From a virus: a stretch of DNA of 64,000 bases. Where the stretch lies: positions 32,001-96,000 of IMG/VR virus record IMGVR_UViG_3300030329_003470. The stretch is one strand, 5' to 3'. The position numbers were made by a program, and so were the translations under genes. The notes under the pieces are model-generated. The model saw nothing but the letters and a program-made list of their open reading frames with translations. It was not told the DNA's origin and did not search any database. How positions within the stretch are numbered: the first letter of the stretch is position 1; each line of letters opens with the position of its first letter. Below are positions 1-64,000 of the stretch, one piece after another.

Positions 1-1
1 T

Positions 2-793
2 TGTTTGTTCAATAATATCACCTGCATTATCATTTAATTGATCTTTGTTTGAAACATATCTTGAAAATGAACTTAATTTTGCAATATCTTCTGATGTTTT
101 TACAATGTGTTCTCCAAATTCATCATGTGGTCTTCCGCCATTAGCAACGTGTCTTGTCATTGCTCTTGCACCTGCTAGGTGTGTTAATGGATATTTGAAT
201 CTTTCACCATCTTCGTTTTCAATGTATAATGATTGTATTTGTCTTGATCTAGCACCAGGTATCATTTCATCAACTTTGCCTGAGTGTCTAATTATTAATC
301 TTGTTTTATCTAGGTTTTCGTATGATCTTTTTGCTGTGCCTGTAAGTCCTTCTTTAACTTCAACACCTGCTAGTTTAGTAATTCTGTTTAATTCTTCCGA
401 CATCTCATCAGTATTTACCGTTTTGTTCGTATCTGCAAGATTTTGATAATCCTGCTTCGTTAGGTTCGATTTCGTTATATCACGCACATCAAATCTTAAT
501 TGATGTTCTACAGCAAAGTCTTTTAATTCTTTTAAAAATGCATACCATTCATCCTTGCTATCTTCGTCTATTTTGTCCACTAAATTACGGTTGTAAAACA
601 CTTTCATTGTTTCACCATCAGCAAGGCTAATGCTTACTGCTCCGTATGTGTCAGCATCTTCTTTAAATTCAAATTCAAAAAATAAAGCACTTGCAGGATC
701 GCCTGTAGGAACACCACTTTCGTCTCCTATTCTAATATTAGCGAATTGCGAACGTATTTTATTAAACAAGTCTGCAGATGTTTTTGGGTTCAT
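2..793 (-). CDS. Hypothetical protein, truncated by the window edge
   Basis: Read by hand: ATG at 793, MNPKTSADLFNKIRSQF... open to position 2. Missing from the ORF track because no stop lies in the window. TAAATA 6 nt upstream. Confidence 0.85.
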   Translation of the reverse strand, partial: MNPKTSADLFNKIRSQFANIRIGDESGVPTGDPASALFFEFEFKEDADTYGAVSISLADGETMKVFYNRNLVDKIDEDSKDEWYAFLKELKDFAVEHQLRFDVRDITKSNLTKQDYQNLADTNKTVNTDEMSEELNRITKLAGVEVKEGLTGTAKRSYENLDKTRLIIRHSGKVDEMIPGARSRQIQSLYIENEDGERFKYPLTHLAGARAMTRHVANGGRPHDEFGEHIVKTSEDIAKLSSFSRYVSNKDQLNDNAGDIIEQT

Positions 794-805
794 ATAGTGT
801 ATTTA

Positions 806-2401
806 TTATCCATAAAAGTTTCCAAAGATGGGCATTGGAGTTGTCATTTCAGATGATCTATCAGTCCAACGTTCAAATATTTTGGGGTCAAAATCTGCTA
901 ATACCTTCATCATACGTGTCATTAATAAACAAGCACTTACTAGGTCGTCGTGCTGTCCTGGTTTTGCTTTAAAACTTAATCCTGTTGCTACAAAGTCTTT
1001 TAACTCTGATATTAATAGTTGCGAGTTTATTTTCATTTTACCACTTTCAACTAGTTCTTTAAATTTTGTACAAGCATCAATTTTAAATTTAGCAGTTGTA
1101 TTAAACCCTCTTCTAAATTTACGTCTGTGTCCTTTTCTTATAGGTTCTGATAAAAACATACCCATAATGTTTTCTTCACCAATATCCATTACTCTCATTA
1201 ATGCCGCTTCACCTATTGTGTTGTTCTCCATTGAATAAAATATTTGCGGTGTTGCTGAAGCATCTTTTTCAACAATTGAATCGTGTATATGTTTATTAAT
1301 ACCCTGTAATATTCTAACCTGTTGATTCATTGGAGTCATGTTGTGTTGCCATTCACCTATTTGTTCAAATGTAGGCAATTCAAAAACTTGTATTGCACTA
1401 AAGTCTCCACCTGTACCCATTGAAGGATCTAAAGAAACCATGTATGTATGTCCTGGAGTTGGACGTTTAAACCAACGTACTTGTCCTGTTGTTTCTACAG
1501 GAGCAACGCCTTCCATGTCTGCTAGTGTTAAACTTGAAATTAATGTTTCATCAAAAATTAAGAATTCACACTCGTGTTCCCTTCTAAATCTTTCTTCACC
1601 AATTCTTGCTCTTTCAGTTTCTGCCCATTCTTCATTTCTATCTGGGTGTTCTGACCAATGTGCCTTCATGGCATAAAAACCATTTGTACCTACAATTTTG
1701 TCATTGCCATATTCGTCAAATCTTTTATTTGCTTCTTTCCAAATCATAGCAAATTGGTCTTCATCACTGTTTGGAGTTGAAGTAATTAAACATTTACCTC
1801 CAGTTGATAGTGTAGGAGATAGTGATGTCCAAAATTCTTTTGCTTTATCAGGTGGCTGTACGAAAGCAAACTCATCACAATATATCATTGTTAAGGACAT
1901 ACCCCGTCCTGTGTTTTCAGTTGTGGTAGTTGCCATAATTTTTGAACCATTATCAAATTCTATTGAGTTTCTATTGTATTGTGTTACACCTGCTTTGATC
2001 CAACCAGGTAACATTTCATAAGCATAACGCACCCTTGACATAATGTCTGATGCACCTGCGTATTTGTGTGCCGCAATTAGTATGTGTGAATCTGGATGAA
2101 ACATAGCATACCATATTAGGTATCCTGATGCACAGGTTGTTTTTCCTGTTTGTCTTGGCAACATTGATATTGAAAACCTGTGTGAGTTGTATGCTTCAAT
2201 TAATCTTTTTTGATATGGAAATGGTTTAAAAGGCATCTCACCTTTAGTAGGATGTTGTATTTTCATAAATGTTTCCATAAAATACAATGGACCATTTTGA
2301 ATATCCATACATTTCTCAAGTTGTTCCACTTGATCTTTAGAATATTTGTGCTTCTTATTCGCTTTTTTAATTTGTTGCGAATCTAAACTTACATACGCCA
2401 T
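806..2401 (-). CDS. terL: Terminase large subunit (T4 gp17-like)
   Basis: Walker A LPRQTGKTT, Walker B IYCDEFAF, nuclease motifs SLDPSMGTGGD and HDDLVSA; 531 aa with no intein. Confidence 0.97.
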   Translation of the reverse strand: MAYVSLDSQQIKKANKKHKYSKDQVEQLEKCMDIQNGPLYFMETFMKIQHPTKGEMPFKPFPYQKRLIEAYNSHRFSISMLPRQTGKTTCASGYLIWYAMFHPDSHILIAAHKYAGASDIMSRVRYAYEMLPGWIKAGVTQYNRNSIEFDNGSKIMATTTTENTGRGMSLTMIYCDEFAFVQPPDKAKEFWTSLSPTLSTGGKCLITSTPNSDEDQFAMIWKEANKRFDEYGNDKIVGTNGFYAMKAHWSEHPDRNEEWAETERARIGEERFRREHECEFLIFDETLISSLTLADMEGVAPVETTGQVRWFKRPTPGHTYMVSLDPSMGTGGDFSAIQVFELPTFEQIGEWQHNMTPMNQQVRILQGINKHIHDSIVEKDASATPQIFYSMENNTIGEAALMRVMDIGEENIMGMFLSEPIRKGHRRKFRRGFNTTAKFKIDACTKFKELVESGKMKINSQLLISELKDFVATGLSFKAKPGQHDDLVSACLLMTRMMKVLADFDPKIFERWTDRSSEMTTPMPIFGNFYG

Positions 2402-2442
2402 AGTGTAGTATTTAATGCTAAAAGTGTGTTAGGAAAAGTAAC

Positions 2443-3534
2443 TTATTTTGCTTCTTTATCTTTAACGGCTTTTTTCATTGGTTCTTTTTTATCGCCGTCT
2501 TTGTCGATATCAATATAGTCTGGTTTTGCTTTTGCTTCAGCAACTTTTGCCGCTTCTTGATATGCTTTTTTAAAGCCTTCGTATTGTGCTCTTAATGAAT
2601 TTGCTAAATCTTCTTCAGTTACTTTGTCTTCAACCGCTAATGGATTATCGCCTGGGTATTCTTTTTTAACTTGTTGTTTTTGTTTGTTTAAACCACCAGA
2701 ATGTACATTTACCAATGTGTCAACATCAGCAACTTTTTCATTTGGTTCGTTGTCAAAAGTTTCTTCTGCTTTTTCTTCATCCGGTGCAGTAATCATGTTT
2801 CTGAATTTTGCCATTTCGTCACCGTCAGTTCCTGGTGTATCCATTTGTTTATTCAATTCTCCTGGATCCATTTCTTCGCCTGCTTCTGGTTGAGCGTTAA
2901 TCATTGCATCATCAACTGGTTTTACACCTGCTAATTTTAAAATTTGCATCATCATACCTGCTTCTTCTGGAGAATCAGTTGATATTTGTATTGCTTCGTT
3001 TACTGGTTTTTTGTCTTCTGTTGTCATTGTATTTGTATTTACCTCTTCAAAGTCGCTATCTCTTAATGTATGCTCTTCGTCTCCAACTTTAAACTTGTCG
3101 CCTTTTTTCAAACCTGCCGCTTTTGCTTTTTGAACTGCGTGTGCAAATTCGTTACCTTCTTCTGCTGTGTCTTCGTAAGGTTCGTCTATCTCGTGTTTTC
3201 TAGAACCGTTATCGTTAAAGTCGTCTTGTACCATTTTCATTGCTGTTTCAATTTCGTATGATCTAGGAAAAGGTGCGTTTGCTTTTTCTTTATCCATAGC
3301 ACCAAGTACTTCTGCTTTTCTCATTTTTAAATTGCCATCATCATTAAGATATTCACCTACTGCCTCTTGAGCACCAATGTGTATGTCACTCATTCCGCCC
3401 TCAGCAGTTTTTACTTCAGTGTTTTGTATTTCTGCTGGATTAGTTCTTTCAACATTTGCCACAGCGTCTTTAACTAACTCTGGTCTAGTTTGTGCGATTT
3501 CTTGTAATTTTTTTAATACGTCAAGCATTTCCAT
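2443..3534 (-). CDS. Acidic hypothetical protein, possibly an internal head protein
   Basis: 363 aa, very E/D-rich; C-terminal DIDKDGD EF-hand-like loop. Confidence 0.7.
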   Translation of the reverse strand: MEMLDVLKKLQEIAQTRPELVKDAVANVERTNPAEIQNTEVKTAEGGMSDIHIGAQEAVGEYLNDDGNLKMRKAEVLGAMDKEKANAPFPRSYEIETAMKMVQDDFNDNGSRKHEIDEPYEDTAEEGNEFAHAVQKAKAAGLKKGDKFKVGDEEHTLRDSDFEEVNTNTMTTEDKKPVNEAIQISTDSPEEAGMMMQILKLAGVKPVDDAMINAQPEAGEEMDPGELNKQMDTPGTDGDEMAKFRNMITAPDEEKAEETFDNEPNEKVADVDTLVNVHSGGLNKQKQQVKKEYPGDNPLAVEDKVTEEDLANSLRAQYEGFKKAYQEAAKVAEAKAKPDYIDIDKDGDKKEPMKKAVKDKEAK

Positions 3535-3536
3535 GA

Positions 3537-4193
3537 CTATTTTCCTTTTTTAAGATCTCTTTTTGCTGTTGGTTGTCTAAATTTATAATGTGATGCTGGA
3601 TCTGGATTTCCTTTTACAGGTGCCTTACCAGTATTGATTGGAGAACTTCCATCCTTTTCATCTTCTTTAGTTGTAGCATTCTCTTTTTCTTTTGGATGGT
3701 CTTTGTTTTCTTCTCTGTCTTTTAATAATTCTTTTAACAAACTCATGTTTGCTTCAGTTGAGTGAAATTCTTTTGCATCTACTTTAGGTGCATCGGCCAT
3801 TTCAATATCTTGTAGTTTGTTTTTGTATTCTGATTTGCCTGCGTTTGCTATTGTTTCTTGATATTCTTCTGTTGGCTCGTTTGGTTTTCTTACAACTATG
3901 TGTGCTGGAGAAATTCTCATATAGTCTGCTATATACTCTTTCATTTCTCTTACTGATGCTGGATAGTTTGTAGTTACATCGTAAATTGTTACAGCCTCAT
4001 TTGACAATGCTGGAAAATCTAAAGGTAAACTCTGTATTGGAGTTTTCTTTCCTGCTGACATTTTAACAACCTCAAATTTTGCTAGTGCAGTTTCTAATCT
4101 TGTTGCATCTATGTCTTTAGGTTGCCCTGCAATCTTGATTTTGTAGTCATATGACTTTGTTGATTCTGTTAGATAGTGTGTAAACGTGCTCAT
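3537..4193 (-). CDS. Hypothetical protein
   Basis: ORF track starts at a TTG at 4199; ATG at 4193 (MSTFTHYL) lies 6 nt after TAAATA and is preferred. Confidence 0.8.
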   Translation of the reverse strand: MSTFTHYLTESTKSYDYKIKIAGQPKDIDATRLETALAKFEVVKMSAGKKTPIQSLPLDFPALSNEAVTIYDVTTNYPASVREMKEYIADYMRISPAHIVVRKPNEPTEEYQETIANAGKSEYKNKLQDIEMADAPKVDAKEFHSTEANMSLLKELLKDREENKDHPKEKENATTKEDEKDGSSPINTGKAPVKGNPDPASHYKFRQPTAKRDLKKGK

Positions 4194-4202
4194 ATGCAAT
4201 AT

Positions 4203-4727
4203 TTAGTCTTTTTTAAGGAGTTTCTTCATTAATTCATTACGGTCAGATATTACAAACCCGTCGCTTTCTTCAACAGGCCCACCGTCTTTACCGTCTGTTT
4301 GGTCTATTTTCATTTTTTTAAGTTGTAGTTCAACCATTTTTAACTTCTTATCTATTTTAGAACCTTTAGCATCAATGGCATTACGCAACATAGTACTTGC
4401 TACCTCAAAAATACGTCCTGAATAACGTGAATCTACATTCATTCCTAAGTCCATTAAGTTCTTATAACTCTCTTCTGCTTCTACAGCCAACTTATCTAGT
4501 TCTAAATCTGACAGTTCGCCTAGTCCTTTTACTTGGGGTAATGCGGCCGCAACCTTATCAAATTCAGCATATGTTTTTTGTAAGTTTTTTTGTGTTTCAG
4601 GATCTAAATTTTTACTAGAAACGCCATTAGAATTTTTAGTTTCTTTAACTTTTTCTTTGGAATCTACTTGTTTAAATGCTTCTTTAACATTTGGTAAATT
4701 TAAAATTTCTTCTAACTTCTTTGTCAT
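4203..4727 (-). CDS. terS: Terminase small subunit (T4 gp16-like)
   Basis: Helical core GRIFEVASTMLRNAIDA resembles the gp16-family RAYEV motif; C-terminal FVISDRNELMKKL; lies in the packaging cluster. Confidence 0.6.
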   Translation of the reverse strand: MTKKLEEILNLPNVKEAFKQVDSKEKVKETKNSNGVSSKNLDPETQKNLQKTYAEFDKVAAALPQVKGLGELSDLELDKLAVEAEESYKNLMDLGMNVDSRYSGRIFEVASTMLRNAIDAKGSKIDKKLKMVELQLKKMKIDQTDGKDGGPVEESDGFVISDRNELMKKLLKKD

Positions 4728-4735
4728 GTTTTTAT

Positions 4736-5176
4736 TTACTTACGATTGCCGTTATGAAACAACTGATCTTCTGATAAAACTCTAAATCTTATTCTATTTT
4801 GTTTAGCATAAGCATTCGCGGCCTCCCACTTTGCCATATTAATTACTGCTTGTTTTTTCTTACCTTGACTTTTACCAGCATCAAAAATATTTGTTTGAGA
4901 TTTAGGTTTTACTTCAATAAGTTCTGCGTGTTTGCTTCCATTTTTATCAGTATAAACAACAAAAAAATCTGGAACATACACAGTATACTTTCCTGTAAAA
5001 GGATGTCTGTAAGGAATTTTAATTGATTCACTTGCCCATTTTGCCACGTATGGATGTTCGTCGCACAATCTCATAAATGCTTGTTCCCAACTTGAACGAT
5101 ATGTTGGCGTTTTTAAACCAATATATTTTTCTTGATTTTTAGGTGTAAATTTTCCTTTTGCGAATCTTGGGATCAT
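4736..5176 (-). CDS. Head completion nuclease (T4 gp4-like, TnsA-type PD-(D/E)xK)
   Basis: YRSSWE, WASE-IPY-HP, YVPDF and LIEVKP motifs. Confidence 0.88.
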   Translation of the reverse strand: MIPRFAKGKFTPKNQEKYIGLKTPTYRSSWEQAFMRLCDEHPYVAKWASESIKIPYRHPFTGKYTVYVPDFFVVYTDKNGSKHAELIEVKPKSQTNIFDAGKSQGKKKQAVINMAKWEAANAYAKQNRIRFRVLSEDQLFHNGNRK

Positions 5177-5556
5177 TAGTCTATTATATTTCTAGACACA
5201 GTTCCTGATGTAGTAAGGGTTTGTCTTACACCTAATCTACTGGACTTGTATCTGTTTGCATTTAAAATTATTGTTATTAGTTCAGATAGTTGTGCCGGTG
5301 TGGCATAAGTTAATTTGTCGATAATTTCAGCAGGCGAAACAGAATCAATTTTTGCCTGTGCTAATATAACATAAGCAGTAGATTCAGCCGCAGTTCTTGA
5401 AAATCCTCTTTTTACAAAAAATGCGATAGTTGAATCATATTCACCAACGTTGAATTGATACTGTTCTTCGTAATTGCTTGTAGTTAATTTTTGAATAGTT
5501 TTATCCAATTGATCTTTTTGTTTTGGTGGTAAGTTTGTGTAAAAATTTTCAGCCAT
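5176..5556 (-). CDS. Hypothetical protein
   Basis: 126 aa; start/stop overlaps with both neighbours. Confidence 0.75.
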   Translation of the reverse strand: MAENFYTNLPPKQKDQLDKTIQKLTTSNYEEQYQFNVGEYDSTIAFFVKRGFSRTAAESTAYVILAQAKIDSVSPAEIIDKLTYATPAQLSELITIILNANRYKSSRLGVRQTLTTSGTVSRNIID

Positions 5557-6938
5557 TATAAGTTCGCCTTCTCTGTTGTAATACTAACATTTTGATTTGC
5601 TCTTTCAATTTTTATGTAGCCTTCAGTTACTAATTTACGTATATTTGTGACTGCTTTAGATTTATAAACATTTTTTACAGAGTCAATTGAACCTGCATAT
5701 TCCACATCACTTTCAGCAACTGTTAAATTTTTTCTTGAACCTATATCTTTATAATATATTCCAGCGGCAATCTCATCTTTAACACTATCATTTGTTGTTA
5801 CTAATTTATATGCCTCATCTGCTGTTAAAAAGTTTGTAGTATCTAATATTGGATTTGTTAGTACAGTTGTATCTTTTAATGATTTAGAATCTGCTTTACC
5901 TCTAGCATTAGCGATTGCAACTCCTGTTGCCACAGCCGCACCAACTGAGAATGCTCCAATTGGGTTTGTAATTGTTCCTGCTTGTTTGCCAATATCTAAA
6001 ACACCCTCTTTAGCAATTCCTTTTAATTCTTCTTTAACATCTTTTTTCTTAATTTTTTTAGCATTGTTATATGTGTTTGTTGCAGATAAAATTGCACCAA
6101 GTATATTACCTGACTGTACATTTCTTATCACAGATCCAACACCGTCTACAACACCTCCTGGACCAAATATAGAATTTGTACCACCACCTAATACAGTTAA
6201 AGGAGAAGGTTCATGATCATAATGTATAGATGCAAAACCTGGAACATTGTTTTTGTTTATTATTCCTGATTTGTATAAAACTGATTCATAAACAATTTGC
6301 ATAGTATTTTGCATTATACCAGTTCCATCTGCTTGATCCAAGTTGTCGTGGTTAAATGAACCAATCATTGGGTTAACAAGTGTCATTGATGTGAATCTTT
6401 GTTTATGTAAAACGAATATTTCTATTCGTTGCAAGTATGGTTTCTTTCTTTGTACAGGTGTGTCCATACCATATTTGTTTGTACGTCTGTTTGAATTGTA
6501 ATAATCATCTTTAGTATCTGATATAGTTGTATCGTTAGTCATTGATACTGAATCAGCAATATAATATTCGTAATATTTTTTCCAAAAAGCATTTACAGTA
6601 TCAGCATGATCGTCATGAAAAACAATGTTAATTGGATCATATTGTATACGTGTTGCCGCATACATTTTTTTATTGTATTGAATTTTTTCTTCCATGTTCA
6701 TACCGTATCTTGGTAAGTCACAAGATTTAACCAACATATTAAGTTCAATTCTTTCGTTATAATTTGCACTTCCCATGAACAGTGATTCGTCTGTAAAGAA
6801 CCTTACATAAAACAGAAACTTCTGTTTTGGCATCAATTTATAGTTGTCGTCTAGATATAATCTTGATGCGTGTCTGAAGTCCTTCATTCCTGGAAGACCG
6901 TCTTGAAACCCTTGTAAGAAATCGTTAATCTTTGGCAT
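5556..6938 (-). CDS. Tail-tube-fold protein (gp19/gp54-like N-terminal domain) with C-terminal extension
   Basis: LVKSCDLP...YNKK...YDPINIVFHDD matches tube-fold proteins; adjacent to the tube gene; ATG 6938 is 5 nt after TATAAATA. Confidence 0.7.
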   Translation of the reverse strand: MPKINDFLQGFQDGLPGMKDFRHASRLYLDDNYKLMPKQKFLFYVRFFTDESLFMGSANYNERIELNMLVKSCDLPRYGMNMEEKIQYNKKMYAATRIQYDPINIVFHDDHADTVNAFWKKYYEYYIADSVSMTNDTTISDTKDDYYNSNRRTNKYGMDTPVQRKKPYLQRIEIFVLHKQRFTSMTLVNPMIGSFNHDNLDQADGTGIMQNTMQIVYESVLYKSGIINKNNVPGFASIHYDHEPSPLTVLGGGTNSIFGPGGVVDGVGSVIRNVQSGNILGAILSATNTYNNAKKIKKKDVKEELKGIAKEGVLDIGKQAGTITNPIGAFSVGAAVATGVAIANARGKADSKSLKDTTVLTNPILDTTNFLTADEAYKLVTTNDSVKDEIAAGIYYKDIGSRKNLTVAESDVEYAGSIDSVKNVYKSKAVTNIRKLVTEGYIKIERANQNVSITTEKANL

Positions 6939-6956
6939 ACTGTTATTTATAGTCAC

Positions 6957-6985
6957 AAAAAAAGCGCCTATAAAGACGCTTTTCC
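6957..6985 (-). terminator. Intrinsic terminator after the tail tube gene
   Basis: On the - strand AAAAGCGTCT/AGGCGCTTTT stem followed by a T run; directly upstream of the next TATAAATA promoter. Confidence 0.7.
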
Positions 6986-7014
6986 TGTATTATAAATGCT
7001 AAATTTAATTCTTA

Positions 7015-7641
7015 TTACTGTCCACCGCCAGTTGATAATGTACCAATTGTTCTTGCTACTGCTGTACCAATACCTGTACCTTGTGGTGTTTGTATTGCAT
7101 TATCGTATCTTATTGATAATGTTATTGTAGCAGGATCTGACGTGTTGTATGCTAGTGTATTGTAGTTAACGTTGTCAATGTATGCACCATATAATTCAAA
7201 TGTTTCTAATACACTTGGTGCACTTGCTCCGTTACCACCGTCAAGCATTTCAATTCTACCTGTGAATTTGTAATCAATACCAGAAGCCGCTGATGATTGT
7301 TCAAAGAAATCAAATTGTTTCTGTATTTGTTCTCCAACTAGTTTAGTAACTGAGTTGTTTACATCATCTCTTAAAGTGATAGTAATTGGCTCCCAAGTAT
7401 GTTTACCTGCAACATATACTCTTGAGTTGTATACATCTAGTGTTACTTGGTCAAAAGTCAAGTTAGGTCTCGTAATATCCATTACTTGTTTTGTTAATTC
7501 TGATCTTGGTGTTGATACTCCAAAATTTTCCAGGATTGCTCTAAAACGATATTGTAGTTTAGGCATTAATAAGCCTTGTGATGCACTACTTTGATCGTTT
7601 GCTAAAGGTACTGTAAATTTTGATAAAGTTGATATTGCCAT
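7015..7641 (-). CDS. Tail tube protein (T4 gp19-like)
   Basis: 208 aa directly after the sheath; YVAGKHTWEPITITLRDD; strong SD AGGAGA. Confidence 0.9.
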   Translation of the reverse strand: MAISTLSKFTVPLANDQSSASQGLLMPKLQYRFRAILENFGVSTPRSELTKQVMDITRPNLTFDQVTLDVYNSRVYVAGKHTWEPITITLRDDVNNSVTKLVGEQIQKQFDFFEQSSAASGIDYKFTGRIEMLDGGNGASAPSVLETFELYGAYIDNVNYNTLAYNTSDPATITLSIRYDNAIQTPQGTGIGTAVARTIGTLSTGGGQ

Positions 7642-7664
7642 CTGTTTCTCCTATTTATCCAAAA

Positions 7665-10600
7665 TTAGTTCCCTAATTTTGCTATTTCTCCTGTGTTTTT
7701 AATTCTTAACGGTATGTATATAAATTCAACTGATTTAACTGGCTCAATTGCTATATCTACATACAATTCGTTTCTGTCTATTCTAGTAGGTGTGTTGTTT
7801 GTGTCATCACATACTACTAAGAAGTCGTACAGTGCTCTTTGTCCAACTAGTTCTAACAAGAACGATTCAATTGCTTGTTTAATTTCGTTTCTTGTTAATT
7901 CATCATTTGGTTCAAATATAAACGGTTTAGCAACTGCGTCTAATTGTGTTCTTAGATACACTGCTAGTCTTGAAACGTTAATTCTATCTAAACTTGAACT
8001 TGCTGATGTTGATGTTAAGTTACCAAAGTTAACAATTCCTGCTCCTGAGAAGAAAGTAATTGGATTAACTTTAACTGTGTGCATTGAATCTCTCACTGAC
8101 TCCGTTACAGATATTGTTTTAAACTCACCGTCACTTGCATTAATATAACCAACTGCTGTTGCGTTGTCAACTAAACCTCTTCTTGTGCCTGCTGGTGCAA
8201 ACCAAGGAAATGCTACGTTGTCGTTATTTGCAAGTGTTCTCATCATCATGTGTGATGGTGGAACTACAATAGTGTTACCACTGTTATCTGTTGTTTGTCC
8301 TGATGGATAAAACACACCCAAATAATCACTTGAACTTACAAGTCCTGCTTCACTGTTGTCAGTAGCACCTGCTGTATTATTTGCCCAGTTTGTAATATCT
8401 GTTGCTGTGCCTGCCAATCTCATTGGAGTATCACCAACAACAAATGCTGTGTTGTTTCTGTCTGTGTTTAGGCTAATCATATTTGCTATTGCTTCTGTGT
8501 AGCCTGGACAAGCAATTACGTTAAATCCTCTTTGATCTTCTCTAATCGCTTGGTTAGTATCAATCTCAGATTTTAATTGTGTCATAACAACTTTTCTTTG
8601 TGCTTTTCTACCTGCACACATAGAACCATCTGATGCGTTACCTGATTTAGTAACCCATCTGTCTGGATAGTAACCTGCAACTGTTTCGTTGCTGAATCTA
8701 ATGTTACCTAATCCTGCTGATCCTGAACTTGGATATTTTGTAGTTGTTATATAATCGTTTTTGTATTCTTTTACATTGTAACCAGAACGTCTAGTGTTCC
8801 ATAATAAAATACCTTGTGGGTAAGCATCTGGATCTGGTGCATCTGGGTCTAAGAAGTTATCGCTTAACAAGTCTTTAATTGAACTTGGATCACCTGCATC
8901 TGTTGGTTCAGTTCCAGGTTTTGACTCAGTGTTTGTATGCCATCTAGCGTCTCCAAATACAATACCATCTTCAGTTGTTTGGTCTGCTTTGTCAATTAAT
9001 TCCCAAGCCGCACCTGAAGTTGTTACTGCTACTTGATTTGAAGTATTAGTAGAACTTAAAGTTGCTGATGTGTTGTATTTGTATATTTTAGGATAGTTTT
9101 CTAAATCACTTGTATCAATCCATAAGTCTTTGTTTACAAGTGGAGTACCATCTGATTGTGTAGACGGTGCTGTTGCACTAAACTGTGGACCATTTGGATC
9201 AGTTGTTGAGTTAACATTTTTATAACCTTGCCAAGTTGTTCCGTTGTGTTCTAAAATATCTGCTTCATCAATTGAAGTGTCGTACCATAATTTACCATCT
9301 GCTGGTTGATTAGTTGGTGCACTTGTACTTGCTGTGTAAGATAATCTTTTCCAGTTACTTGCCATTACTTCGTTACCTACAGTTGAGTCTTCTGACTCAC
9401 CTGATGGAGTAATATATAAGTTGTCAATTAATGTTGTTGAATTTGCAGTGTAAGTTCCGTATGCGTGTGCTGTACTTGTACTAAATCCTGCATCTGCTAA
9501 TGGCGTTCCGCTGGTGTCGTTCATTCTAAAATCACCACCTAATTTGTGTGTAATTTTAATTGCACCTTTGTAATCACCTGAACTAATTTTTTCAGCAACC
9601 AAGTTTGTGAAGTTAGCCGCCGAGAATGCAGTTATAAAGTCATCTGCATCACCTAGTGTTGAACCATCTCCTGATACCATAGTAACTGTTTTTGCAGTGT
9701 CTAGTGCATCTTGATTTTTAAGTGATTCTCTAACTGTAAATGTTTCACTTGCTGTAAAACTTGGAAACGTAGTTTTAGATGAAATAACTGTTGTTCCGCC
9801 TTCATATCTCATAATTTGGAAATCACCAACATTTGGTGTTGTGTCTTGTTGACCAGCACCTATTGACTGTTCAGTTACGTTATATTGTGTGTATAATGTT
9901 CCAGACGCAATTGATGTTCCACCGTTAGTTGGATCTAAGTTATAAATTGCTTGATTGTTTGTTGTATATAATGGTGCCGCAACACTTGAGAAACTTGAAT
10001 CAGATGAACTGTAAAGTTTCGCAACAATGTTTGCTCCACTGTTTGCTGAAGTTGTTTTAAACCAAACTGAACCAGTTGGTCTATTTTCATCTGCTGTTTT
10101 CCAAGTAGGTCTGTTAGTGTGTTTGTCTTGCAAGAATTTCATAGTCTTGTAAGTATTTGCTGTAATTCCTAGTTCTGCTAATAATCCTGAACCTTCTTCA
10201 ACTCTAATTGTTCCGTCACCTGCTGTTGAATCACCAAATGCTCCACCGTTGTGGAATATTTCTAAGTTTCCTGATACTGAATCAATAGAAGCAGTCACTC
10301 CAGGTACATTAGCAGTATTAATTGCTGTGCTAACATTTGATAATGCAGTACCACCTGTTGTGATTAGTTGTCCATTAAGGTTGAAAGTTGCACTGTTTGT
10401 TACTGTTGTTCCTGATGCAACTGAAAATACAGGATGTGATTCGTGCCATGCTTGTGATCCTACGTGTACCCAAGCATTACTATCATTCTTGTAATATATT
10501 TTGTTAGTTACGTGTGTCGTGTTAATTGCATAATCACCTTGTGAACCATAAGAAGTTTTTGGTGCACCTGTTGTTGCGTCACCTACCAGGTCAGTAACGG

Positions 10601-11096
10601 ACGTAATTAATTTTGGTGTTTTTGCAGTAAATTTTTGATCTGTTTGCGACCACTCAAATAATCCATATGAACTTGATGCAAGGTCAAACCAATATGTACC
10701 ATCTGTTGGATCGGCAGTTGGTGCTGATGCACTTCCTACTAAATCTGATAAGTTTACATTTGCTCTTAAAACATATGCTCTGTTGGCTATGCCTAAGAAA
10801 CTGTAAGCCGCTTGTAGTCCCCACTCATTTAATTCATATCCGTGAAGTGAACTTCCTGAAGCGTCTGTGTAAAACTTTGGATCTCCAAATGTTTCTGTTA
10901 ATTCTCTTTGTGATGAAATCAAGTAAACAGTATCAGCATTTGCAGTTGTTGTTCCTGCCGCTGTACCGCTACCAGATCCCGGTAATTTGTCTTGTCCAGA
11001 TGCTACTATAAAAAGAGGTGTTGTACCCGCATCTGATGGTACATAAAAACTTTCGTTTATTACACTTACCTCTACTCCTGGTGATGTTAAAGCCAT
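7665..11096 (-). CDS. Tail sheath protein (T4 gp18-like), enlarged
   Basis: N-terminal LTSPGVEVSVINES; C-terminal WFAPAGTRRG, VNPI, LDRINVSRL, FIFEPND, IEPVKSVEFIYIPLRI; 1143 aa. Confidence 0.96.
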   Translation of the reverse strand: MALTSPGVEVSVINESFYVPSDAGTTPLFIVASGQDKLPGSGSGTAAGTTTANADTVYLISSQRELTETFGDPKFYTDASGSSLHGYELNEWGLQAAYSFLGIANRAYVLRANVNLSDLVGSASAPTADPTDGTYWFDLASSSYGLFEWSQTDQKFTAKTPKLITSVTDLVGDATTGAPKTSYGSQGDYAINTTHVTNKIYYKNDSNAWVHVGSQAWHESHPVFSVASGTTVTNSATFNLNGQLITTGGTALSNVSTAINTANVPGVTASIDSVSGNLEIFHNGGAFGDSTAGDGTIRVEEGSGLLAELGITANTYKTMKFLQDKHTNRPTWKTADENRPTGSVWFKTTSANSGANIVAKLYSSSDSSFSSVAAPLYTTNNQAIYNLDPTNGGTSIASGTLYTQYNVTEQSIGAGQQDTTPNVGDFQIMRYEGGTTVISSKTTFPSFTASETFTVRESLKNQDALDTAKTVTMVSGDGSTLGDADDFITAFSAANFTNLVAEKISSGDYKGAIKITHKLGGDFRMNDTSGTPLADAGFSTSTAHAYGTYTANSTTLIDNLYITPSGESEDSTVGNEVMASNWKRLSYTASTSAPTNQPADGKLWYDTSIDEADILEHNGTTWQGYKNVNSTTDPNGPQFSATAPSTQSDGTPLVNKDLWIDTSDLENYPKIYKYNTSATLSSTNTSNQVAVTTSGAAWELIDKADQTTEDGIVFGDARWHTNTESKPGTEPTDAGDPSSIKDLLSDNFLDPDAPDPDAYPQGILLWNTRRSGYNVKEYKNDYITTTKYPSSGSAGLGNIRFSNETVAGYYPDRWVTKSGNASDGSMCAGRKAQRKVVMTQLKSEIDTNQAIREDQRGFNVIACPGYTEAIANMISLNTDRNNTAFVVGDTPMRLAGTATDITNWANNTAGATDNSEAGLVSSSDYLGVFYPSGQTTDNSGNTIVVPPSHMMMRTLANNDNVAFPWFAPAGTRRGLVDNATAVGYINASDGEFKTISVTESVRDSMHTVKVNPITFFSGAGIVNFGNLTSTSASSSLDRINVSRLAVYLRTQLDAVAKPFIFEPNDELTRNEIKQAIESFLLELVGQRALYDFLVVCDDTNNTPTRIDRNELYVDIAIEPVKSVEFIYIPLRIKNTGEIAKLGN

Positions 11097-11210
11097 TTAC
11101 GTTTCTCCTTGCAAGTTTGTACGTATACTGAAGTATTTATTCAATCATATGGATTTTACGATAAAACTTACCAATTTTTGGTACCTATATAGGCGACGTA
11201 AATAGCATAT

Positions 11211-11570
11211 ATGAATAATAACCTAAGACCTTTGTGTGTAGAGTGTAGATCTAAGCCAAGAGCATATGCTTACCAAAAAGCAGGAAAAGTGTATTGGCGT
11301 AGATTGTGTGATACTTGCAATCGTAAAAAAGCAAAAAAGAAAGTGGGAGGAGTAACTGCATTACAAAGATCAGGCTATAAAAAGAAACAAAAATGTGAGT
11401 TGTGTGGGTTTAAAGCACAAGACAAATTACAATTAGATGTGCTGTTTGTAGACGGAAATTTAAGGAATACAATTTCTAATAATTTAAAAACTGTGTGTGC
11501 TAATTGTCAACGATTAAGCAGTGTGCGTAGACTTGGCTGGCGTGTGGGCGATCTTGTTGCTGACAATTAA
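11211..11570 (+). CDS. Zn-finger / degenerate HNH-like protein
   Basis: Four CxxC pairs; CELCG...LDVLFVDGNLRN...NLKTVCANCQR follows an HNH layout but lacks the histidines; TAAATA 6 nt upstream. Confidence 0.7.
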   Translation: MNNNLRPLCVECRSKPRAYAYQKAGKVYWRRLCDTCNRKKAKKKVGGVTALQRSGYKKKQKCELCGFKAQDKLQLDVLFVDGNLRNTISNNLKTVCANCQRLSSVRRLGWRVGDLVADN

Positions 11571-12119
11571 GTCATCTACTTTTTCATATAATTCATCTAG
11601 AGTACCTGTATTTTCAATAACAACGTCATAATCAGTACCTATCCAATCCCATTCAGATTTATGAAAATTGTGTGCCCACATCCAATCTCTTGTGGGTAAA
11701 TGTCCTTTATGAATACATATAATTTTTCCACCGTGTGCTTTTATTGTTTTAATTTCGTTTTGAAATCTTGTATCTGATATTACAGTTGGTTTACCTTTGT
11801 ATCTATTAATAACAGAATCAACCCATATTGCATCATACATATTTTGACGCATAACTTCAGTACCAAAATATTGTAATACCCAACGCGGAGTTACTTCTTT
11901 GCCCATTTGTTTGCTCCAAAATTCGTCTGGTTTTTCTCGCCATTCTCTGCTTTCTTTAGTATCGCCTTCAAGCATTTTTCTGTCCCAATTAAACATGGAA
12001 CTTACTGCATCTTTTAAACTTTTAGCAAATGAATCTTTTATGAAACCATGTTTTTCAACAAGTCTTTTTGCAACTGTGTCTTTACCAGAACCTATTAGTC
12101 CTACTATTCCTATAAGCAT
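11514..12119 (-). CDS. Deoxynucleoside monophosphate kinase (T4 gp1-like)
   Basis: P-loop GLIGSGKDT, SFAKSLK, PRWVLQYFGTEVMR, VISDTRFQNE. Confidence 0.93.
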   Translation of the reverse strand: MLIGIVGLIGSGKDTVAKRLVEKHGFIKDSFAKSLKDAVSSMFNWDRKMLEGDTKESREWREKPDEFWSKQMGKEVTPRWVLQYFGTEVMRQNMYDAIWVDSVINRYKGKPTVISDTRFQNEIKTIKAHGGKIICIHKGHLPTRDWMWAHNFHKSEWDWIGTDYDVVIENTGTLDELYEKVDDLIVSNKIAHTPAKSTHTA

Positions 12120-12131
12120 TTATTGATTATA

Positions 12132-12314
12132 CTATTTTTTTAAACGTTTTTCAATGACTATTTTGGCTTCTTTTACCGCACCTAGTATCTTTTTACGTAT
12201 GTCTAATTTTTTGTTTTTTAACGCACTAATAGACATATTTTCCAAATCAGTTACAATTTGTTCTAACTCATCTAAATTACAATCTTCGTATTTTTTATAT
12301 CTTGACTCTTCCAT
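12132..12314 (-). CDS. Small hypothetical protein
   Basis: 60 aa, helical; TAAATA 7 nt upstream. Confidence 0.65.
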   Translation of the reverse strand: MEESRYKKYEDCNLDELEQIVTDLENMSISALKNKKLDIRKKILGAVKEAKIVIEKRLKK

Positions 12315-12338
12315 TTGCTCGTATTTAAAGTGGTTTGA

Positions 12339-12884
12339 TTACGAATTATATTTGCCGTGAACGGCCAAAGTTATTCTTGTAGCATTATTTAAGGGTGCTA
12401 AACCTTGGTGGAATATTTGTGAATTATATGATATTAATTTTCCTGCTTCTGGAATACATCTTTCAGTTTCCTCTCTATTATCATTGTAAAATACTGTTTC
12501 ACCACCCCATTCTTTTTCCCAATTTTTGTTTACATATAAAATAAAAGTTTTAGATTGTTGTTTTTCTTTTGGAAAATCAGAGTGAATTCCGCTGTTTAAT
12601 CCTTGTGTTTGTTTGTTAATAATAAAACGCCATGGCACAAAATTTTCACCTGCTTGTTGTTTAATTTTTTCTAATATTTCTAAAAAAATAGGATCTGGAT
12701 TGTTTTTCCATTTACAAATAAACTTGTTATCTACAAAATCTAGTTTATCAAATATATCGTAAATCCAAAAAGGTTTTTGATCTGCATTATAAGTTCGCCA
12801 AATCCATACAGGATTACTATCAAAAGCATTCCATATTTTATCTAATGTTTGTTGTGAAACAAAATTGTTTATTTGTTCAATCAC
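12339..12884 (-). CDS. 2OG-Fe(II) oxygenase (prolyl-hydroxylase-like)
   Basis: HxD (IHSD), YVNKNWEKEWGGET, distal His (FHQG) and Arg (RITLA). Confidence 0.85.
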   Translation of the reverse strand: MIEQINNFVSQQTLDKIWNAFDSNPVWIWRTYNADQKPFWIYDIFDKLDFVDNKFICKWKNNPDPIFLEILEKIKQQAGENFVPWRFIINKQTQGLNSGIHSDFPKEKQQSKTFILYVNKNWEKEWGGETVFYNDNREETERCIPEAGKLISYNSQIFHQGLAPLNNATRITLAVHGKYNS

Positions 12885-13645
12885 TATCCAATCACAAAAC
12901 TGTGTGGTGTGCCACCTTCAGCAAAGTTACCAATTTCTTGGTCTAATCTTTCAATTTCTGCAAGTCCTTGCTGTTTAAGTTCAGCACCGTTTAAAGTTGT
13001 GCCTCCTTGTGGACCAGCAATAGTATTAAATTTGCCTCTTGCTTCTCCTAGCATAGTTTTTGATACTGCAAGTGCATAATCTCTAATCCACGGTTTTGCA
13101 TAAATGTCTTTGAATAATGTTATATCAGGTCTAAAATTATCAGTATGCATTAATATAGTTTCAGAATCTGCTCTTGGTCTTTGTGTAATTGTTAACTTCT
13201 TAGTAGCAACATCAAAATGAAACTGAATAAATGAACCAAACAATTTACCTACCAATTCTTGATAACTTGCAAAGGCAAAATATGTTGCAAGTCCGCCTGT
13301 TGCACCTGCCCTTAACAAGTATGTATTTGTGTATGCTAAATTGAATGGTTCAAATAATGTACCACCTTCGCCACCTTCAGTTCTGGAACCTACGGTTCTT
13401 CTATGTAATCTTCTTACGTTTATAACTTCATCTGGTAAAATATATGTGTTTTGATTTTCTTTTAATTCAAGAAAAGCATATGATTCTTCCACCGCATTTG
13501 AACTACGTTGTCTGTATCTATTAATTGCTCTTTCTAGTGCCGTTTGATAGTGTTTAGGGTCTAATTCCACATCTATCATACCCTCACCTAGATTGTTCTT
13601 TATATAATCAAATATCTCTTGTTGACCTGTTTGAAGTTCTGACAT
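12884..13645 (-). CDS. Neck / head-tail adaptor protein (T4 gp13-like)
   Basis: LGEGMIDVELD, WIRDYALA...LGEARGKF, GPQGGTTLNG; ATG 13645 is 5 nt after TATAAATA. Confidence 0.8.
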   Translation of the reverse strand: MSELQTGQQEIFDYIKNNLGEGMIDVELDPKHYQTALERAINRYRQRSSNAVEESYAFLELKENQNTYILPDEVINVRRLHRRTVGSRTEGGEGGTLFEPFNLAYTNTYLLRAGATGGLATYFAFASYQELVGKLFGSFIQFHFDVATKKLTITQRPRADSETILMHTDNFRPDITLFKDIYAKPWIRDYALAVSKTMLGEARGKFNTIAGPQGGTTLNGAELKQQGLAEIERLDQEIGNFAEGGTPHSFVIG

Positions 13646-13688
13646 ACACATATTTATAGTAATCAAACTATCAATAAATATGTGTGAT

Positions 13689-14855
13689 ATGCCAAGATTA
13701 TCCATTTTTAAGCCAGAAAAAGGCAACGACTATAAGTTCTTTGATCGCAACATCAAAGAGATGTTTACTGTGGGTGGAACTGACTTACACTTCCACAAAT
13801 ATTTAGGACCTTACGATCAAGGAAATACAAACAAAGATGGCCCAGCAACAGCAACACAACCACAGTATTCAGGTGATAGTCTTAACGAAAGAACCATACA
13901 AGATTTACTATTTTTAGAAAACAGAGATAGAAAATACTCTGATGATGTCTATATTATAAGAGGCATATACAACGTACAAGATATAGATTTTAATCTATCA
14001 CAATTTGGTATGTTTTTACAGAATGATACAATATTTTTAACTGTGCATATGAACGATGTTGTTGAAAGATTAGGTAGAAAACCTATGTCAGGAGACGTTA
14101 TAGAGTTCCCACACATGAAAGAAGACTATTCTTTAGATGAAAGTATACCAATTGCACTTAAAAGATATTATGTTATAGAAGATGTAAACAGAGCGGCAGA
14201 AGGATTTTCACAAACATGGTGGCCACATTTATTAAGATTAAAATTAAAAACACTAGTTGACTCTCAAGAATTTAGAGACGTAATTGGTGACGCAACAACA
14301 GAAGGATCTGTTGCCAATTACATGAGTACATATAATAGAGAAAAAACAATTAATGATCAAATTGTTGCAAATGCAGAATCAGACGCACCTAAATCAGGAT
14401 TTAATTACAAACAATACTATGTTGCACCAATCGATGAAAGAGGCAATATTAGAACTGATAATGTAAATTCAACAGATAGAGTAAGTTCAGATAAACCAAT
14501 AAATGCAACAATAGATACACCGGCGGCAAGTCATTATGGTTTCTATTTAGATGGAGATGGAGTTGCACCAAACGGTCATCCTGCTGGTTTTGGAATTTCG
14601 TTTCCAACGTCAAACATTGATAAGGGTGATTACTTTTTAAGAACAGATTATTTGCCAAATAGATTATTCCGTTATGACGGAATCAGATGGATTAAAGTAG
14701 AAGATTCTGTAAGACTAACTACAACAAACACAGATGCTAGAGAAAATTGGAAAACTAAATTTGTTAATGCTTCTGGTACAACTACAATAAACGGTTTAAC
14801 AGTTAATCAAAGACAAGCACTAACTGATGCATTAAAACCAAAGGCTGACGATTAA
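13689..14855 (+). CDS. Neck protein (T4 gp14-like)
   Basis: LFLENRDRKY, FNLSQFG, GRKPMSGDVIEFP; divergent from the gp13-like gene; ATG 13689 after TAAATA. Confidence 0.72.
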   Translation: MPRLSIFKPEKGNDYKFFDRNIKEMFTVGGTDLHFHKYLGPYDQGNTNKDGPATATQPQYSGDSLNERTIQDLLFLENRDRKYSDDVYIIRGIYNVQDIDFNLSQFGMFLQNDTIFLTVHMNDVVERLGRKPMSGDVIEFPHMKEDYSLDESIPIALKRYYVIEDVNRAAEGFSQTWWPHLLRLKLKTLVDSQEFRDVIGDATTEGSVANYMSTYNREKTINDQIVANAESDAPKSGFNYKQYYVAPIDERGNIRTDNVNSTDRVSSDKPINATIDTPAASHYGFYLDGDGVAPNGHPAGFGISFPTSNIDKGDYFLRTDYLPNRLFRYDGIRWIKVEDSVRLTTTNTDARENWKTKFVNASGTTTINGLTVNQRQALTDALKPKADD

Positions 14856-16318
14856 TGTTACATTTTTACGAAGGACAGGTTAGAAAATTTTTAACTCAAT
14901 TTATTAGAGTTTTGAGTAATTTTTCTGTAGAAACAGGAAGAAATAAAACTGACGAAATTGTTTTAAGGGCAGTTCCAGTTGTATACGGAGACCCAACGAG
15001 ACAAGTAGCAAATATCATTAGAAATAATAGTGAAAATGCATTAAATTATGTGCCAAAAATTGCTTGTTATGTTAGAGAATTAAATTATGATAGAGAAAGA
15101 ATGCAGAATCCTTATCATATTGAGAAACAACATTTAAGACAAAGAGACAAATTAGATGATGGTACTTACAGTAATCAACTAGGTGCAGGATATACTGTTG
15201 AAAAAGTTATGCCTTCTCCATTTAGATTAGAAGTTACAGCAGACATTTGGACATCAAATACAGATCAAAAACTACAAGTATTAGAACAAATTTTGTATTT
15301 GTTTAATCCTGATTTTGAAATTCAAAAATCAGACAACTATATTGACTGGACAAGTTTAAGTTATGTTGAATTAACAGGCATAACATTTAGTTCTAGAACG
15401 ATACCAGTTGGTGCAGACACAGAAATTGACATAGCATCATTAACTTTCTCTATGCCAATATGGTTATCACCTCCAGTTAAAGTAAAAAAATTAGGTGTTA
15501 TACAAAAAATTATAATGAGCATTTATGATGATGACGGTGGAATTACTAAAGGACTAATAGACGGTACTATGTTAACAAGAAGTTATGTAACACCAAACAA
15601 TTATGCATTATTAGTTACAGGAAATCAATTAAGACTGTTAGGTTCAACAGGTACAACTGTGTCAAGTACAGATCCTGGAATAGGTTCAGGAGGATCTGGA
15701 TATTATACAGGTGCTAGAGATCCAGGATTAGCAGATCCATTTGAAACATTTGGGCCAGCAATTAATTGGAAACTTCTTTTAGATCAGTATGGCAAGGTTA
15801 GAAATGATACATCACAAATTAGATTAAAACAACCAACTGGAAACGAAATTGTTGGAACTATTGCCACTAGTTCTTTAGAAGATACTATTTTATTATACAA
15901 CATTGACCAAGACACTATTCCAGCAAATACATTAACATCAGTTAAAAAAATAATTAATCCATTAACGTTTGCTCCAGACTCGCCAGCAAATGGAGACAGA
16001 TATCTAATTATTGACGAAATAGGCGACTCCACAGCAACAGTGCAAAGTTCTACTTGGGGAACATTGATTGCATCAGTTGGTGATATAATTGAATATAGCA
16101 CTCCACAAAGTAAATGGATAAAAGTTTTTGATGCATCAGATCCTGATTCTACACAGCATTACGTTACAAATTCTAATACAGGAATACAATATAGATTTAA
16201 TGGAACAGAATGGGTTAAATCATATGAAGGACTTTATACTGCTGGTAATTGGAGTATTGTAATTGACGGTGGTTATGTTGGAAACGTTGATTCTGGTCAA
16301 GACGAAACTACTCCTTGA
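14855..16318 (+). CDS. Tail terminator / sheath stabiliser (T4 gp15-like) with C-terminal extension
   Basis: VPVVYGDP, MPSPFRLEV, LQVLEQILYLFNP resemble the gp15 family; follows the gp14-like gene. Confidence 0.75.
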   Translation: MLHFYEGQVRKFLTQFIRVLSNFSVETGRNKTDEIVLRAVPVVYGDPTRQVANIIRNNSENALNYVPKIACYVRELNYDRERMQNPYHIEKQHLRQRDKLDDGTYSNQLGAGYTVEKVMPSPFRLEVTADIWTSNTDQKLQVLEQILYLFNPDFEIQKSDNYIDWTSLSYVELTGITFSSRTIPVGADTEIDIASLTFSMPIWLSPPVKVKKLGVIQKIIMSIYDDDGGITKGLIDGTMLTRSYVTPNNYALLVTGNQLRLLGSTGTTVSSTDPGIGSGGSGYYTGARDPGLADPFETFGPAINWKLLLDQYGKVRNDTSQIRLKQPTGNEIVGTIATSSLEDTILLYNIDQDTIPANTLTSVKKIINPLTFAPDSPANGDRYLIIDEIGDSTATVQSSTWGTLIASVGDIIEYSTPQSKWIKVFDASDPDSTQHYVTNSNTGIQYRFNGTEWVKSYEGLYTAGNWSIVIDGGYVGNVDSGQDETTP

Positions 16319-16343
16319 TAAAATAACAATAAATTGTTATAAT
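16315..16343 (+). promoter_or_regulatory. Sigma70-type promoter for the NUDIX gene
   Basis: TTGATA (16315-20), 17-nt spacer, TATAAT (16338-43); ATG follows 5 nt later. Confidence 0.7.
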
Positions 16344-16348
16344 AAGTT

Positions 16349-16777
16349 ATGAAAGAAAATATAATTTGTTCAGGTGCATTATTCTATGCTACAAGTACAA
16401 AACGTTTTTTGTTTTTGCAAAGAACTGACGAAAAAACACAAGGTAGTTGGGGATTAGTTGGTGGACAAGCACGTACTACTGAATCAGCATTTGAAGGATT
16501 AAAAAGAGAAATTGAAGAAGAAATTGGTAGTACGCCAGTATTTAAAAAAGTAATTCCTTTAGAATTATTCACTTCAAATGATCAAAAATTTTTCTTTCAT
16601 ACGTATCTTATTGCAGTTGAAAATGAATTTATTCCTAAATTAAATGAAGAACATTCTGGATATTGTTGGACTGCTTTTGAATGTTGGCCTAAAAATTTAC
16701 ACGCAGGTCTAAAAAATACTTTGAATAACAAAGCAATTAAAGGTAAACTTCAAACTATTTTAGATTTAATTGTCTAA
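16349..16777 (+). CDS. NUDIX hydrolase
   Basis: Nudix box variant GG-x5-E-x7-REIEEEIG. Confidence 0.92.
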   Translation: MKENIICSGALFYATSTKRFLFLQRTDEKTQGSWGLVGGQARTTESAFEGLKREIEEEIGSTPVFKKVIPLELFTSNDQKFFFHTYLIAVENEFIPKLNEEHSGYCWTAFECWPKNLHAGLKNTLNNKAIKGKLQTILDLIV

Positions 16778-16780
16778 AAA

Positions 16781-16806
16781 AAAAGGCGACCCGAAAGCCG
16801 CCTTTT
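16781..16806. terminator. Probable bidirectional terminator between convergent genes
   Basis: AAAAGGCG...CGCCTTTT inverted repeat with A/T runs on both sides. Confidence 0.8.
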
Positions 16807-16833
16807 AATTCTATTAAAAAGTATTAATATTTA

Positions 16834-17889
16834 TTAGTTGTTAGTTCTCACTACACAATTTACCAGGCCAATTTCTGAATCAGTTTTGCTTTCTAATGCT
16901 CTACCAATTACATGGAAAGGATTGATTGATTCGCCAGTTGCAACTGCTCTTGCAGTTCCTTTAACTGAACTAGAAACAAGTCTTTGTCCTTTTTCTACTG
17001 TACCTTGAACTCTTACTGGTACTCTACCTGTCATTGCAATAAATGGATGTGAATCATCGTTACCTGCACCGTTGTTCATTCTAAGTGCTGGCATTGTAGA
17101 AACTACACCAAATACAGTGTCCTGTAATTCTGATGTTGTTTCTGTGATCTCTGCTTCACCGCCTAGTGTTACAACTGCACCTTCTGCCATAGGAGCGTCT
17201 GCTTCGAAACGCTCGCCAACGTCAGAATAGTTAGCCGCTGTCGCTGTTGCGTGAATAACGTTACATCTAATATCAACAAGATTTGCTTCTGATATTGTTA
17301 TTTCACTGGCATTGTCAGCACCTGAAGATGCTCTTAATGCCGAGAAGGCTCCACCTGCGTTACCGTAAGTAGTTGTTCCGTCATCTGCAAATGATTCATC
17401 CCAAACCCAGAAAAGATCTTCTTCTGTTGCTGATGATGTTTCACCTCTGTTTACTTTCAGACCACTTAATACTGGCATACCAGATGCCGCAGAAATGTTT
17501 CTGTTTACTGCTATAATGTTATCTTCAACTTCTAGTGTTGAAGTGTTAACGATTGTGTTAGTTCCATTTACTTCTAAGTCTCCTGTGATTATCACATTCC
17601 CTGAAAACGTTGCCGCTGTGTCAGTGATTGTTAATTCAGTGTTACCGTCACAAGTTACAGTCAAAGTTCCGTTTGAACCTGAGTCTGATACAGTTGCGTT
17701 GGTGTTGTTTACTGTAATCGCAGTAGTTGAAATGGCACTAATTTGGTCGTCAACATACTTTTTGTTAGCGAACTGACCGTCAGCATTTGGTGCCGCTGTC
17801 GCTCCGCCTGTAATGGTGTTAGCATTCGCTGATATTGTAATATCACCTACTTCTAATCCATTATTAACTCTAAAGTTACGTGTTGTCAT
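16834..17889 (-). CDS. Fibre-like protein with C-terminal intramolecular chaperone (peptidase S74/G2-type) domain
   Basis: NYSDVGERFEAD...GAVVTLGGEAEIT...VFGVVS...IAMTGRVPVRV...GRALE. Confidence 0.72.
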   Translation of the reverse strand: MTTRNFRVNNGLEVGDITISANANTITGGATAAPNADGQFANKKYVDDQISAISTTAITVNNTNATVSDSGSNGTLTVTCDGNTELTITDTAATFSGNVIITGDLEVNGTNTIVNTSTLEVEDNIIAVNRNISAASGMPVLSGLKVNRGETSSATEEDLFWVWDESFADDGTTTYGNAGGAFSALRASSGADNASEITISEANLVDIRCNVIHATATAANYSDVGERFEADAPMAEGAVVTLGGEAEITETTSELQDTVFGVVSTMPALRMNNGAGNDDSHPFIAMTGRVPVRVQGTVEKGQRLVSSSVKGTARAVATGESINPFHVIGRALESKTDSEIGLVNCVVRTNN

Positions 17890-17943
17890 GGTTCCATATC
17901 TCCCGCATGATTGTTAATTTACGTATTAGTTACGTGCTTGTAT

Positions 17944-20901
17944 TTATTTCGCTAAACAGTTTATTCTGTATGCACTAACAGTTGTTGATCCACCTGATGT
18001 GGATGCACATAATAACTGTCCTGTGTTTTCAACATCGTCTTTGTAGTCCGATGTAAATGCTAGTTGGTTAGTACCTTTAGTACTCACAAATGGACCACTT
18101 GCTACTGTTATTTCACCTGATCCCATTGCCATAAAAACTTCATTAACTGCATAAGCGCCTTCAGAAGCATTTTTACTAACAAGATAATATACAGCACCGT
18201 TGTTTGATGCTTCAACTAATGTGTCAACTTCTGTTGCAGTAGATGAAATTGTTACAGGTGCTATTGCTTCTGTATTTGCATAAGTTCCGTCGTCTGAAGT
18301 CATTGTGTCTTTTAACATAATTGCATGAACAGTTACTCTTAAGTTTGCTTCGCCACCTGCCGCTGAAACAACAACGTTACTGCCATCAATTGCCGCTGTT
18401 AGTGTTAACAAAGGATTATCTCCAGTTTGTATTCCACCAAATTGTGATATAAATGCATCACTTCCGTCATGAACAACAAGTGCTTCAACGTTTCCTACTT
18501 CTGTTTTAGCATTGTTATTGATTGAAATGAAAAGTTTTGCACCTCTGTAAGTGCCATGAGCAAAACTTACAAGTGATTCTGATGCTGAATCAACATCTGT
18601 GTTTTGAGATATGATTACATTTCCTGATGTTCCAGTTGATGTGTTGTCTCCCAATCCAAATTTGTAAAAAGATAATGTACCGCCAACAGCATTTGAACTT
18701 GCCGCTTTTAATCTAACCATATCGTTATCTAGTGCCGCTGTAAATGCCGTCATTGTTGTTGATGCTTTTGATTGAGCACCTGCTGAACTAATGTATGCTG
18801 TGGTATCATCATGACATACTGAAACTTTTTGTATGTTTACACAGTCCTCATTGTGATCATTTGATACAACATAATATAAAACACTGTCTTGGAATGTTGA
18901 ATGCCATGAATCAATTGTTCTTGCTGTTGATGTAATTCTTTTATCCGCAATAGCAACACCGGCACCGTCGTCACTAGCAGATGCATCTCCTACAGTACTA
19001 AATGATAATGCTCCCGATCCATCTGTTACAAGTGCTGTACCATTAGTACCATCTGATGTTGGAAATGTATAAGCATCATTAAATTTAACTTGACCTGTTC
19101 CATGTGGAACAAGATTAATATCTGCGTTGGATCCTCCAGTTGTAATCTGATTGTCGCTGACAGTAATTGCATTTGATCCAGACATTATAAAACTTGTTGC
19201 TGTAATTGTACCAGCACCTGTAACGTTTGCACCACTAAATGTTAATGCTGTTGTACTAGATGAACTTGATTTAATAACAACTTCACCACCACTATTTGTT
19301 ATGCCACCAAAAGTAGTTCCGTCATCTTTGAAAGTAATATCAGCACCACCGGCGTCTAAAATTATATCTGCCGCGGCATCTATTGTTACATTGTTAGAAG
19401 TTGAAATTGTTAAATCTGTTCCGTCACCTTCAATCTTTTCACCATCATTACCAAATGTTAATCCTATGTCTGCTGGTAAGTTTACATCTGCACCTGCAGT
19501 CAAATTAATATCTCCAGTACCTGTTGGGTCTAAAGTAATATCAGCATTTGAACCATTAGATACAATGTCATTTGTTGTAACTGAAGTTGCTGTTAGTGTT
19601 CCTGTTACTGTTGGTGTTGAAATTGTTGGACTTGTTATAGTTTTATTTGTTAAAGTTTGTGAACCTGTTAATGTTGCAACTGTTGAATCAATTGCAAACG
19701 TTACTGCGTTGCCTGATCCTGATGTGTCAATACCTGTTCCACCAGTAAACGTCATTGTTTCTGAATCTAGATCAATTGAAAGAGCACCACCTGAATCACC
19801 TTGAAAGTCTAAGTCTGATGCTGTAACCTGTGCATCAACATATGCTTTGATTGATTGCTGTGTTGCTAGTAGTGTGTCACTGTTAGAAGTTAAATCATCT
19901 TCGTCTGCTATACCTGTTACTGTTGCACCACTTGCCAATGCTAATGATGTTGATGATGCTAATGCACCTGATACTGTTGCTGTACCATCAACTATTAATG
20001 CTTCATTAATATTAATTGTAGATGAATCAGATGAATCAAGTGTAGTTCCGTTTACTCTTAACGCACTGATTAGTACGTCACCTGTACCACTTGGTTGTAA
20101 ACTTAAATCTGCGTTTGAACCATTTGAAGTAATTGCGTTTGTTGTTAAAGCACCTGTTGTAACTCCACCAGTAAATGTTGCCGCTCCGGTTACTGCTAAC
20201 GTTGTTGAAATAGTTGCCGCACCAGAAATTCCAAGAGTACTTCCGTCAAATGTTAGGTTTGCTTCACCTTGAAGTGCATGAGCACCTGTCACAGTTGCTA
20301 TTGTATTATCTGTTGAACCTGTTAGTGCCGCTTTTGTATCTGCATATGCTTTGATTGATTGTTGAGTTGCTAGTGCTGTGGCACTGTCAGTACCCATAGC
20401 ATCTTCATCAAGTATTGCTGTAACAGTTGCACCGCTTGCCAGTGCTAAACTTGTTGATGATGCTAATGCACCTGAAACTGTTAATGTTCCGTCAACAATA
20501 GTATTTTCATTTATGTTAATTGTAGATGAATCTGATGAGTCTAGTGTTGTACCATTTACTCTTAATGCACTTAAAACTATATCACCTGTACCACTTGGTT
20601 GAATGCTTATATCTGCATTTGATCCATTAGATGTAATTGAGTTTGTAGTAATTGCACCTGGAGAAATTGTTCCAGTAAAAGTACCACTAAAAGTACCGCC
20701 ATTAATTGTTGGACTTGTTAAAGTTTTATTTGTTAAAGTCTGTGATGCTGTTGCACTAACAATTTGATAACCACCTGCTGTTGATCCGTCATGTATTCTT
20801 AGAGTATTAGTAGTTGTATCAAAAGAAATTTCACCTGCCGCTCCTGTAAAGGAGTTGTTTTGTGTAGTGTTTCCTCTTCTAAGTTGTAGTGTTGTTGGCA
20901 T
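17944..20901 (-). CDS. Long tail fibre protein with Mtd_N-like N-terminus and internal repeats
   Basis: LQLRRG...GEISFDTTTNTLRIHDGSTAGG; repeated NADxxxxPxGTG and ATQQSIKAY modules; 985 aa, S/T/G/A-rich. Confidence 0.78.
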   Translation of the reverse strand: MPTTLQLRRGNTTQNNSFTGAAGEISFDTTTNTLRIHDGSTAGGYQIVSATASQTLTNKTLTSPTINGGTFSGTFTGTISPGAITTNSITSNGSNADISIQPSGTGDIVLSALRVNGTTLDSSDSSTININENTIVDGTLTVSGALASSTSLALASGATVTAILDEDAMGTDSATALATQQSIKAYADTKAALTGSTDNTIATVTGAHALQGEANLTFDGSTLGISGAATISTTLAVTGAATFTGGVTTGALTTNAITSNGSNADLSLQPSGTGDVLISALRVNGTTLDSSDSSTININEALIVDGTATVSGALASSTSLALASGATVTGIADEDDLTSNSDTLLATQQSIKAYVDAQVTASDLDFQGDSGGALSIDLDSETMTFTGGTGIDTSGSGNAVTFAIDSTVATLTGSQTLTNKTITSPTISTPTVTGTLTATSVTTNDIVSNGSNADITLDPTGTGDINLTAGADVNLPADIGLTFGNDGEKIEGDGTDLTISTSNNVTIDAAADIILDAGGADITFKDDGTTFGGITNSGGEVVIKSSSSSTTALTFSGANVTGAGTITATSFIMSGSNAITVSDNQITTGGSNADINLVPHGTGQVKFNDAYTFPTSDGTNGTALVTDGSGALSFSTVGDASASDDGAGVAIADKRITSTARTIDSWHSTFQDSVLYYVVSNDHNEDCVNIQKVSVCHDDTTAYISSAGAQSKASTTMTAFTAALDNDMVRLKAASSNAVGGTLSFYKFGLGDNTSTGTSGNVIISQNTDVDSASESLVSFAHGTYRGAKLFISINNNAKTEVGNVEALVVHDGSDAFISQFGGIQTGDNPLLTLTAAIDGSNVVVSAAGGEANLRVTVHAIMLKDTMTSDDGTYANTEAIAPVTISSTATEVDTLVEASNNGAVYYLVSKNASEGAYAVNEVFMAMGSGEITVASGPFVSTKGTNQLAFTSDYKDDVENTGQLLCASTSGGSTTVSAYRINCLAK
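20343..20390. repeat. 48-nt perfect repeat, copy 1 (copy 2 at 23045-23092)
   Basis: catatgctttgattgattgttgagttgctagtgctgtggcactgtcag is identical in two different fibre genes. Confidence 0.92.
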
Positions 20902-20940
20902 TATTTGTTCCTATTTCCTATATTTATTGCGTTATTCATA

Positions 20941-22326
20941 TTATGATGCTACACTTCCTAGATCTACTGATGTTGTTGAGCCTCTTGGCTCCATTTGATC
21001 ATACAAATCTGCTGTTGGAACACTAAAAGCGTCAGTGATCGATGTTGTTAGATCTCCCAAATCAGCATCTCCTGATGCCGCTGGGTGTGTTGGTGTTGTT
21101 GATTCTGGAAAACTAGTATCATCTGTAGTTGCTAATGTTCCTGATTTATTTGGTAAACTGATTGTTCTATCTGCTGTTGGATCTACAACTGTAAGGGTTG
21201 TTTCGTTAGCACTATCAGTTGCACCTTCAAAAATTATTGTAGCATCTTCTCCTAGTACTACATTGCCAGTAGTTGTAACTACTCCTGCTTGTATATTTGC
21301 ATATGAATCAAGAGTTACGTTACCTGATGTTGTTCCATCTTCTCCAGATGTTACTGCAAAAACGAATTGATCTGCTGATTCATCCCATAAAAACGAAACG
21401 TTACTTAATGATCCTCTATTAAAAAATAATCCTTGGTCCATTGAGTTAGCAACACCACCTGAATTATTTTTTGCTAATTCTAGTAATGGATCTTCAACAA
21501 CTAACGTTGTTGTTTCTAGTGTTGTTTGTGTACCAGTAACAGTTAAATTTCCTGTAATAGTTGTGTTGGCGTTAAGAGCAATATCACCAGATCCACTTGG
21601 ATCTAAAGTTATATCTGCATTTGATGGTGAAATTATAGTTGAACCTGTAAATGTAAAATCACCAACTGATACTGTACCAAATGTTACTGCACCTGATCCG
21701 TCAGTTTGTAATACTTGTCCTGCACTTCCATCAGATGATGGTAGAGTATAAGCACCATTAATATTAACTTTTCCTGATCCACTTGGATCTAATACAAAAT
21801 CAGCATTACTTGGTGTTGTAATAGTTGATCCTACTATTGTTAAATCTCCTAGAGATAAGTTTGCAAATGATAACGTTCCAGAACCATCTGTTTTAAGGAA
21901 TTGTCCTGTACTTCCATCTGACGATGGATACGTTAATCCTGCTAAACTTACAGCACCTGATACGTTTAAAGTACCATCTACAATTAAACCTTCGTTTATG
22001 TTAATTGATGATGAGTCACTTGAACTAAATGTTGTACCACGTACTGTGATTTCATCTAGTACTATGTTACCTGTACCTGATGTTGTGAATGTTAAATCTG
22101 CGTTTGTGGGTGCTACTAAATTTGTAATAGAGATATCACCTTCAGCACCAAACTCTAATCCAGATGCCGCCGCATTTACTTTTAATACCTGACCTGCTGA
22201 ACCAATTGATGAAAGACCTGTACCACCACTTGCTACTGGAACTGTTTCGCCCGACTGGAATTCTGCCAATCCAGTGGCCACATTAGAATTGTTATAGACT
22301 ACCCGTACCGGTGTTTTATCCGCCAT
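20941..22326 (-). CDS. Fibre-like virion protein
   Basis: 461 aa; repeats of the PSSDGSxGQVLxTDGSG and NADxxLDPSGSG modules. Confidence 0.72.
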   Translation of the reverse strand: MADKTPVRVVYNNSNVATGLAEFQSGETVPVASGGTGLSSIGSAGQVLKVNAAASGLEFGAEGDISITNLVAPTNADLTFTTSGTGNIVLDEITVRGTTFSSSDSSSININEGLIVDGTLNVSGAVSLAGLTYPSSDGSTGQFLKTDGSGTLSFANLSLGDLTIVGSTITTPSNADFVLDPSGSGKVNINGAYTLPSSDGSAGQVLQTDGSGAVTFGTVSVGDFTFTGSTIISPSNADITLDPSGSGDIALNANTTITGNLTVTGTQTTLETTTLVVEDPLLELAKNNSGGVANSMDQGLFFNRGSLSNVSFLWDESADQFVFAVTSGEDGTTSGNVTLDSYANIQAGVVTTTGNVVLGEDATIIFEGATDSANETTLTVVDPTADRTISLPNKSGTLATTDDTSFPESTTPTHPAASGDADLGDLTTSITDAFSVPTADLYDQMEPRGSTTSVDLGSVAS

Positions 22327-22403
22327 AAATTAGTTCTGTGCCCAACCTTATTGTACTCGTTGGATGCATTCCCCTTTGCTTTATAGTAATATTTATGGTT
22401 AAA

Positions 22404-23429
22404 TTAGAATTGAAACAGCGTCACTCTAGACGTATATTGTGTAGATAATGCACTGCCGTCGTTTAAGGTAAATGTTTGTCCTGCTTCTGTAAACACTGGC
22501 ACTTCTTCAACTGTGCCATTAAATTCTAGTTCTAAATCGCCATCTGTAGCCAAAAGTTGAGCATCAGTGAACGAAGTACTGCCATCACTAGTATACACAT
22601 TTACTAATTGTATAGGTCTGTTAGCAGTTGCAGAAGTTTTTCCTTGTAACTGTATCCCTTGGGTTGTATCACCTGACTTTACTTTAGATCCAGTTGGTAG
22701 TGTAGCACCTGTTGCCGCAATTTCAATAGTACCAGTTCCGTCTGATGAAATAGTTGCTCCACCAATATCTAGTGTTTCTGCAGATAGATATGCTGTTTGC
22801 CATCTTCTAGATGATGATCCTAATTGATATATTCCATCAGCACTTGGTATTAAATTTCCTGTAATTTCAATTCCTGCACTTGAATCTGTTGTACTAATAA
22901 CGTTTCCTGCAATACTTAATCCTTCAATTTGAACTGCCGCACCAGATGAAACTAATGTTAAAGGTGCATTTGAAGGTGCTGAAATAGTTGCTCCAACAAA
23001 CGAAACATCTCCTGTACTGCCACCACCGCCACTGTTATTATCAACATATGCTTTGATTGATTGTTGAGTTGCTAGTGCTGTGGCACTGTCAGAACTCATG
23101 TCATCTTCGTCTAATATTGTTGTTACGCCAGTACCAGAACCAATTTGAAATGTATCATCAACAACAACACTACCCGATCCTGATGTTGTTAATGTTAAAT
23201 TTGCATTTGAAGGTGCTGTTAATGTTGATCCAGTTGCTGATAAATCTCCTAAACTTGTAGATGATCCACCACCGCCACTAGTGTTAGCAATTTCAGTACC
23301 TCCTGCAGTTTCGCCGTCACCAATTCTTAAACTTCCAGTGTCAACGTCTACTGCTAGATATCCTTTTTCAATAATGTGTGTTGCTATGTTGTAGTCTTTG
23401 TAGGAACCTACTAGTTTTCTGAATGCCAT
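22404..23429 (-). CDS. Fibre-like virion protein
   Basis: Mtd_N-like LAVDVDTGSLRIGDGETAGG; shares the ATQQSIKAY module with the 985-aa fibre. Confidence 0.72.
   Translation of the reverse strand: MAFRKLVGSYKDYNIATHIIEKGYLAVDVDTGSLRIGDGETAGGTEIANTSGGGGSSTSLGDLSATGSTLTAPSNANLTLTTSGSGSVVVDDTFQIGSGTGVTTILDEDDMSSDSATALATQQSIKAYVDNNSGGGGSTGDVSFVGATISAPSNAPLTLVSSGAAVQIEGLSIAGNVISTTDSSAGIEITGNLIPSADGIYQLGSSSRRWQTAYLSAETLDIGGATISSDGTGTIEIAATGATLPTGSKVKSGDTTQGIQLQGKTSATANRPIQLVNVYTSDGSTSFTDAQLLATDGDLELEFNGTVEEVPVFTEAGQTFTLNDGSALSTQYTSRVTLFQF
23045..23092. repeat. 48-nt perfect repeat, copy 2
   Basis: Identical to 20343-20390; a degenerate third copy lies near 19840-19885. Confidence 0.92.
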
Positions 23430-23438
23430 TTACGCTCC

Positions 23439-23885
23439 TTAATTTTGGCCAGATAATGTCTTTAGTCTTTGTACAAATTCACTTTCGTTTTTTGGTTCTT
23501 TGTTCTTCATACCTGCAGGGACACCTGGATTTCCTCCCGCACCATCTGTTTTTTCTGGCTCTTTTACAAGTGGTTCGTCTTTTCTAACATCTTGGTCAGG
23601 TGCAGATTCGTCTGCGTCTTGATTAATATTATTAAATTGTCCTAAGTCTTTTCCTGCTTCTTGTTTTTTAAGTTCTAATTCTTGTTGTTGTGGATAAACT
23701 GATGGCACAGTGTTTGGATCATCTGATGCAACTTTACCTGGATTATCTCCATTATCATCTGCAGGTTTTTCATCTGTGTCAGTTGAAACAGATGCTTTTT
23801 TTGAACCAATTAATTGATTTAAAATTGCTTCGTCTTCAGCATCTGGTATTGCTTTTATATTGATATCAATTTCTTTATATCTCAT
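23439..23885 (-). CDS. Acidic hypothetical protein
   Basis: 148 aa, low complexity, within the operon. Confidence 0.65.
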   Translation of the reverse strand: MRYKEIDINIKAIPDAEDEAILNQLIGSKKASVSTDTDEKPADDNGDNPGKVASDDPNTVPSVYPQQQELELKKQEAGKDLGQFNNINQDADESAPDQDVRKDEPLVKEPEKTDGAGGNPGVPAGMKNKEPKNESEFVQRLKTLSGQN

Positions 23886-23891
23886 AATTTA

Positions 23892-24527
23892 TTATCCAGC
23901 ACTAATTTTTACAGTACCGCTATCGTTCCAAAGTTGGCCTTCGTTGTTAGGATCGCTTGTTGGCAAGTCAGTTGCCATAACTTTTCCTGATTCATTAACC
24001 ATTACAGTTCCGGCTTGATCTGGAAAATCAATATCTCTTCTTCCAGTAGCCTTTCTACCAAACAATCTAATTTTTTTATAACCTGCCGCCTGTAACATTA
24101 ACGGTTTATCTACGTGAACAAGTACCCCATCGTTTTGTACAACTAACATTGATTTATGTTGTCCACCAACTCTTATTGTAAATGTTAAGTTAGAATCGTC
24201 ACCGTTTTTTGTTGCGTCTTTAATTATTGAATGAATACTTGCATATCGGATTTGATCACCGTCGGAGTTTCTGCCTTTCCATTGTATTTTTCCTATTTGA
24301 TCACCTTTTGCTGGACTGGCAGAATCTCTATCAAATGTCATATGAGGACCAGCGGCAGAAGTATCTGCTTTAGTGATCATCAATATATTATTTTCACTTG
24401 TGGATGTATTTTTTACAACAAGTTTTTCTAACACTTGTTTTTTATGTACATCAACGTCGTCGTCTAGTTGAGGTTTATATGTGCTTTCGCCGTCTTCGAC
24501 TTTTAATAATGAATATGTCTTAGGCAT
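23892..24527 (-). CDS. Hypothetical protein with fibre-type C-terminus
   Basis: Ends in LPTSDPNNEGQLWNDSGTVKISAG. Confidence 0.65.
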   Translation of the reverse strand: MPKTYSLLKVEDGESTYKPQLDDDVDVHKKQVLEKLVVKNTSTSENNILMITKADTSAAGPHMTFDRDSASPAKGDQIGKIQWKGRNSDGDQIRYASIHSIIKDATKNGDDSNLTFTIRVGGQHKSMLVVQNDGVLVHVDKPLMLQAAGYKKIRLFGRKATGRRDIDFPDQAGTVMVNESGKVMATDLPTSDPNNEGQLWNDSGTVKISAG

Positions 24528-24529
24528 TA

Positions 24530-25813
24530 TTATTCTCCTTTAATATATACTTTACCTGTAAGTTTTTCAATGTCTCTAATCATTTCTTCCATATCGACTC
24601 TTACAACTTTACCTGTTATTACGTTTCTAGAAAAGTATTCCCAATTTCCTTTTTGATTGTGTGGTGAAAGTTTTGTAACGTTTCCTGCTTCATCTCGAAC
24701 ATACACTTCAGCACTTGAAGTATCATCTTTGGCGTAAATGTGAGCATGGTCACCATCTGCCGCGGCATCTCCTGCTTGTACTTTTAAACCTATATGTCCA
24801 TCAACTCTAAAGTCGCCTGTTCCGTGAGGTGTAACAGTTATGTCCATGTTAGAACTGTCAGAAGTAATATTTCCTAGTTCACCATCAATAGACAAATTGT
24901 TTATTACAACTTTTCCAGTTCCACTAGGACTAATTTCAATATCTGCATTTGAAGCCGACGAAATTATATTATCTTGAATAATTAAACGTTCAACAGTCAT
25001 GCCATCATCATCAAATCTTGCTATACTTCTACTATCATCATCAGCACGAATATCTACTCCTGAAGAACGTATTCTTATATCACCACTTCCTTGATCTCTA
25101 ATGTAACTATGTGCGCCAGCATCATGCCATATTTGAAGATCACCAAATGATCCTCCTTCGTTTCCAAAATGTAATTGAATGTCATCAGGAATACGAATGC
25201 CACCTGTTCCATGAGGTGTAAGAGATATGTCCATGTTAGAACTATCAGTAGTAATATTTCCTAGTTCGCCATCAATAGACAAGTTGTTTATTACAACTTT
25301 TCCTGTACCTTGTGGTGTAATGTTTATATCTGCGTTCGAGCCATTACTTGCAATTTCGTTTGTTGTTATTGCACCTGTAGTAATTCCTCCAGATAATGTA
25401 ACAGCACCAGTAAATGTTCCTGTTGTTGCTGTTAATGCCGCAACTTCTAATGCTCCAGCAGTTACAGTTATGCCACCTGATTTGTCTGCGCCAGTGGCAG
25501 TTGTTGTTCCTAATTTGAATGTGTCAGCAGATTCGTCCCATACTATTGCCGCATTATCTCCAGTAGATCCTCTTTCAATTATGATTCCTGAATCGTTTGT
25601 ACTGGCTGAAATTCCTGTTTGTAATTCTATAATATTATCTTCAATTACTGTGTTTGTTGTGCTAATTGTTGACGAAGTACCACCAACTGTTAAATTACCG
25701 TTGACAGTTACGTTTAAACTATCAAGTGTGATAGAATTTGTACCAGATCCTGAGTTATACCCATCACCTGCTTTTATAGTGTAATCACCTGATGTACGTA
25801 GAGTTTTAGCCAT
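24530..25813 (-). CDS. Fibre-like virion protein
   Basis: Four NxDIxxxPxGTG modules; C-terminal DEAGNVTKLSPH...WEYFS...RVDMEEMIR. Confidence 0.72.
   Translation of the reverse strand: MAKTLRTSGDYTIKAGDGYNSGSGTNSITLDSLNVTVNGNLTVGGTSSTISTTNTVIEDNIIELQTGISASTNDSGIIIERGSTGDNAAIVWDESADTFKLGTTTATGADKSGGITVTAGALEVAALTATTGTFTGAVTLSGGITTGAITTNEIASNGSNADINITPQGTGKVVINNLSIDGELGNITTDSSNMDISLTPHGTGGIRIPDDIQLHFGNEGGSFGDLQIWHDAGAHSYIRDQGSGDIRIRSSGVDIRADDDSRSIARFDDDGMTVERLIIQDNIISSASNADIEISPSGTGKVVINNLSIDGELGNITSDSSNMDITVTPHGTGDFRVDGHIGLKVQAGDAAADGDHAHIYAKDDTSSAEVYVRDEAGNVTKLSPHNQKGNWEYFSRNVITGKVVRVDMEEMIRDIEKLTGKVYIKGE
24841..25303. repeat. Intragenic ~76-nt near-identical direct repeat
   Basis: 24841-24916 vs 25228-25303, encoding GKVVINNLSIDGELGNITxDSSNMDI twice. 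Confidence 0.88.
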
Positions 25814-25831
25814 TTGCTACTATTTATAAAG

Positions 25832-25862
25832 AAAAGGGGGAGTGTAAAAACTCCCCCCTTTA
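25832..25862 (-). terminator. Intrinsic terminator
   Basis: On the - strand GGGGGAGT/ACTCCCCC stem plus TTTT, immediately followed by TATAAATA. Confidence 0.85.
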
Positions 25863-25880
25863 TAAGCACGTGTCGTTTGA

Positions 25881-26300
25881 CTAGATTACGTCTAGTGTAC
25901 CAGTTCCTGATGCACCTACGCCTTCGTCAGTTGCTTCAGTTCCTAACGTGAACGTTACTTGTCCAGTTGTTGAACCATTGCCGTGACGTACAGTTCTGTT
26001 GTGAAATCTCTCAACATATGAATCAGTTGAGTCACTCAATACACATCTAACGCACATTTCACCTGCTGATAATGAGCCTGGTGCTACTGCCATAAGTGTG
26101 TATACTGCTGTAGACGAGTCATTCATTTGTTGGATCTTAAATCTTTTAGATCCTCTTTGCGAAACGATAAATGAATTATCATTTTGCTGTAATGAACCAC
26201 CTGAAGGGTAATAAGCCGTTACCGCAAGTCTACCTGCTGTACCGTCTCCACCGCTGTCTGTTACTGCTGACATAAGAGTCTTTTTGATAGGTCTTCCCAT
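25881..26300 (-). CDS. Hypothetical, probably structural, protein
   Basis: True start likely MGRPIKK at 26300 with SD AAGGAG; the ORF-track extension to 26369 overlaps a structured leader. Confidence 0.75.
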   Translation of the reverse strand: MGRPIKKTLMSAVTDSGGDGTAGRLAVTAYYPSGGSLQQNDNSFIVSQRGSKRFKIQQMNDSSTAVYTLMAVAPGSLSAGEMCVRCVLSDSTDSYVERFHNRTVRHGNGSTTGQVTFTLGTEATDEGVGASGTGTLDVI

Positions 26301-26402
26301 TTTTTTTCTCCTTACATGGAGCCAAATGCAAGTTCTACTTGCTACGCGGTTTAATCCGCATAAGTCCAACTACTTTGTGTTGTTGGCTCAATTGACTGCT
26401 TG
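26301..26402 (-). ncRNA. Candidate structured 5' leader (cis-regulatory RNA)
   Basis: Between TAAATA (about 26403-26408) and the SD: GAGCCAA/UUGGCUC outer stem, GCGG/CCGC and GCAAG/CUUGC hairpins, competing CCAAC/GUUGG stem. Confidence 0.5.
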
Positions 26403-26437
26403 TATTTATCGAATTTTGGTAAAGATAAAACACTCAT

Positions 26438-26487
26438 AAAAAAAGAGTGGTGCTTACAATCCGAAGTTATGTTTCACACCACTCTTT
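26438..26487 (-). terminator. Long-stem terminator with inner cUUCGg hairpin
   Basis: 11-bp AAAGAGTGGTG/CACCACTCTTT stem plus T run on the - strand. Confidence 0.8.
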
Positions 26488-26515
26488 GAGGTTAACGTAT
26501 TACTAGATTTTTATA

Positions 26516-26749
26516 TTATTTTCGATTATAGATATGATATAAAATCCAAACTGCTACCAAGCCAATCAGACCTTGATCTGAAAAACCTTGCAGTACGCCC
26601 TGGACGTTTCCAATTACAGAAACGTTTGGCCAGAACGGAATACCTTGACCGTTGAAAAGGATTTCTAAAACAATTCCTAACGCAATTAAAGATACTCCTA
26701 CGTCAGCAATTCCTTTTGCCCAATCCTTTACACTTTTAAGATAATCCAT
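26516..26749 (-). CDS. Small membrane protein
   Basis: 77 aa with two hydrophobic segments; SD GGGAGG; own TAAATA promoter and terminator. Confidence 0.75.
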   Translation of the reverse strand: MDYLKSVKDWAKGIADVGVSLIALGIVLEILFNGQGIPFWPNVSVIGNVQGVLQGFSDQGLIGLVAVWILYHIYNRK

Positions 26750-26872
26750 GTTGGACCTCCCTTGCTAAATGTAAGTTTCTAATGAAACTCGAATTATTTA
26801 GAAGTCGGATTTTCGTAATAATAATGTCACATTTGGTCTGTGAGTCGAGTGAAGGTGAAAATATTTTTTTAT

Positions 26873-27583
26873 CTACGTACAGAATTCTTCGTAAAGAAGA
26901 TAATCATAGCGGTTATAACCTCGGTGCCAATAAAGGAAGTCTTTTGACAAATTAGAAAATTTTACAATACGATTATAACTTTCTCCTGCTCTGTTTGAAT
27001 GTAATCTTGGTTCAGGAGTTACATTTAACTCTTTTGCAATTTCGTCCCACGATTCTTCAAATTTATCTGAATCAAAAACTTTTATAAAATTTTCTTTTAG
27101 TGCAGTTCTGGCTCTTTGATATTTTGTTTCTATAGGTAATGCATGAGTTTGTCCAAGATATTTTCCATAAATCCATAATGTTATAAAATTGCCAGACATT
27201 AATGAAAGATGAGTTGCAAAATCTTTATCTAACTCGTGTCCGTAATTACTATCATAGTTGAAATGTGATATATCTCTGTGTAAAGGATGTCTTATCCAAG
27301 TGTAATGTTTGCCAGGCTGTTCACTGTTTGTATAATGTCCACAAACTATTGATGCATCACCAGTAGATTGTTTTTCATATGTTCTAAGAAATGCTTGTTT
27401 GATTGGTTCTTTGGGATTGAATGCAGGATCTTCACTTACTCTGTAGTATCTTCTATCTCCATACAAAGGATACACAACTAAAGTTGAACCTTTTGGTAAT
27501 TGTCCTATGTATTCTCTATGAGCCAGTCGTAATTGTAGACTACTTCCTGCTGTTTTAGGTATATGATGAAAACAATATTGCAC
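26873..27583 (-). CDS. Sulfotransferase (family 2-like)
   Basis: PAPS-binding motifs HHIPKTAGSSL and WIRHPLHRDISHFNY. Confidence 0.82.
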   Translation of the reverse strand: MQYCFHHIPKTAGSSLQLRLAHREYIGQLPKGSTLVVYPLYGDRRYYRVSEDPAFNPKEPIKQAFLRTYEKQSTGDASIVCGHYTNSEQPGKHYTWIRHPLHRDISHFNYDSNYGHELDKDFATHLSLMSGNFITLWIYGKYLGQTHALPIETKYQRARTALKENFIKVFDSDKFEESWDEIAKELNVTPEPRLHSNRAGESYNRIVKFSNLSKDFLYWHRGYNRYDYLLYEEFCT

Positions 27584-27611
27584 ACTGATATTTAAATCAG
27601 TAATGTGTGAC

Positions 27612-28550
27612 TTATATTTTTTTGATTTTATCTAAAATGTCGTTACCAAAGAAGTCTTTGTATTTGTCATACAATGGTGACCATAAAGTTTTTAACTTGC
27701 TAATTTCTTCTTCTGGCCATGTAATAACTTCTTCAATACCTAATTTTTCTTGTTTAGATTCACTAGTCTTGATTTCTTCTGCGTCAGCAACTGATTGTGC
27801 TCTTTCTTTTCTTGCCGCTAAAAACCCAGCCTGTGTAAAATGTGTTTGATCTTCTGCACTCAACGAACTCCAGAAACTGTCATTCAATAAAATTGAAGTT
27901 ACATACATCGAATGTTTAGTATCTGCAACATATTTTTGTGATCTGTGTGCATCAGCATGATATCTAGGGTAAGTTGTTTGTGTAACATTAACTTTGTCCC
28001 AGTCTGTTTTTGAATCAGTTAAACGATCTACTTTTTTTGCACCTACCATGTCAATCATGTCAGCGTGTACAGGATTTCTCCATCTAGAATATGTTTTGCC
28101 AGCAAAATCTTCTATTGATCTTATAGGAGTGTTTGATGCTGTGCATCTGTATCCGCCTGAATATGTAAATGATAATCCACGTACCTGTGTCTTTTCATAT
28201 AGATGTGCAAAAAGTGATTTGCCAATTTCTCCTTCAAAAACTCTTGATGCATGATCGTGATCTTTGAATAGATAAGGCATTGATAAAGCATAAAAATCTG
28301 TAGCGTCATAATCGCCTAGTATATCAGAAAACAGTTGGCTACATTGTACTCTACCTTCTTTCAATTCTAAGAAAGGATCACAAATTAAACCGTCAAGATA
28401 CTTGTTTTGGTAGTCTGTAAGTGTAAGAATCTCTATCTCATACTTGTTATTTGTAAGTGTATCTAGATGTTTCTGAAAATCTTCAGCAGTTCTAATGAAA
28501 AGTTCTGCTGGTTCATGAAACAATAACCATTTAATTTTTTGTCTTGCCAT
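27612..28550 (-). CDS. dctP: TRAP transporter substrate-binding protein (DctP family), no signal peptide
   Basis: FYALSMPYLFKDHDHA, PIRSIEDFAGK, LNDSFWSSLSAEDQ; overall SBP_bac_7 layout; SD AGGAGA. Confidence 0.8.
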   Translation of the reverse strand: MARQKIKWLLFHEPAELFIRTAEDFQKHLDTLTNNKYEIEILTLTDYQNKYLDGLICDPFLELKEGRVQCSQLFSDILGDYDATDFYALSMPYLFKDHDHASRVFEGEIGKSLFAHLYEKTQVRGLSFTYSGGYRCTASNTPIRSIEDFAGKTYSRWRNPVHADMIDMVGAKKVDRLTDSKTDWDKVNVTQTTYPRYHADAHRSQKYVADTKHSMYVTSILLNDSFWSSLSAEDQTHFTQAGFLAARKERAQSVADAEEIKTSESKQEKLGIEEVITWPEEEISKLKTLWSPLYDKYKDFFGNDILDKIKKI

Positions 28551-28574
28551 TGCTGTTCTCCTATAATGCTTTAT

Positions 28575-29243
28575 TTATGCTATTTTTTCTGTATTATTAC
28601 CAATTATGGTATCTTCTAATTCTTTGTTGTTATACAGGTTAAAATACCATAGTTTATGCCCTATTTCAGTTAACATTTTATCTCTTATTTCGTCTTTTTC
28701 AGAGAACAAAAAGTTGTAACTAGCAACGTTCCAAAAATCACTTTTGGATCTAAACAAATTTGCCACTATTTTCCAATCATATGTATTGTCCTTAGGCAGT
28801 AGTTCTTGCATCGCCCTTTTATTTTTTGTAAGATGTGTCCAATGATTATCTTGTGGTTGTTCCCAAAATCCTATCTCACTGTTGTTTAATAGTTGTTGGA
28901 ATGTCCAATTTTTTAGCAAATAATCAAGGCTTTGTGATTTGTTTTTCTGTTTTTGCAGTGCTTCTATGTATTTTTTAGAAGTAGTAGACATTGTTGTAAT
29001 TTTTGGGAAGAAAGAATGCACAGTTGGATGAAAAAATTTATCACCTCTACTATCTAATATTATAATTTCATCTAATTGTTGTAAATTTAATAATGATTCA
29101 ACATATTGGAAATATTTTAATGTAGGTTTTGCTAACATTCTAACGTTAGGGCAAACAAGTACCATTTTATTTTTAATGTAATCAGCAAAGTTACCGTGTG
29201 ACAGTTGCATACCATCATAAATTTCAACATCAAAATTAAACAT
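28575..29243 (-). CDS. Hypothetical protein
   Basis: 222 aa; TAAATA 6 nt upstream; no family recognised. Confidence 0.65.
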   Translation of the reverse strand: MFNFDVEIYDGMQLSHGNFADYIKNKMVLVCPNVRMLAKPTLKYFQYVESLLNLQQLDEIIILDSRGDKFFHPTVHSFFPKITTMSTTSKKYIEALQKQKNKSQSLDYLLKNWTFQQLLNNSEIGFWEQPQDNHWTHLTKNKRAMQELLPKDNTYDWKIVANLFRSKSDFWNVASYNFLFSEKDEIRDKMLTEIGHKLWYFNLYNNKELEDTIIGNNTEKIA

Positions 29244-29275
29244 ATGAAATATTTAAGTTGCGGAAGTACCGCCAC

Positions 29276-29305
29276 AAAAAAAGGCGACATAAAGCCGCCT
29301 TTTTT
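29276..29305 (-). terminator. Terminator after the major capsid gene
   Basis: GGCGGC/GTCGCC stem plus T8 on the - strand; near-identical to the 16781 terminator. Confidence 0.85.
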
Positions 29306-29326
29306 CGAAAATTGGTAAGCCTTGGC

Positions 29327-30499
29327 TTACTTGAATTTTAAGTTTCCTGAAGTTACTGCTACTAATCCAACGTAGTCTGCCGCGTTACCTAGTGAAGATG
29401 CAGTGTTTGTTAATTCAACATAACCGTATCTTGTTAGGAAACCAACAACTGGTTCGAAAGTTGCAGGATCAAGAACAACGCCACTTGACATTAAAGGTAT
29501 GTAAGGACAGTAGAACGCCGGAGCGTCTGCCTCACTTGAACCTTTGTAACCAACTAGGATTGAAGTACCGTCAGCCGCGTATGCGTCTACGTATACTCTC
29601 ATTGAAGCATTTAACGTACCAACAAATTTTGTGTTAGTAGGTGCTTCAAATGTACCTTCAGTTGATCTTGCAAATGCTGAAGTTGTTGCTGATTGAAGAA
29701 TAGTTAAAGCAGTTGGAGATACTACCGCGTAGTTTCCAGCGCCTCTTCTAGTTCTTGTAGCGATTTGGTTTGCTACTCTGTTGATTAACACAGCCAAAGC
29801 CGCGTGTTCGTCACCAACGAAAGTTGCAGTACCAGATACAGCCGCTTGGTCAAAAGTTTCAGCGGCAGAGCCAGCCAAAGTTCTTAATGAACCAATGATT
29901 TCTTGGTCAATCTCAGCAGTAATCTCTTGAGCCAAAGCCGCCATGATTTCTGCTTCTACGTCTATACCTTGTTGTGCTTGAGCATCTTGAGCCGCTTCAA
30001 AAGTCCATCTTGCAGATAGTTTTCTTGATTTCGCCTCAACTGGTTGTTTCAAGATTTGAATTGATAATCTCTTACCAGGTGTACCTTCTAAAGATGCTGT
30101 AGAAGCCGCTTTAGGAGTTGTGTTGTTCTGGTTACCAGCGTATGCTTTCGCTATTTTGAACGGAGATAATGCTTCTTCACCAGCAGTTGTGTTCGAACTT
30201 ACTGTGTCTGCATATCTTATTCTTAGTGTGTGGATCTGTCCAACCGGACCAGTCATTGGTTGTACACCAACGATCTCGTTCGCTATAACAGTAGGCATAA
30301 CCCTACGTATTACTGGAAGAATCACTCTGTTTAGAGTAGCAACGTTACCTGCCGATGTAGCACCTGCAGTTGCTTGTTCTGACAAATATTTCTTAGTGTT
30401 TTCTAAGATAACATCCATCGTCTTTTTCTTGTTGCCGTCTAAACCTTCAGTTAGAGCCTGTTTAGTTTCGCTCCATTTAGATTCAAATAGTTCTGACAT
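29327..30499 (-). CDS. Major capsid protein (T4 gp23-like)
   Basis: VGVQPMTGPVGQIHTLR, VEAKSRKLSARWTFEAAQD, EITAEIDQEI, FYCPYIPL, DPATFEPVVGFLTRYG. Confidence 0.97.
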   Translation of the reverse strand: MSELFESKWSETKQALTEGLDGNKKKTMDVILENTKKYLSEQATAGATSAGNVATLNRVILPVIRRVMPTVIANEIVGVQPMTGPVGQIHTLRIRYADTVSSNTTAGEEALSPFKIAKAYAGNQNNTTPKAASTASLEGTPGKRLSIQILKQPVEAKSRKLSARWTFEAAQDAQAQQGIDVEAEIMAALAQEITAEIDQEIIGSLRTLAGSAAETFDQAAVSGTATFVGDEHAALAVLINRVANQIATRTRRGAGNYAVVSPTALTILQSATTSAFARSTEGTFEAPTNTKFVGTLNASMRVYVDAYAADGTSILVGYKGSSEADAPAFYCPYIPLMSSGVVLDPATFEPVVGFLTRYGYVELTNTASSLGNAADYVGLVAVTSGNLKFK

Positions 30500-30524
30500 T
30501 TGATCTTTTCCCCTTAGTTTATTG

Positions 30525-31589
30525 TTATATACCCGCCAACTTACGGATATTTGTTAATTCAGCATCTTCTCTTACGGCTCTGTCACCTTTTGCTTCACTA
30601 ATAACTTGTTTAGTTGATGCAACTGGTTTCTCAGCCATAACGTGAGGTAGATACTTGTCGAATGAAGCCTGTAACTTGTCAGTTTGCACTGACTCTAATA
30701 GTTGAGCCATAACTTCACCCTTTGTTTTGCCCAATGGTTTGAGCATCTCAGCCATCTTTTCCTTGCGTTCCATCAAATCCGATTGTCTTTTGGCTTCCGC
30801 CTCTTTGGATTCAATCACCGCTTTTTTCTCTTCGACAGCCTTCTCAGCGTCTTTTAACTTCAAAGTAGTTTCATCAACCACTTTCATTAACTTCGCAGTC
30901 TCAGATTTCTCATTTAAGTAAGAATTCTGGTACTCAGAAGCAAACGCCTCGAATATTTTCTTACCAAAGTTGACTTCTCTTGCCGCTGTAATGTCTTCCT
31001 TCAGAGATTTTAACTCTTCAGCAAGTTTTTTGTTAACAGCATTCTCTACAACTTTAGCAGATTTTGTTACGAAAGCCTCTTTCATCTTAGCCATTTGTTT
31101 TTTGGCTTCGGCTACTAGTTTAACTTTCGTCTCCACAACGCCTTTTTTGTCTTCATGGAATTCTTTAATTTCTTTTGCAAGAGCGTTTACTACAAACTCT
31201 TCCATTTTCTTAAAGTTTTCATGAACACCTTTACGGTCGCCATGTAGTTCTTTTAACTCTTCTGATAATTTCTTCATTATAAACTCTTGAAGTTTAGCAG
31301 AATGAGCGCCTACGTTTTCTTTGTAAGCAATTTTTTCTTGTGCTAGTGCTTTTCTGTCTTCAACAAACTTTGTGATTTCCTCAGATAATTTCTCAGTCAT
31401 CATTTTGTCTATTGCTTCGATCATGTTTGCTTTGTCGTGTTCGTATCTTTTAGCAAACTCTTCTCTCAGTTCCGCACCTACAGTTTCTTTATTTTCCTTG
31501 ATTTTTGAATCCCAAGCCTCTTGAATGCTTTTTTGAACATCTTCTGAGATTGCTCCAGATTCAACAAGTTTTGATATTGCGTCTATCAT
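30525..31589 (-). CDS. Prohead core scaffold protein (T4 gp22-like)
   Basis: 354-aa coiled coil between the protease and capsid genes. Confidence 0.85.
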   Translation of the reverse strand: MIDAISKLVESGAISEDVQKSIQEAWDSKIKENKETVGAELREEFAKRYEHDKANMIEAIDKMMTEKLSEEITKFVEDRKALAQEKIAYKENVGAHSAKLQEFIMKKLSEELKELHGDRKGVHENFKKMEEFVVNALAKEIKEFHEDKKGVVETKVKLVAEAKKQMAKMKEAFVTKSAKVVENAVNKKLAEELKSLKEDITAAREVNFGKKIFEAFASEYQNSYLNEKSETAKLMKVVDETTLKLKDAEKAVEEKKAVIESKEAEAKRQSDLMERKEKMAEMLKPLGKTKGEVMAQLLESVQTDKLQASFDKYLPHVMAEKPVASTKQVISEAKGDRAVREDAELTNIRKLAGI

Positions 31590-31590
31590 G

Positions 31591-32220
31591 TTATTTTAGG
31601 TCCTTTATTATGTTGGTTAGTGCATCTTTTAGATACCTTTGTGCTTTTGCGTCATTTCTAACTTCAGCGGCCAGACCCTTTGCCATATGTCCACCTTTTG
31701 TATTCATAAGATGTTCATATATTGGCGTAGGATAAGCACCTGGTGCCGAAGGTTGGGCCACAACATCAACTGTGATGATCTCAAAGTCTGAAACTTCGCC
31801 GCTTCCGTATTCGTTAATGTTTCCACTACCTCTACTTGAAACGCCTAGTTTCACACCTGATTCCAACATAGTTTTGACAAGTTGACCCATCGGTGTTGGT
31901 AAAATTTTCATTTTACCATATCCATTTGGTCCGTCCATCCACATTTCAGTAATCATGTGAGATACACGGTCCAAATTAATTTTTAAATCGTCTGGATGAT
32001 CTACTTCACCTAATACAGAGTAGCCTGAACTGATCTGGTCATTAAGTGTTTTAACTGCTTTGCCAATTTCGTTTACTGGGTAAACTCTTTGGTTAGCATT
32101 TTTAATTCCACCTTGAATACAGATACCTTTCATGTACAAATCTTTGTTATCTTGGCCTTCGTGTAAGATCTGTACTCTCGCCTGATCGTATGTTAGGTGC
32201 TCTCTAAGATAAAGTGACAT
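31591..32220 (-). CDS. Prohead protease (T4 gp21-like)
   Basis: GEVDHP, RVSHMI, GVSSRGSG, DVVAQPSAPGAY. Confidence 0.96.
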   Translation of the reverse strand: MSLYLREHLTYDQARVQILHEGQDNKDLYMKGICIQGGIKNANQRVYPVNEIGKAVKTLNDQISSGYSVLGEVDHPDDLKINLDRVSHMITEMWMDGPNGYGKMKILPTPMGQLVKTMLESGVKLGVSSRGSGNINEYGSGEVSDFEIITVDVVAQPSAPGAYPTPIYEHLMNTKGGHMAKGLAAEVRNDAKAQRYLKDALTNIIKDLK

Positions 32221-32251
32221 CTAAACTCTCCTTGTTTCCAATTATTGACAA

Positions 32252-33193
32252 TTACTTGCCAGAAATTGGAGATTTTGCAGATGCATCAGTACCATCTTTA
32301 GTGTCAGCCTTCGCCTCACCTGCTGGTAAGTGTTTTTCTTGGCCTGGACTATTAGCAAATTTCCCCATTGCTTCTGCTTTTGGTGCCGCTCTTCCTTTGT
32401 CTTCAGCGCCTGAACCAGTTTTTACTGGAGTTCCGCCCTGTTTAGCACCACCTGTTTTAACTGGAGATGATTTGTTATCTGCATGGTCTTTATTATCTGC
32501 TGATTTTTTGTCTACGTATTCTTTAACAGTTTCTTTAGTTTCTGCTTTTGATTCAATAGACATTTCAGGTTGAGTTTCCTGTGCTGGAACAACTGGTTCT
32601 AAAGATTCTTCTTCTTTGCCTTCTTCATCACCTTTGTCAGCCATCATTGCGTCAAATTCTGCTTTTAATTCGTCTAAAGCATCTTCTAAATCAACAACTC
32701 TGTCTTCAACATCTTTGTCTTCACCGTTTTCTTCGCCGTCAGCATCCATATCAGCCGCCATATCGTCAGCCGCTTTATCGCCTTCGCCTTCTTCGTCAGC
32801 AGAAATGTCTTTGATTAATTCATCAGTAGCGTCGCCACCAACTTCTTCAATTGACTCTTCTTCTGTTTTTTCAGACTCGTCTGTTTTTTCTTCTTCAGTA
32901 GATTCAGTTTCTTTAACTGCTTCGTCTTTAGTTTCTTCTTTAGCAACTTCTTCTACTTTTTCTTCTGTAGACTCTGCCGACGCTTCAGTTTCTTTAACTT
33001 CTTCTTTGCTGTCTTCTTTAGTTTCTTCTTTAGTTTCTTCTACTTTGTCTTCTTTGTCTTCTGCTTTCTCTTCCGCTAAACCTTCGTAGATATCTCTTGA
33101 TTTTTCTACTACGATTTCATGGAAAAGTGCTTCTGCTTTGTCAGTTTCTTCGTTGATTAGTAATTCTAATAACGATTCAAATTTATTTGTCAT
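32252..33193 (-). CDS. Acidic prohead core protein (gp67/gp68 position)
   Basis: Extremely E/D/K-rich; upstream of the protease; SD AAGGAG. Confidence 0.7.
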   Translation of the reverse strand: MTNKFESLLELLINEETDKAEALFHEIVVEKSRDIYEGLAEEKAEDKEDKVEETKEETKEDSKEEVKETEASAESTEEKVEEVAKEETKDEAVKETESTEEEKTDESEKTEEESIEEVGGDATDELIKDISADEEGEGDKAADDMAADMDADGEENGEDKDVEDRVVDLEDALDELKAEFDAMMADKGDEEGKEEESLEPVVPAQETQPEMSIESKAETKETVKEYVDKKSADNKDHADNKSSPVKTGGAKQGGTPVKTGSGAEDKGRAAPKAEAMGKFANSPGQEKHLPAGEAKADTKDGTDASAKSPISGK

Positions 33194-33289
33194 TACACGT
33201 GCTCCTTTTATGCGATTTGTACTTATAAGCAGTATTATTTACTACAAATCGATAAAAACGGCGGTGTAATTGGTGTAAAAAGGCGTCTT

Positions 33290-33940
33290 TTATGAAGATT
33301 TTTTTTGTAGGTTGAATTTTGCTAGAAATTCTTCGATAGTAAGGTGTTTTAGATTTTCTCGCCAGTTAAGATCTTTAGGATTGAACCATCCTTTGGGGAT
33401 TACACGATAGAATTGTACGTCACCAAAATCTGCCAAACATTTTTTAGTTTGGTTCATCCAATTACCATAAAAAGTTGCTTCATCTTTGCTCTTTTTGTAG
33501 TTACGAGTGTCTTTGAACATATTATTAAACTTGTATCTATTGTTGTTTGAGTCTTTTGGAAGTCCTTGATAGTCAAAACCCAGTATGTATATCTCTTTGT
33601 GTTTGCGATCACAAGCCATTCTTAAAGCAGTTGGACCACTGCTCCATCCCAAACTAGGTTGGAACCATTTGACATGATCCAGCACTTTTTGAGTTTTATT
33701 GTACTGAGCATTGAAGTTTGACCACACTTGATTCTCTATAGGATAGTTACTTTCAGCAATTTCTAACACCATTTTAGGGTCTACTGCTATTAAAAAGTCG
33801 GGTTTATCCTTTCTATAAACACCATTACAGGCAAATACTTTGCCATGCTGTTTAAGATCTTCAATTTCAATGCCTGATCGAGACTCTCCATTTCCGAGAA
33901 CGAACGCAATCCCGTGATCAGTCCTATCTGGTTTTGCCAT
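33290..33940 (-). CDS. Maf/Cst-like (MptE/DUF115-type) glycosyltransferase-fold protein
   Basis: AFVLGNGESR, VFACNGVYR, PDFLIAVD and SSGPTAL...KEIYILGFDY parallel the GNGPS and TSG...KEIYLSGIDF motifs of Cst/Maf enzymes. Confidence 0.6.
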   Translation of the reverse strand: MAKPDRTDHGIAFVLGNGESRSGIEIEDLKQHGKVFACNGVYRKDKPDFLIAVDPKMVLEIAESNYPIENQVWSNFNAQYNKTQKVLDHVKWFQPSLGWSSGPTALRMACDRKHKEIYILGFDYQGLPKDSNNNRYKFNNMFKDTRNYKKSKDEATFYGNWMNQTKKCLADFGDVQFYRVIPKGWFNPKDLNWRENLKHLTIEEFLAKFNLQKKSS

Positions 33941-34182
33941 TATAACTCTAAATTATCTGTTTCGGCTGGCTGTCCATACATTTTCTGGACAAATACTGCT
34001 TCTTCCTTTTGTTGCTCATCGTGTTCTTCAGATGATAATCTCATAGAGTTGATATCTTTGAGTGTAAGTCGAGTTTTTCTAGTATCGTCTTTGTCTAAAA
34101 TTGAAATATCTTGTTCTGGATCATACGTATTATCCTCTTTTGCACCTTCTGGTCCATATGTAAAGAATTCCATTAGTTTCAT
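33940..34182 (-). CDS. Small hypothetical protein of the head operon
   Basis: 80 aa; TAAATA 5 nt upstream. Confidence 0.75.
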   Translation of the reverse strand: MKLMEFFTYGPEGAKEDNTYDPEQDISILDKDDTRKTRLTLKDINSMRLSSEEHDEQQKEEAVFVQKMYGQPAETDNLEL

Positions 34183-34196
34183 ATTCGTATTTAACC

Positions 34197-35930
34197 TTAT
34201 GTAGGTGTTCCTCCACCTGTGCCACCTGGTATAACTCCTCCACCACCTGGTGTTGTGCCTGGTGCTCCTGCTCCTGGTTGTCCCGGTTCTGGTGCTTCTG
34301 GTTCTGCTGTTGGCTCTTCAAATTGGTCTAAATCCGAAGTAATACCTGCTTTGGATACTCCACCTGATCTAAGTTGAGCATTTTTGCTTTGTTTTCTTTG
34401 AGGTACATTGTTTTCTTCTGCCCACTGATCAGCATTTTGAGCCATTTCTTCTTCAGTAAGTCCAAGATATCTTTTTAACGCAAATCTTTTAGAAATATAA
34501 GGCAAGTCTGCTACCTGTACAAATGATTGAATTCTAGTTTGATCCATTTCTGTCTGTCTATACTGTGCAAAGTTTTGTGGTGGATTAAGTTTTAGTTCAA
34601 ACATACCATTGTCTATGTTGTAACCTTTGCTTTTTATCCACATTTTAAACTCTTCATCGAATGTTGGATTCAACATTGATTGTAATCTTGCACAATATTT
34701 GTTAAATCTTAATTCTTGAATGTATGCAGTACCTACTCTACCGTCATTGTACTGTTGTTGTGAATCATCTGGTCCAGTTGGCAAATAAGAACTTGGTATT
34801 CTTAAACCTCTGAACAGTTTGTTTGTAAAGAATTTAAGGTCATCTATTTCACCCAAGTTAGTACCACCCGGTAGTGTATCAACTTTAGATCCTCTTCCTT
34901 CTGCTGTTTGCGGAAAGAAGTAATCTTCATTAATACTCATTGGATTATAAGTTGCATCAATATAGTTGACACCACCTGATGTGCTTGGAATTCTTCTTTG
35001 ATTAATTTCGTTCTTGACTCTCTCAACGAATTGCATAGCCAAGTGTGTTGGCATATTACCTACGTCGATGTAAAATACTCTTCTTTCAGGTGCTCTTTGT
35101 ACCCTGTAAATGATAATTGCGTCTTCTAATAATTCTTTTTGTTTGTAAACTTTGAAAACTTGTTCTAATACTGACTGTCCAAACGGAAATAAGTTATCTA
35201 AACCATCTGACATTGACATATGTACAACGTGTTCTGCATTTATGTTGTACGCATTCATTGTTCTGTAGAATCTACCACCCGATGTTCCAGCAAATCCTGA
35301 CATATTGGCAGTTGCACCTGCGTTTGCATAACTTTGACCGTATGCCGCAGTACCACCACCTGTTGTTCCACCACCACCATATGTTTGATTGGGTGTAATT
35401 TGTGTTGCACTTAATCTTTGTAGGTTTGGATTGATATCTCTTACAACATATTGTTCAGGTTTTTTACCTTCTGATTCGTTAACAACTATTCTGTCAACTT
35501 TTGCGTTGTCAATGTACAACCATTTGTACGTTTCTGGATCTCTTACAAAGAAACAGTCTCCATATTTCAATGCATTTCTAAATATTCTAAAAATTCTTTT
35601 AGTAAGTTTGTTTGCTTTTGTCCATTGTTGAAGTGCTTTCTTTAAAAGTTTAACTTCGTGTTCTGTAGTTTCGTCTTTGAACACAATATCAAATGGAGTT
35701 TCGTTTTCTTTGTTTTGTTGTGTTGAAAATTCTGCAAGTATATCTAATGCCGCATTGATTTCTGAATCAGAATCCATTTGGTCATATTGAAAATATCTCT
35801 GTATTCTATTTGGATGTCCTGTGTAAACATCAGGCAAATAAGATGAGTAATTTCTCTTCGCAAAATTAGGTACTTTTTCTCCTGAAATTGGAGAAAGATT
35901 AGCGTCTTTAAAATATTTTTTCCAAGCCAT
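34197..35930 (-). CDS. Portal protein (T4 gp20-like)
   Basis: LLEDAIIIYRVQRAPERRVFYIDVGNMP, EDYFFP, GRGSKVDTLPGG. Confidence 0.97.
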   Translation of the reverse strand: MAWKKYFKDANLSPISGEKVPNFAKRNYSSYLPDVYTGHPNRIQRYFQYDQMDSDSEINAALDILAEFSTQQNKENETPFDIVFKDETTEHEVKLLKKALQQWTKANKLTKRIFRIFRNALKYGDCFFVRDPETYKWLYIDNAKVDRIVVNESEGKKPEQYVVRDINPNLQRLSATQITPNQTYGGGGTTGGGTAAYGQSYANAGATANMSGFAGTSGGRFYRTMNAYNINAEHVVHMSMSDGLDNLFPFGQSVLEQVFKVYKQKELLEDAIIIYRVQRAPERRVFYIDVGNMPTHLAMQFVERVKNEINQRRIPSTSGGVNYIDATYNPMSINEDYFFPQTAEGRGSKVDTLPGGTNLGEIDDLKFFTNKLFRGLRIPSSYLPTGPDDSQQQYNDGRVGTAYIQELRFNKYCARLQSMLNPTFDEEFKMWIKSKGYNIDNGMFELKLNPPQNFAQYRQTEMDQTRIQSFVQVADLPYISKRFALKRYLGLTEEEMAQNADQWAEENNVPQRKQSKNAQLRSGGVSKAGITSDLDQFEEPTAEPEAPEPGQPGAGAPGTTPGGGGVIPGGTGGGTPT

Positions 35931-35936
35931 ACTTTA

Positions 35937-37958
35937 TTATACTAGAGAACTACCTACATTTGCAAGATTATTTTTTGTGTCTTTGGTATTTTTCTCCGTC
36001 ATTGCCCCTATCGTTATTAATTTATTTAAGTGATTTGCCACCTTTTGGTTAGATTCGTTTAACTTGACTAACTCTGCTAGACTGCTTGTATGCACAGTTT
36101 GATCTTCTGCAACAGCAGTGGCTCCTGTACCAGTGGTTGTTGCTGTTGCTTTGTTTTTTAACTGTGTTAAAATAGTTAAAGCAGTACCAAACAAACTGTC
36201 TTTTGGTACAACTGCTTCTTCTCCGTGTAACATTGCCGGAGTTCCTGTGCCAAAATTTTGGAATCCGTCTGTTCCATCTTTAAATTGAAAATTTTTATAA
36301 CGTTTAATTTGAGCATTTATCCAATCGTCATGCTCAGGTGTACCTACTGGTGGTATTTCATGATAACCATAACTTTTGGCTTGTTCCTTGTAAGAATTGA
36401 AGTTACTGGAAGTTGAAGTTCCTGTTTCTGTGTTGTCTTTTTTGAAAAAGCCAGATTTAGAAACCCCGTCTATCCATGCATTTAATTTTGGTAAGGTTTC
36501 TTCTTGAAGTTTCCTCATACCTGTTTCTAATCCGCCCACTACGTCTAGCAACTTAGGCCCATCTTCGTATATAAAAGGTTTTAAAATTTTAAATCTTAAA
36601 TCTTCAAACTCAGTTTTTAATAAATCTGTTGTATCTCTTAATGACACTAAGGTCTCAATGTTGTCGCCTCGTGCAGTCATTTCTTTGTCTAAGTCTTCCG
36701 GATCAACTGCCGCTCCAATTGCCGCCACAACTGCGTTCAACGCCTCGGTAAATCCGCCACCGGCAAGTGCGGCATCACCAAACGCCTCGGCGTTCTGCAT
36801 CACATTACCTGATATGGTTTTGATGCTGTTCTGGAATGCAACTAGGTCTCCGGTATTCTGGAACTGTTTGATAGCCTCATTGAACGCACCGCCTGACATC
36901 GCTGTAAGTTCTCTGCTGGTGTCACTTATAGGTGCACCCAGTCCTATCACTTCTTTGGCCAGTTGTTGTAATGGTCCGGGTAACTGACTAATCCCTAGTG
37001 ATAATGTTTTAGCATCACCGGCCGCCATCTTGGATAACTGTGACTGGAATACGCCATCTGCCGCCATGGCCATGTTTTGGTTGTTTAATTCTTCAACACT
37101 TTGCCCTGTAAGTTTACTCAGTGTTACTAAATTTTTTGTGTATTCTCTTGTGCCATCCAACAATTGAGCCTGTGTAAATCTTGTTGTGTTACCTCTTGCT
37201 CTTTCTAATTCTAAAAAGGTTGTTAGATAACCAGAGGTATCCTCAAGTGTCAAACCAAATTTTGCAAATTCGTTTTGTGTTATATCTCTGAGACTTCTTG
37301 TAAGACCTGCAATTTGAGGCACACCCTGGTCCACCGAGCCAAACAGTTTTGCTAACATACCAGTATTAGAACCTATTAGATCGGTAAATTTTGCCAACGG
37401 CATTCCGGCGTCATATGATGCCTTTCTTAACATCACAATTGACGAACCAAACGATGCTCCTGATTTTGCTAGTTGCATAAACACTTCGGTGTTTGCATCA
37501 ACTTCTCTTCCCAACTCATTTATTAGTTTTCCAGCAACTGGTATATCTTCCATCCCTTCAAGTAAAGATTCAAGGTTACTAATGTCTTTTGTAACATCTG
37601 ATAAAGATATTGCTGTTTTGATCATTGCCGTACCAACGGCTACCACTGCATCTTTTAAAAAGCCTAAGGCACCTGACACTATTCCTAATGGTGTTGCCTT
37701 TAATGCCATTCCAAAGTTTTTTACATCTTTTTTACCGGCTTCTAGTGCATCACTAAATTCGTGTAGAGTACCCTCACCTGCTTTTACTTTTTTCTCGTAA
37801 TCAGTGTAAGTTCTATTCAGTACTTTTTGAAGGTTAACAAAAATCTTTTTAGATCTTGATTCTTTTAAAAGAGTCTTACTGGAACTGCTCATTGTCTTAG
37901 ACAATGCCGCAACTTCCTTACGCAATTTCTCCAGTTCTTCTGTTGTATCTTCTGCCAT
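35937..37958 (-). CDS. Probable tape measure protein
   Basis: 673 aa, Ala/Gly/Leu-rich helical; C-terminal LHGEEAVVP; divergent from the chaperone-like gene pair. Confidence 0.62.
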   Translation of the reverse strand: MAEDTTEELEKLRKEVAALSKTMSSSSKTLLKESRSKKIFVNLQKVLNRTYTDYEKKVKAGEGTLHEFSDALEAGKKDVKNFGMALKATPLGIVSGALGFLKDAVVAVGTAMIKTAISLSDVTKDISNLESLLEGMEDIPVAGKLINELGREVDANTEVFMQLAKSGASFGSSIVMLRKASYDAGMPLAKFTDLIGSNTGMLAKLFGSVDQGVPQIAGLTRSLRDITQNEFAKFGLTLEDTSGYLTTFLELERARGNTTRFTQAQLLDGTREYTKNLVTLSKLTGQSVEELNNQNMAMAADGVFQSQLSKMAAGDAKTLSLGISQLPGPLQQLAKEVIGLGAPISDTSRELTAMSGGAFNEAIKQFQNTGDLVAFQNSIKTISGNVMQNAEAFGDAALAGGGFTEALNAVVAAIGAAVDPEDLDKEMTARGDNIETLVSLRDTTDLLKTEFEDLRFKILKPFIYEDGPKLLDVVGGLETGMRKLQEETLPKLNAWIDGVSKSGFFKKDNTETGTSTSSNFNSYKEQAKSYGYHEIPPVGTPEHDDWINAQIKRYKNFQFKDGTDGFQNFGTGTPAMLHGEEAVVPKDSLFGTALTILTQLKNKATATTTGTGATAVAEDQTVHTSSLAELVKLNESNQKVANHLNKLITIGAMTEKNTKDTKNNLANVGSSLV

Positions 37959-38038
37959 ACGGGTTTATTTCACCTATTAATATACGCATATAAATATTGA
38001 CATATATACGCAATTAATGTATATTTATAGAATAAAAA

Positions 38039-38896
38039 ATGACTGAAAATATCAACCCGTTACAAAAGTATTATAGACAACCAGCAATCTATATCAAACT
38101 GCCTTCTGAGGGCAGGTACTACGATAAAAACGTTTTTACACCGTCAGAAACAGGCGAAATACCAATATTGCCAATGACTGCAAAGGACGAACTGACATTT
38201 AAAACTCCTGATGCTATGATAAACGGTCAAGCCACAGTGGACGTGATTAAATCATGTGTGCCAAACTTGCTGGATCCGTGGAAAATGGTGAACTATGACA
38301 CTGACACAATTTTGTTAGCAATAAGAATTGCCACATATGGTGAAACAATGAATATTAAATTCGGCGTTCCAGTAACAGGTACTCAACAAGAACACACAGT
38401 CAACTTGTCTGCTATTCTAGAACAACTAGGAAAAGTCAAAATACAAGATTACGCAACAACATCCAAAGGATTTAAAATAAAAATTAATCCGTTGACATAC
38501 GATTCTCTAACAAAAATTCAAATAGCAAGATTTGAACAGCAAAAAATATACGGTACAATTAATTCCAGCACATTAACAGAAGAACAAAAACAAACAGCCT
38601 TTGCAAAAAGTTTTGAAACACTGAACACAGTTAATTTTAGTTTGTTGTTGGACTCAATTGGCGAAGTTACAACGCCTGATGGAATCACAGTTACTAACAG
38701 AGAACAAATTATTGAATTTTGTAACAAAGCAGATTCAAAAACAATAAAAGAAATTGAAGCAAAACTTTCGGAGTTGAGAGTACAAGCACAAACTCCACCA
38801 CAGAAACTTAAAGCAACAGATGAGCAAATAAAGGCAGGTGTCCCGGCAACTTATGAAGTACCAATGACATTTGACAACTCAAATTTTTTCGGATAA
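38039..38896 (+). CDS. Baseplate hub / tail assembly chaperone (T4 gp26-like)
   Basis: IKLPSEG, PMTAKDEL, DTILLAIRIATYGE; ends NSNFFG over a slippery sequence. Confidence 0.75.
   Translation: MTENINPLQKYYRQPAIYIKLPSEGRYYDKNVFTPSETGEIPILPMTAKDELTFKTPDAMINGQATVDVIKSCVPNLLDPWKMVNYDTDTILLAIRIATYGETMNIKFGVPVTGTQQEHTVNLSAILEQLGKVKIQDYATTSKGFKIKINPLTYDSLTKIQIARFEQQKIYGTINSSTLTEEQKQTAFAKSFETLNTVNFSLLLDSIGEVTTPDGITVTNREQIIEFCNKADSKTIKEIEAKLSELRVQAQTPPQKLKATDEQIKAGVPATYEVPMTFDNSNFFG
38884..38890 (+). other. Candidate -1 ribosomal frameshift site T_TTT_TTC
   Basis: XXXYYYZ heptamer in the last codons of 38039-38896; the -1 frame is open from 38875 to 39120. Confidence 0.65.
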
Positions 38897-39120
38897 CATT
38901 ACTGACAAAGTCGGATTCTGACATAGTGACCTACCTAAAGGATTTCGATAGTCAAGCAAAAAATATTAAATTAGAAATTCTAAAAGTGTGTTGGTTTATG
39001 AGAGGCGGTGTTACATGGCAAGAAGCATTGAATTTATCGCCTGAAGAACGTGAAATAGTGGCTGGATTGGTAAAGGAAAACATGGCTACTACCAAAAAAA
39101 CAGGTCAACCTTTCTTCTAA
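38890..39120 (+). CDS. Probable -1 frameshift extension of the preceding chaperone (gpGT-like)
   Basis: RITLLTKSDSDIVTYLK...WFMRGGVTWQEALNLSPEERE; only a weak GTG at 38926 with no SD. Confidence 0.6.
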   Translation, partial: RITLLTKSDSDIVTYLKDFDSQAKNIKLEILKVCWFMRGGVTWQEALNLSPEEREIVAGLVKENMATTKKTGQPFF

Positions 39121-39174
39121 ATCATTATATAATACTTTAATGGCAACTAAAAATCCGGATAATTACAGAACATT

Positions 39175-39495
39175 ATGTCTGAACGAGATCTAGTCAAAGA
39201 ACTCAAAACCCAAATCGCTGACCTGACTGTAGACAGAGACGAGGCACTAGCGAAAGTCAAAACCAAAGAGGCGAGACTTAAACAAGTTATGATCAAATTA
39301 GAACACGCCACGGGCGATGTACAGAATGTGGGTCATAGAGTTGCGGAAAGAGACAAAGAAATTGCCACACTAAAAGCCAAACTCGAAACCAAAGACAAGT
39401 TGTTACAAGATGCGTTAAAAAAAATTAAGGGCATATATGAAGACTCGACAGAAAAAGAAGAAGATCAAAAAGAAATCTCAGAAGACGAAGAGTAA
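39175..39495 (+). CDS. Coiled-coil hypothetical protein
   Basis: 106 aa with a heptad-rich sequence. Confidence 0.75.
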   Translation: MSERDLVKELKTQIADLTVDRDEALAKVKTKEARLKQVMIKLEHATGDVQNVGHRVAERDKEIATLKAKLETKDKLLQDALKKIKGIYEDSTEKEEDQKEISEDEE

Positions 39496-39568
39496 GAACA
39501 CTCAACCATTATCACCTGAAACTATCGGCAAACTACTTGCACAGTTAGGACCAATCAAAACCAACTAA
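39437..39568 (+). CDS. Possible small Lys-rich peptide overlapping the previous ORF
   Basis: MKTRQKKKKIKKKSQKTKSKNTQPLSPETIGKLLAQLGPIKTN (43 aa); AAGGG upstream; stop precedes the terminator. Confidence 0.4.
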   Translation: MKTRQKKKKIKKKSQKTKSKNTQPLSPETIGKLLAQLGPIKTN

Positions 39569-39571
39569 CAA

Positions 39572-39619
39572 AGATGGTTTACAACCATCTGAAACTCGCT
39601 TACGCTCGTTTCTTTTTTT
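39572..39619 (+). terminator. Tandem hairpins / terminator closing the + strand operon
   Basis: AGATGGT/ACCATCT and GAAAC..GTTTC hairpins followed by T7. Confidence 0.7.
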
Positions 39620-39633
39620 AACTTAACGCAGTA

Positions 39634-39980
39634 TAAAAAAACTTGAACGCAATTTGCGTCCTATGTGGCAGATGAGCAGTCACAATACGGCTATTTCTAG
39701 CCGTACTGACTTTAACCCATGTGGCGAGTTCGCAGTCACCATACATCGTTACCAAATTGGCCGGGCGGTTGTGCTGTACCCGTTAACTCATACTTCCAAC
39801 GCGAGCCTACTATGCCTTTGTATGATAATTCATAATAGACTTGAGGTTGCTTTTTCTCAGAGCCTCTTCATTTTTGCTGTTTGCATCAAGGGATTCACCT
39901 GTCGCTTGTTAGCCGCATTTCCCTGCTCACTGGTCGAGATGCTATGTTTGCCTGATTGAAATTGTGATGTGCCTATCGCA
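39634..39980 (-). ncRNA. Candidate large structured non-coding RNA (~340 nt), family unknown
   Basis: 46% GC counted over 39661-39960; many stems; TTGACC promoter upstream; terminator-like hairpin plus U7 downstream; no - strand ORF of 60 aa or more. Confidence 0.65.
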
Positions 39981-39982
39981 TA

Positions 39983-40011
39983 TGTTTATATGAGTTTTCT
40001 TTTAAGGTCAA
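39983..40011 (-). promoter_or_regulatory. Sigma70-like promoter for the candidate ncRNA
   Basis: TTGACC (40011-40006), 17 nt, TAAACA (an overlapping TATAAA lies at 15 nt). Confidence 0.5.
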
Positions 40012-40034
40012 TCTTTTTGGCTTTAAATATGATT

Positions 40035-40466
40035 ATGAATTGGCAGTACCAAGGAAAAGACATTGTAGAATTACCAAATGATTGTGTAGGATTTGTTTAT
40101 CAAATAACAAATACAACCAATGGTAGGATGTATATTGGCAAAAAATTAGCAAGATTTAGAAAGTCACGTAGACCTTTAAAGGGCAGAGTTAACAAACGTA
40201 GGTACACTGTGTCCAGTGATTGGCAACATTACTATGGTTCGAGTGATGCTTTAAATGAGGACATTGAAAAATTTGGTAAAGATAATTTTAAAAGAGAAAT
40301 ACTTTTCTACTGCAAATCAAAAGCAGAACTATCATACATTGAAGCCAGAGAACAGTTTGCACGTAAAGTTTTAGAAACTGATGATTATTATAATGGTCAT
40401 ATTCGTGTGCGAATACACGGTTCTGGAATTCTCAGAGAAAAATCTACAAAGGGTATTTTAAAATAG
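40035..40466 (+). CDS. GIY-YIG endonuclease (Seg-like, catalytic domain only)
   Basis: GFVYQITN...MYIGKK, YYGSS, FKREIL, YIEAREQF, YYNGHI; ATG 40035 is 5 nt after TAAATA. Confidence 0.9.
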   Translation: MNWQYQGKDIVELPNDCVGFVYQITNTTNGRMYIGKKLARFRKSRRPLKGRVNKRRYTVSSDWQHYYGSSDALNEDIEKFGKDNFKREILFYCKSKAELSYIEAREQFARKVLETDDYYNGHIRVRIHGSGILREKSTKGILK

Positions 40467-40467
40467 A

Positions 40468-40501
40468 AAAACCCCCGACTAGTAAAAGCCGAGGGTTTAT
40501 T
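40468..40501. terminator. Terminator between convergent genes
   Basis: AAACCC(C)CG...CG(A)GGGTTT imperfect inverted repeat. Confidence 0.6.
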
Positions 40502-40524
40502 TGAATTAATTCAAGTAAAATTCT

Positions 40525-40713
40525 TTACGCCGCCTTAGCCGCGTTTTTCGCCTCTTGAATTTCTTTTCTTCTTGCTTTGATCAATTTAGAAAGATTCGCT
40601 AATGCTTTTCTGGCTCTTGTTGCAGATGCCTTAACACCCTTCTCTGTGAACTTGCCGTTCTCTTCAGAGTAGTTTTGAATCTCTGTCATGATCTGTTCAT
40701 GTGTTTGTGACAT
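40525..40713 (-). CDS. Histone H1-like (Hc1 N-terminal type) small basic protein
   Basis: KGVKASATRARKAL...RRKEIQEAK resembles Hc1 KGNKAAAQRVR; SD AGGAAGG; TTGACA at 40795-40790. Confidence 0.68.
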   Translation of the reverse strand: MSQTHEQIMTEIQNYSEENGKFTEKGVKASATRARKALANLSKLIKARRKEIQEAKNAAKAA

Positions 40714-40758
40714 ATCTTTTTGTCCTTCCTATGTTCGTACGATATAATTAATTAACAT

Positions 40759-41304
40759 ATGTTTAATTTAAGCACACAAGAAGTGGTTTTGTCAATAGAA
40801 AATTCGCCTTTGGTAAATTTAGAAGGATTAGTTTACCAAGAATATGATAATTTTTTTGGTAATAACTTTAATTTAGACGTTAGCAAGAAAGAAAATTTTG
40901 AAAAATTAGAAAATCAAACACATTTGAATCGTGTAAAATTGTCTGATAATGATATTGATTTAAAAAAAATTAAAATACTTTTTATGAATACGCAAATTAC
41001 CAAAGCATTAGAAAAAAAGTTTAATACAAATTTAAAATTTGAATCAGTTGATGTTTGGATTGATGGTAAGGGTTACAAATTAACACCACACGTTGATGAC
41101 TCTAGAATTAAGTTACATTTACAAGTGTATCTTAGCAACGATAACAAAGGCACAACATTATATGACAAGACAAGAAAAGAATTATATACGTTTCCGTTCA
41201 AAGCAAATTTTGGATATGCTTTGCTTAATAATGAACATAGTTATCATGGAGTCGAGGAAATTATAAAAGACGGGAGAACAAGTTTATATGTCAGATTCAG
41301 TTAG
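40759..41304 (+). CDS. 2OG-Fe(II) oxygenase (start uncertain)
   Basis: PHVDD (HxD), LQVYL, SYHGV, RTSLY. Confidence 0.78.
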   Translation: MFNLSTQEVVLSIENSPLVNLEGLVYQEYDNFFGNNFNLDVSKKENFEKLENQTHLNRVKLSDNDIDLKKIKILFMNTQITKALEKKFNTNLKFESVDVWIDGKGYKLTPHVDDSRIKLHLQVYLSNDNKGTTLYDKTRKELYTFPFKANFGYALLNNEHSYHGVEEIIKDGRTSLYVRFS

Positions 41305-42091
41305 CAAAACATTATATCCAATTGAAGACAAATATCTTTTGAAAATAAAAAATGATTTTTTTGCAACTAATCAAAAACAAGTGCAATCAAAAGACTTTAT
41401 TTTACAAGCAAACGAATGGTTTCAAAGTACAAAATTAAACAACTTGTCTGGATGGGACAAATTTACTCATATGGATGTAATGTTAGGTTGTACGCATTTT
41501 ATAGAGGCAACTTGTCTGCGATATGGGTGGAAAATACAGCACCTTCCAAACGAATATCTTTATTATACACTTAACGGAAAACGTCCAACACAAATAGATC
41601 AATTAAAAGAGAATGTACCTTTGATAATAAGTTTACCCATATGGCAATATTGCGATATACATCCAGAATGGGATAAAATTTTAAAGATCTGTGAAGAAAG
41701 AAATATTAATATTCATATAGACGGTGCTTGGTTCCAATCTGCTAGAAATATTGAATTTGATTTTGATCATCCAAACATACAAAGTTTTGGTATGAGTATT
41801 GGAAAAGGACTTGACTTACAATGGAATAGAATAGGATTAAGATGGAGTAGACAAAAATCAATTGATAGTATTACTCTTATGAACCAATGGGATCAAATGC
41901 ATCACACAGCAATCACGTGTGGTTCTTTTATTATGAATAATGTTGAAAAAGATTATGCTTGGAACAAATATAGTGAAGCAAATGAAAAAATTGCTAAACA
42001 AAATTCTTTACAACAGACAAATAGTTGTCATGTATTAAAAGATAATAATAATAATTTATGGGGAATAGGAAAAATTATTTCTAAACAATAA
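41288..42091 (+). CDS. PLP-dependent enzyme (fold type I-like), compact
   Basis: IHIDGAW and SIGKGL...RIG match the Asp and Schiff-base Lys motifs. Confidence 0.6.
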   Translation: MSDSVSKTLYPIEDKYLLKIKNDFFATNQKQVQSKDFILQANEWFQSTKLNNLSGWDKFTHMDVMLGCTHFIEATCLRYGWKIQHLPNEYLYYTLNGKRPTQIDQLKENVPLIISLPIWQYCDIHPEWDKILKICEERNINIHIDGAWFQSARNIEFDFDHPNIQSFGMSIGKGLDLQWNRIGLRWSRQKSIDSITLMNQWDQMHHTAITCGSFIMNNVEKDYAWNKYSEANEKIAKQNSLQQTNSCHVLKDNNNNLWGIGKIISKQ

Positions 42092-43856
42092 TTTCAACAT
42101 CATTAGCATAGTTTGTAAATCCATTTTCTTTTACAACTTTTAGTACTGAATTTACTCTGCTTACCAATTCGTCTTTGTGAGATATTAAAAATATATTTTT
42201 TTGTTGTGTTCTGCTCATGTCTTTTAGCACCGCCATTGAACTTTCAACACCCGATATATCCATACCAGCATCTACAAGTTCATCAATAAACAACAAGTTG
42301 ATCTGTTGATAAAGTGATTCCCATACATCTCTGAATGCCCAACTTAAACTTAATATCAATCTGTTTCTTTCACCTCTGCTTAAATTATCAAAGTCTAGTT
42401 CTCTACCAAGTTCTTCAATACGCACAGTCAAGTCTGGTTGGAAAACAACTGTGTGTGGCAATTTTACTTTGCCTAAGAAAAATGCTAAACGTTGATTTAG
42501 ATATGTTAAGTTTTGTTCAATTATTCTTGTTCTTATAAACGAATCTTTTGCAGTTAACAATTTATATAAGAATTCTTGGTGTCTGTGCAAGTCTTCCATT
42601 TCGTTAACTTTAGTATAATCAATTTTTTGTATTGCCTTTTTAGTTAATTCTTCTATTTGTTCAGCATACGGGTCATTTTTCTTTTCAGTTTGTTCTAATT
42701 GACGTTGTAAATCTTTTAATGAACCTTTATGATTGTATGCTTCATCAATACTGTCATAATAAGTGTCAGGTGTTTGTCCTAGATCACCTATTGTATCAAT
42801 GTCTTGTTGTATTTTTGCAAGATCACTTTTTAATTTCTCGCTGTATGTTTTACTTTCAGTAAGTGTTTCTGTTAATTGTTCAGTTAAATGTTTATGTTTT
42901 TCGTCATGAAGTGATTGTTCACAAGTTGGACATTTTGCATCTTTGGCAAATTCTAAATCAGTTTCTGTTTTTGTTATGTTTGTTTCTGCTTTAGTTAAAC
43001 TATCTTCGTGATATGCTTTTTCTTTGTTTAAACTTAATTGTTTAATGTAATTTTCATTGTGTTTTTGTAATTTTTTGTGTGCATCAAGTTCTGCTTTAAT
43101 GTCTACTTTTTCCAATTCTGCTATTGCTTCGTTAAATTTTGCAATATCTTCTTCTTTTTGTGTTTGCCATGCACTTGATCTTATTTTTAAACTTTCAATA
43201 GATTCTTGTATTTTTTCATTTGATGACATTTTTGAATCTATTTTGTATTTTTCTTCCAGAACTTCTGTTTTAGTTGCCTTCATTTTTTCTTTAAGCAAGT
43301 CTGCTTTTTGAGATAATAATGTTATACCAAGCAACTGCTCAATAATTTCTCTTTGTTCTGCTTGTTTGGTTGCTAAAAATGGTAGTGTATAAGTGTTCAA
43401 TGCAATTATGTTTTTAAACATAGCAAGAGTCATACCAACCAGTTTATTAATTTCTTGTTGTGTTTCTCTGTTTTCACCTTGTGCTTCGTTGCTGTCTGTA
43501 TTTTGTTCAATATTGTTTGCATAGAATTTAAAGATGCCAGGTTTTCTACCTCTTTCAATAGTATATTCTACATTATTTTTAACAAACTTAACACTAACTA
43601 ACATTCCTCTTTCGTTAGTTTTGTTTACAAGATTATCTCTTCTAATGTTTGTTAGTGCTTCACCGTAGAACACATAAGACAATGCATTGATAATAGTTGT
43701 TTTACCTGTACCGTTTCTAGCACCAGCATCATCACCACCCAAGTCTAAGTTTTCACCAATAACTAAAACTAAATTTTTATTGGCAAAGTTTATACTTTGT
43801 GTAGCATTACCCACACTCATAAAGTTTTTAACTGTAAGTTCTTTAATTGTTAACAT
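42081..43856 (-). CDS. Recombination ATPase (T4 gp46 / SbcC / Rad50)
   Basis: Walker A NGTGKTT, CPTC zinc hook, LSRGE signature, LFIDE. Confidence 0.96.
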   Translation of the reverse strand: MLTIKELTVKNFMSVGNATQSINFANKNLVLVIGENLDLGGDDAGARNGTGKTTIINALSYVFYGEALTNIRRDNLVNKTNERGMLVSVKFVKNNVEYTIERGRKPGIFKFYANNIEQNTDSNEAQGENRETQQEINKLVGMTLAMFKNIIALNTYTLPFLATKQAEQREIIEQLLGITLLSQKADLLKEKMKATKTEVLEEKYKIDSKMSSNEKIQESIESLKIRSSAWQTQKEEDIAKFNEAIAELEKVDIKAELDAHKKLQKHNENYIKQLSLNKEKAYHEDSLTKAETNITKTETDLEFAKDAKCPTCEQSLHDEKHKHLTEQLTETLTESKTYSEKLKSDLAKIQQDIDTIGDLGQTPDTYYDSIDEAYNHKGSLKDLQRQLEQTEKKNDPYAEQIEELTKKAIQKIDYTKVNEMEDLHRHQEFLYKLLTAKDSFIRTRIIEQNLTYLNQRLAFFLGKVKLPHTVVFQPDLTVRIEELGRELDFDNLSRGERNRLILSLSWAFRDVWESLYQQINLLFIDELVDAGMDISGVESSMAVLKDMSRTQQKNIFLISHKDELVSRVNSVLKVVKENGFTNYANDVEIIV

Positions 43857-44862
43857 CTAAATCGTTGTAAATTGCTGTTAATATGTTTTTGTCATATGTT
43901 TCAGAATCTACACCTTGTAATTGTTTAATAACAATTTGATCAACACTATCAAATTTTTGCACTTCAACTGTAGGCTGTTGTGCTTGATCAAGTTGTTCTG
44001 GTATTAGTTGTAATTCTCTTAATTGATATTTGTCAATAAATGTTTCTCGTATAAAGTTTGCTTCTTCATAAGATATTTTTATATCCAATGATACTCTTAC
44101 ATACATTTTTGGTTTTAAATGTTTTTCAGGATCTGCCAACAATTCAGATATTTTTATTGTTCTATATCTTGGCATATCCGGCCAATTAATATATTTTGGT
44201 TTGTTGCCGTATTCTATTATCATCATACCACGTTCATCATCCCAAGCGTCTGCGTAGTTGTGCGGAAATGCATTACCCATATAAGTTACATTTGCGTTTT
44301 GTTGTCTTTTATGGAAGTGTCCTGAGAAAACTTCTCCACAATTTGCAAAGTGTTCTGTTTTAATAGTTCCAACATCTGGCATATCTACCATTGCGTTCAT
44401 TTTAAAATACGGAAGTTCAAAGTGTCCAAACACATATTTTTGTTTCATTTTTTGTATTGTTTTCCATTCATCTCCAACCACCCACGGAATAATTGCAACG
44501 TCATCTTCAACAATCCATTCATTAACAAGATGTATGCCTGGAATATTTCTAATATATTCCATTGAATTAATTTCTCTTTTTTCTCTGTAAAATAAATCGT
44601 GATTACCCATTATTACATAAACTTTTTCAAACGCCGCACCTAGTCTTTCCATATTAGATACAGTGTAGTTCATTGTAGAAACGTTGGTTGCTGATCTTTG
44701 GTGGTGCCAATCACCTAAGAATATACAAGTTTCGCAACCGTGTGCTTTGGCTTGTTCAATAAACCAATGAATAAAAGATTCACAATCATCATTGTGTACT
44801 CTAGAATTTCCTTTTAATCCAAAGTGTATGTCTGTAAAACAAGCGACTTTTTTAAAAAACAT
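43843..44862 (-). CDS. Recombination nuclease (T4 gp47 / SbcD / Mre11)
   Basis: DIHFG, GDWHH, GNHD, GHFE, SGHFH phosphoesterase motifs. Confidence 0.96.
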   Translation of the reverse strand: MFFKKVACFTDIHFGLKGNSRVHNDDCESFIHWFIEQAKAHGCETCIFLGDWHHQRSATNVSTMNYTVSNMERLGAAFEKVYVIMGNHDLFYREKREINSMEYIRNIPGIHLVNEWIVEDDVAIIPWVVGDEWKTIQKMKQKYVFGHFELPYFKMNAMVDMPDVGTIKTEHFANCGEVFSGHFHKRQQNANVTYMGNAFPHNYADAWDDERGMMIIEYGNKPKYINWPDMPRYRTIKISELLADPEKHLKPKMYVRVSLDIKISYEEANFIRETFIDKYQLRELQLIPEQLDQAQQPTVEVQKFDSVDQIVIKQLQGVDSETYDKNILTAIYNDLDVNN

Positions 44863-44865
44863 ATA

Positions 44866-45846
44866 TTACCATCTTTTTTTAACTGGTGCTTTGTGTCCTG
44901 TCATATCATATTTTTTATAATTGACATCTTCAAAATCATCTTTAGACAAAGATCCAGTTTTTTTAAGTTTTTTGTTTAGTTTTGCAATACCAGTTTTGTT
45001 AACAATTTTTACATCACCGTGTACATTTGCCATTCGTTTTTTATATGCAACTGTGTTTCTTTCATTTTCTCCTTGTCTAGTAAACGATGGCATCATATGA
45101 TTTAATTCTAATAAGTCATCTCTAATGGATTGATTTTTCTTTTCAATGTTTAATATTCTTGTAAATGAATTTGTAATTGCCGCAGTATAATATGCAAAAG
45201 GATTTTCTGATTTGCTTTCATCAAACTGTAAACCAATTTGTGATAACTGCATTAGTGCTTGTGATTGCATTTCATCATTATATGTGTAACCTCTCCAGTT
45301 TGCTCTTGTACCATAACGTTCACACAATTTCATAAACATCATTGCAAGACTGTTTGTAATTTTTCCATGATCACAAGAGAAATGTCCATTTGACATTCCA
45401 CCAATCCAGTGTGATTTTCCTACACATTGTAGTTTGCCTTTTTTATCTAATCTATAATGTTGAAAAGGCGGAAAGTTTACTTTGGCATGATGATCCGATG
45501 TTTGCTTAGGATTTTTCTTTCTAGTAGAGTCCAAAGGAACATGATCATAAGTGTTTACTCTAAATACCAAATCAGTTTTATCAATTTTTCTTGGAGAAAC
45601 AGTACAGTTTGTTAGTTTAATTTTTTTATCACCTGATGCTTTTGCTTCTTCCCATGCCAGTTGTGTTAATCTTTTTGCTTTGGCTTTTCTGGCTTTTGCT
45701 ATTGTTGTAGGGTTAATTTTTTTAAGGTTAGGTACTATGATATCATACTGTGAATCCTCTGGAGCCACGTATGAACAATATGTATTTTTGCTGGCGTGTA
45801 TTTGTGCCAACAGATCTCGGTTGTTTAGGTATTTCACTCTCTTCAT
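44866..45846 (-). CDS. Late-transcription sigma factor (T4 gp55-like) with large insertion
   Basis: YLNNRDLL; NWRGYTYNDEM; FDESKSENPFAYYT...F.R...EKK; located next to gp47. Confidence 0.85.
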   Translation of the reverse strand: MKRVKYLNNRDLLAQIHASKNTYCSYVAPEDSQYDIIVPNLKKINPTTIAKARKAKAKRLTQLAWEEAKASGDKKIKLTNCTVSPRKIDKTDLVFRVNTYDHVPLDSTRKKNPKQTSDHHAKVNFPPFQHYRLDKKGKLQCVGKSHWIGGMSNGHFSCDHGKITNSLAMMFMKLCERYGTRANWRGYTYNDEMQSQALMQLSQIGLQFDESKSENPFAYYTAAITNSFTRILNIEKKNQSIRDDLLELNHMMPSFTRQGENERNTVAYKKRMANVHGDVKIVNKTGIAKLNKKLKKTGSLSKDDFEDVNYKKYDMTGHKAPVKKRW

Positions 45847-45915
45847 AATTATCTCTTTTATTTTGCTAAAATGACCACAAACAGGTCTGTTGAATTGTGC
45901 CGTACGGTTAATTAA

Positions 45916-45942
45916 ATACGCCTATAATTGTGCCTATAAATA
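45916..45942 (+). promoter_or_regulatory. Late promoter with upstream element (baseplate operon 1)
   Basis: ATACGC-N3-TAATT-N2-GC-N2-ATAAATA; same layout at 52011. Confidence 0.6.
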
Positions 45943-45987
45943 TGTTTAAAGTATACGAAATTTAACAAAGGAAAGCAACCAAAAAAA

Positions 45988-46821
45988 ATGGCATTCGGTA
46001 ACCAAAATACAAGACCAAACGTTGGAATAGGAGACGTGGTTAAAAATGTTGGAACAGGCATTTATAATCGTACGATAGGACGTTTGTTTAGTTCTGGTAT
46101 TAGAAGAGATTCTAGAATAGTTAATGCACGGGCAAAATGGAGTGGTAGAGATTCTAAAAAAGATTGGCGTGTGAAATTAAAAGTACCAACAGGTTCACCA
46201 TTAGAAGCATTTTTCTTTGAAAACAATCAATTACTGCAACCATTAAGAGAAGAAATGGGAATTTTTTGGCCGTTGACACCATCAATTGTTATACAGTATT
46301 CAGCAAACTATAATGCAATGGAGCAAACACACAGTAACTATCCTCACTATCAATATGGAAATTCACAAGTTGATCAAATGAATATATTTGGAGAATTTCC
46401 TGTACAGAATCAGGATGACGCAAAACATTGGGTTGCAACAGTAAATTTTTTAAGAACAGCCTCAAAAATGTTTTTTGGTGAAGATGAAGGGTATGGTTTA
46501 AAAGGAAACCCACCGCCAATATTTCATTTGTATGGATACGGTGACCATATGTTCAATAAAGTTCCAGTAATTATTAACACTTTTAACGTTGAACTAAGAT
46601 CAGGAATAGATTATATTTCAACACAACAATCTGATGTTTATAGATCAGACTCTAACATTGATTATCAACAACAAGACTCAACATGGGCACCAACATTATC
46701 AACCATATCAGTTCTTGTATCACCTATCTACTCTAGAGAGTCAGTTAAAAACTTTAGTATGTCTAAATTTGTACGTGGTGAATTAAACGGAAAAGGTGCA
46801 AACGAAATAGGATTTATTTAA
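45988..46821 (+). CDS. Baseplate tube-fold protein (gp48/gp54-like)
   Basis: WPLTPSI...YSANY, FLRTASKMFFG, GNPPP; first gene of the baseplate operon. Confidence 0.65.
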   Translation: MAFGNQNTRPNVGIGDVVKNVGTGIYNRTIGRLFSSGIRRDSRIVNARAKWSGRDSKKDWRVKLKVPTGSPLEAFFFENNQLLQPLREEMGIFWPLTPSIVIQYSANYNAMEQTHSNYPHYQYGNSQVDQMNIFGEFPVQNQDDAKHWVATVNFLRTASKMFFGEDEGYGLKGNPPPIFHLYGYGDHMFNKVPVIINTFNVELRSGIDYISTQQSDVYRSDSNIDYQQQDSTWAPTLSTISVLVSPIYSRESVKNFSMSKFVRGELNGKGANEIGFI

Positions 46822-47120
46822 TGGCAGGCTATTCTCGAACATCACCCTATTTTGAAACACCAATGTCTGCAGACAATCTGGAGATATTAACTCCAAGAAC
46901 AATTACTGTTGAAGATGATGATCAATCATACACAATTGAAAGAACTTACGCATACAGACCAGACCTTTTAGCATATGACTTGTATGGTACTCCAAGATTA
47001 TGGTGGGTTTTTGCTCAACGTAATCCAGATAAAATAGAAGATCCAATTTACGATTTCAAAATAGGAGTAACCATTCAGTTACCAAAGAAAGAATTATTGC
47101 TTAAAGATTTAGGAGTATAA
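46821..47120 (+). CDS. Baseplate wedge protein (gp53-like, LysM-type)
   Basis: YRPDLLAYDLYGTPRLWWVFAQRN. Confidence 0.8.
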   Translation: MAGYSRTSPYFETPMSADNLEILTPRTITVEDDDQSYTIERTYAYRPDLLAYDLYGTPRLWWVFAQRNPDKIEDPIYDFKIGVTIQLPKKELLLKDLGV

Positions 47121-47122
47121 TC

Positions 47123-49555
47123 ATGGCAGGTGCCATAAAAACAAAAAAAAGATCTTCTAAAGAAAATTCCGCTATTGACAATACTGGTAGCAGTTCTACT
47201 GGTAGCACTAATTCTCATCACATATTCGGGGGCAATAAAAATATTAATAAAGTAACTTCAAATCACACAAAGTTCCATGGAAAAAACCATTACTTTAGTT
47301 CAATGAAAACCTCTACTAGTAGCGGTTTTTTAAAATCAGGAATAGGTGAATCTGAAGAAAAACGAACAACTCAATATGTAACAAATATTTCTGAACCTAA
47401 TATATTGCATCAGTATGCAAGTTACAATCCACTTTTTACTCTTTCTGCTTTATCACAAGCAGACTTACTAGACACAACAACCTTGTTAAATTCTAAACCT
47501 CATGATATTATTATACAAAGTAGCGGTATAGGATCACAAGCAAACCAAAGAGGGTATGGTCCATTAGATGCTCGTCAAGGTCGAGGCGGAGAAACATTAT
47601 CAGGAGATAATAAAAAGTTTGTGGACAAAAACGAAGGATTGTCTAAAACACTTAATAAAGCCAGAAAAGAATTTCAAAAAAATAGAGATTTGTATTTTAG
47701 AAATGTAACAATGAACAGTGTTAATGGTCATAACAGTAAAAGACGATTAACAAATATTACAGATATTAATATGGAAATAATGGAACCGTTTGGCATTTCT
47801 TTAATAGATAGAATCAGAGCGGCCGCGGCTAATAATGATTATTTAGATCACTTAGATGCTCCTTATTTGCTTACAGTAGAATTTACAGGGTGGGATGAAT
47901 TAGGCAAAGTAGTGCAACCGCAATATTCTACAAAACGTGTTATTCCAGTTAAATTAACCGATATGAAAATAGACATTAGTCAAGGAGGTTCTGTTTATTC
48001 AGTAAGAGCAATTCCTTGGTCTGAATTTGCATACGTAAACAGATTTGCTTACCCAAGAACTGCTGGAACATTATCAACAAAAGACAAAAAATTGAATACA
48101 TTGGTAGTAGAGTTACAGAATATTTTAAACAAACAAGGCGAAGATAATGAAAAAGACGGAACAATTTCAATTCCAGACGAGTATCAGATAAGCATAGATA
48201 ACTTTTTTGAACCAGACACAACAGAAATTGAATTAGATTCTTATGTTAAAAGAGAAATGCATCCAACACAAGGTGTTATAGAAACCGAAACAGGCGATCC
48301 TTTAGAATTTTTAAAATTTTCAAAAAATGATCACGTCACAGCAATACTAGATCAGATCATGAAAGGACACCCAAAACAAAGACATAACGACTACGAGAAC
48401 TGGAAACAAAAAGTAACAACAGTATTGGCATCAAGATCAACTAATCAAGCAGTATATGATGCCGCAAAAGAACAAGGATGGTATTATAAAAAATATCAAA
48501 TTAGAAGCACAGTTATACCTACAAACAAATTTGATCCAAAAAGGGCAACCAATGCCAAAATAATAAAGTTTGTTGTTGAACCGTTGATGATTCATGCTTA
48601 TAGCCTTGCTGTACCTGGTGTTAGTACTGGCGATAACTTTAAAAGTTTTGTACACAAAACTTACAATTATATTTTTACAGGCGAAAACGTTGATGTTTTA
48701 GATCTTAATATAAATTATAAAGTTGCATATTTTCAAAGCAGATTATCAGAAGGTGGTGATTCAAAACGAAATAGAGATCAAGTGCAATTAATTGATGTTA
48801 AAACTGCCGGTATTACTGAGTCTCAGGACCACGGTTTAGATCAATCTCTTCTTTTAAAGTCAGAGCCTGGTGAAGGAAAATCAGCAGACAATTTATCAAA
48901 TGATAAAACTACAGAATTAGATAATTTTTTAGATTATTTGGCAAACCCAGAAGCAGATATGGTCACCATAAATTTAGAAATTTTAGGTGATCCAGCATGG
49001 CTAGGACAATCACAATTTATACCTGCAAATCCAGAAATGTTTGCTCCTGGAGTCAGTGAGGACAAAGATATTTCATATTGGAGAGCAGGACTTAATGCTG
49101 TATGGAACAACGAATTAAAATGTTACAATCCAGAACTTGCAGATCCAATAGTATTAATAAATTTTAGAATGCCTACAGACCTTGATGATAAAACAGGAAT
49201 ATACGAACTCCAGTCTGATCAGTCAGCAACTTTTTCTGGACTATATAGAGTATACCAAATAGAACATAGTTTTGATAACGGAATGTACAAAAATATTTTA
49301 AAATTAGTTAGATTTAATAACCAAGGTGTTAAAATATCAACACCAATGAGAGAATACAGATATCTTAACAAAAAAGATGGCACAACACATATAGTACATC
49401 ATAGTGAAATTCCTGAAAACTTTCTTGCAATGGGTGGACAAATTTTTAGTGTACAAGATAAACTAAATTCTCTTTTTGCTAAAGTAAAAAGTTCTTCATT
49501 ATATAAAACAGTTGCTAGAACATCAAAAAGAATAAAGGATTTCTTCAATGTCTAA
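47123..49555 (+). CDS. Baseplate hub protein (gp27-like position)
   Basis: 810 aa between gp53-like and gp5-like genes; LEILGDPAWL, FSGLYRVYQIEHSFDNG. Confidence 0.68.
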   Translation: MAGAIKTKKRSSKENSAIDNTGSSSTGSTNSHHIFGGNKNINKVTSNHTKFHGKNHYFSSMKTSTSSGFLKSGIGESEEKRTTQYVTNISEPNILHQYASYNPLFTLSALSQADLLDTTTLLNSKPHDIIIQSSGIGSQANQRGYGPLDARQGRGGETLSGDNKKFVDKNEGLSKTLNKARKEFQKNRDLYFRNVTMNSVNGHNSKRRLTNITDINMEIMEPFGISLIDRIRAAAANNDYLDHLDAPYLLTVEFTGWDELGKVVQPQYSTKRVIPVKLTDMKIDISQGGSVYSVRAIPWSEFAYVNRFAYPRTAGTLSTKDKKLNTLVVELQNILNKQGEDNEKDGTISIPDEYQISIDNFFEPDTTEIELDSYVKREMHPTQGVIETETGDPLEFLKFSKNDHVTAILDQIMKGHPKQRHNDYENWKQKVTTVLASRSTNQAVYDAAKEQGWYYKKYQIRSTVIPTNKFDPKRATNAKIIKFVVEPLMIHAYSLAVPGVSTGDNFKSFVHKTYNYIFTGENVDVLDLNINYKVAYFQSRLSEGGDSKRNRDQVQLIDVKTAGITESQDHGLDQSLLLKSEPGEGKSADNLSNDKTTELDNFLDYLANPEADMVTINLEILGDPAWLGQSQFIPANPEMFAPGVSEDKDISYWRAGLNAVWNNELKCYNPELADPIVLINFRMPTDLDDKTGIYELQSDQSATFSGLYRVYQIEHSFDNGMYKNILKLVRFNNQGVKISTPMREYRYLNKKDGTTHIVHHSEIPENFLAMGGQIFSVQDKLNSLFAKVKSSSLYKTVARTSKRIKDFFNV

Positions 49556-51566
49556 GTTACATGATCATCTTAAAGGTGATGCATCAACATCAGTACCACC
49601 GGGTGCGGATCAATCATGGTCTAAAGGAAACCCAGGACCATACATAGGCATAGTAAAAGGTAACATTGATCCTGCTAGAATGGGACGGTTAAAAGTTTCA
49701 ATTCCTGAAATTAGTAAAACACAATCACCAAACTTTAATCAATTATACACAGTTGATTATCTTTCTCCTTTTTATGGAGCCAAAGCATCTATATACAATA
49801 AACCACATAGTAGAACCCACGAAGGGTCGCAACACTCGTATGGTTTTTGGGCAATACCACCAGATTTAGAATCAAGAGTTTTAGTTATTTTTGCTGAAGG
49901 AAAATTATCACAAGGATATTGGATAGGATGTATACAAGATCCTTACACAAATCATATGGTGCCTGGTATTGCATCAAGCGAAAAAACAATTGATAAAACC
50001 ACAGGATTAGATGTTAACAATCCAAACGAAATGAAAAATGCCAGTGTTGACAAAATGTCAACTTATGGAACAACCAATGTTCCTGCAGGCGAAGTTAATA
50101 GAGCATCGCCGGGGTATGACAATATTAACCATGATAACTTTCCAAAACCTATACACCCTTTTGCTGAAACTTTAAAAGCACAAGGATTGATTGGTGACAC
50201 TGTAAGAGGCACAACATCTTCTTCAGCAAGAAGAGAAACACCAAGTCAGGTTTTTGGTATCAGTACTCCTGGTAGAAAAAATACAGGTACTACTAAAGAG
50301 AAAGTCGGTGCAAAAGACACCAATCAAACTGACCACGTAGTTAGAGATACTGGACATACTTTTGTTATGGACGATGGAGATGTTAACGGTAACAACCAAT
50401 TAACAAGATTAAGAACAGCATCAGGACACCAAATATTAATGCATGATACATCGGGTGTTGTGTATATTGCAAATGGTTCAGGAAACAGTTGGTTTGAAAT
50501 GAGTAGTGATGGAAAAATTTATGTATATGCTCAAGACGGATTTAATTTTAGGTCAGATGGAAATTTTGATTTACACTCAGGTGGAGATATTAACTTCCAT
50601 GCCAAGCATAGTATAAAATTTACAGCAGAAGTTGACATGGTTAATAATGCTGGATATTTAATGAACATTGGACAAACAGGTATTGCTAATTCTTCTCAAG
50701 GAGGTGCAATAACATCATACGCCAGTGGTAGCATTTCGTCCTACGCAGGTGGTGGACAGATGCACGGTGCCGGCGGTAGAATAGATTTAGCGGCGAGTGG
50801 ACAGATACATTTCAATTCAGTCCCTGCCAGTTCTAGTTGGGGACCAACATGGTTAACACCAGAAGCGTCAGGAATAATAACAGACGAATCAGAAAATGAT
50901 GTAAACCTCACAGTTGGCGTGGGCGGAGTACTAGAAGCAAACACAAAAAAAACAAAAACAACTGTGCCAAATCTTGTAACACATGAACCATTTGCAAGAG
51001 CACCGTCTGGTATATATGAAACAGTATCACAATGGAACGATCCTGTAAAATGGAAAGAATTATCACAAACGCCAGGTACGTTAGAATTTATGGCACAACA
51101 AAATAGAGAAAGTGATGTGGATTACATTAAACAACTACAATTTTTTACAGATCAAAAAAAATATCTTACAGACAAGGGTTTGTTAGAATCAAAAGGTATA
51201 GATATAACCAATCCTAATGAAATGAAAAGTTTAACGAAATTTAATGCTGTTAAATTAAAAGAATTTTCAGATACATTTACTAAAAGTTACAATAACATTT
51301 ACAAAGTAAACAGTGTTGTTGAAAATTTAAAATCAGGAGATATCAAACAAATTTTAACGACTAAAGTTGTAGCAGGCAAGATTACAAGTGTTGCATCAAA
51401 TCTTGCAGGTACAATATTAGGTAGATCATCTGCTAATAACCTACCACCATCATTACGAGGTACAGCGGTAGGAAGAATTACGCAGGTAGCAACTGCATTC
51501 AGACAGAGTGCGGCCGGTGTTTTCAAAAGTATTTCAAGTGCAATAGGCAAGTTTAAATTTTGGTAA
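49548..51566 (+). CDS. Central spike (gp5/VgrG-like)
   Basis: OB-fold DPARMGRLKV, GFWAIPPD...VLVIFAEG; beta-helix GHTFVMDD, GHQILMHD; no lysozyme domain recognised. Confidence 0.85.
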   Translation: MSKLHDHLKGDASTSVPPGADQSWSKGNPGPYIGIVKGNIDPARMGRLKVSIPEISKTQSPNFNQLYTVDYLSPFYGAKASIYNKPHSRTHEGSQHSYGFWAIPPDLESRVLVIFAEGKLSQGYWIGCIQDPYTNHMVPGIASSEKTIDKTTGLDVNNPNEMKNASVDKMSTYGTTNVPAGEVNRASPGYDNINHDNFPKPIHPFAETLKAQGLIGDTVRGTTSSSARRETPSQVFGISTPGRKNTGTTKEKVGAKDTNQTDHVVRDTGHTFVMDDGDVNGNNQLTRLRTASGHQILMHDTSGVVYIANGSGNSWFEMSSDGKIYVYAQDGFNFRSDGNFDLHSGGDINFHAKHSIKFTAEVDMVNNAGYLMNIGQTGIANSSQGGAITSYASGSISSYAGGGQMHGAGGRIDLAASGQIHFNSVPASSSWGPTWLTPEASGIITDESENDVNLTVGVGGVLEANTKKTKTTVPNLVTHEPFARAPSGIYETVSQWNDPVKWKELSQTPGTLEFMAQQNRESDVDYIKQLQFFTDQKKYLTDKGLLESKGIDITNPNEMKSLTKFNAVKLKEFSDTFTKSYNNIYKVNSVVENLKSGDIKQILTTKVVAGKITSVASNLAGTILGRSSANNLPPSLRGTAVGRITQVATAFRQSAAGVFKSISSAIGKFKFW

Positions 51567-51589
51567 AATTAAGGATATAAATATTTAAA

Positions 51590-52009
51590 ATGGCATACGG
51601 ATCAGGTTCAGGAACAGGTACAACAGCAGGTAACTCAACAGTTACATTCAAAGGATTTTCATCACGAGCAGATAATCAAAACTTTAAGGTTTATGATTTT
51701 GAGTGTGCCAAACAGGATCTCATAAACCGTTTGTCGGTACGTAAGGGCGAAAGGGTGGAGAATCCTGAATTTGGTACAATAATATATGATTTGTTGTTTG
51801 AACCGTTTACAGAAGCATTAAAAGATGCCATAACGGAAGATATTACAGCAAATTTAAATGCTGATCCACGTATTGGAACAGAGGAAATCACAGTAGTAGA
51901 AGCAGATCACGGTATAGCCATACAGGCAACATTGAAATATATACCGTTAGATATTACAGAGAAATTGGCGTTTAAGTTTGATGAAAATTCTCTAATACGC
52001 CTATCTTAA
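51590..52009 (+). CDS. Baseplate wedge protein (gp25-like)
   Basis: RKGERVENPEFGTIIYDLLFEP...DPRI. Confidence 0.92.
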   Translation: MAYGSGSGTGTTAGNSTVTFKGFSSRADNQNFKVYDFECAKQDLINRLSVRKGERVENPEFGTIIYDLLFEPFTEALKDAITEDITANLNADPRIGTEEITVVEADHGIAIQATLKYIPLDITEKLAFKFDENSLIRLS

Positions 52010-52010
52010 T

Positions 52011-52037
52011 ATACGCACTTAATTTAGCACATAAATA
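52011..52037 (+). promoter_or_regulatory. Late promoter with upstream element (baseplate operon 2)
   Basis: ATACGC-act-TAATT-ta-GC-ac-ATAAATA. Confidence 0.6.
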
Positions 52038-52051
52038 TCCATACAAACGAT

Positions 52052-55000
52052 ATGGCTACCACAGAACGACAGAATAGATTATTAGTTGCAGAGGATTGGA
52101 GAAAGATCTATCAGGCTTTCCAACAAGCAGATTTTAAATCTTACGACTTTGAAACGTTACGTAGAACAATGGTGGCGTACATCAGAGAAAATTACCCAGA
52201 TGATTTCAATGATTTTGTAGAAAGTTCAGAGTATATTGCACTTATTGATTTAATTGCTTATATTTCACAAGCACTTTCGTTCAGAATAGATTTGAATGCT
52301 AGAGAAAACTTTTTAGAAACAGCAGAAAGAAGAAATTCAGTTTTAAGATTAGCACGTCTAATAAATTATAACGCAAGTAGAAATAAACCAGCAACAGGTC
52401 TTTTAAAAATTAATTCTGTATCAACAACGCAAGACGTGTATGATTCAACAGGAACTAACATAGCAAACTCAACAGTTATTTGGAATGATTCAGTTAATTC
52501 AAGTTACAGGGAACAATTTATTGCGATACTAAATGCCGCAAACCAATCAGGACAATTATTTGGTAACCCAAGAGAGTCAGGATCTATAGGAGGCATTCCA
52601 ACAGAAATTTATACATTAAGTTCTAATCAATTAGATCTTCCAATATATAATTTTACAAAAAGTGTTGGTGGTATTAGTAGACGTTTTGAAATTATACCTT
52701 CGAGTATAACTGATTCTGAAAGCATATATGAATCAAAACCAATTAATGGAACAGGATTAACTTATTGTTATAGATCAGACGGATCTGGAGATTCATCTAA
52801 CAATACAGGATTTTTCTTTTTATTCAAACAAGGTGCAATGGAAAATGTAGACTTTACTGTTGATTCATCAATTACAAATTATGTTAAAAGTTTTAGTACT
52901 GCAAATGTTAATGATACTGATATTTGGTTGTATAAACTAGATCAATTTGGTCAACCATTTGAAGAATGGAAAAAGGTTCCTTCATTAGCAGGAAACAATG
53001 CCATTTATAATTCTTTAGCAAAATCAGAAAGAAATATCTACAATGTAATTACGAAAGTTGATGATGCAATTGATTTAGTTTTTGGTGACGGTAACTTTGC
53101 TAATATGCCATTAGGAACGTTTAGATTGTATTATAGAGTAAGTGACAATGCCAAATATTCTATTCAACCAGCAGATATGAGAAATGTACAACTTTCAGTT
53201 CCATATACAGATGCTAATGGTAGTCAACAAACTCTTACAATGAGTTTATCATTAAAATCATCAATTTACAATTCTGCGGCAACTGAATCTAATGATTCAA
53301 TAAGAGAAAAAGCACCACAAGTTTACTATTCACAAAATAGAATGGTTACTGCTGAAGATTATCAAGTGGTACCTTTAGGTGCTTCACAAGAAATTATAAA
53401 AGTAAGATCAGTAAACAGAGCGGCTTCTGGGATATCTAGAGCAAAAGAAATTTTAGATCCTACAGGAGCATATTCAAATGTTAATATATTTGCTGAAGAC
53501 GGAATACTATACAGAGAAGAAAAAACAAACACATTTAGTTTTACATTTACAAATAGAAACATAATTGAATCTACTCTTAATAGTTCTGTAGAAGCAAGAT
53601 TAAAAAAAGCATATGCAAGACAATTTTATTATCTAAAATATAGTACAAAGGATGTAAGTTCTTTGTCAGCAACTTGGAATTCTTCAACAACAACTACAAA
53701 CACCAACACTGGTTTCTTTACATCAGGCGGTGCACTTGTAATTGGAGATTTTGCAACATCTAACCTTAAGTATGCAAAACCAGGTGCTTTAATTAAATTT
53801 ACTTCACCAGACACTAGAGAATTTTTAAATGATAGTTTAGTAACAGCAGGTACAGACGACGCAGAAGACAGAGCATGGTCAAAAATTGGAGCAGTTACTG
53901 GTGATGGTGCTAATGGTGGTACAGGAAATTTAGAATCTGGTTTAGGACCAGTAACATTGTCTAATATTATTCCAGATGGTGCATCTGTATCAGCAATAAT
54001 ACCTAACCTAACAACAACATTTTCATCTACTTTAAAAACAGATTTAATTGATAGAGTTGAAGCATATGAAGAATTTGGAATAAGATATGATGTAGATTCT
54101 GAGGAATGGAAAGTTATTACAGCAACAAATTTAAGTACAAGTTCGGTTTTTAGTTTAAGTAACACAGGATCATCAGCAGGTACAAACTTAGATGCAAGTT
54201 GGTGGTTTAAATTTACCAATGATGGTAGTACATACACAGTAACTTATAGATCATTAGATTATATTTTTGAATCAGAAGGACAAAATAAATTTCATTATGA
54301 TTCACAAGAAAAAATTTATGATTATAAAACAGGTCAAAGTGTTAAAGACACAGTAAAAGTTTTAAAAACAAATTCTATTGTTTCTACAGGAAACTCAATT
54401 GGTTATCCAATTAATTGGCAAATTGTAGACACAGTAACAGAAGCAGACGGATATCAAGACAATAGAAAAGTAAAAATTGGGTTCTTTGATAGTGATGACG
54501 ACGGAGTTGTTGATAATCCTGATATTTTTGACATTGTAATAGAGCCAGATACAACTCCTACTACAAAATTTGTTTTCTTTGAAAAATATATTTCATACAA
54601 TAACATAGCAAGATACAAACCATATGCGGCAACAAACTTTGTAGTGTCGTTAAACGAAACAGACATTAATTTAACTACAGGTGGATATTCAGATGGACAG
54701 TTATTTTATTTTTACGACGAAGATGAAGATGTTGTTAAAAAATACAGTTCATCTACTGGTGTTTTAACAACAACAACTGACTATTATGCAAGAAGAGGAA
54801 GAAGTTCACTTTCATTCCAATATAAACATCATGCAGGACAAGAAACTAGAATTGATCCTGCAGTTTCAAATATTGTTGATCTTTATCTATTAGAAAGATC
54901 TTATGATAACCTATATAGAATTTGGTTAAAAGATGGTGGTACCGAACCAACACCAGCAACATCAGACCAATTAAGAATAAGTTATTCTGGTACACTTAAT

Positions 55001-55534
55001 CCATTAAAATCGTTAAGTGATCATGTGGTATATCATCCAGTAAAATATAAAATTTTGTTTGGAACGAATGCCGACGAAGAATTACAATGTACATTTAAAG
55101 TTGTTAAAAATCCAAATACTAATATCACAGATGCAATTATTAAAACAAGAGTAATTGCCGCAGTAAATGAATTTTTTGCATTAGATAATTGGGATTTTGG
55201 AGATAGTTTTTATTTTACAGAATTAGCCGCTTATATACACCAACAACTAGCACCAGATTTATTAACAGTTGTTATTGTACCAAACCAATCAGGACAAAGT
55301 TTTGGGTCTTTGTTTCAATTAGCATCAGCGGCAGACGAAATTTTCATTAGTGGGGCCACCGTTAGTGATGTATCAATTATAACTGCACTAGGTGCCAACC
55401 AATTAGAAGCATCAGGAACAGTTGTAACTTCAACATCAACTACTACAACGAACACAACAACAGGTTCAGCAGTGTCAGGCTCTACTACATCGGGTTCCGG
55501 TTCAGGTACCGGCAGTAGTGGGGCAGGATACTAA
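52052..55534 (+). CDS. Baseplate wedge protein (gp6-like)
   Basis: SEYIALIDLIAY, ENFLETAERRNSV, QNRMVTAEDY, WDFGDSFYFTELAAYI; 1160 aa. Confidence 0.9.
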   Translation: MATTERQNRLLVAEDWRKIYQAFQQADFKSYDFETLRRTMVAYIRENYPDDFNDFVESSEYIALIDLIAYISQALSFRIDLNARENFLETAERRNSVLRLARLINYNASRNKPATGLLKINSVSTTQDVYDSTGTNIANSTVIWNDSVNSSYREQFIAILNAANQSGQLFGNPRESGSIGGIPTEIYTLSSNQLDLPIYNFTKSVGGISRRFEIIPSSITDSESIYESKPINGTGLTYCYRSDGSGDSSNNTGFFFLFKQGAMENVDFTVDSSITNYVKSFSTANVNDTDIWLYKLDQFGQPFEEWKKVPSLAGNNAIYNSLAKSERNIYNVITKVDDAIDLVFGDGNFANMPLGTFRLYYRVSDNAKYSIQPADMRNVQLSVPYTDANGSQQTLTMSLSLKSSIYNSAATESNDSIREKAPQVYYSQNRMVTAEDYQVVPLGASQEIIKVRSVNRAASGISRAKEILDPTGAYSNVNIFAEDGILYREEKTNTFSFTFTNRNIIESTLNSSVEARLKKAYARQFYYLKYSTKDVSSLSATWNSSTTTTNTNTGFFTSGGALVIGDFATSNLKYAKPGALIKFTSPDTREFLNDSLVTAGTDDAEDRAWSKIGAVTGDGANGGTGNLESGLGPVTLSNIIPDGASVSAIIPNLTTTFSSTLKTDLIDRVEAYEEFGIRYDVDSEEWKVITATNLSTSSVFSLSNTGSSAGTNLDASWWFKFTNDGSTYTVTYRSLDYIFESEGQNKFHYDSQEKIYDYKTGQSVKDTVKVLKTNSIVSTGNSIGYPINWQIVDTVTEADGYQDNRKVKIGFFDSDDDGVVDNPDIFDIVIEPDTTPTTKFVFFEKYISYNNIARYKPYAATNFVVSLNETDINLTTGGYSDGQLFYFYDEDEDVVKKYSSSTGVLTTTTDYYARRGRSSLSFQYKHHAGQETRIDPAVSNIVDLYLLERSYDNLYRIWLKDGGTEPTPATSDQLRISYSGTLNPLKSLSDHVVYHPVKYKILFGTNADEELQCTFKVVKNPNTNITDAIIKTRVIAAVNEFFALDNWDFGDSFYFTELAAYIHQQLAPDLLTVVIVPNQSGQSFGSLFQLASAADEIFISGATVSDVSIITALGANQLEASGTVVTSTSTTTTNTTTGSAVSGSTTSGSGSGTGSSGAGY

Positions 55535-58500
55535 TGGCAGACAACGCAATCAATCCACTAACAAATCAAGAAGTTGTTAAACAAGGTGACAACGAATTAC
55601 GAAGAACTGTTCAACACTTACCTGCGTTTTATAGAACTGATGTAAACCAAAGATTTTTAGGTAGTACGTTAGATCCTTTAGTGCAAAAAGGCTCCTTAGA
55701 AAGGGTCGATGGATTTGTTGGTAGACAAGATGCTTACACAAGAAAATCTACAGATAGATATCTAAGTGCTACTAACAGAGACAGAATGGCTTATCAACTA
55801 GAGCCTGCAGTAACTTACACAACTCAAGACACAACTTCAGTAAATCCAGAAGACCAAGTAAAATTTTCTGGAACATATGATGACTACATTAATCAAATAA
55901 AATACTTTGGTGGAAAAGTTGATAACCACGATAGATTAAACAAAGAAAAAATTTACAGTTGGAATCCAGCAATTGACTACGATAAGTTAATCAATTACAG
56001 AGAATATTATTGGATGCCAACAGGTCCAAATGCAATTGAAATAGATTCAGTTGGAACAGGAGCAGTAGCAGAATACAAAGTTGAAGCACATCCACTTGAT
56101 GGCAGTTCCGCAAGAGCATGGAATTTCCCTCACAGAGAAAATGAAAGAAATCCAATTGTAACTCTTTACAGAGGTAACACATACAAGTTTAATGTAAATG
56201 CAAAAGGGCATCCGTTTTGGATAATGACAGAACCTTTTATGGATGCAGTGGCCGCCGATGGCTCAACTTCTACAGTATATTCAACAGGTGTAACAAATAA
56301 TGGAACAGACAACGGTACAGTAACTTTCACAGTACCAACTGGTGCTCCAGACACTTTATATTATCAGTGCGGAAATCATGATGCAATGAATGGTATATTA
56401 CAAATTTTAACTGTTGATTCTACAAGAAAAATTAATCCTGAAAATGATATAATTGGAGTTAAAAATTATTCATTAAGAACATTAGATCTATCTAATGGTA
56501 TGAAAGTTAAGTTTACTAGTAGTAAAGTAACAACAGCATATCAAAACAAAGAGTATTATGTAGAAGGAGTTGGAGACGCAATAACTTTAACTGATGTTGA
56601 AGATTTAATTACTCCAGGATCATATTCAACCGAAACAACTATTTTATATGATACTGTTGTATACGATTCAAGACCCTACGCAAAAGCATTTTTTAGACCA
56701 GATGATCAAGACTATATTACTATTAAAAGAAACTCAAGAGATCAAAATGCTTGGTCTAGATACAATAGATGGTTTCATAAATCAGTTATTGAAAAAACTG
56801 CAGACATCAACGGACATACTCCTGTATTAGACGAAACAGATAGAGCAAAAAGACCAATTATAGAATTTGATTCAGGACTAGAACTTTATAATCACGGAAC
56901 TGTTGCAAAAAAATCTATCACAGTTTATGATACAGTAACAACAGATGCATTTAGTGATGTGGTTAACACACCAGGTTACATTGTTGACGGAATTACTTTG
57001 TCACAAGGAATGAGAATTATATTTGCCGCAGACACAGATTCGATAGTAAAAAATAAAATTTACACAGTAAATTTTGTTCATGCGTCAGATGATTCAACAA
57101 TTAGTACAGCGGCTAACGATTCAACAGCAGTACTTCAATTTACAGAAGCGGACGACGGTGCACCTGCAGACGGTGAATCAGTATTTGTAGAATTTGGAAC
57201 AAAGAACCAAGGAAAAACTTTTCACTATGTTGAAGCAGAAGAAACATGGAAAGAAGCACAACAAAAAACAAAAGTTAATGAGCAACCGTTGTTTGCGATG
57301 TATGACAACGATGAAGTTGCTTTTGATAATGCAACAACGTATCCAAACTCAACTTTTGAAGGAGCAAAAGTTTTTGAATTTGCAACATCAGACTCAGCAA
57401 CAACAGACACAGTATTAGGAATTAAAGTAAAATATGATACAATTAATAACGTTGGAGATATTGTATTTGAATCAGATCATACTTCAGGATCATTTACATA
57501 TAAATCCGACACAACAACTGTAACAAAAAAATTAGCAGAAGGACATTTACACTATACAACAGGTATTACAACACACAACAATAAAAGTGCTTGGATTGAA
57601 AGAACAAACGAAAGCAAACAAAGAGTTCTTAGAACTTTTATAGTTGATGACACAGAAAAACAATATTTTCAAATAGATTTTTATAAAGATTCTGTAGATT
57701 TAACAGATTTAGAAATTTCTGTATCAGTAAATGGTATAAGAAAAACTATTACAACAGACTATACGTTAGTTGATGGTAGTACAAACAAGTATGTAAAATT
57801 TGTAGAAGAATTATCAGTAGATGATCAAGTTAAAATTTCTGGATATAGTTCTGCAAGTAAAGTTTCTGACAAAGGAATTTACGAAACGCCAGATAATTTA
57901 TCAATAAACAGCAAAAATAAACAACTAGGTACTTTTACATGGGGTCAAATATTACTTCATGTTAAAGATATATTTGAAAAAAATGAAGACGTTACAGGAG
58001 CCATACCTGGTACATCAAATTTAAGAGATAAACAACCTGATGCAAAATTAAATGGCGGAACAATAAAACAACATTTAGGATCGTTATTGCCAGCAGTATT
58101 TGGATTGATTGACCAAGAAGCAAATGTTGTATCAGCAATTGATTATTGTAATTTAGAATATGAAAAATGGTACAGTTCATTCTTAACGTATGCAGTTGGT
58201 ACAGCATACGAAGGTGTAGCGGCAGACAGAGTAGATGAAATTATTGCGGCAATTAGTCAAGGTAAAAATAGTTCATTTGCATTTTACTATGACGACATGG
58301 TAGGCTATGGTGAAAATGTGTCTACAAGAACTTACACAGTGCAAGGATCTTCACAAACAGAATACGCACTTGATTCGCAACACAGTATAACAACTACGAG
58401 TAGTAGAGCGGTGTATGTGTATCTAAATGATGTGCAGTTAATCTTAGGTACAGACTATACCTTTAGTACAACTGACGATACAGTTAATATCTCAGCCACA

Positions 58501-61500
58501 CTTGCAGAGGGTGATACAATTAAGATTAAAGATTATTCAGACACTGCTGGAAGTTATATTCCAGCAACACCAACTAAACTTGGAATATATCCATCATACA
58601 AACCAGAGACATTTACTGATACAACTTATATTACAGATACTGATGTTATTAGAAGACACGACGGTTCAATCATTAAAGCATATGGTGATGAAAGAGACGA
58701 TTTAATACTAGAACTTGAAAAAAGAATTTACAACAATATAAAAGTAACCTATGATCAAACATTATTAGATGTAAACGAAGTAGTACCGTCTGCATTTACA
58801 TCAACCGAATATACATTAACTGAATGTGATGATATAATGGGATCTGATTTTTATGTTTGGGCAGGAAGAAACAATGTACAATACATTAACAATACAACAT
58901 TTAGTGAAGGCTCTCCTTTCACTTACAACTATGCAAAAAGTACTGGCAGATTAAAAGATGAAAAAATGCCTGGACACTGGAGAGGCATATACAAATATTA
59001 CTATGACACAGATAGTCCACACACTAGACCATGGGAGATATTAGGTCATTCTGAAAAACCTAGCACGTGGGACGCAACTTACGGGGCGGCACCTTATACA
59101 TCAGGTAACACAGTATTATGGGACGCAGTAGAATCTCAAACTGGAAGATATGGAAAATTAGGAATTAAAAGTTATCTACCTGTTAACGAATCAGGTGAAT
59201 TATTAGATCCTATTGCGGCAGGATTAATACATGAATTAGTTGTACCGGGTAGAAGAAATAGTTGGAAGTTTGGAGACCAAGGACCATCAGAAACTGCATG
59301 GAGAAGATCAAGTGCTTATCCATTTTCAGTTATAAAATTTTTAGCACTTACAAGACCTGCTAAATTTTTTACTGTATTTTTTGATCCATCTAGATTAAAA
59401 ACTAACATAACAGGAAACGTTGTTAGTACAGAAACAGATATTAGAACACAATTATCAACAGCAAAATATCATTTAGAAACAGAAACTAATAATGCAACAG
59501 GAGTTACAACAAGATACACAACAACAGGTTATCAACCATGCGTTGTTAATTACTTGATTTCAAAAGGATTAGATACAAAGACATTTTATTACGATAAAAT
59601 GAAAAATATAACAACTCAGTTGGCTTATAAGTTAGGTGGATTTACAGATAAAAACAATTTAAAAATTTTAACAGATTCAATTTCACCAGGATCATCTTCT
59701 GGATCCAAATTTATACCTGACGAAAACTATAAAATATTATTTAGAACATCTAATCCAGTAAATTCATTTTATTACTCTGGAGTACTAATTGAGAAGAATA
59801 CTGATACAGATTTAGACGGATCAACATTATTAGGTGGATATAAAGTTTTAGGTTATTCAACTGTAAAACCGTATTTTAACTTTCAATATCCTATTAAATC
59901 AGTTTCAGGTACAAAAGTTAGTGTAGAGGGTGCTGAAGCATTACAATACCAAAATTATCAACAAACAGTTCAAACGATTCCATATGGTTATGTGTTTGAT
60001 ACAGTGCAAGATGTTGTAGACTTTTTATTTGGTTATGGACATTGGTTAGAAGGTCAAGGATTTAAATTTAACAGATGGTCAACTGAATTAAAAGAAACAC
60101 TGAACTGGAGTAATTCAGTAAGAGAATTTTTATTTTGGACGACTCAAAATTGGTCAGCAGGATCGGCAGTAACAGTGTCTCCAGCGGCAGACGGTTTTGA
60201 ATTAGAAACAAATAATTCAGTTGTAGGTAAATTAAGAAATCTTGCAGGCGACTATTCTATATTAGACGCTGGTGGAAGAAAAATAGATATAAACGATATT
60301 TCAACAAAACGTGTTGGTACAACTATTGAATTAGTAATAAAACCAGCAGATGTAGGATTGTATAATGTTGCATTGAACACAGTTCAAAAAGAACACGTAT
60401 TAATATTTGATAATTCTACAGTGTTTTCAGATAAACTTTATGACCCAGATACAGGATTTAGACAACAAAGATTAAAATTAGTTGGTTGGAAAACTGGAGG
60501 GTGGAATGGAGATTATTATGCACCTGGTTTTATTTTTGATGCCGCACAGGTAACTTATTGGTTAAAAAATACAGATTATAAAATTGGAGATACGGTTGAA
60601 TATCAAGGTAAGTTTTATGTTGCCAAAATAAATCATACTTCAACTACAGAATTTGTAACATCTAGTTGGATTTTAAAAGATGAAAAACCTGCTCCTCAAC
60701 TTGTACCAAATTTTGATTATAAAATTTCTTCATTCCAAGATTTTTATAATTTAGAAACTAATAATTTTGATGAATCGCAACAAACACTCGCACAAAGATT
60801 AATTGGATACCAAAGCAGAGATTATTTAGAAAATTTATTTGTTAATGATATTTCACAATATAAATTTTATCAAGGGTATGTAAGAGAAAAAGGAACTGAG
60901 AATGCAATAACAAGAATATTAAAAGCAAAATATGAAGAGCAAGATATTGCATTAAGTTTATATCCAGAGTGGATGATTAGAACAAATAGAATAGGTAACA
61001 CTGACGCCAAAGAAAGTATACAAATAACTCTAAAAGATAATGAAGTAGTTGCTAATCCACAAAGTATTGAATTGCTTGAAACAACAAACGATACTAAATC
61101 GTATGCTAGAAGTTTAGGTGTAGCAGAAACTAATCTTTATTTTAAACCAGTTGACTATTCATCAACAACAACATTTTCAAGATATGATTACACAAAAGCC
61201 GGTGTAGACAGAGACCAAGTACAAGTTTATAAAACAGCAGGATATCCACAGTTGAATCAAGTGCAACATACAGCATTCAATGAATCAGATTTACTTAATA
61301 TTGACACTACTAAACTTAAACAAAACGAATTAGTTTGGGTAGCAAACAAAGGTAACAAAGATTGGGACGTGTTTAGAATTACAAATGCAGGTGTAAAAAT
61401 TGCTGAACTTGAACATATTAACAGTAATACTGAATTAGAAATTACATTTACAAGTGCTCATAGTTTCTCAGCAGGCACGACAACAACAACAGCAGATTAT

Positions 61501-63999
61501 ATTTTAATTGCAAATTCTGAATCCACAGATTTAAACAAAGTTTTTGTAGTTAAATCAGTTCCAAGTTATGAAAAGGTTATCGTAGACTTTGATGGAGTAA
61601 TTGCATCTTTACCAGTATTAGAAGACGGATCTACAGCAGAGTCTTATGGAAATGTTTACAAATTTACTTCAGTAAGATTAAGTTCAATGGATAATGCAAA
61701 CGATCTTATATCTTTTGATGACTATAAAGATAAAAATGATTCAATTAACAAAGAAGGTGATAAAGTTTTTGCAGACGCCGACAGTGACGGATTATGGAGA
61801 GTATATGAAAAACAAGATCCATACACACAAATAAGAACATTATCTCCAGACAATACAACAGAAGACCAAGACTTTGGTTATCAAATTGTTGCAAGAAACG
61901 ATGGAAGAACTGTGGTAGTTGCCGCACCAACAGATGGACAAGGTACAATAAACTTTTTATTCCGTTCAAGCACAACAGCAGGCACAACATTTGGCACACA
62001 ATCAGCAATGACAACAACTGCTGGAGACGATAATACGGGTAAATTAGGTTATTCTTTATCAATGAGTTCAGATGAAAATTTTGTTGTAGCAGGTGCACCT
62101 TATGCCAATTCTTATGGCTCTGATGGAAGTACAAGATTTTCAGATGCTGGTTTAGTTAAAATATTTGTATGGGATCCAGACACATTCAAATACGGAACAT
62201 TGAGTACAATATTACCTCCAGTAGATGCGGCATCACAAAATTTTGGTTGGGCACACAAAATTGTAGAACCAGGAGCAAATTCAGTTAGATCAACACCAAC
62301 AAAATATATGTTTGTATCAGCACCAGGTTTTGTTCCATCAGATGCACCAGACACTGATACAGGTAGAGTTTATATGTATGAGTGGGGAGTTGGAGCAGAT
62401 GGCTCAACATATGACAGATGGACACAGTGTTTAGAAATAGATTCTCCAGACGGAGACATTAACAAACGTTTTGGTCATAGATTACAAGTAAATGATAATG
62501 GTGATATACTTGCTGTATCTTCAGTTTCAACAGGCACAGCAGGTAAAGTAGAAATATTTGTAAGAGCATCAACATCAAATGATGATAGTGTACAACACGC
62601 ATTTACTCATGTGCAAACATTAACTGGTGCAACAAGTGACGGATCAACATTGAATACAAAATTTGGTGACTCAATGACAATGAGTAAAGATGGTACAACA
62701 TTGGTTATTGGTGCTCCAGGGTATGATGATAGCAGTCAAGCAGACGCAGGAGCAGTTTATTATTATAAATGGGACGCAAATGCTGATTCAACATTAAGTT
62801 ATACTTTACAGCAAACAATAACAGCACCAAAAACTCAAGTTAACATGAAATTTGGTTCAACGTTGGATATAAATGATGCAGGTACAAGACTTGTAATTGG
62901 TGCAGAAACATATTCAAATCACAGAGAAATGGTATTTGATTCAGGAGAAACAACATTTGACCTACAAGACACAACAATATCAGACCAAAATCCTAATTCA
63001 GGCGGTGCTTTTACTGCCACAAAATATAATACTAAATTTGTTATTGATGATTTATTAGTGACAACAAGTGTATCAGCAGATGATAATTTTGGAAAAGGTG
63101 TTTGTGCAATAGATAATACAATATTTGTTGGAGCACCAGATGACGAAGGTAACATAGCAAGTGACGGAAGTTCAATGTTAAGCAACGACGGAACTGTAAC
63201 TTGTTTTGATTGTAATGTTGCTGGAGAGTATGCTTGGAAACAACTTGCGTATGAAACTGCATTAATGGATGTTACAAAATTAGGAAATGTTTTTGAATTT
63301 AATAAAGCATCTAAACAAATTAGAGACCATTACAATTTACATGATCCAGTAAAAGGAAAAATTTTAGGATTAGCAGATAGAGAAATTAATATTAAAACAA
63401 CGTGGGATCCAGCACAATATAATTTTGGACCAAAAGCAAATACGCAAACTCCGTGGGGAGAAGAACACGTTGGTGAGGTTTGGTGGAATTTATCAACTGT
63501 AAAATGGTTGTGGTACGAACAAGATTCTCAAGAATACAAAACTAATAATTGGGGAAATTTATTTCCAGGATCATCAATTGACATATATGAATGGATAGAA
63601 TCAACGTTATTGCCAAGTGAATATGCTATTGCTTCAGCGGCGGCAAGTGAAACATTGGGCATCACAGGTACACCATTTATGGCAGATGATTCAGAATACA
63701 CAGTAAAACAAAGATATAATTCAGCACTTGATACAAATGTAAATTATTATTATTATTGGGTAAAAAATTCAACGTCACTTCCAGTAAACAGTACAGTTGA
63801 AAGAAAAAATACAACTAATTTTGTTTCTAATTTAATTACAAATCCTAGAAATTCTGGTATTAAACATTATGCAATTACTGATACAAACAAGTTATTAGTT
63901 TACAACACAATACAATTAGTTAATAGTGATATTGTTTTAAATGTTGATATTAGAACAAACACATTTGAAGGTGATGCACATTCAATTTGGAAATTAGTA
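55534..63999 (+). CDS. Giant baseplate/virion protein (gp7-like position), >2,820 aa, truncated by the window edge
   Basis: ATG overlaps the gp6 stop (TAATG); frame open at every line spot-checked through 63999; contains a cupredoxin-like domain and FG-GAP-like repeats. Confidence 0.88.
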   Translation, partial: MADNAINPLTNQEVVKQGDNELRRTVQHLPAFYRTDVNQRFLGSTLDPLVQKGSLERVDGFVGRQDAYTRKSTDRYLSATNRDRMAYQLEPAVTYTTQDTTSVNPEDQVKFSGTYDDYINQIKYFGGKVDNHDRLNKEKIYSWNPAIDYDKLINYREYYWMPTGPNAIEIDSVGTGAVAEYKVEAHPLDGSSARAWNFPHRENERNPIVTLYRGNTYKFNVNAKGHPFWIMTEPFMDAVAADGSTSTVYSTGVTNNGTDNGTVTFTVPTGAPDTLYYQCGNHDAMNGILQILTVDSTRKINPENDIIGVKNYSLRTLDLSNGMKVKFTSSKVTTAYQNKEYYVEGVGDAITLTDVEDLITPGSYSTETTILYDTVVYDSRPYAKAFFRPDDQDYITIKRNSRDQNAWSRYNRWFHKSVIEKTADINGHTPVLDETDRAKRPIIEFDSGLELYNHGTVAKKSITVYDTVTTDAFSDVVNTPGYIVDGITLSQGMRIIFAADTDSIVKNKIYTVNFVHASDDSTISTAANDSTAVLQFTEADDGAPADGESVFVEFGTKNQGKTFHYVEAEETWKEAQQKTKVNEQPLFAMYDNDEVAFDNATTYPNSTFEGAKVFEFATSDSATTDTVLGIKVKYDTINNVGDIVFESDHTSGSFTYKSDTTTVTKKLAEGHLHYTTGITTHNNKSAWIERTNESKQRVLRTFIVDDTEKQYFQIDFYKDSVDLTDLEISVSVNGIRKTITTDYTLVDGSTNKYVKFVEELSVDDQVKISGYSSASKVSDKGIYETPDNLSINSKNKQLGTFTWGQILLHVKDIFEKNEDVTGAIPGTSNLRDKQPDAKLNGGTIKQHLGSLLPAVFGLIDQEANVVSAIDYCNLEYEKWYSSFLTYAVGTAYEGVAADRVDEIIAAISQGKNSSFAFYYDDMVGYGENVSTRTYTVQGSSQTEYALDSQHSITTTSSRAVYVYLNDVQLILGTDYTFSTTDDTVNISATLAEGDTIKIKDYSDTAGSYIPATPTKLGIYPSYKPETFTDTTYITDTDVIRRHDGSIIKAYGDERDDLILELEKRIYNNIKVTYDQTLLDVNEVVPSAFTSTEYTLTECDDIMGSDFYVWAGRNNVQYINNTTFSEGSPFTYNYAKSTGRLKDEKMPGHWRGIYKYYYDTDSPHTRPWEILGHSEKPSTWDATYGAAPYTSGNTVLWDAVESQTGRYGKLGIKSYLPVNESGELLDPIAAGLIHELVVPGRRNSWKFGDQGPSETAWRRSSAYPFSVIKFLALTRPAKFFTVFFDPSRLKTNITGNVVSTETDIRTQLSTAKYHLETETNNATGVTTRYTTTGYQPCVVNYLISKGLDTKTFYYDKMKNITTQLAYKLGGFTDKNNLKILTDSISPGSSSGSKFIPDENYKILFRTSNPVNSFYYSGVLIEKNTDTDLDGSTLLGGYKVLGYSTVKPYFNFQYPIKSVSGTKVSVEGAEALQYQNYQQTVQTIPYGYVFDTVQDVVDFLFGYGHWLEGQGFKFNRWSTELKETLNWSNSVREFLFWTTQNWSAGSAVTVSPAADGFELETNNSVVGKLRNLAGDYSILDAGGRKIDINDISTKRVGTTIELVIKPADVGLYNVALNTVQKEHVLIFDNSTVFSDKLYDPDTGFRQQRLKLVGWKTGGWNGDYYAPGFIFDAAQVTYWLKNTDYKIGDTVEYQGKFYVAKINHTSTTEFVTSSWILKDEKPAPQLVPNFDYKISSFQDFYNLETNNFDESQQTLAQRLIGYQSRDYLENLFVNDISQYKFYQGYVREKGTENAITRILKAKYEEQDIALSLYPEWMIRTNRIGNTDAKESIQITLKDNEVVANPQSIELLETTNDTKSYARSLGVAETNLYFKPVDYSSTTTFSRYDYTKAGVDRDQVQVYKTAGYPQLNQVQHTAFNESDLLNIDTTKLKQNELVWVANKGNKDWDVFRITNAGVKIAELEHINSNTELEITFTSAHSFSAGTTTTTADYILIANSESTDLNKVFVVKSVPSYEKVIVDFDGVIASLPVLEDGSTAESYGNVYKFTSVRLSSMDNANDLISFDDYKDKNDSINKEGDKVFADADSDGLWRVYEKQDPYTQIRTLSPDNTTEDQDFGYQIVARNDGRTVVVAAPTDGQGTINFLFRSSTTAGTTFGTQSAMTTTAGDDNTGKLGYSLSMSSDENFVVAGAPYANSYGSDGSTRFSDAGLVKIFVWDPDTFKYGTLSTILPPVDAASQNFGWAHKIVEPGANSVRSTPTKYMFVSAPGFVPSDAPDTDTGRVYMYEWGVGADGSTYDRWTQCLEIDSPDGDINKRFGHRLQVNDNGDILAVSSVSTGTAGKVEIFVRASTSNDDSVQHAFTHVQTLTGATSDGSTLNTKFGDSMTMSKDGTTLVIGAPGYDDSSQADAGAVYYYKWDANADSTLSYTLQQTITAPKTQVNMKFGSTLDINDAGTRLVIGAETYSNHREMVFDSGETTFDLQDTTISDQNPNSGGAFTATKYNTKFVIDDLLVTTSVSADDNFGKGVCAIDNTIFVGAPDDEGNIASDGSSMLSNDGTVTCFDCNVAGEYAWKQLAYETALMDVTKLGNVFEFNKASKQIRDHYNLHDPVKGKILGLADREINIKTTWDPAQYNFGPKANTQTPWGEEHVGEVWWNLSTVKWLWYEQDSQEYKTNNWGNLFPGSSIDIYEWIESTLLPSEYAIASAAASETLGITGTPFMADDSEYTVKQRYNSALDTNVNYYYYWVKNSTSLPVNSTVERKNTTNFVSNLITNPRNSGIKHYAITDTNKLLVYNTIQLVNSDIVLNVDIRTNTFEGDAHSIWKLV

Positions 64000-64000
64000 C

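What the first reader, a model, noticed from the sequence alone, without database searches (positions are those of the whole stretch)
39570..40466. Large structured ncRNA candidate, with its own promoter and terminator, divergent from a GIY-YIG nuclease
Seen: ~470 nt without a credible CDS in an otherwise packed genome, 46% GC over 39661-39960. Read on the - strand it forms a transcription unit: TTGACC promoter (40011), then nested stems GCAUC/GAUGC and AGGGA/UCCCU, GAGG[GCU-CUGAGAAAA-AGC]CCUC, a 10-bp GUCUAUUAUG/CAUAGUAGGC helix with G-U pairs, CGGG/CCCG, UGGUG/CGCCA, a 14-bp AGUCA-GUACGGCUA-GAAA-UAGCCGUAU-UG-UGACU hairpin, then a GGACGCA/UGCGUUC hairpin plus U7. It contains a twin motif GUGACUGC-N5/6-GCCACAU. 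G-U wobbles and the GAAA tetraloop favour the - strand. Known: large phage ncRNAs (GOLLD, ROOL) and nuclease-associated RNAs (HEARO/omegaRNA) exist, but I do not recognise this sequence as any of them. Inference: an undescribed phage RNA, possibly partnering the adjacent catalytic-domain-only GIY-YIG protein, or binding tRNA via T-loop-like UGAGA/UGAA loops.
Basis: partly seen in the sequence, partly recalled or inferred. Interest (0 to 1): 0.85.

Follow-up and report, generated by a model that had tools for sequence, protein, structure and literature searches.

The report
Twin-word structured RNA of aquatic phages
The gene-free gap holds a real gene for a knotted non-coding RNA of about 410 bases; its family is widespread in uncultured aquatic T4-like phages, this copy matches no catalogued RNA, and it carries one short variable 'word' twice, as if it holds two copies of an unknown partner.

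Summary
On the minus strand, about 39980 to 39570, lies a gene for a structured RNA of about 410 nt.

- **Family:** I found copies in more than 170 viral loci, more than 100 metagenome loci and 4 small MAG contigs.
- **Fold:** on 89 diverse copies, 93.8% of proposed pairs are standard pairs, against 33-41% when partners are slid. 55 of 88 pairs show changes on both sides. Two pseudoknots are included.
- **Catalogue status:** the window RNA matches no Rfam 15 family and no cultured phage.
- **Twin words:** two single-stranded 7-9-nt words (GCCACAU here) flank a 14-bp hairpin. They differ between phages but stay identical within each RNA.
the UGGUG/CGCCA stem is wrong, the tRNA-binding loops are unsupported, and the RNA continues about 70 nt past the hairpin plus U7.
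- **New link:** in a sister clade and in some Burkholderiales genomes, the 5' third of homologous RNAs is the Rfam motif Polynucleobacter-1 (RF01718).
- **Nuclease link:** unresolved. All 94 assessable RNA loci have a small nuclease gene upstream (90 GIY-YIG, 4 PD-(D/E)XK). However, GIY-YIG homologues exist without the RNA, and bacterial copies lack a nearby nuclease.

This scan found the same RNA earlier on other DNA, noted as 'twin-box RNA'. Its function is unknown.

The parts
40006..40011 (-). -35-like hexamer TTGACC of the RNA's presumed promoter
   Evidence: Invariant in 18/18 close relatives. Function is inferred; the consensus scan did not call it.
39983..39990 (-). -10-like / late-like box TATAAACA
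   Evidence: A-T-rich box kept in relatives as TATAAAC or TGTTATATA. Spacer to TTGACC is 15-17 nt depending on register. Inferred.
39570..39980 (-). Whole RNA gene, about 410 nt (5' end inferred from the promoter, 3' end from the last conserved hairpin)
   Evidence: Homology to relatives starts sharply at 39569-39572. Full-length structure: 93.8% paired vs 33-41% in slid controls, 55/88 pairs changed on both sides.
39943..39978 (-). 5' single-stranded leader with two AGGCA repeats (39974-39970, 39953-39949)
   Evidence: GGC invariant; 2-4 AGGC repeats in all clades. Role unknown.
39883..39942 (-). Domain I: P1 (GCAUC/GAUGC), P2 (AGGGA/UCCCU), P2a hairpin
   Evidence: Helices 1-3 (93.9%, 93.0%, 77.1% paired; changes on both sides in 3, 3 and 3 pairs). 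This domain is replaced by other 5' domains in some clades, one of them Rfam RF01718.
39843..39866 (-). P3 hairpin with conserved A-rich loop (GAGAAAAAG)
   Evidence: 100% paired; 3 of 4 outer pairs and both inner pairs covary.
39805..39840 (-). P4 hairpin; its loop (39826-39819) is the 5' strand of pseudoknot PK1
   Evidence: 11 of 12 pairs changed on both sides, 97.3% paired.
39738..39745 (-). 3' strand of pseudoknot PK1 (pairs with the P4 loop)
   Evidence: 8 bp, 98.7% paired, 6 of 8 pairs changed on both sides. Top mutual-information pairs.
39796..39800 (-). 5' strand of pseudoknot PK2 (GUUGG here, GUUGU in most relatives), in the near-invariant junction UCGCGUUG
   Evidence: Pairs with 39772-39768 in the P5 loop. 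Supported by a triple compensatory change in one variant (L084: GUCAG/CUGAC) and a G-U in L053. Weakest helix.
39748..39787 (-). Three-way junction P7/P5/P6; P5 carries the nearly invariant 13-nt loop UACAGCACAACCG; P6 loop swaps GAAA/UACG/longer
   Evidence: P5 and P6 100% paired, P6 both pairs covary. Loop closing bases switch U..G / G..A.
39719..39737 (-). Twin box 1: constant GACUGCGAACUC plus variable word GCCACAU (39725-39719)
   Evidence: Word identical to that of box 2 in at least 155 of 179 unique RNAs, although it differs between phages.
39678..39711 (-). P8: 14-bp hairpin with 2-nt bulge and GAAA loop, between the twin boxes
   Evidence: 94-96% paired, 4 pairs changed on both sides.
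39663..39681 (-). Twin box 2: GACUGCUCAUCU plus word GCCACAU (39669-39663); its GACU is also the 3' strand of P8
39635..39661 (-). Terminator-like hairpin GGACGCA/UGCGUUC plus U7: a variable insert, possibly a partial terminator
   Evidence: Called by the scan. Only 77% paired and absent in many relatives.
39591..39612 (-). Tail hairpin GAAAC/GUUUC around the invariant GAGCGUAAGCGA
   Evidence: 5 of 5 stem pairs changed on both sides, 96.3% paired. Motif occurs once in the 196-kb genome. Present in all clades, bacterial copies included.
39572..39590 (-). Final hairpin AGAUGGU/ACCAUCU followed by UUUG: probable true 3' end / terminator
   Evidence: 95.4% paired. U-G pairs in 18 relatives and GNRA loops fit the minus strand only. 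Terminator-like.
40029..40466 (+). Neighbour: 145-aa stand-alone GIY-YIG nuclease (catalytic domain only), divergent from the RNA
   Evidence: Pfam PF19835 E = 3e-36. PHROG 447 full length. Catalytic Tyr, Arg, Glu and Asn invariant in 9 homologues.

Best explanation
The gap encodes a stand-alone, trans-acting structured RNA of about 410 nt on the minus strand.

**Transcription unit.** It is probably transcribed from the conserved TTGACC...TATAAAC region. It ends at the last conserved hairpin near 39572, with a leaky internal hairpin plus U7.

**Fold.** The RNA has:
- a 5' leader with AGGCA repeats
- a replaceable 5' domain
- a core of hairpins P3 and P4
- a three-way junction
- two pseudoknots
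- hairpin P8, flanked by two 'twin boxes'
- a conserved two-hairpin tail

**Twin boxes.** Each box has a constant part followed by a single-stranded 7-9-nt word. The words differ between phages but are kept identical within each RNA.

**Mechanism I think most likely (inferred).** The folded core is a scaffold that presents two copies of one recognition word. The RNA would thereby hold two copies of, or two sites on, an outside partner (nucleic acid or protein) whose specificity evolves quickly.

**Nuclease neighbour.** I read the nuclease gene next to the RNA as genomic company. It is either a homing-type or otherwise fixed small nuclease gene at the gp46/Hc1 to baseplate module boundary, beside a very conserved RNA gene. 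I do not read it as a proven partner.

**Wider family.** The RNA belongs to a family carried by mobile elements: T4-like aquatic phages and genomic islands of small-genome Burkholderiales. The 5' domain of some members is the Rfam motif Polynucleobacter-1.

**Shown:** the gene, the strand, the fold, the twin-word concerted change, the family.
**Inferred:** the transcript ends, trans action, partner binding.
For: - **Family size:** more than 170 IMG/VR loci, more than 100 metagenome loci and 4 MAG contigs.
- **Fold, core:** 96.9% paired vs 30-42% slid; 30 of 49 pairs changed on both sides; 0 of 500 shuffles reach this.
- **Fold, full length:** 93.8% vs 33-41%; 55 of 88 pairs changed on both sides.
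- **Pseudoknot PK1:** 6 of 8 pairs covary.
- **Strand:** G-U pairs, GNRA/UNCG loop swaps and the MFE z-scores favour the minus strand.
- **Not coding:** the longest ORF is open in 4 of 89 relatives.
- **No catalogued family:** no Rfam match in the window at gathering score or at E up to 10. No blastn match in 50,697 phage isolates.
- **Twin words:** identical 7-mers in at least 155 of 179 unique RNAs across at least 8 word types. Other words occur in divergent clades and in bacteria.
- **No partner in cis:** no complementary segment inside the RNA. Own word is not enriched in its own 196-kb genome, nor in 3-kb flanks of 155 loci. The partner is therefore external.
- **Tail belongs to the RNA:** it covaries, is unique in the genome, and is present where the first hairpin is missing.
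- **Wider family:** RF01718 abuts the core in 8 of 8 phage loci and 4 of 4 bacterial loci.
Against: - No expression data. The promoter has a non-ideal 15-17-nt spacer and was not called by the scan. The transcript ends are inferred.
- The partner of the words is unknown. Concerted change could in principle come from gene conversion between the two short repeats rather than from function.
- The nuclease association (94 of 94) is stronger than expected for a sporadic selfish gene, so a functional tie is not excluded.
- PK2 rests on one variant sequence.
- The sequences are related, so shuffle statistics overstate independence.
Confidence: 0.45

Rival explanations
1. RNA-nuclease module. The RNA works with the neighbouring small nuclease (GIY-YIG, or PD-(D/E)XK in some phages). 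It could be a specificity or guide subunit, an inhibitor or antidote, or a self/non-self marker, with the twin words giving sequence specificity to a nuclease that lacks its own DNA-binding domain.
For: - In loci fetched by an RNA pattern alone, with at least 3.5 kb upstream, 90 of 94 have a GIY-YIG gene (67 within 150 nt) and 4 have a PD-(D/E)XK endonuclease. None has neither.
- The link survives an inversion: divergent in the window's clade, tandem on the same strand in the sister clades.
- The GIY-YIG is catalytic-domain-only (145 aa), with invariant catalytic residues. It is more conserved (60-88%) than flanking structural genes (32-57%).
- The words vary as guide segments do.
Against: - Methylophilales phage Melnitz has a 60%-identical GIY-YIG in another context (after the RNR genes). 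Its complete genome has no RNA match.
- About 10 further GIY-YIG loci lack a detectable RNA, even with filters off.
- Four bacterial copies of the RNA have no GIY-YIG or PD-(D/E)XK within about 1.5 kb.
- Two unrelated nuclease folds would have to use one RNA.
- Words of 7-9 nt are short for a guide, and no word-matching target is enriched nearby or in the genome.
- Shared ancestry and synteny inflate the association.
Confidence: 0.2
2. Ligand-sensing or catalytic RNA. The doubly pseudoknotted core, with its many invariant junction bases, would be a binding pocket or ribozyme active site. The twin boxes would be processing sites that release the 56-nt P8 unit.
For: - Invariant junctions and loops: UCGCGUUG, and the nearly invariant UACAGCACAACCG.
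- Two pseudoknots around a three-way junction. This complexity is typical of riboswitch aptamers and ribozymes.
- Identical sequences at two sites would suit one sequence-specific cut made twice.
Against: - No downstream gene to regulate: convergent genes follow in both arrangements.
- No match to any riboswitch or ribozyme model in Rfam.
- Nothing explains why cleavage sites should vary between phages.
Confidence: 0.1
3. Not an RNA gene at all. The region would be a DNA-level element (origin with iterons, protein-binding repeats, bidirectional terminators), a long UTR, or a missed small protein gene.
For: - The twin boxes are direct repeats 56 bp apart, which recalls iterons.
- The 3' hairpins lie between convergent transcription units and could terminate both.
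- A 101-aa ORF exists on the plus strand.
Against: - Compensatory changes in 55 helix pairs.
- Strand-specific G-U pairs and GNRA/UNCG loop swaps.
- Two pseudoknots.
- The ORF is closed in 85 of 89 relatives.
- The tail motif is unique in the genome, so it is not a general terminator.
Confidence: 0.03

Closest known systems
Polynucleobacter-1 RNA motif (Rfam RF01718; Weinberg et al. 2010, PMC2864571)
   Same: Same larger RNA family. In 8 of 8 phage loci of a sister clade, and in 4 of 4 Burkholderiales-order genome loci, a full-length RF01718 match is followed on the same strand by the core homologous to the window's RNA. That includes the P8 hairpin, the twin words and the GAGCG..AGCGAA tail. 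It is aquatic and of unknown function.
   Different: RF01718 covers only a 141-nt 5' domain. The paper's table lists it as a likely cis-regulatory RNA of Burkholderiales and fresh water/estuary. The window's RNA has a different 5' domain and gives no RF01718 match even at E up to 10. The core, pseudoknots, twin words and tail are not part of the catalogued motif.
GOLLD (RF01998) and ROOL (RF03087) large ornate RNAs
   Same: Large, intricately folded non-coding RNAs with no known function, often carried by phages or prophages and found by comparative genomics. This comparison is of kind only, from general knowledge and PMC12286853.
   Different: No sequence or structure match. This RNA is smaller (about 410 nt, against roughly 580-800). 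GOLLD and ROOL form RNA-only multimers. Nothing here suggests self-complementary contacts, and they have no twin co-varying words.
Guide-bearing scaffold RNAs (omega RNA of IscB/TnpB, IS110 bridge RNA, crRNA)
   Same: A conserved folded scaffold with short hypervariable single-stranded segments, encoded next to a nuclease gene on a mobile element. The resemblance is one of logic only.
   Different: No RuvC/HNH, TnpB or IS110 protein is present. The neighbour is a GIY-YIG or PD-(D/E)XK nuclease. The variable segments are two identical 7-9-mers rather than one long guide or two different loops. No target match was found, and there is no Rfam match.
T4 SegB in the tRNA gene cluster (free-standing GIY-YIG homing endonuclease beside conserved RNA genes)
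   Same: A small GIY-YIG gene of a T4-like phage sits beside highly conserved non-coding RNA genes. Its position and orientation vary, and another nuclease family sometimes takes its place, which is typical of homing endonuclease turnover. The T4 facts are from general knowledge, not tested here.
   Different: Here the nuclease is nearly fixed (90 of 94 loci) and lacks the C-terminal DNA-binding domain of Seg proteins. Homing was not tested.

Membership tests
Polynucleobacter-1 RNA (RF01718) | Match to the Rfam covariance model at or above its gathering score (37 bits) | tested here: not met
   No RF01718 hit in the window at gathering score, nor at E up to 10 over 39400-40600. Relatives L091, L099, L094, L068, L067, L095, L087 and L096 score 80-114 bits.
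Polynucleobacter-1 RNA (RF01718) | Homology of the remainder of the transcript (core downstream of the motif) | tested here: met
   Model R1, built from the window's clade, hits directly 3' of RF01718 in 8 of 8 phage loci (E from 1e-10 to 3e-3). It hits in register in 4 of 4 bacterial loci (E from 8e-6 to 1.2). Twin words, P8 and the tail motif are shared.
Any Rfam 15 family (incl. GOLLD, ROOL, HEARO, OLE, raiA, tmRNA, RNase P, group I/II introns, riboswitches) | Covariance-model match | tested here: not met
   Only freshwater-2 was found, at 26298-26384 elsewhere in the window. In the region, nothing better than E = 0.05-0.9, and all of those hits lie on the Hc1 gene and terminator. ARAGORN finds no tRNA or tmRNA.
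'Twin-box / twin-word RNA' of this scan (unpublished notes) | About 400-nt knotted RNA of aquatic T4-like phages with two co-varying identical words flanking a hairpin | tested here: met
   Established independently. The earlier notes were retrieved only afterwards.
RNA-guided nuclease system | Guide segment complementary to a definable target, and obligate co-occurrence of RNA and nuclease | tested here: not met
   No enriched target for the word. GIY-YIG occurs without the RNA and the RNA without a nuclease in bacteria. Binding and cleavage are not testable here.
SegE-type GIY-YIG nuclease (neighbour gene) | GIY-YIG catalytic domain with conserved Tyr, Tyr, Arg, Glu and Asn | tested here: met
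   PF19835 E = 3e-36 over profile positions 1-123 of 123. Invariant Y24, Y35, R58, E105/E108 and N122.
Free-standing homing endonuclease (Seg-like) | C-terminal DNA-binding domain; sporadic distribution; cleavage of nuclease-less alleles | tested here: inconclusive
   No extra domain is present (145 aa, PHROG 447 full length). The distribution is nearly fixed rather than sporadic. Against that, context varies, a PD-(D/E)XK gene sometimes replaces it, and it is 71-72% identical where gp46 is only 50-55%. Cleavage is not testable.

The most novel reading that the evidence does not exclude
The twin words are specificity determinants of an RNA-nuclease system. The scaffold RNA would programme, restrain or mark self for a domain-less GIY-YIG (or PD-(D/E)XK) nuclease. 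That would make it the first RNA-specified member of these nuclease families, used in phage-phage or phage-host conflict.
Probability: 0.1. Interest if true: 0.95.

Novelty: categorically new. Interest (0 to 1): 0.8.

Why it matters
- **A widespread unknown.** A complex, doubly knotted RNA of about 410 nt is among the most conserved sequences in a large group of uncultured aquatic T4-like phages. Its 45-nt core is invariant among close relatives (19 nt across all 89 copies aligned) while neighbouring proteins drop to 30-50% identity. Yet this copy matches no catalogued RNA and has no known role.
- **A handle for experiments.** Two exposed words change between phages but never differ within one RNA. 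This is the pattern expected of a programmable recognition element.
- **A tractable host.** Rfam's Polynucleobacter-1 motif appears to be only the 5' third of homologous RNAs in Burkholderiales genomic islands. This enlarges that catalogued motif and could bring the family into cultivable bacteria, where expression, partners and knock-outs can be tested.
- **A possible larger payoff.** If the near-universal nuclease neighbour proves to be a partner, this would be a new class of RNA-nuclease system.

Tried and rejected
- **Known RNA families:** Rfam at gathering score and at permissive E-values, and ARAGORN. Nothing found for the window RNA.
- **Cultured phages:** blastn against 50,697 records gave no match. 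The covariance model on the complete Melnitz genome gave no match.
- **RNAalifold's long-range GGCA/UGCC and GGUGA/UCGCC helices, and its GAUGC/GCGUU pairing:** rejected. Partners do not compensate when the twin words change, and P1/P2 have the covariation instead.
rejected. UGGUG changes to CAAUG without compensation and pairs with the P4 loop.
- **Alternative pairing of AGUCA with the first GACU box (a switch):** rejected. C-A mismatches are tolerated there (L180).
- **Twin boxes as mini-hairpins:** the majority sequence has a C-A mismatch, so rejected.
- **Words as NAC codon plus purine (tRNA anticodon binding, queuosine tRNAs):** fits the window's clade but fails in sister clades (AGAUGAU, AGCGAAA, GCGAAUAG and others).
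- **Word target inside the RNA, in the 196-kb genome or in 3-kb flanks of 155 loci:** no enrichment.
- **Group II domain V likeness of P8 (34 nt, 2-nt bulge, GAAA):** the helix proportions are reversed and there is no AGC triad. This comparison is from memory only and is not pursued as a membership claim.
- **Cobalamin and ZTP riboswitch likeness of GGUGAAUCC and GUGACUGCGAAC:** no model match.
- **Metagenome scan for transcript-sized contigs:** all contigs were at least 1.3 kb, so it gave no evidence on expression.
- **L012 and L214-L216:** chance 17-22-mer matches, discarded.
- **Literature searches:** no description of this RNA found.
Full report
**1. Setting**

The window is bases 32001-96000 of a 196.6-kb uncultured T4-like virus record. 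The finding lies between two gene modules.
- To its right, on the minus strand, are gp46 (42081-43856) and a 62-aa Hc1-like gene (40525-40713, PF07432). On the plus strand is a 145-aa GIY-YIG gene (40029-40466, PF19835, E = 3e-36).
- To its left, the plus strand carries a baseplate gene, a 64-aa ORF and a 106-aa ORF; the tape-measure gene beyond them is on the minus strand.

The gap 39570-40028 has no Pfam-bearing ORF. Its GC is 0.44-0.46, against about 0.33 around it.

Yes.
- The minus strand folds better than shuffled sequence (z = -2.2). The plus strand does not (z = -0.6).
- A 32-mer, a 17-mer and a 19-mer from the region recovered relatives. These were more than 170 IMG/VR loci, more than 100 metagenome loci and 4 small MAG contigs.
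- Homology with relatives starts sharply at 39569-39572.
- The 101-aa plus-strand ORF is closed in 85 of 89 relatives.

**3. Structure**

I number the RNA so that position w corresponds to window coordinate 39997 - w.

*How the helices were found.* A mutual-information scan on 80 non-redundant copies picked out the helices. The top pairs are 96-100% Watson-Crick or G-U.

*Core test (w128-322, 80 sequences).* 96.9% of cells pair, against 30-42% when the 3' partners are slid by 1-3 columns. 30 of 49 pairs have changes on both sides, and 0 of 500 shuffles reach this.

*Full-length test (89 sequences, 88 pairs).* 93.8% pair, against 33-41% in the slid controls. 55 pairs changed on both sides.

*The fold:*

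| Element | Position (w) | Note |
|---|---|---|
| P1 | 55-59 / 110-114 | |
| P2 | 73-77 / 104-108 | |
| P2a | 84-86 / 91-93 | |
| P3 | 131-134 / 151-154 and 138-139 / 148-149 | |
| P4 | 157-166 / 183-192 and 169-170 / 179-180 | |
| PK1 | P4 loop 171-178 with 252-259 | 6 of 8 pairs covary |
| P7, P5, P6 | 210-249 | three-way junction |
| PK2 | 197-201 with 225-229 in the P5 loop | rests on a triple compensation in L084 and a G-U in L053 |
| P8 | 286-319 | |
| Variable hairpin plus U7 | 336-362 | |
| Tail hairpin | 385-406 | around invariant GAGCGUAAGCGA |
| Final hairpin | 407-425 | |

*Strand.* G-C to G-U to A-U changes, and loop swaps between GAAA, UACG and GUAA, fit the minus strand only.

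*The tail belongs to the RNA.* Its helices covary (5 of 5 and 3 of 7 pairs with changes on both sides). Its motif occurs once in the 196-kb genome. It is present in members that lack the first hairpin. The RNA is therefore about 410 nt, not about 335 nt.

**4.

- **Confirmed:** P1, P2, the outer P3, P4, P5, P8, the twin motif, and the minus-strand assignment.
- **Rejected:** UGGUG/CGCCA (those bases are PK1), the inner P3 register, and tRNA binding by T-loop-like loops.
- **Promoter:** TTGACC (40011-40006) is invariant in close relatives. The -10 region reads TATAAAC or TGTTATATA. The spacer is 15-17 nt depending on register, and the consensus scan did not list the site. The promoter is therefore an inference.

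**5. Twin words**

Two boxes flank P8, at w260-278 and w316-334. Each has a constant part (GACU..A.CU) and then a word.
- In 179 unique RNAs where both words could be read, the 7-mers are identical in at least 155. A further 15 agree in 6 of 7 positions. The remainder are mostly register shifts of my pattern.
- Words in the window's clade: ACCACAG, GCCACAG, AGCACAU, AGUACA(C/G), ACCACAU, GCCACAU (this window) and ACUACAA.
- Words in sister clades and bacteria: AGAUGAU, AGAUAAU, GGAUGAU, AGCGAAA, GCGAAUAG, GGCGAAAG and AGCGAUG.
- No complementary segment exists inside the RNA.
- The window's word is not enriched in its own genome (16 copies of GCCACAT on the two strands, like foreign words).
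- It is not enriched in 3-kb flanks of 155 loci either.
- A reading of the words as NAC codon plus purine failed in the sister clades.

The simplest reading is that the partner is external and the two sites must match it. This is an inference, and the partner is unknown.

**6. Neighbourhood**

In all close relatives the order is gp46, Hc1, [GIY-YIG on the other strand], RNA, then convergent structural genes.

To avoid bias from loci fetched with the GIY-YIG protein, I counted only loci fetched by the RNA pattern with at least 3.5 kb upstream (n = 94).

| Upstream nuclease | Loci |
|---|---|
| GIY-YIG | 90 (67 within 150 nt; 79 divergent, 11 on the same strand) |
| PD-(D/E)XK endonuclease (PF24608) | 4 |
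| Neither | 0 |

In sister clades the GIY-YIG lies on the same strand, directly upstream of the RNA.

Evidence against an obligate partnership:
- The closest cultured homologue (Methylophilales phage Melnitz, 60% identical) sits after the ribonucleotide reductase genes. That complete genome has no RNA.
- About 10 further GIY-YIG loci have no detectable RNA.
- Four bacterial RNA copies have no such nuclease within about 1.5 kb.

The GIY-YIG has all its catalytic residues and no extra domain. It is 71-72% identical in phages whose gp46 is only 50-55% identical. That pattern fits either strong selection or horizontal spread.

I cannot decide between hitch-hiking or homing beside a conserved RNA gene and a functional module. 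I give the module 0.2.

**7. Link to a catalogued motif**

Scanning relatives against Rfam gave an unexpected hit. In eight phage loci of a sister clade, the stretch between the GIY-YIG stop and the R1 core is a full-length Polynucleobacter-1 RNA (RF01718, 80-114 bits).

RF01718 also occurs in 3-4 of 151 sampled genomes of the same order as the MAG behind L219, a bin labelled Betaproteobacteria. In all four loci it is followed, in register, by weak R1 matches. By eye, the P8 hairpin, twin words and the GAGCG..AGCGAA tail are all there. The neighbours in those loci are a tyrosine recombinase, DUF6641 and DUF6876, which suggests genomic islands.

Weinberg et al. 2010 list Polynucleobacter-1 as a probable cis-regulatory RNA of Burkholderiales and fresh water/estuary (PMC2864571). 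It now appears to be the 5' domain of a much larger RNA. The window's RNA carries a different 5' domain and does not match RF01718. A third 5' domain type occurs in the L023 group. The 5' domain is therefore modular, while the core, words and tail are universal.

**8. What it most likely does**

- **Shown:** a conserved, independently bounded gene for a complex RNA on mobile elements, with two identical hypervariable exposed words.
- **Inferred:** it acts in trans. No downstream gene exists in either arrangement. It would work as a scaffold that binds two copies or sites of a fast-evolving outside partner.

Confidence that it is a real structured RNA gene of this family is about 0.9. Confidence in the scaffold-with-two-words mechanism is about 0.35-0.45. 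The rivals are a nuclease module (0.2), a ligand-sensing or catalytic RNA (0.1), and a DNA element or coding region (0.03).

**9. Novelty and earlier notes**

After I had established the fold and the twin words, the scan's own index showed that follow-up agents had described the same RNA on other genomes as 'twin-box/twin-word RNA' of about 400-440 nt. Their length estimate led me to test the 3' tail, and that test confirmed it.

New here are the link to RF01718 and to bacterial islands, the unbiased nuclease count with the PD-(D/E)XK replacement, the rejection of the codon reading, and the modular 5' domain.

Nothing in Rfam 15 or the searched literature describes the core.

Noticed in passing
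window 26298-26384 (-): Full-length freshwater-2 RNA (Rfam RF02980, 72 bits) elsewhere in the window. An earlier follow-up in this scan already filed it as a known motif.
   Followed up: no
L091:2957-3095, L099:2957-3092, L094:3759-3895, L068:746-879, L067:1897-2030, L095:2947-3083, L087:2938-3074, L096:2939-3084: Rfam Polynucleobacter-1 (RF01718) sits directly 5' of the twin-word core in a sister phage clade. The catalogued 141-nt motif therefore looks like only the 5' domain of an RNA of about 450-500 nt.
   Followed up: yes
L340:1153-1641 (-), L341:949-1350 (-), L342:634-1036 (-), L343:1240-1656 (-): Bacterial (Burkholderiales-order) genomes carry full twin-word RNAs with an RF01718 5' domain. 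They lie next to a tyrosine recombinase, DUF6641 and DUF6876 genes, probably in genomic islands. No GIY-YIG or PD-(D/E)XK gene lies within about 1.5 kb.
   Followed up: partly
L110:8318-8821 (-), L106:3565-4071 (+), L118:6637-7164 (-), L174:1268-1852 (+), L205:1675-2334 (+): In a few phages a PD-(D/E)XK endonuclease (PF24608; PHROG 'RusA-like resolvase') occupies the place of the GIY-YIG gene next to the RNA.
   Followed up: partly
L023, L184, L205, L259, L295, L275, L280, L328, L223 (5' 110 nt of the RNA): A subgroup has swapped Domain I (P1/P2/P2a) for a different hairpin domain while keeping the core, words and tail. The 5' domain is modular.
   Followed up: partly
window 40525-40713 (-) and 40469-40498: A 62-aa histone H1-like Hc1 homologue (PF07432, E = 2e-12) is conserved (77-98%) next to gp46 in all close relatives. 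It is followed by a strong 12-bp terminator that faces the 3' end of the GIY-YIG gene.
   Followed up: no
L213, L217, L218, L219 (MAG contigs labelled Marinimicrobia, Pacearchaeota, Pseudobdellovibrionaceae, Betaproteobacteria TMED41): Small MAG contigs carry the phage-type RNA at 174-224 bits. Given the mixed taxonomy, these are most likely phage contigs mis-binned into MAGs.
   Followed up: partly
L155, L109, L204, L192, L196, L084, L058, L060, L210, L159: Cargo genes (radical SAM, ATE-like/GNAT transferase, unknown ORFs) are inserted between the RNA and the nuclease gene in some phages. The RNA's upstream side appears to be an insertion hot spot.
   Followed up: partly
window 39437-39568 (+): A 43-aa lysine-rich ORF overlaps the end of the 106-aa gene and stops exactly where the conserved RNA block begins. 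It is probably not a gene.
   Followed up: no
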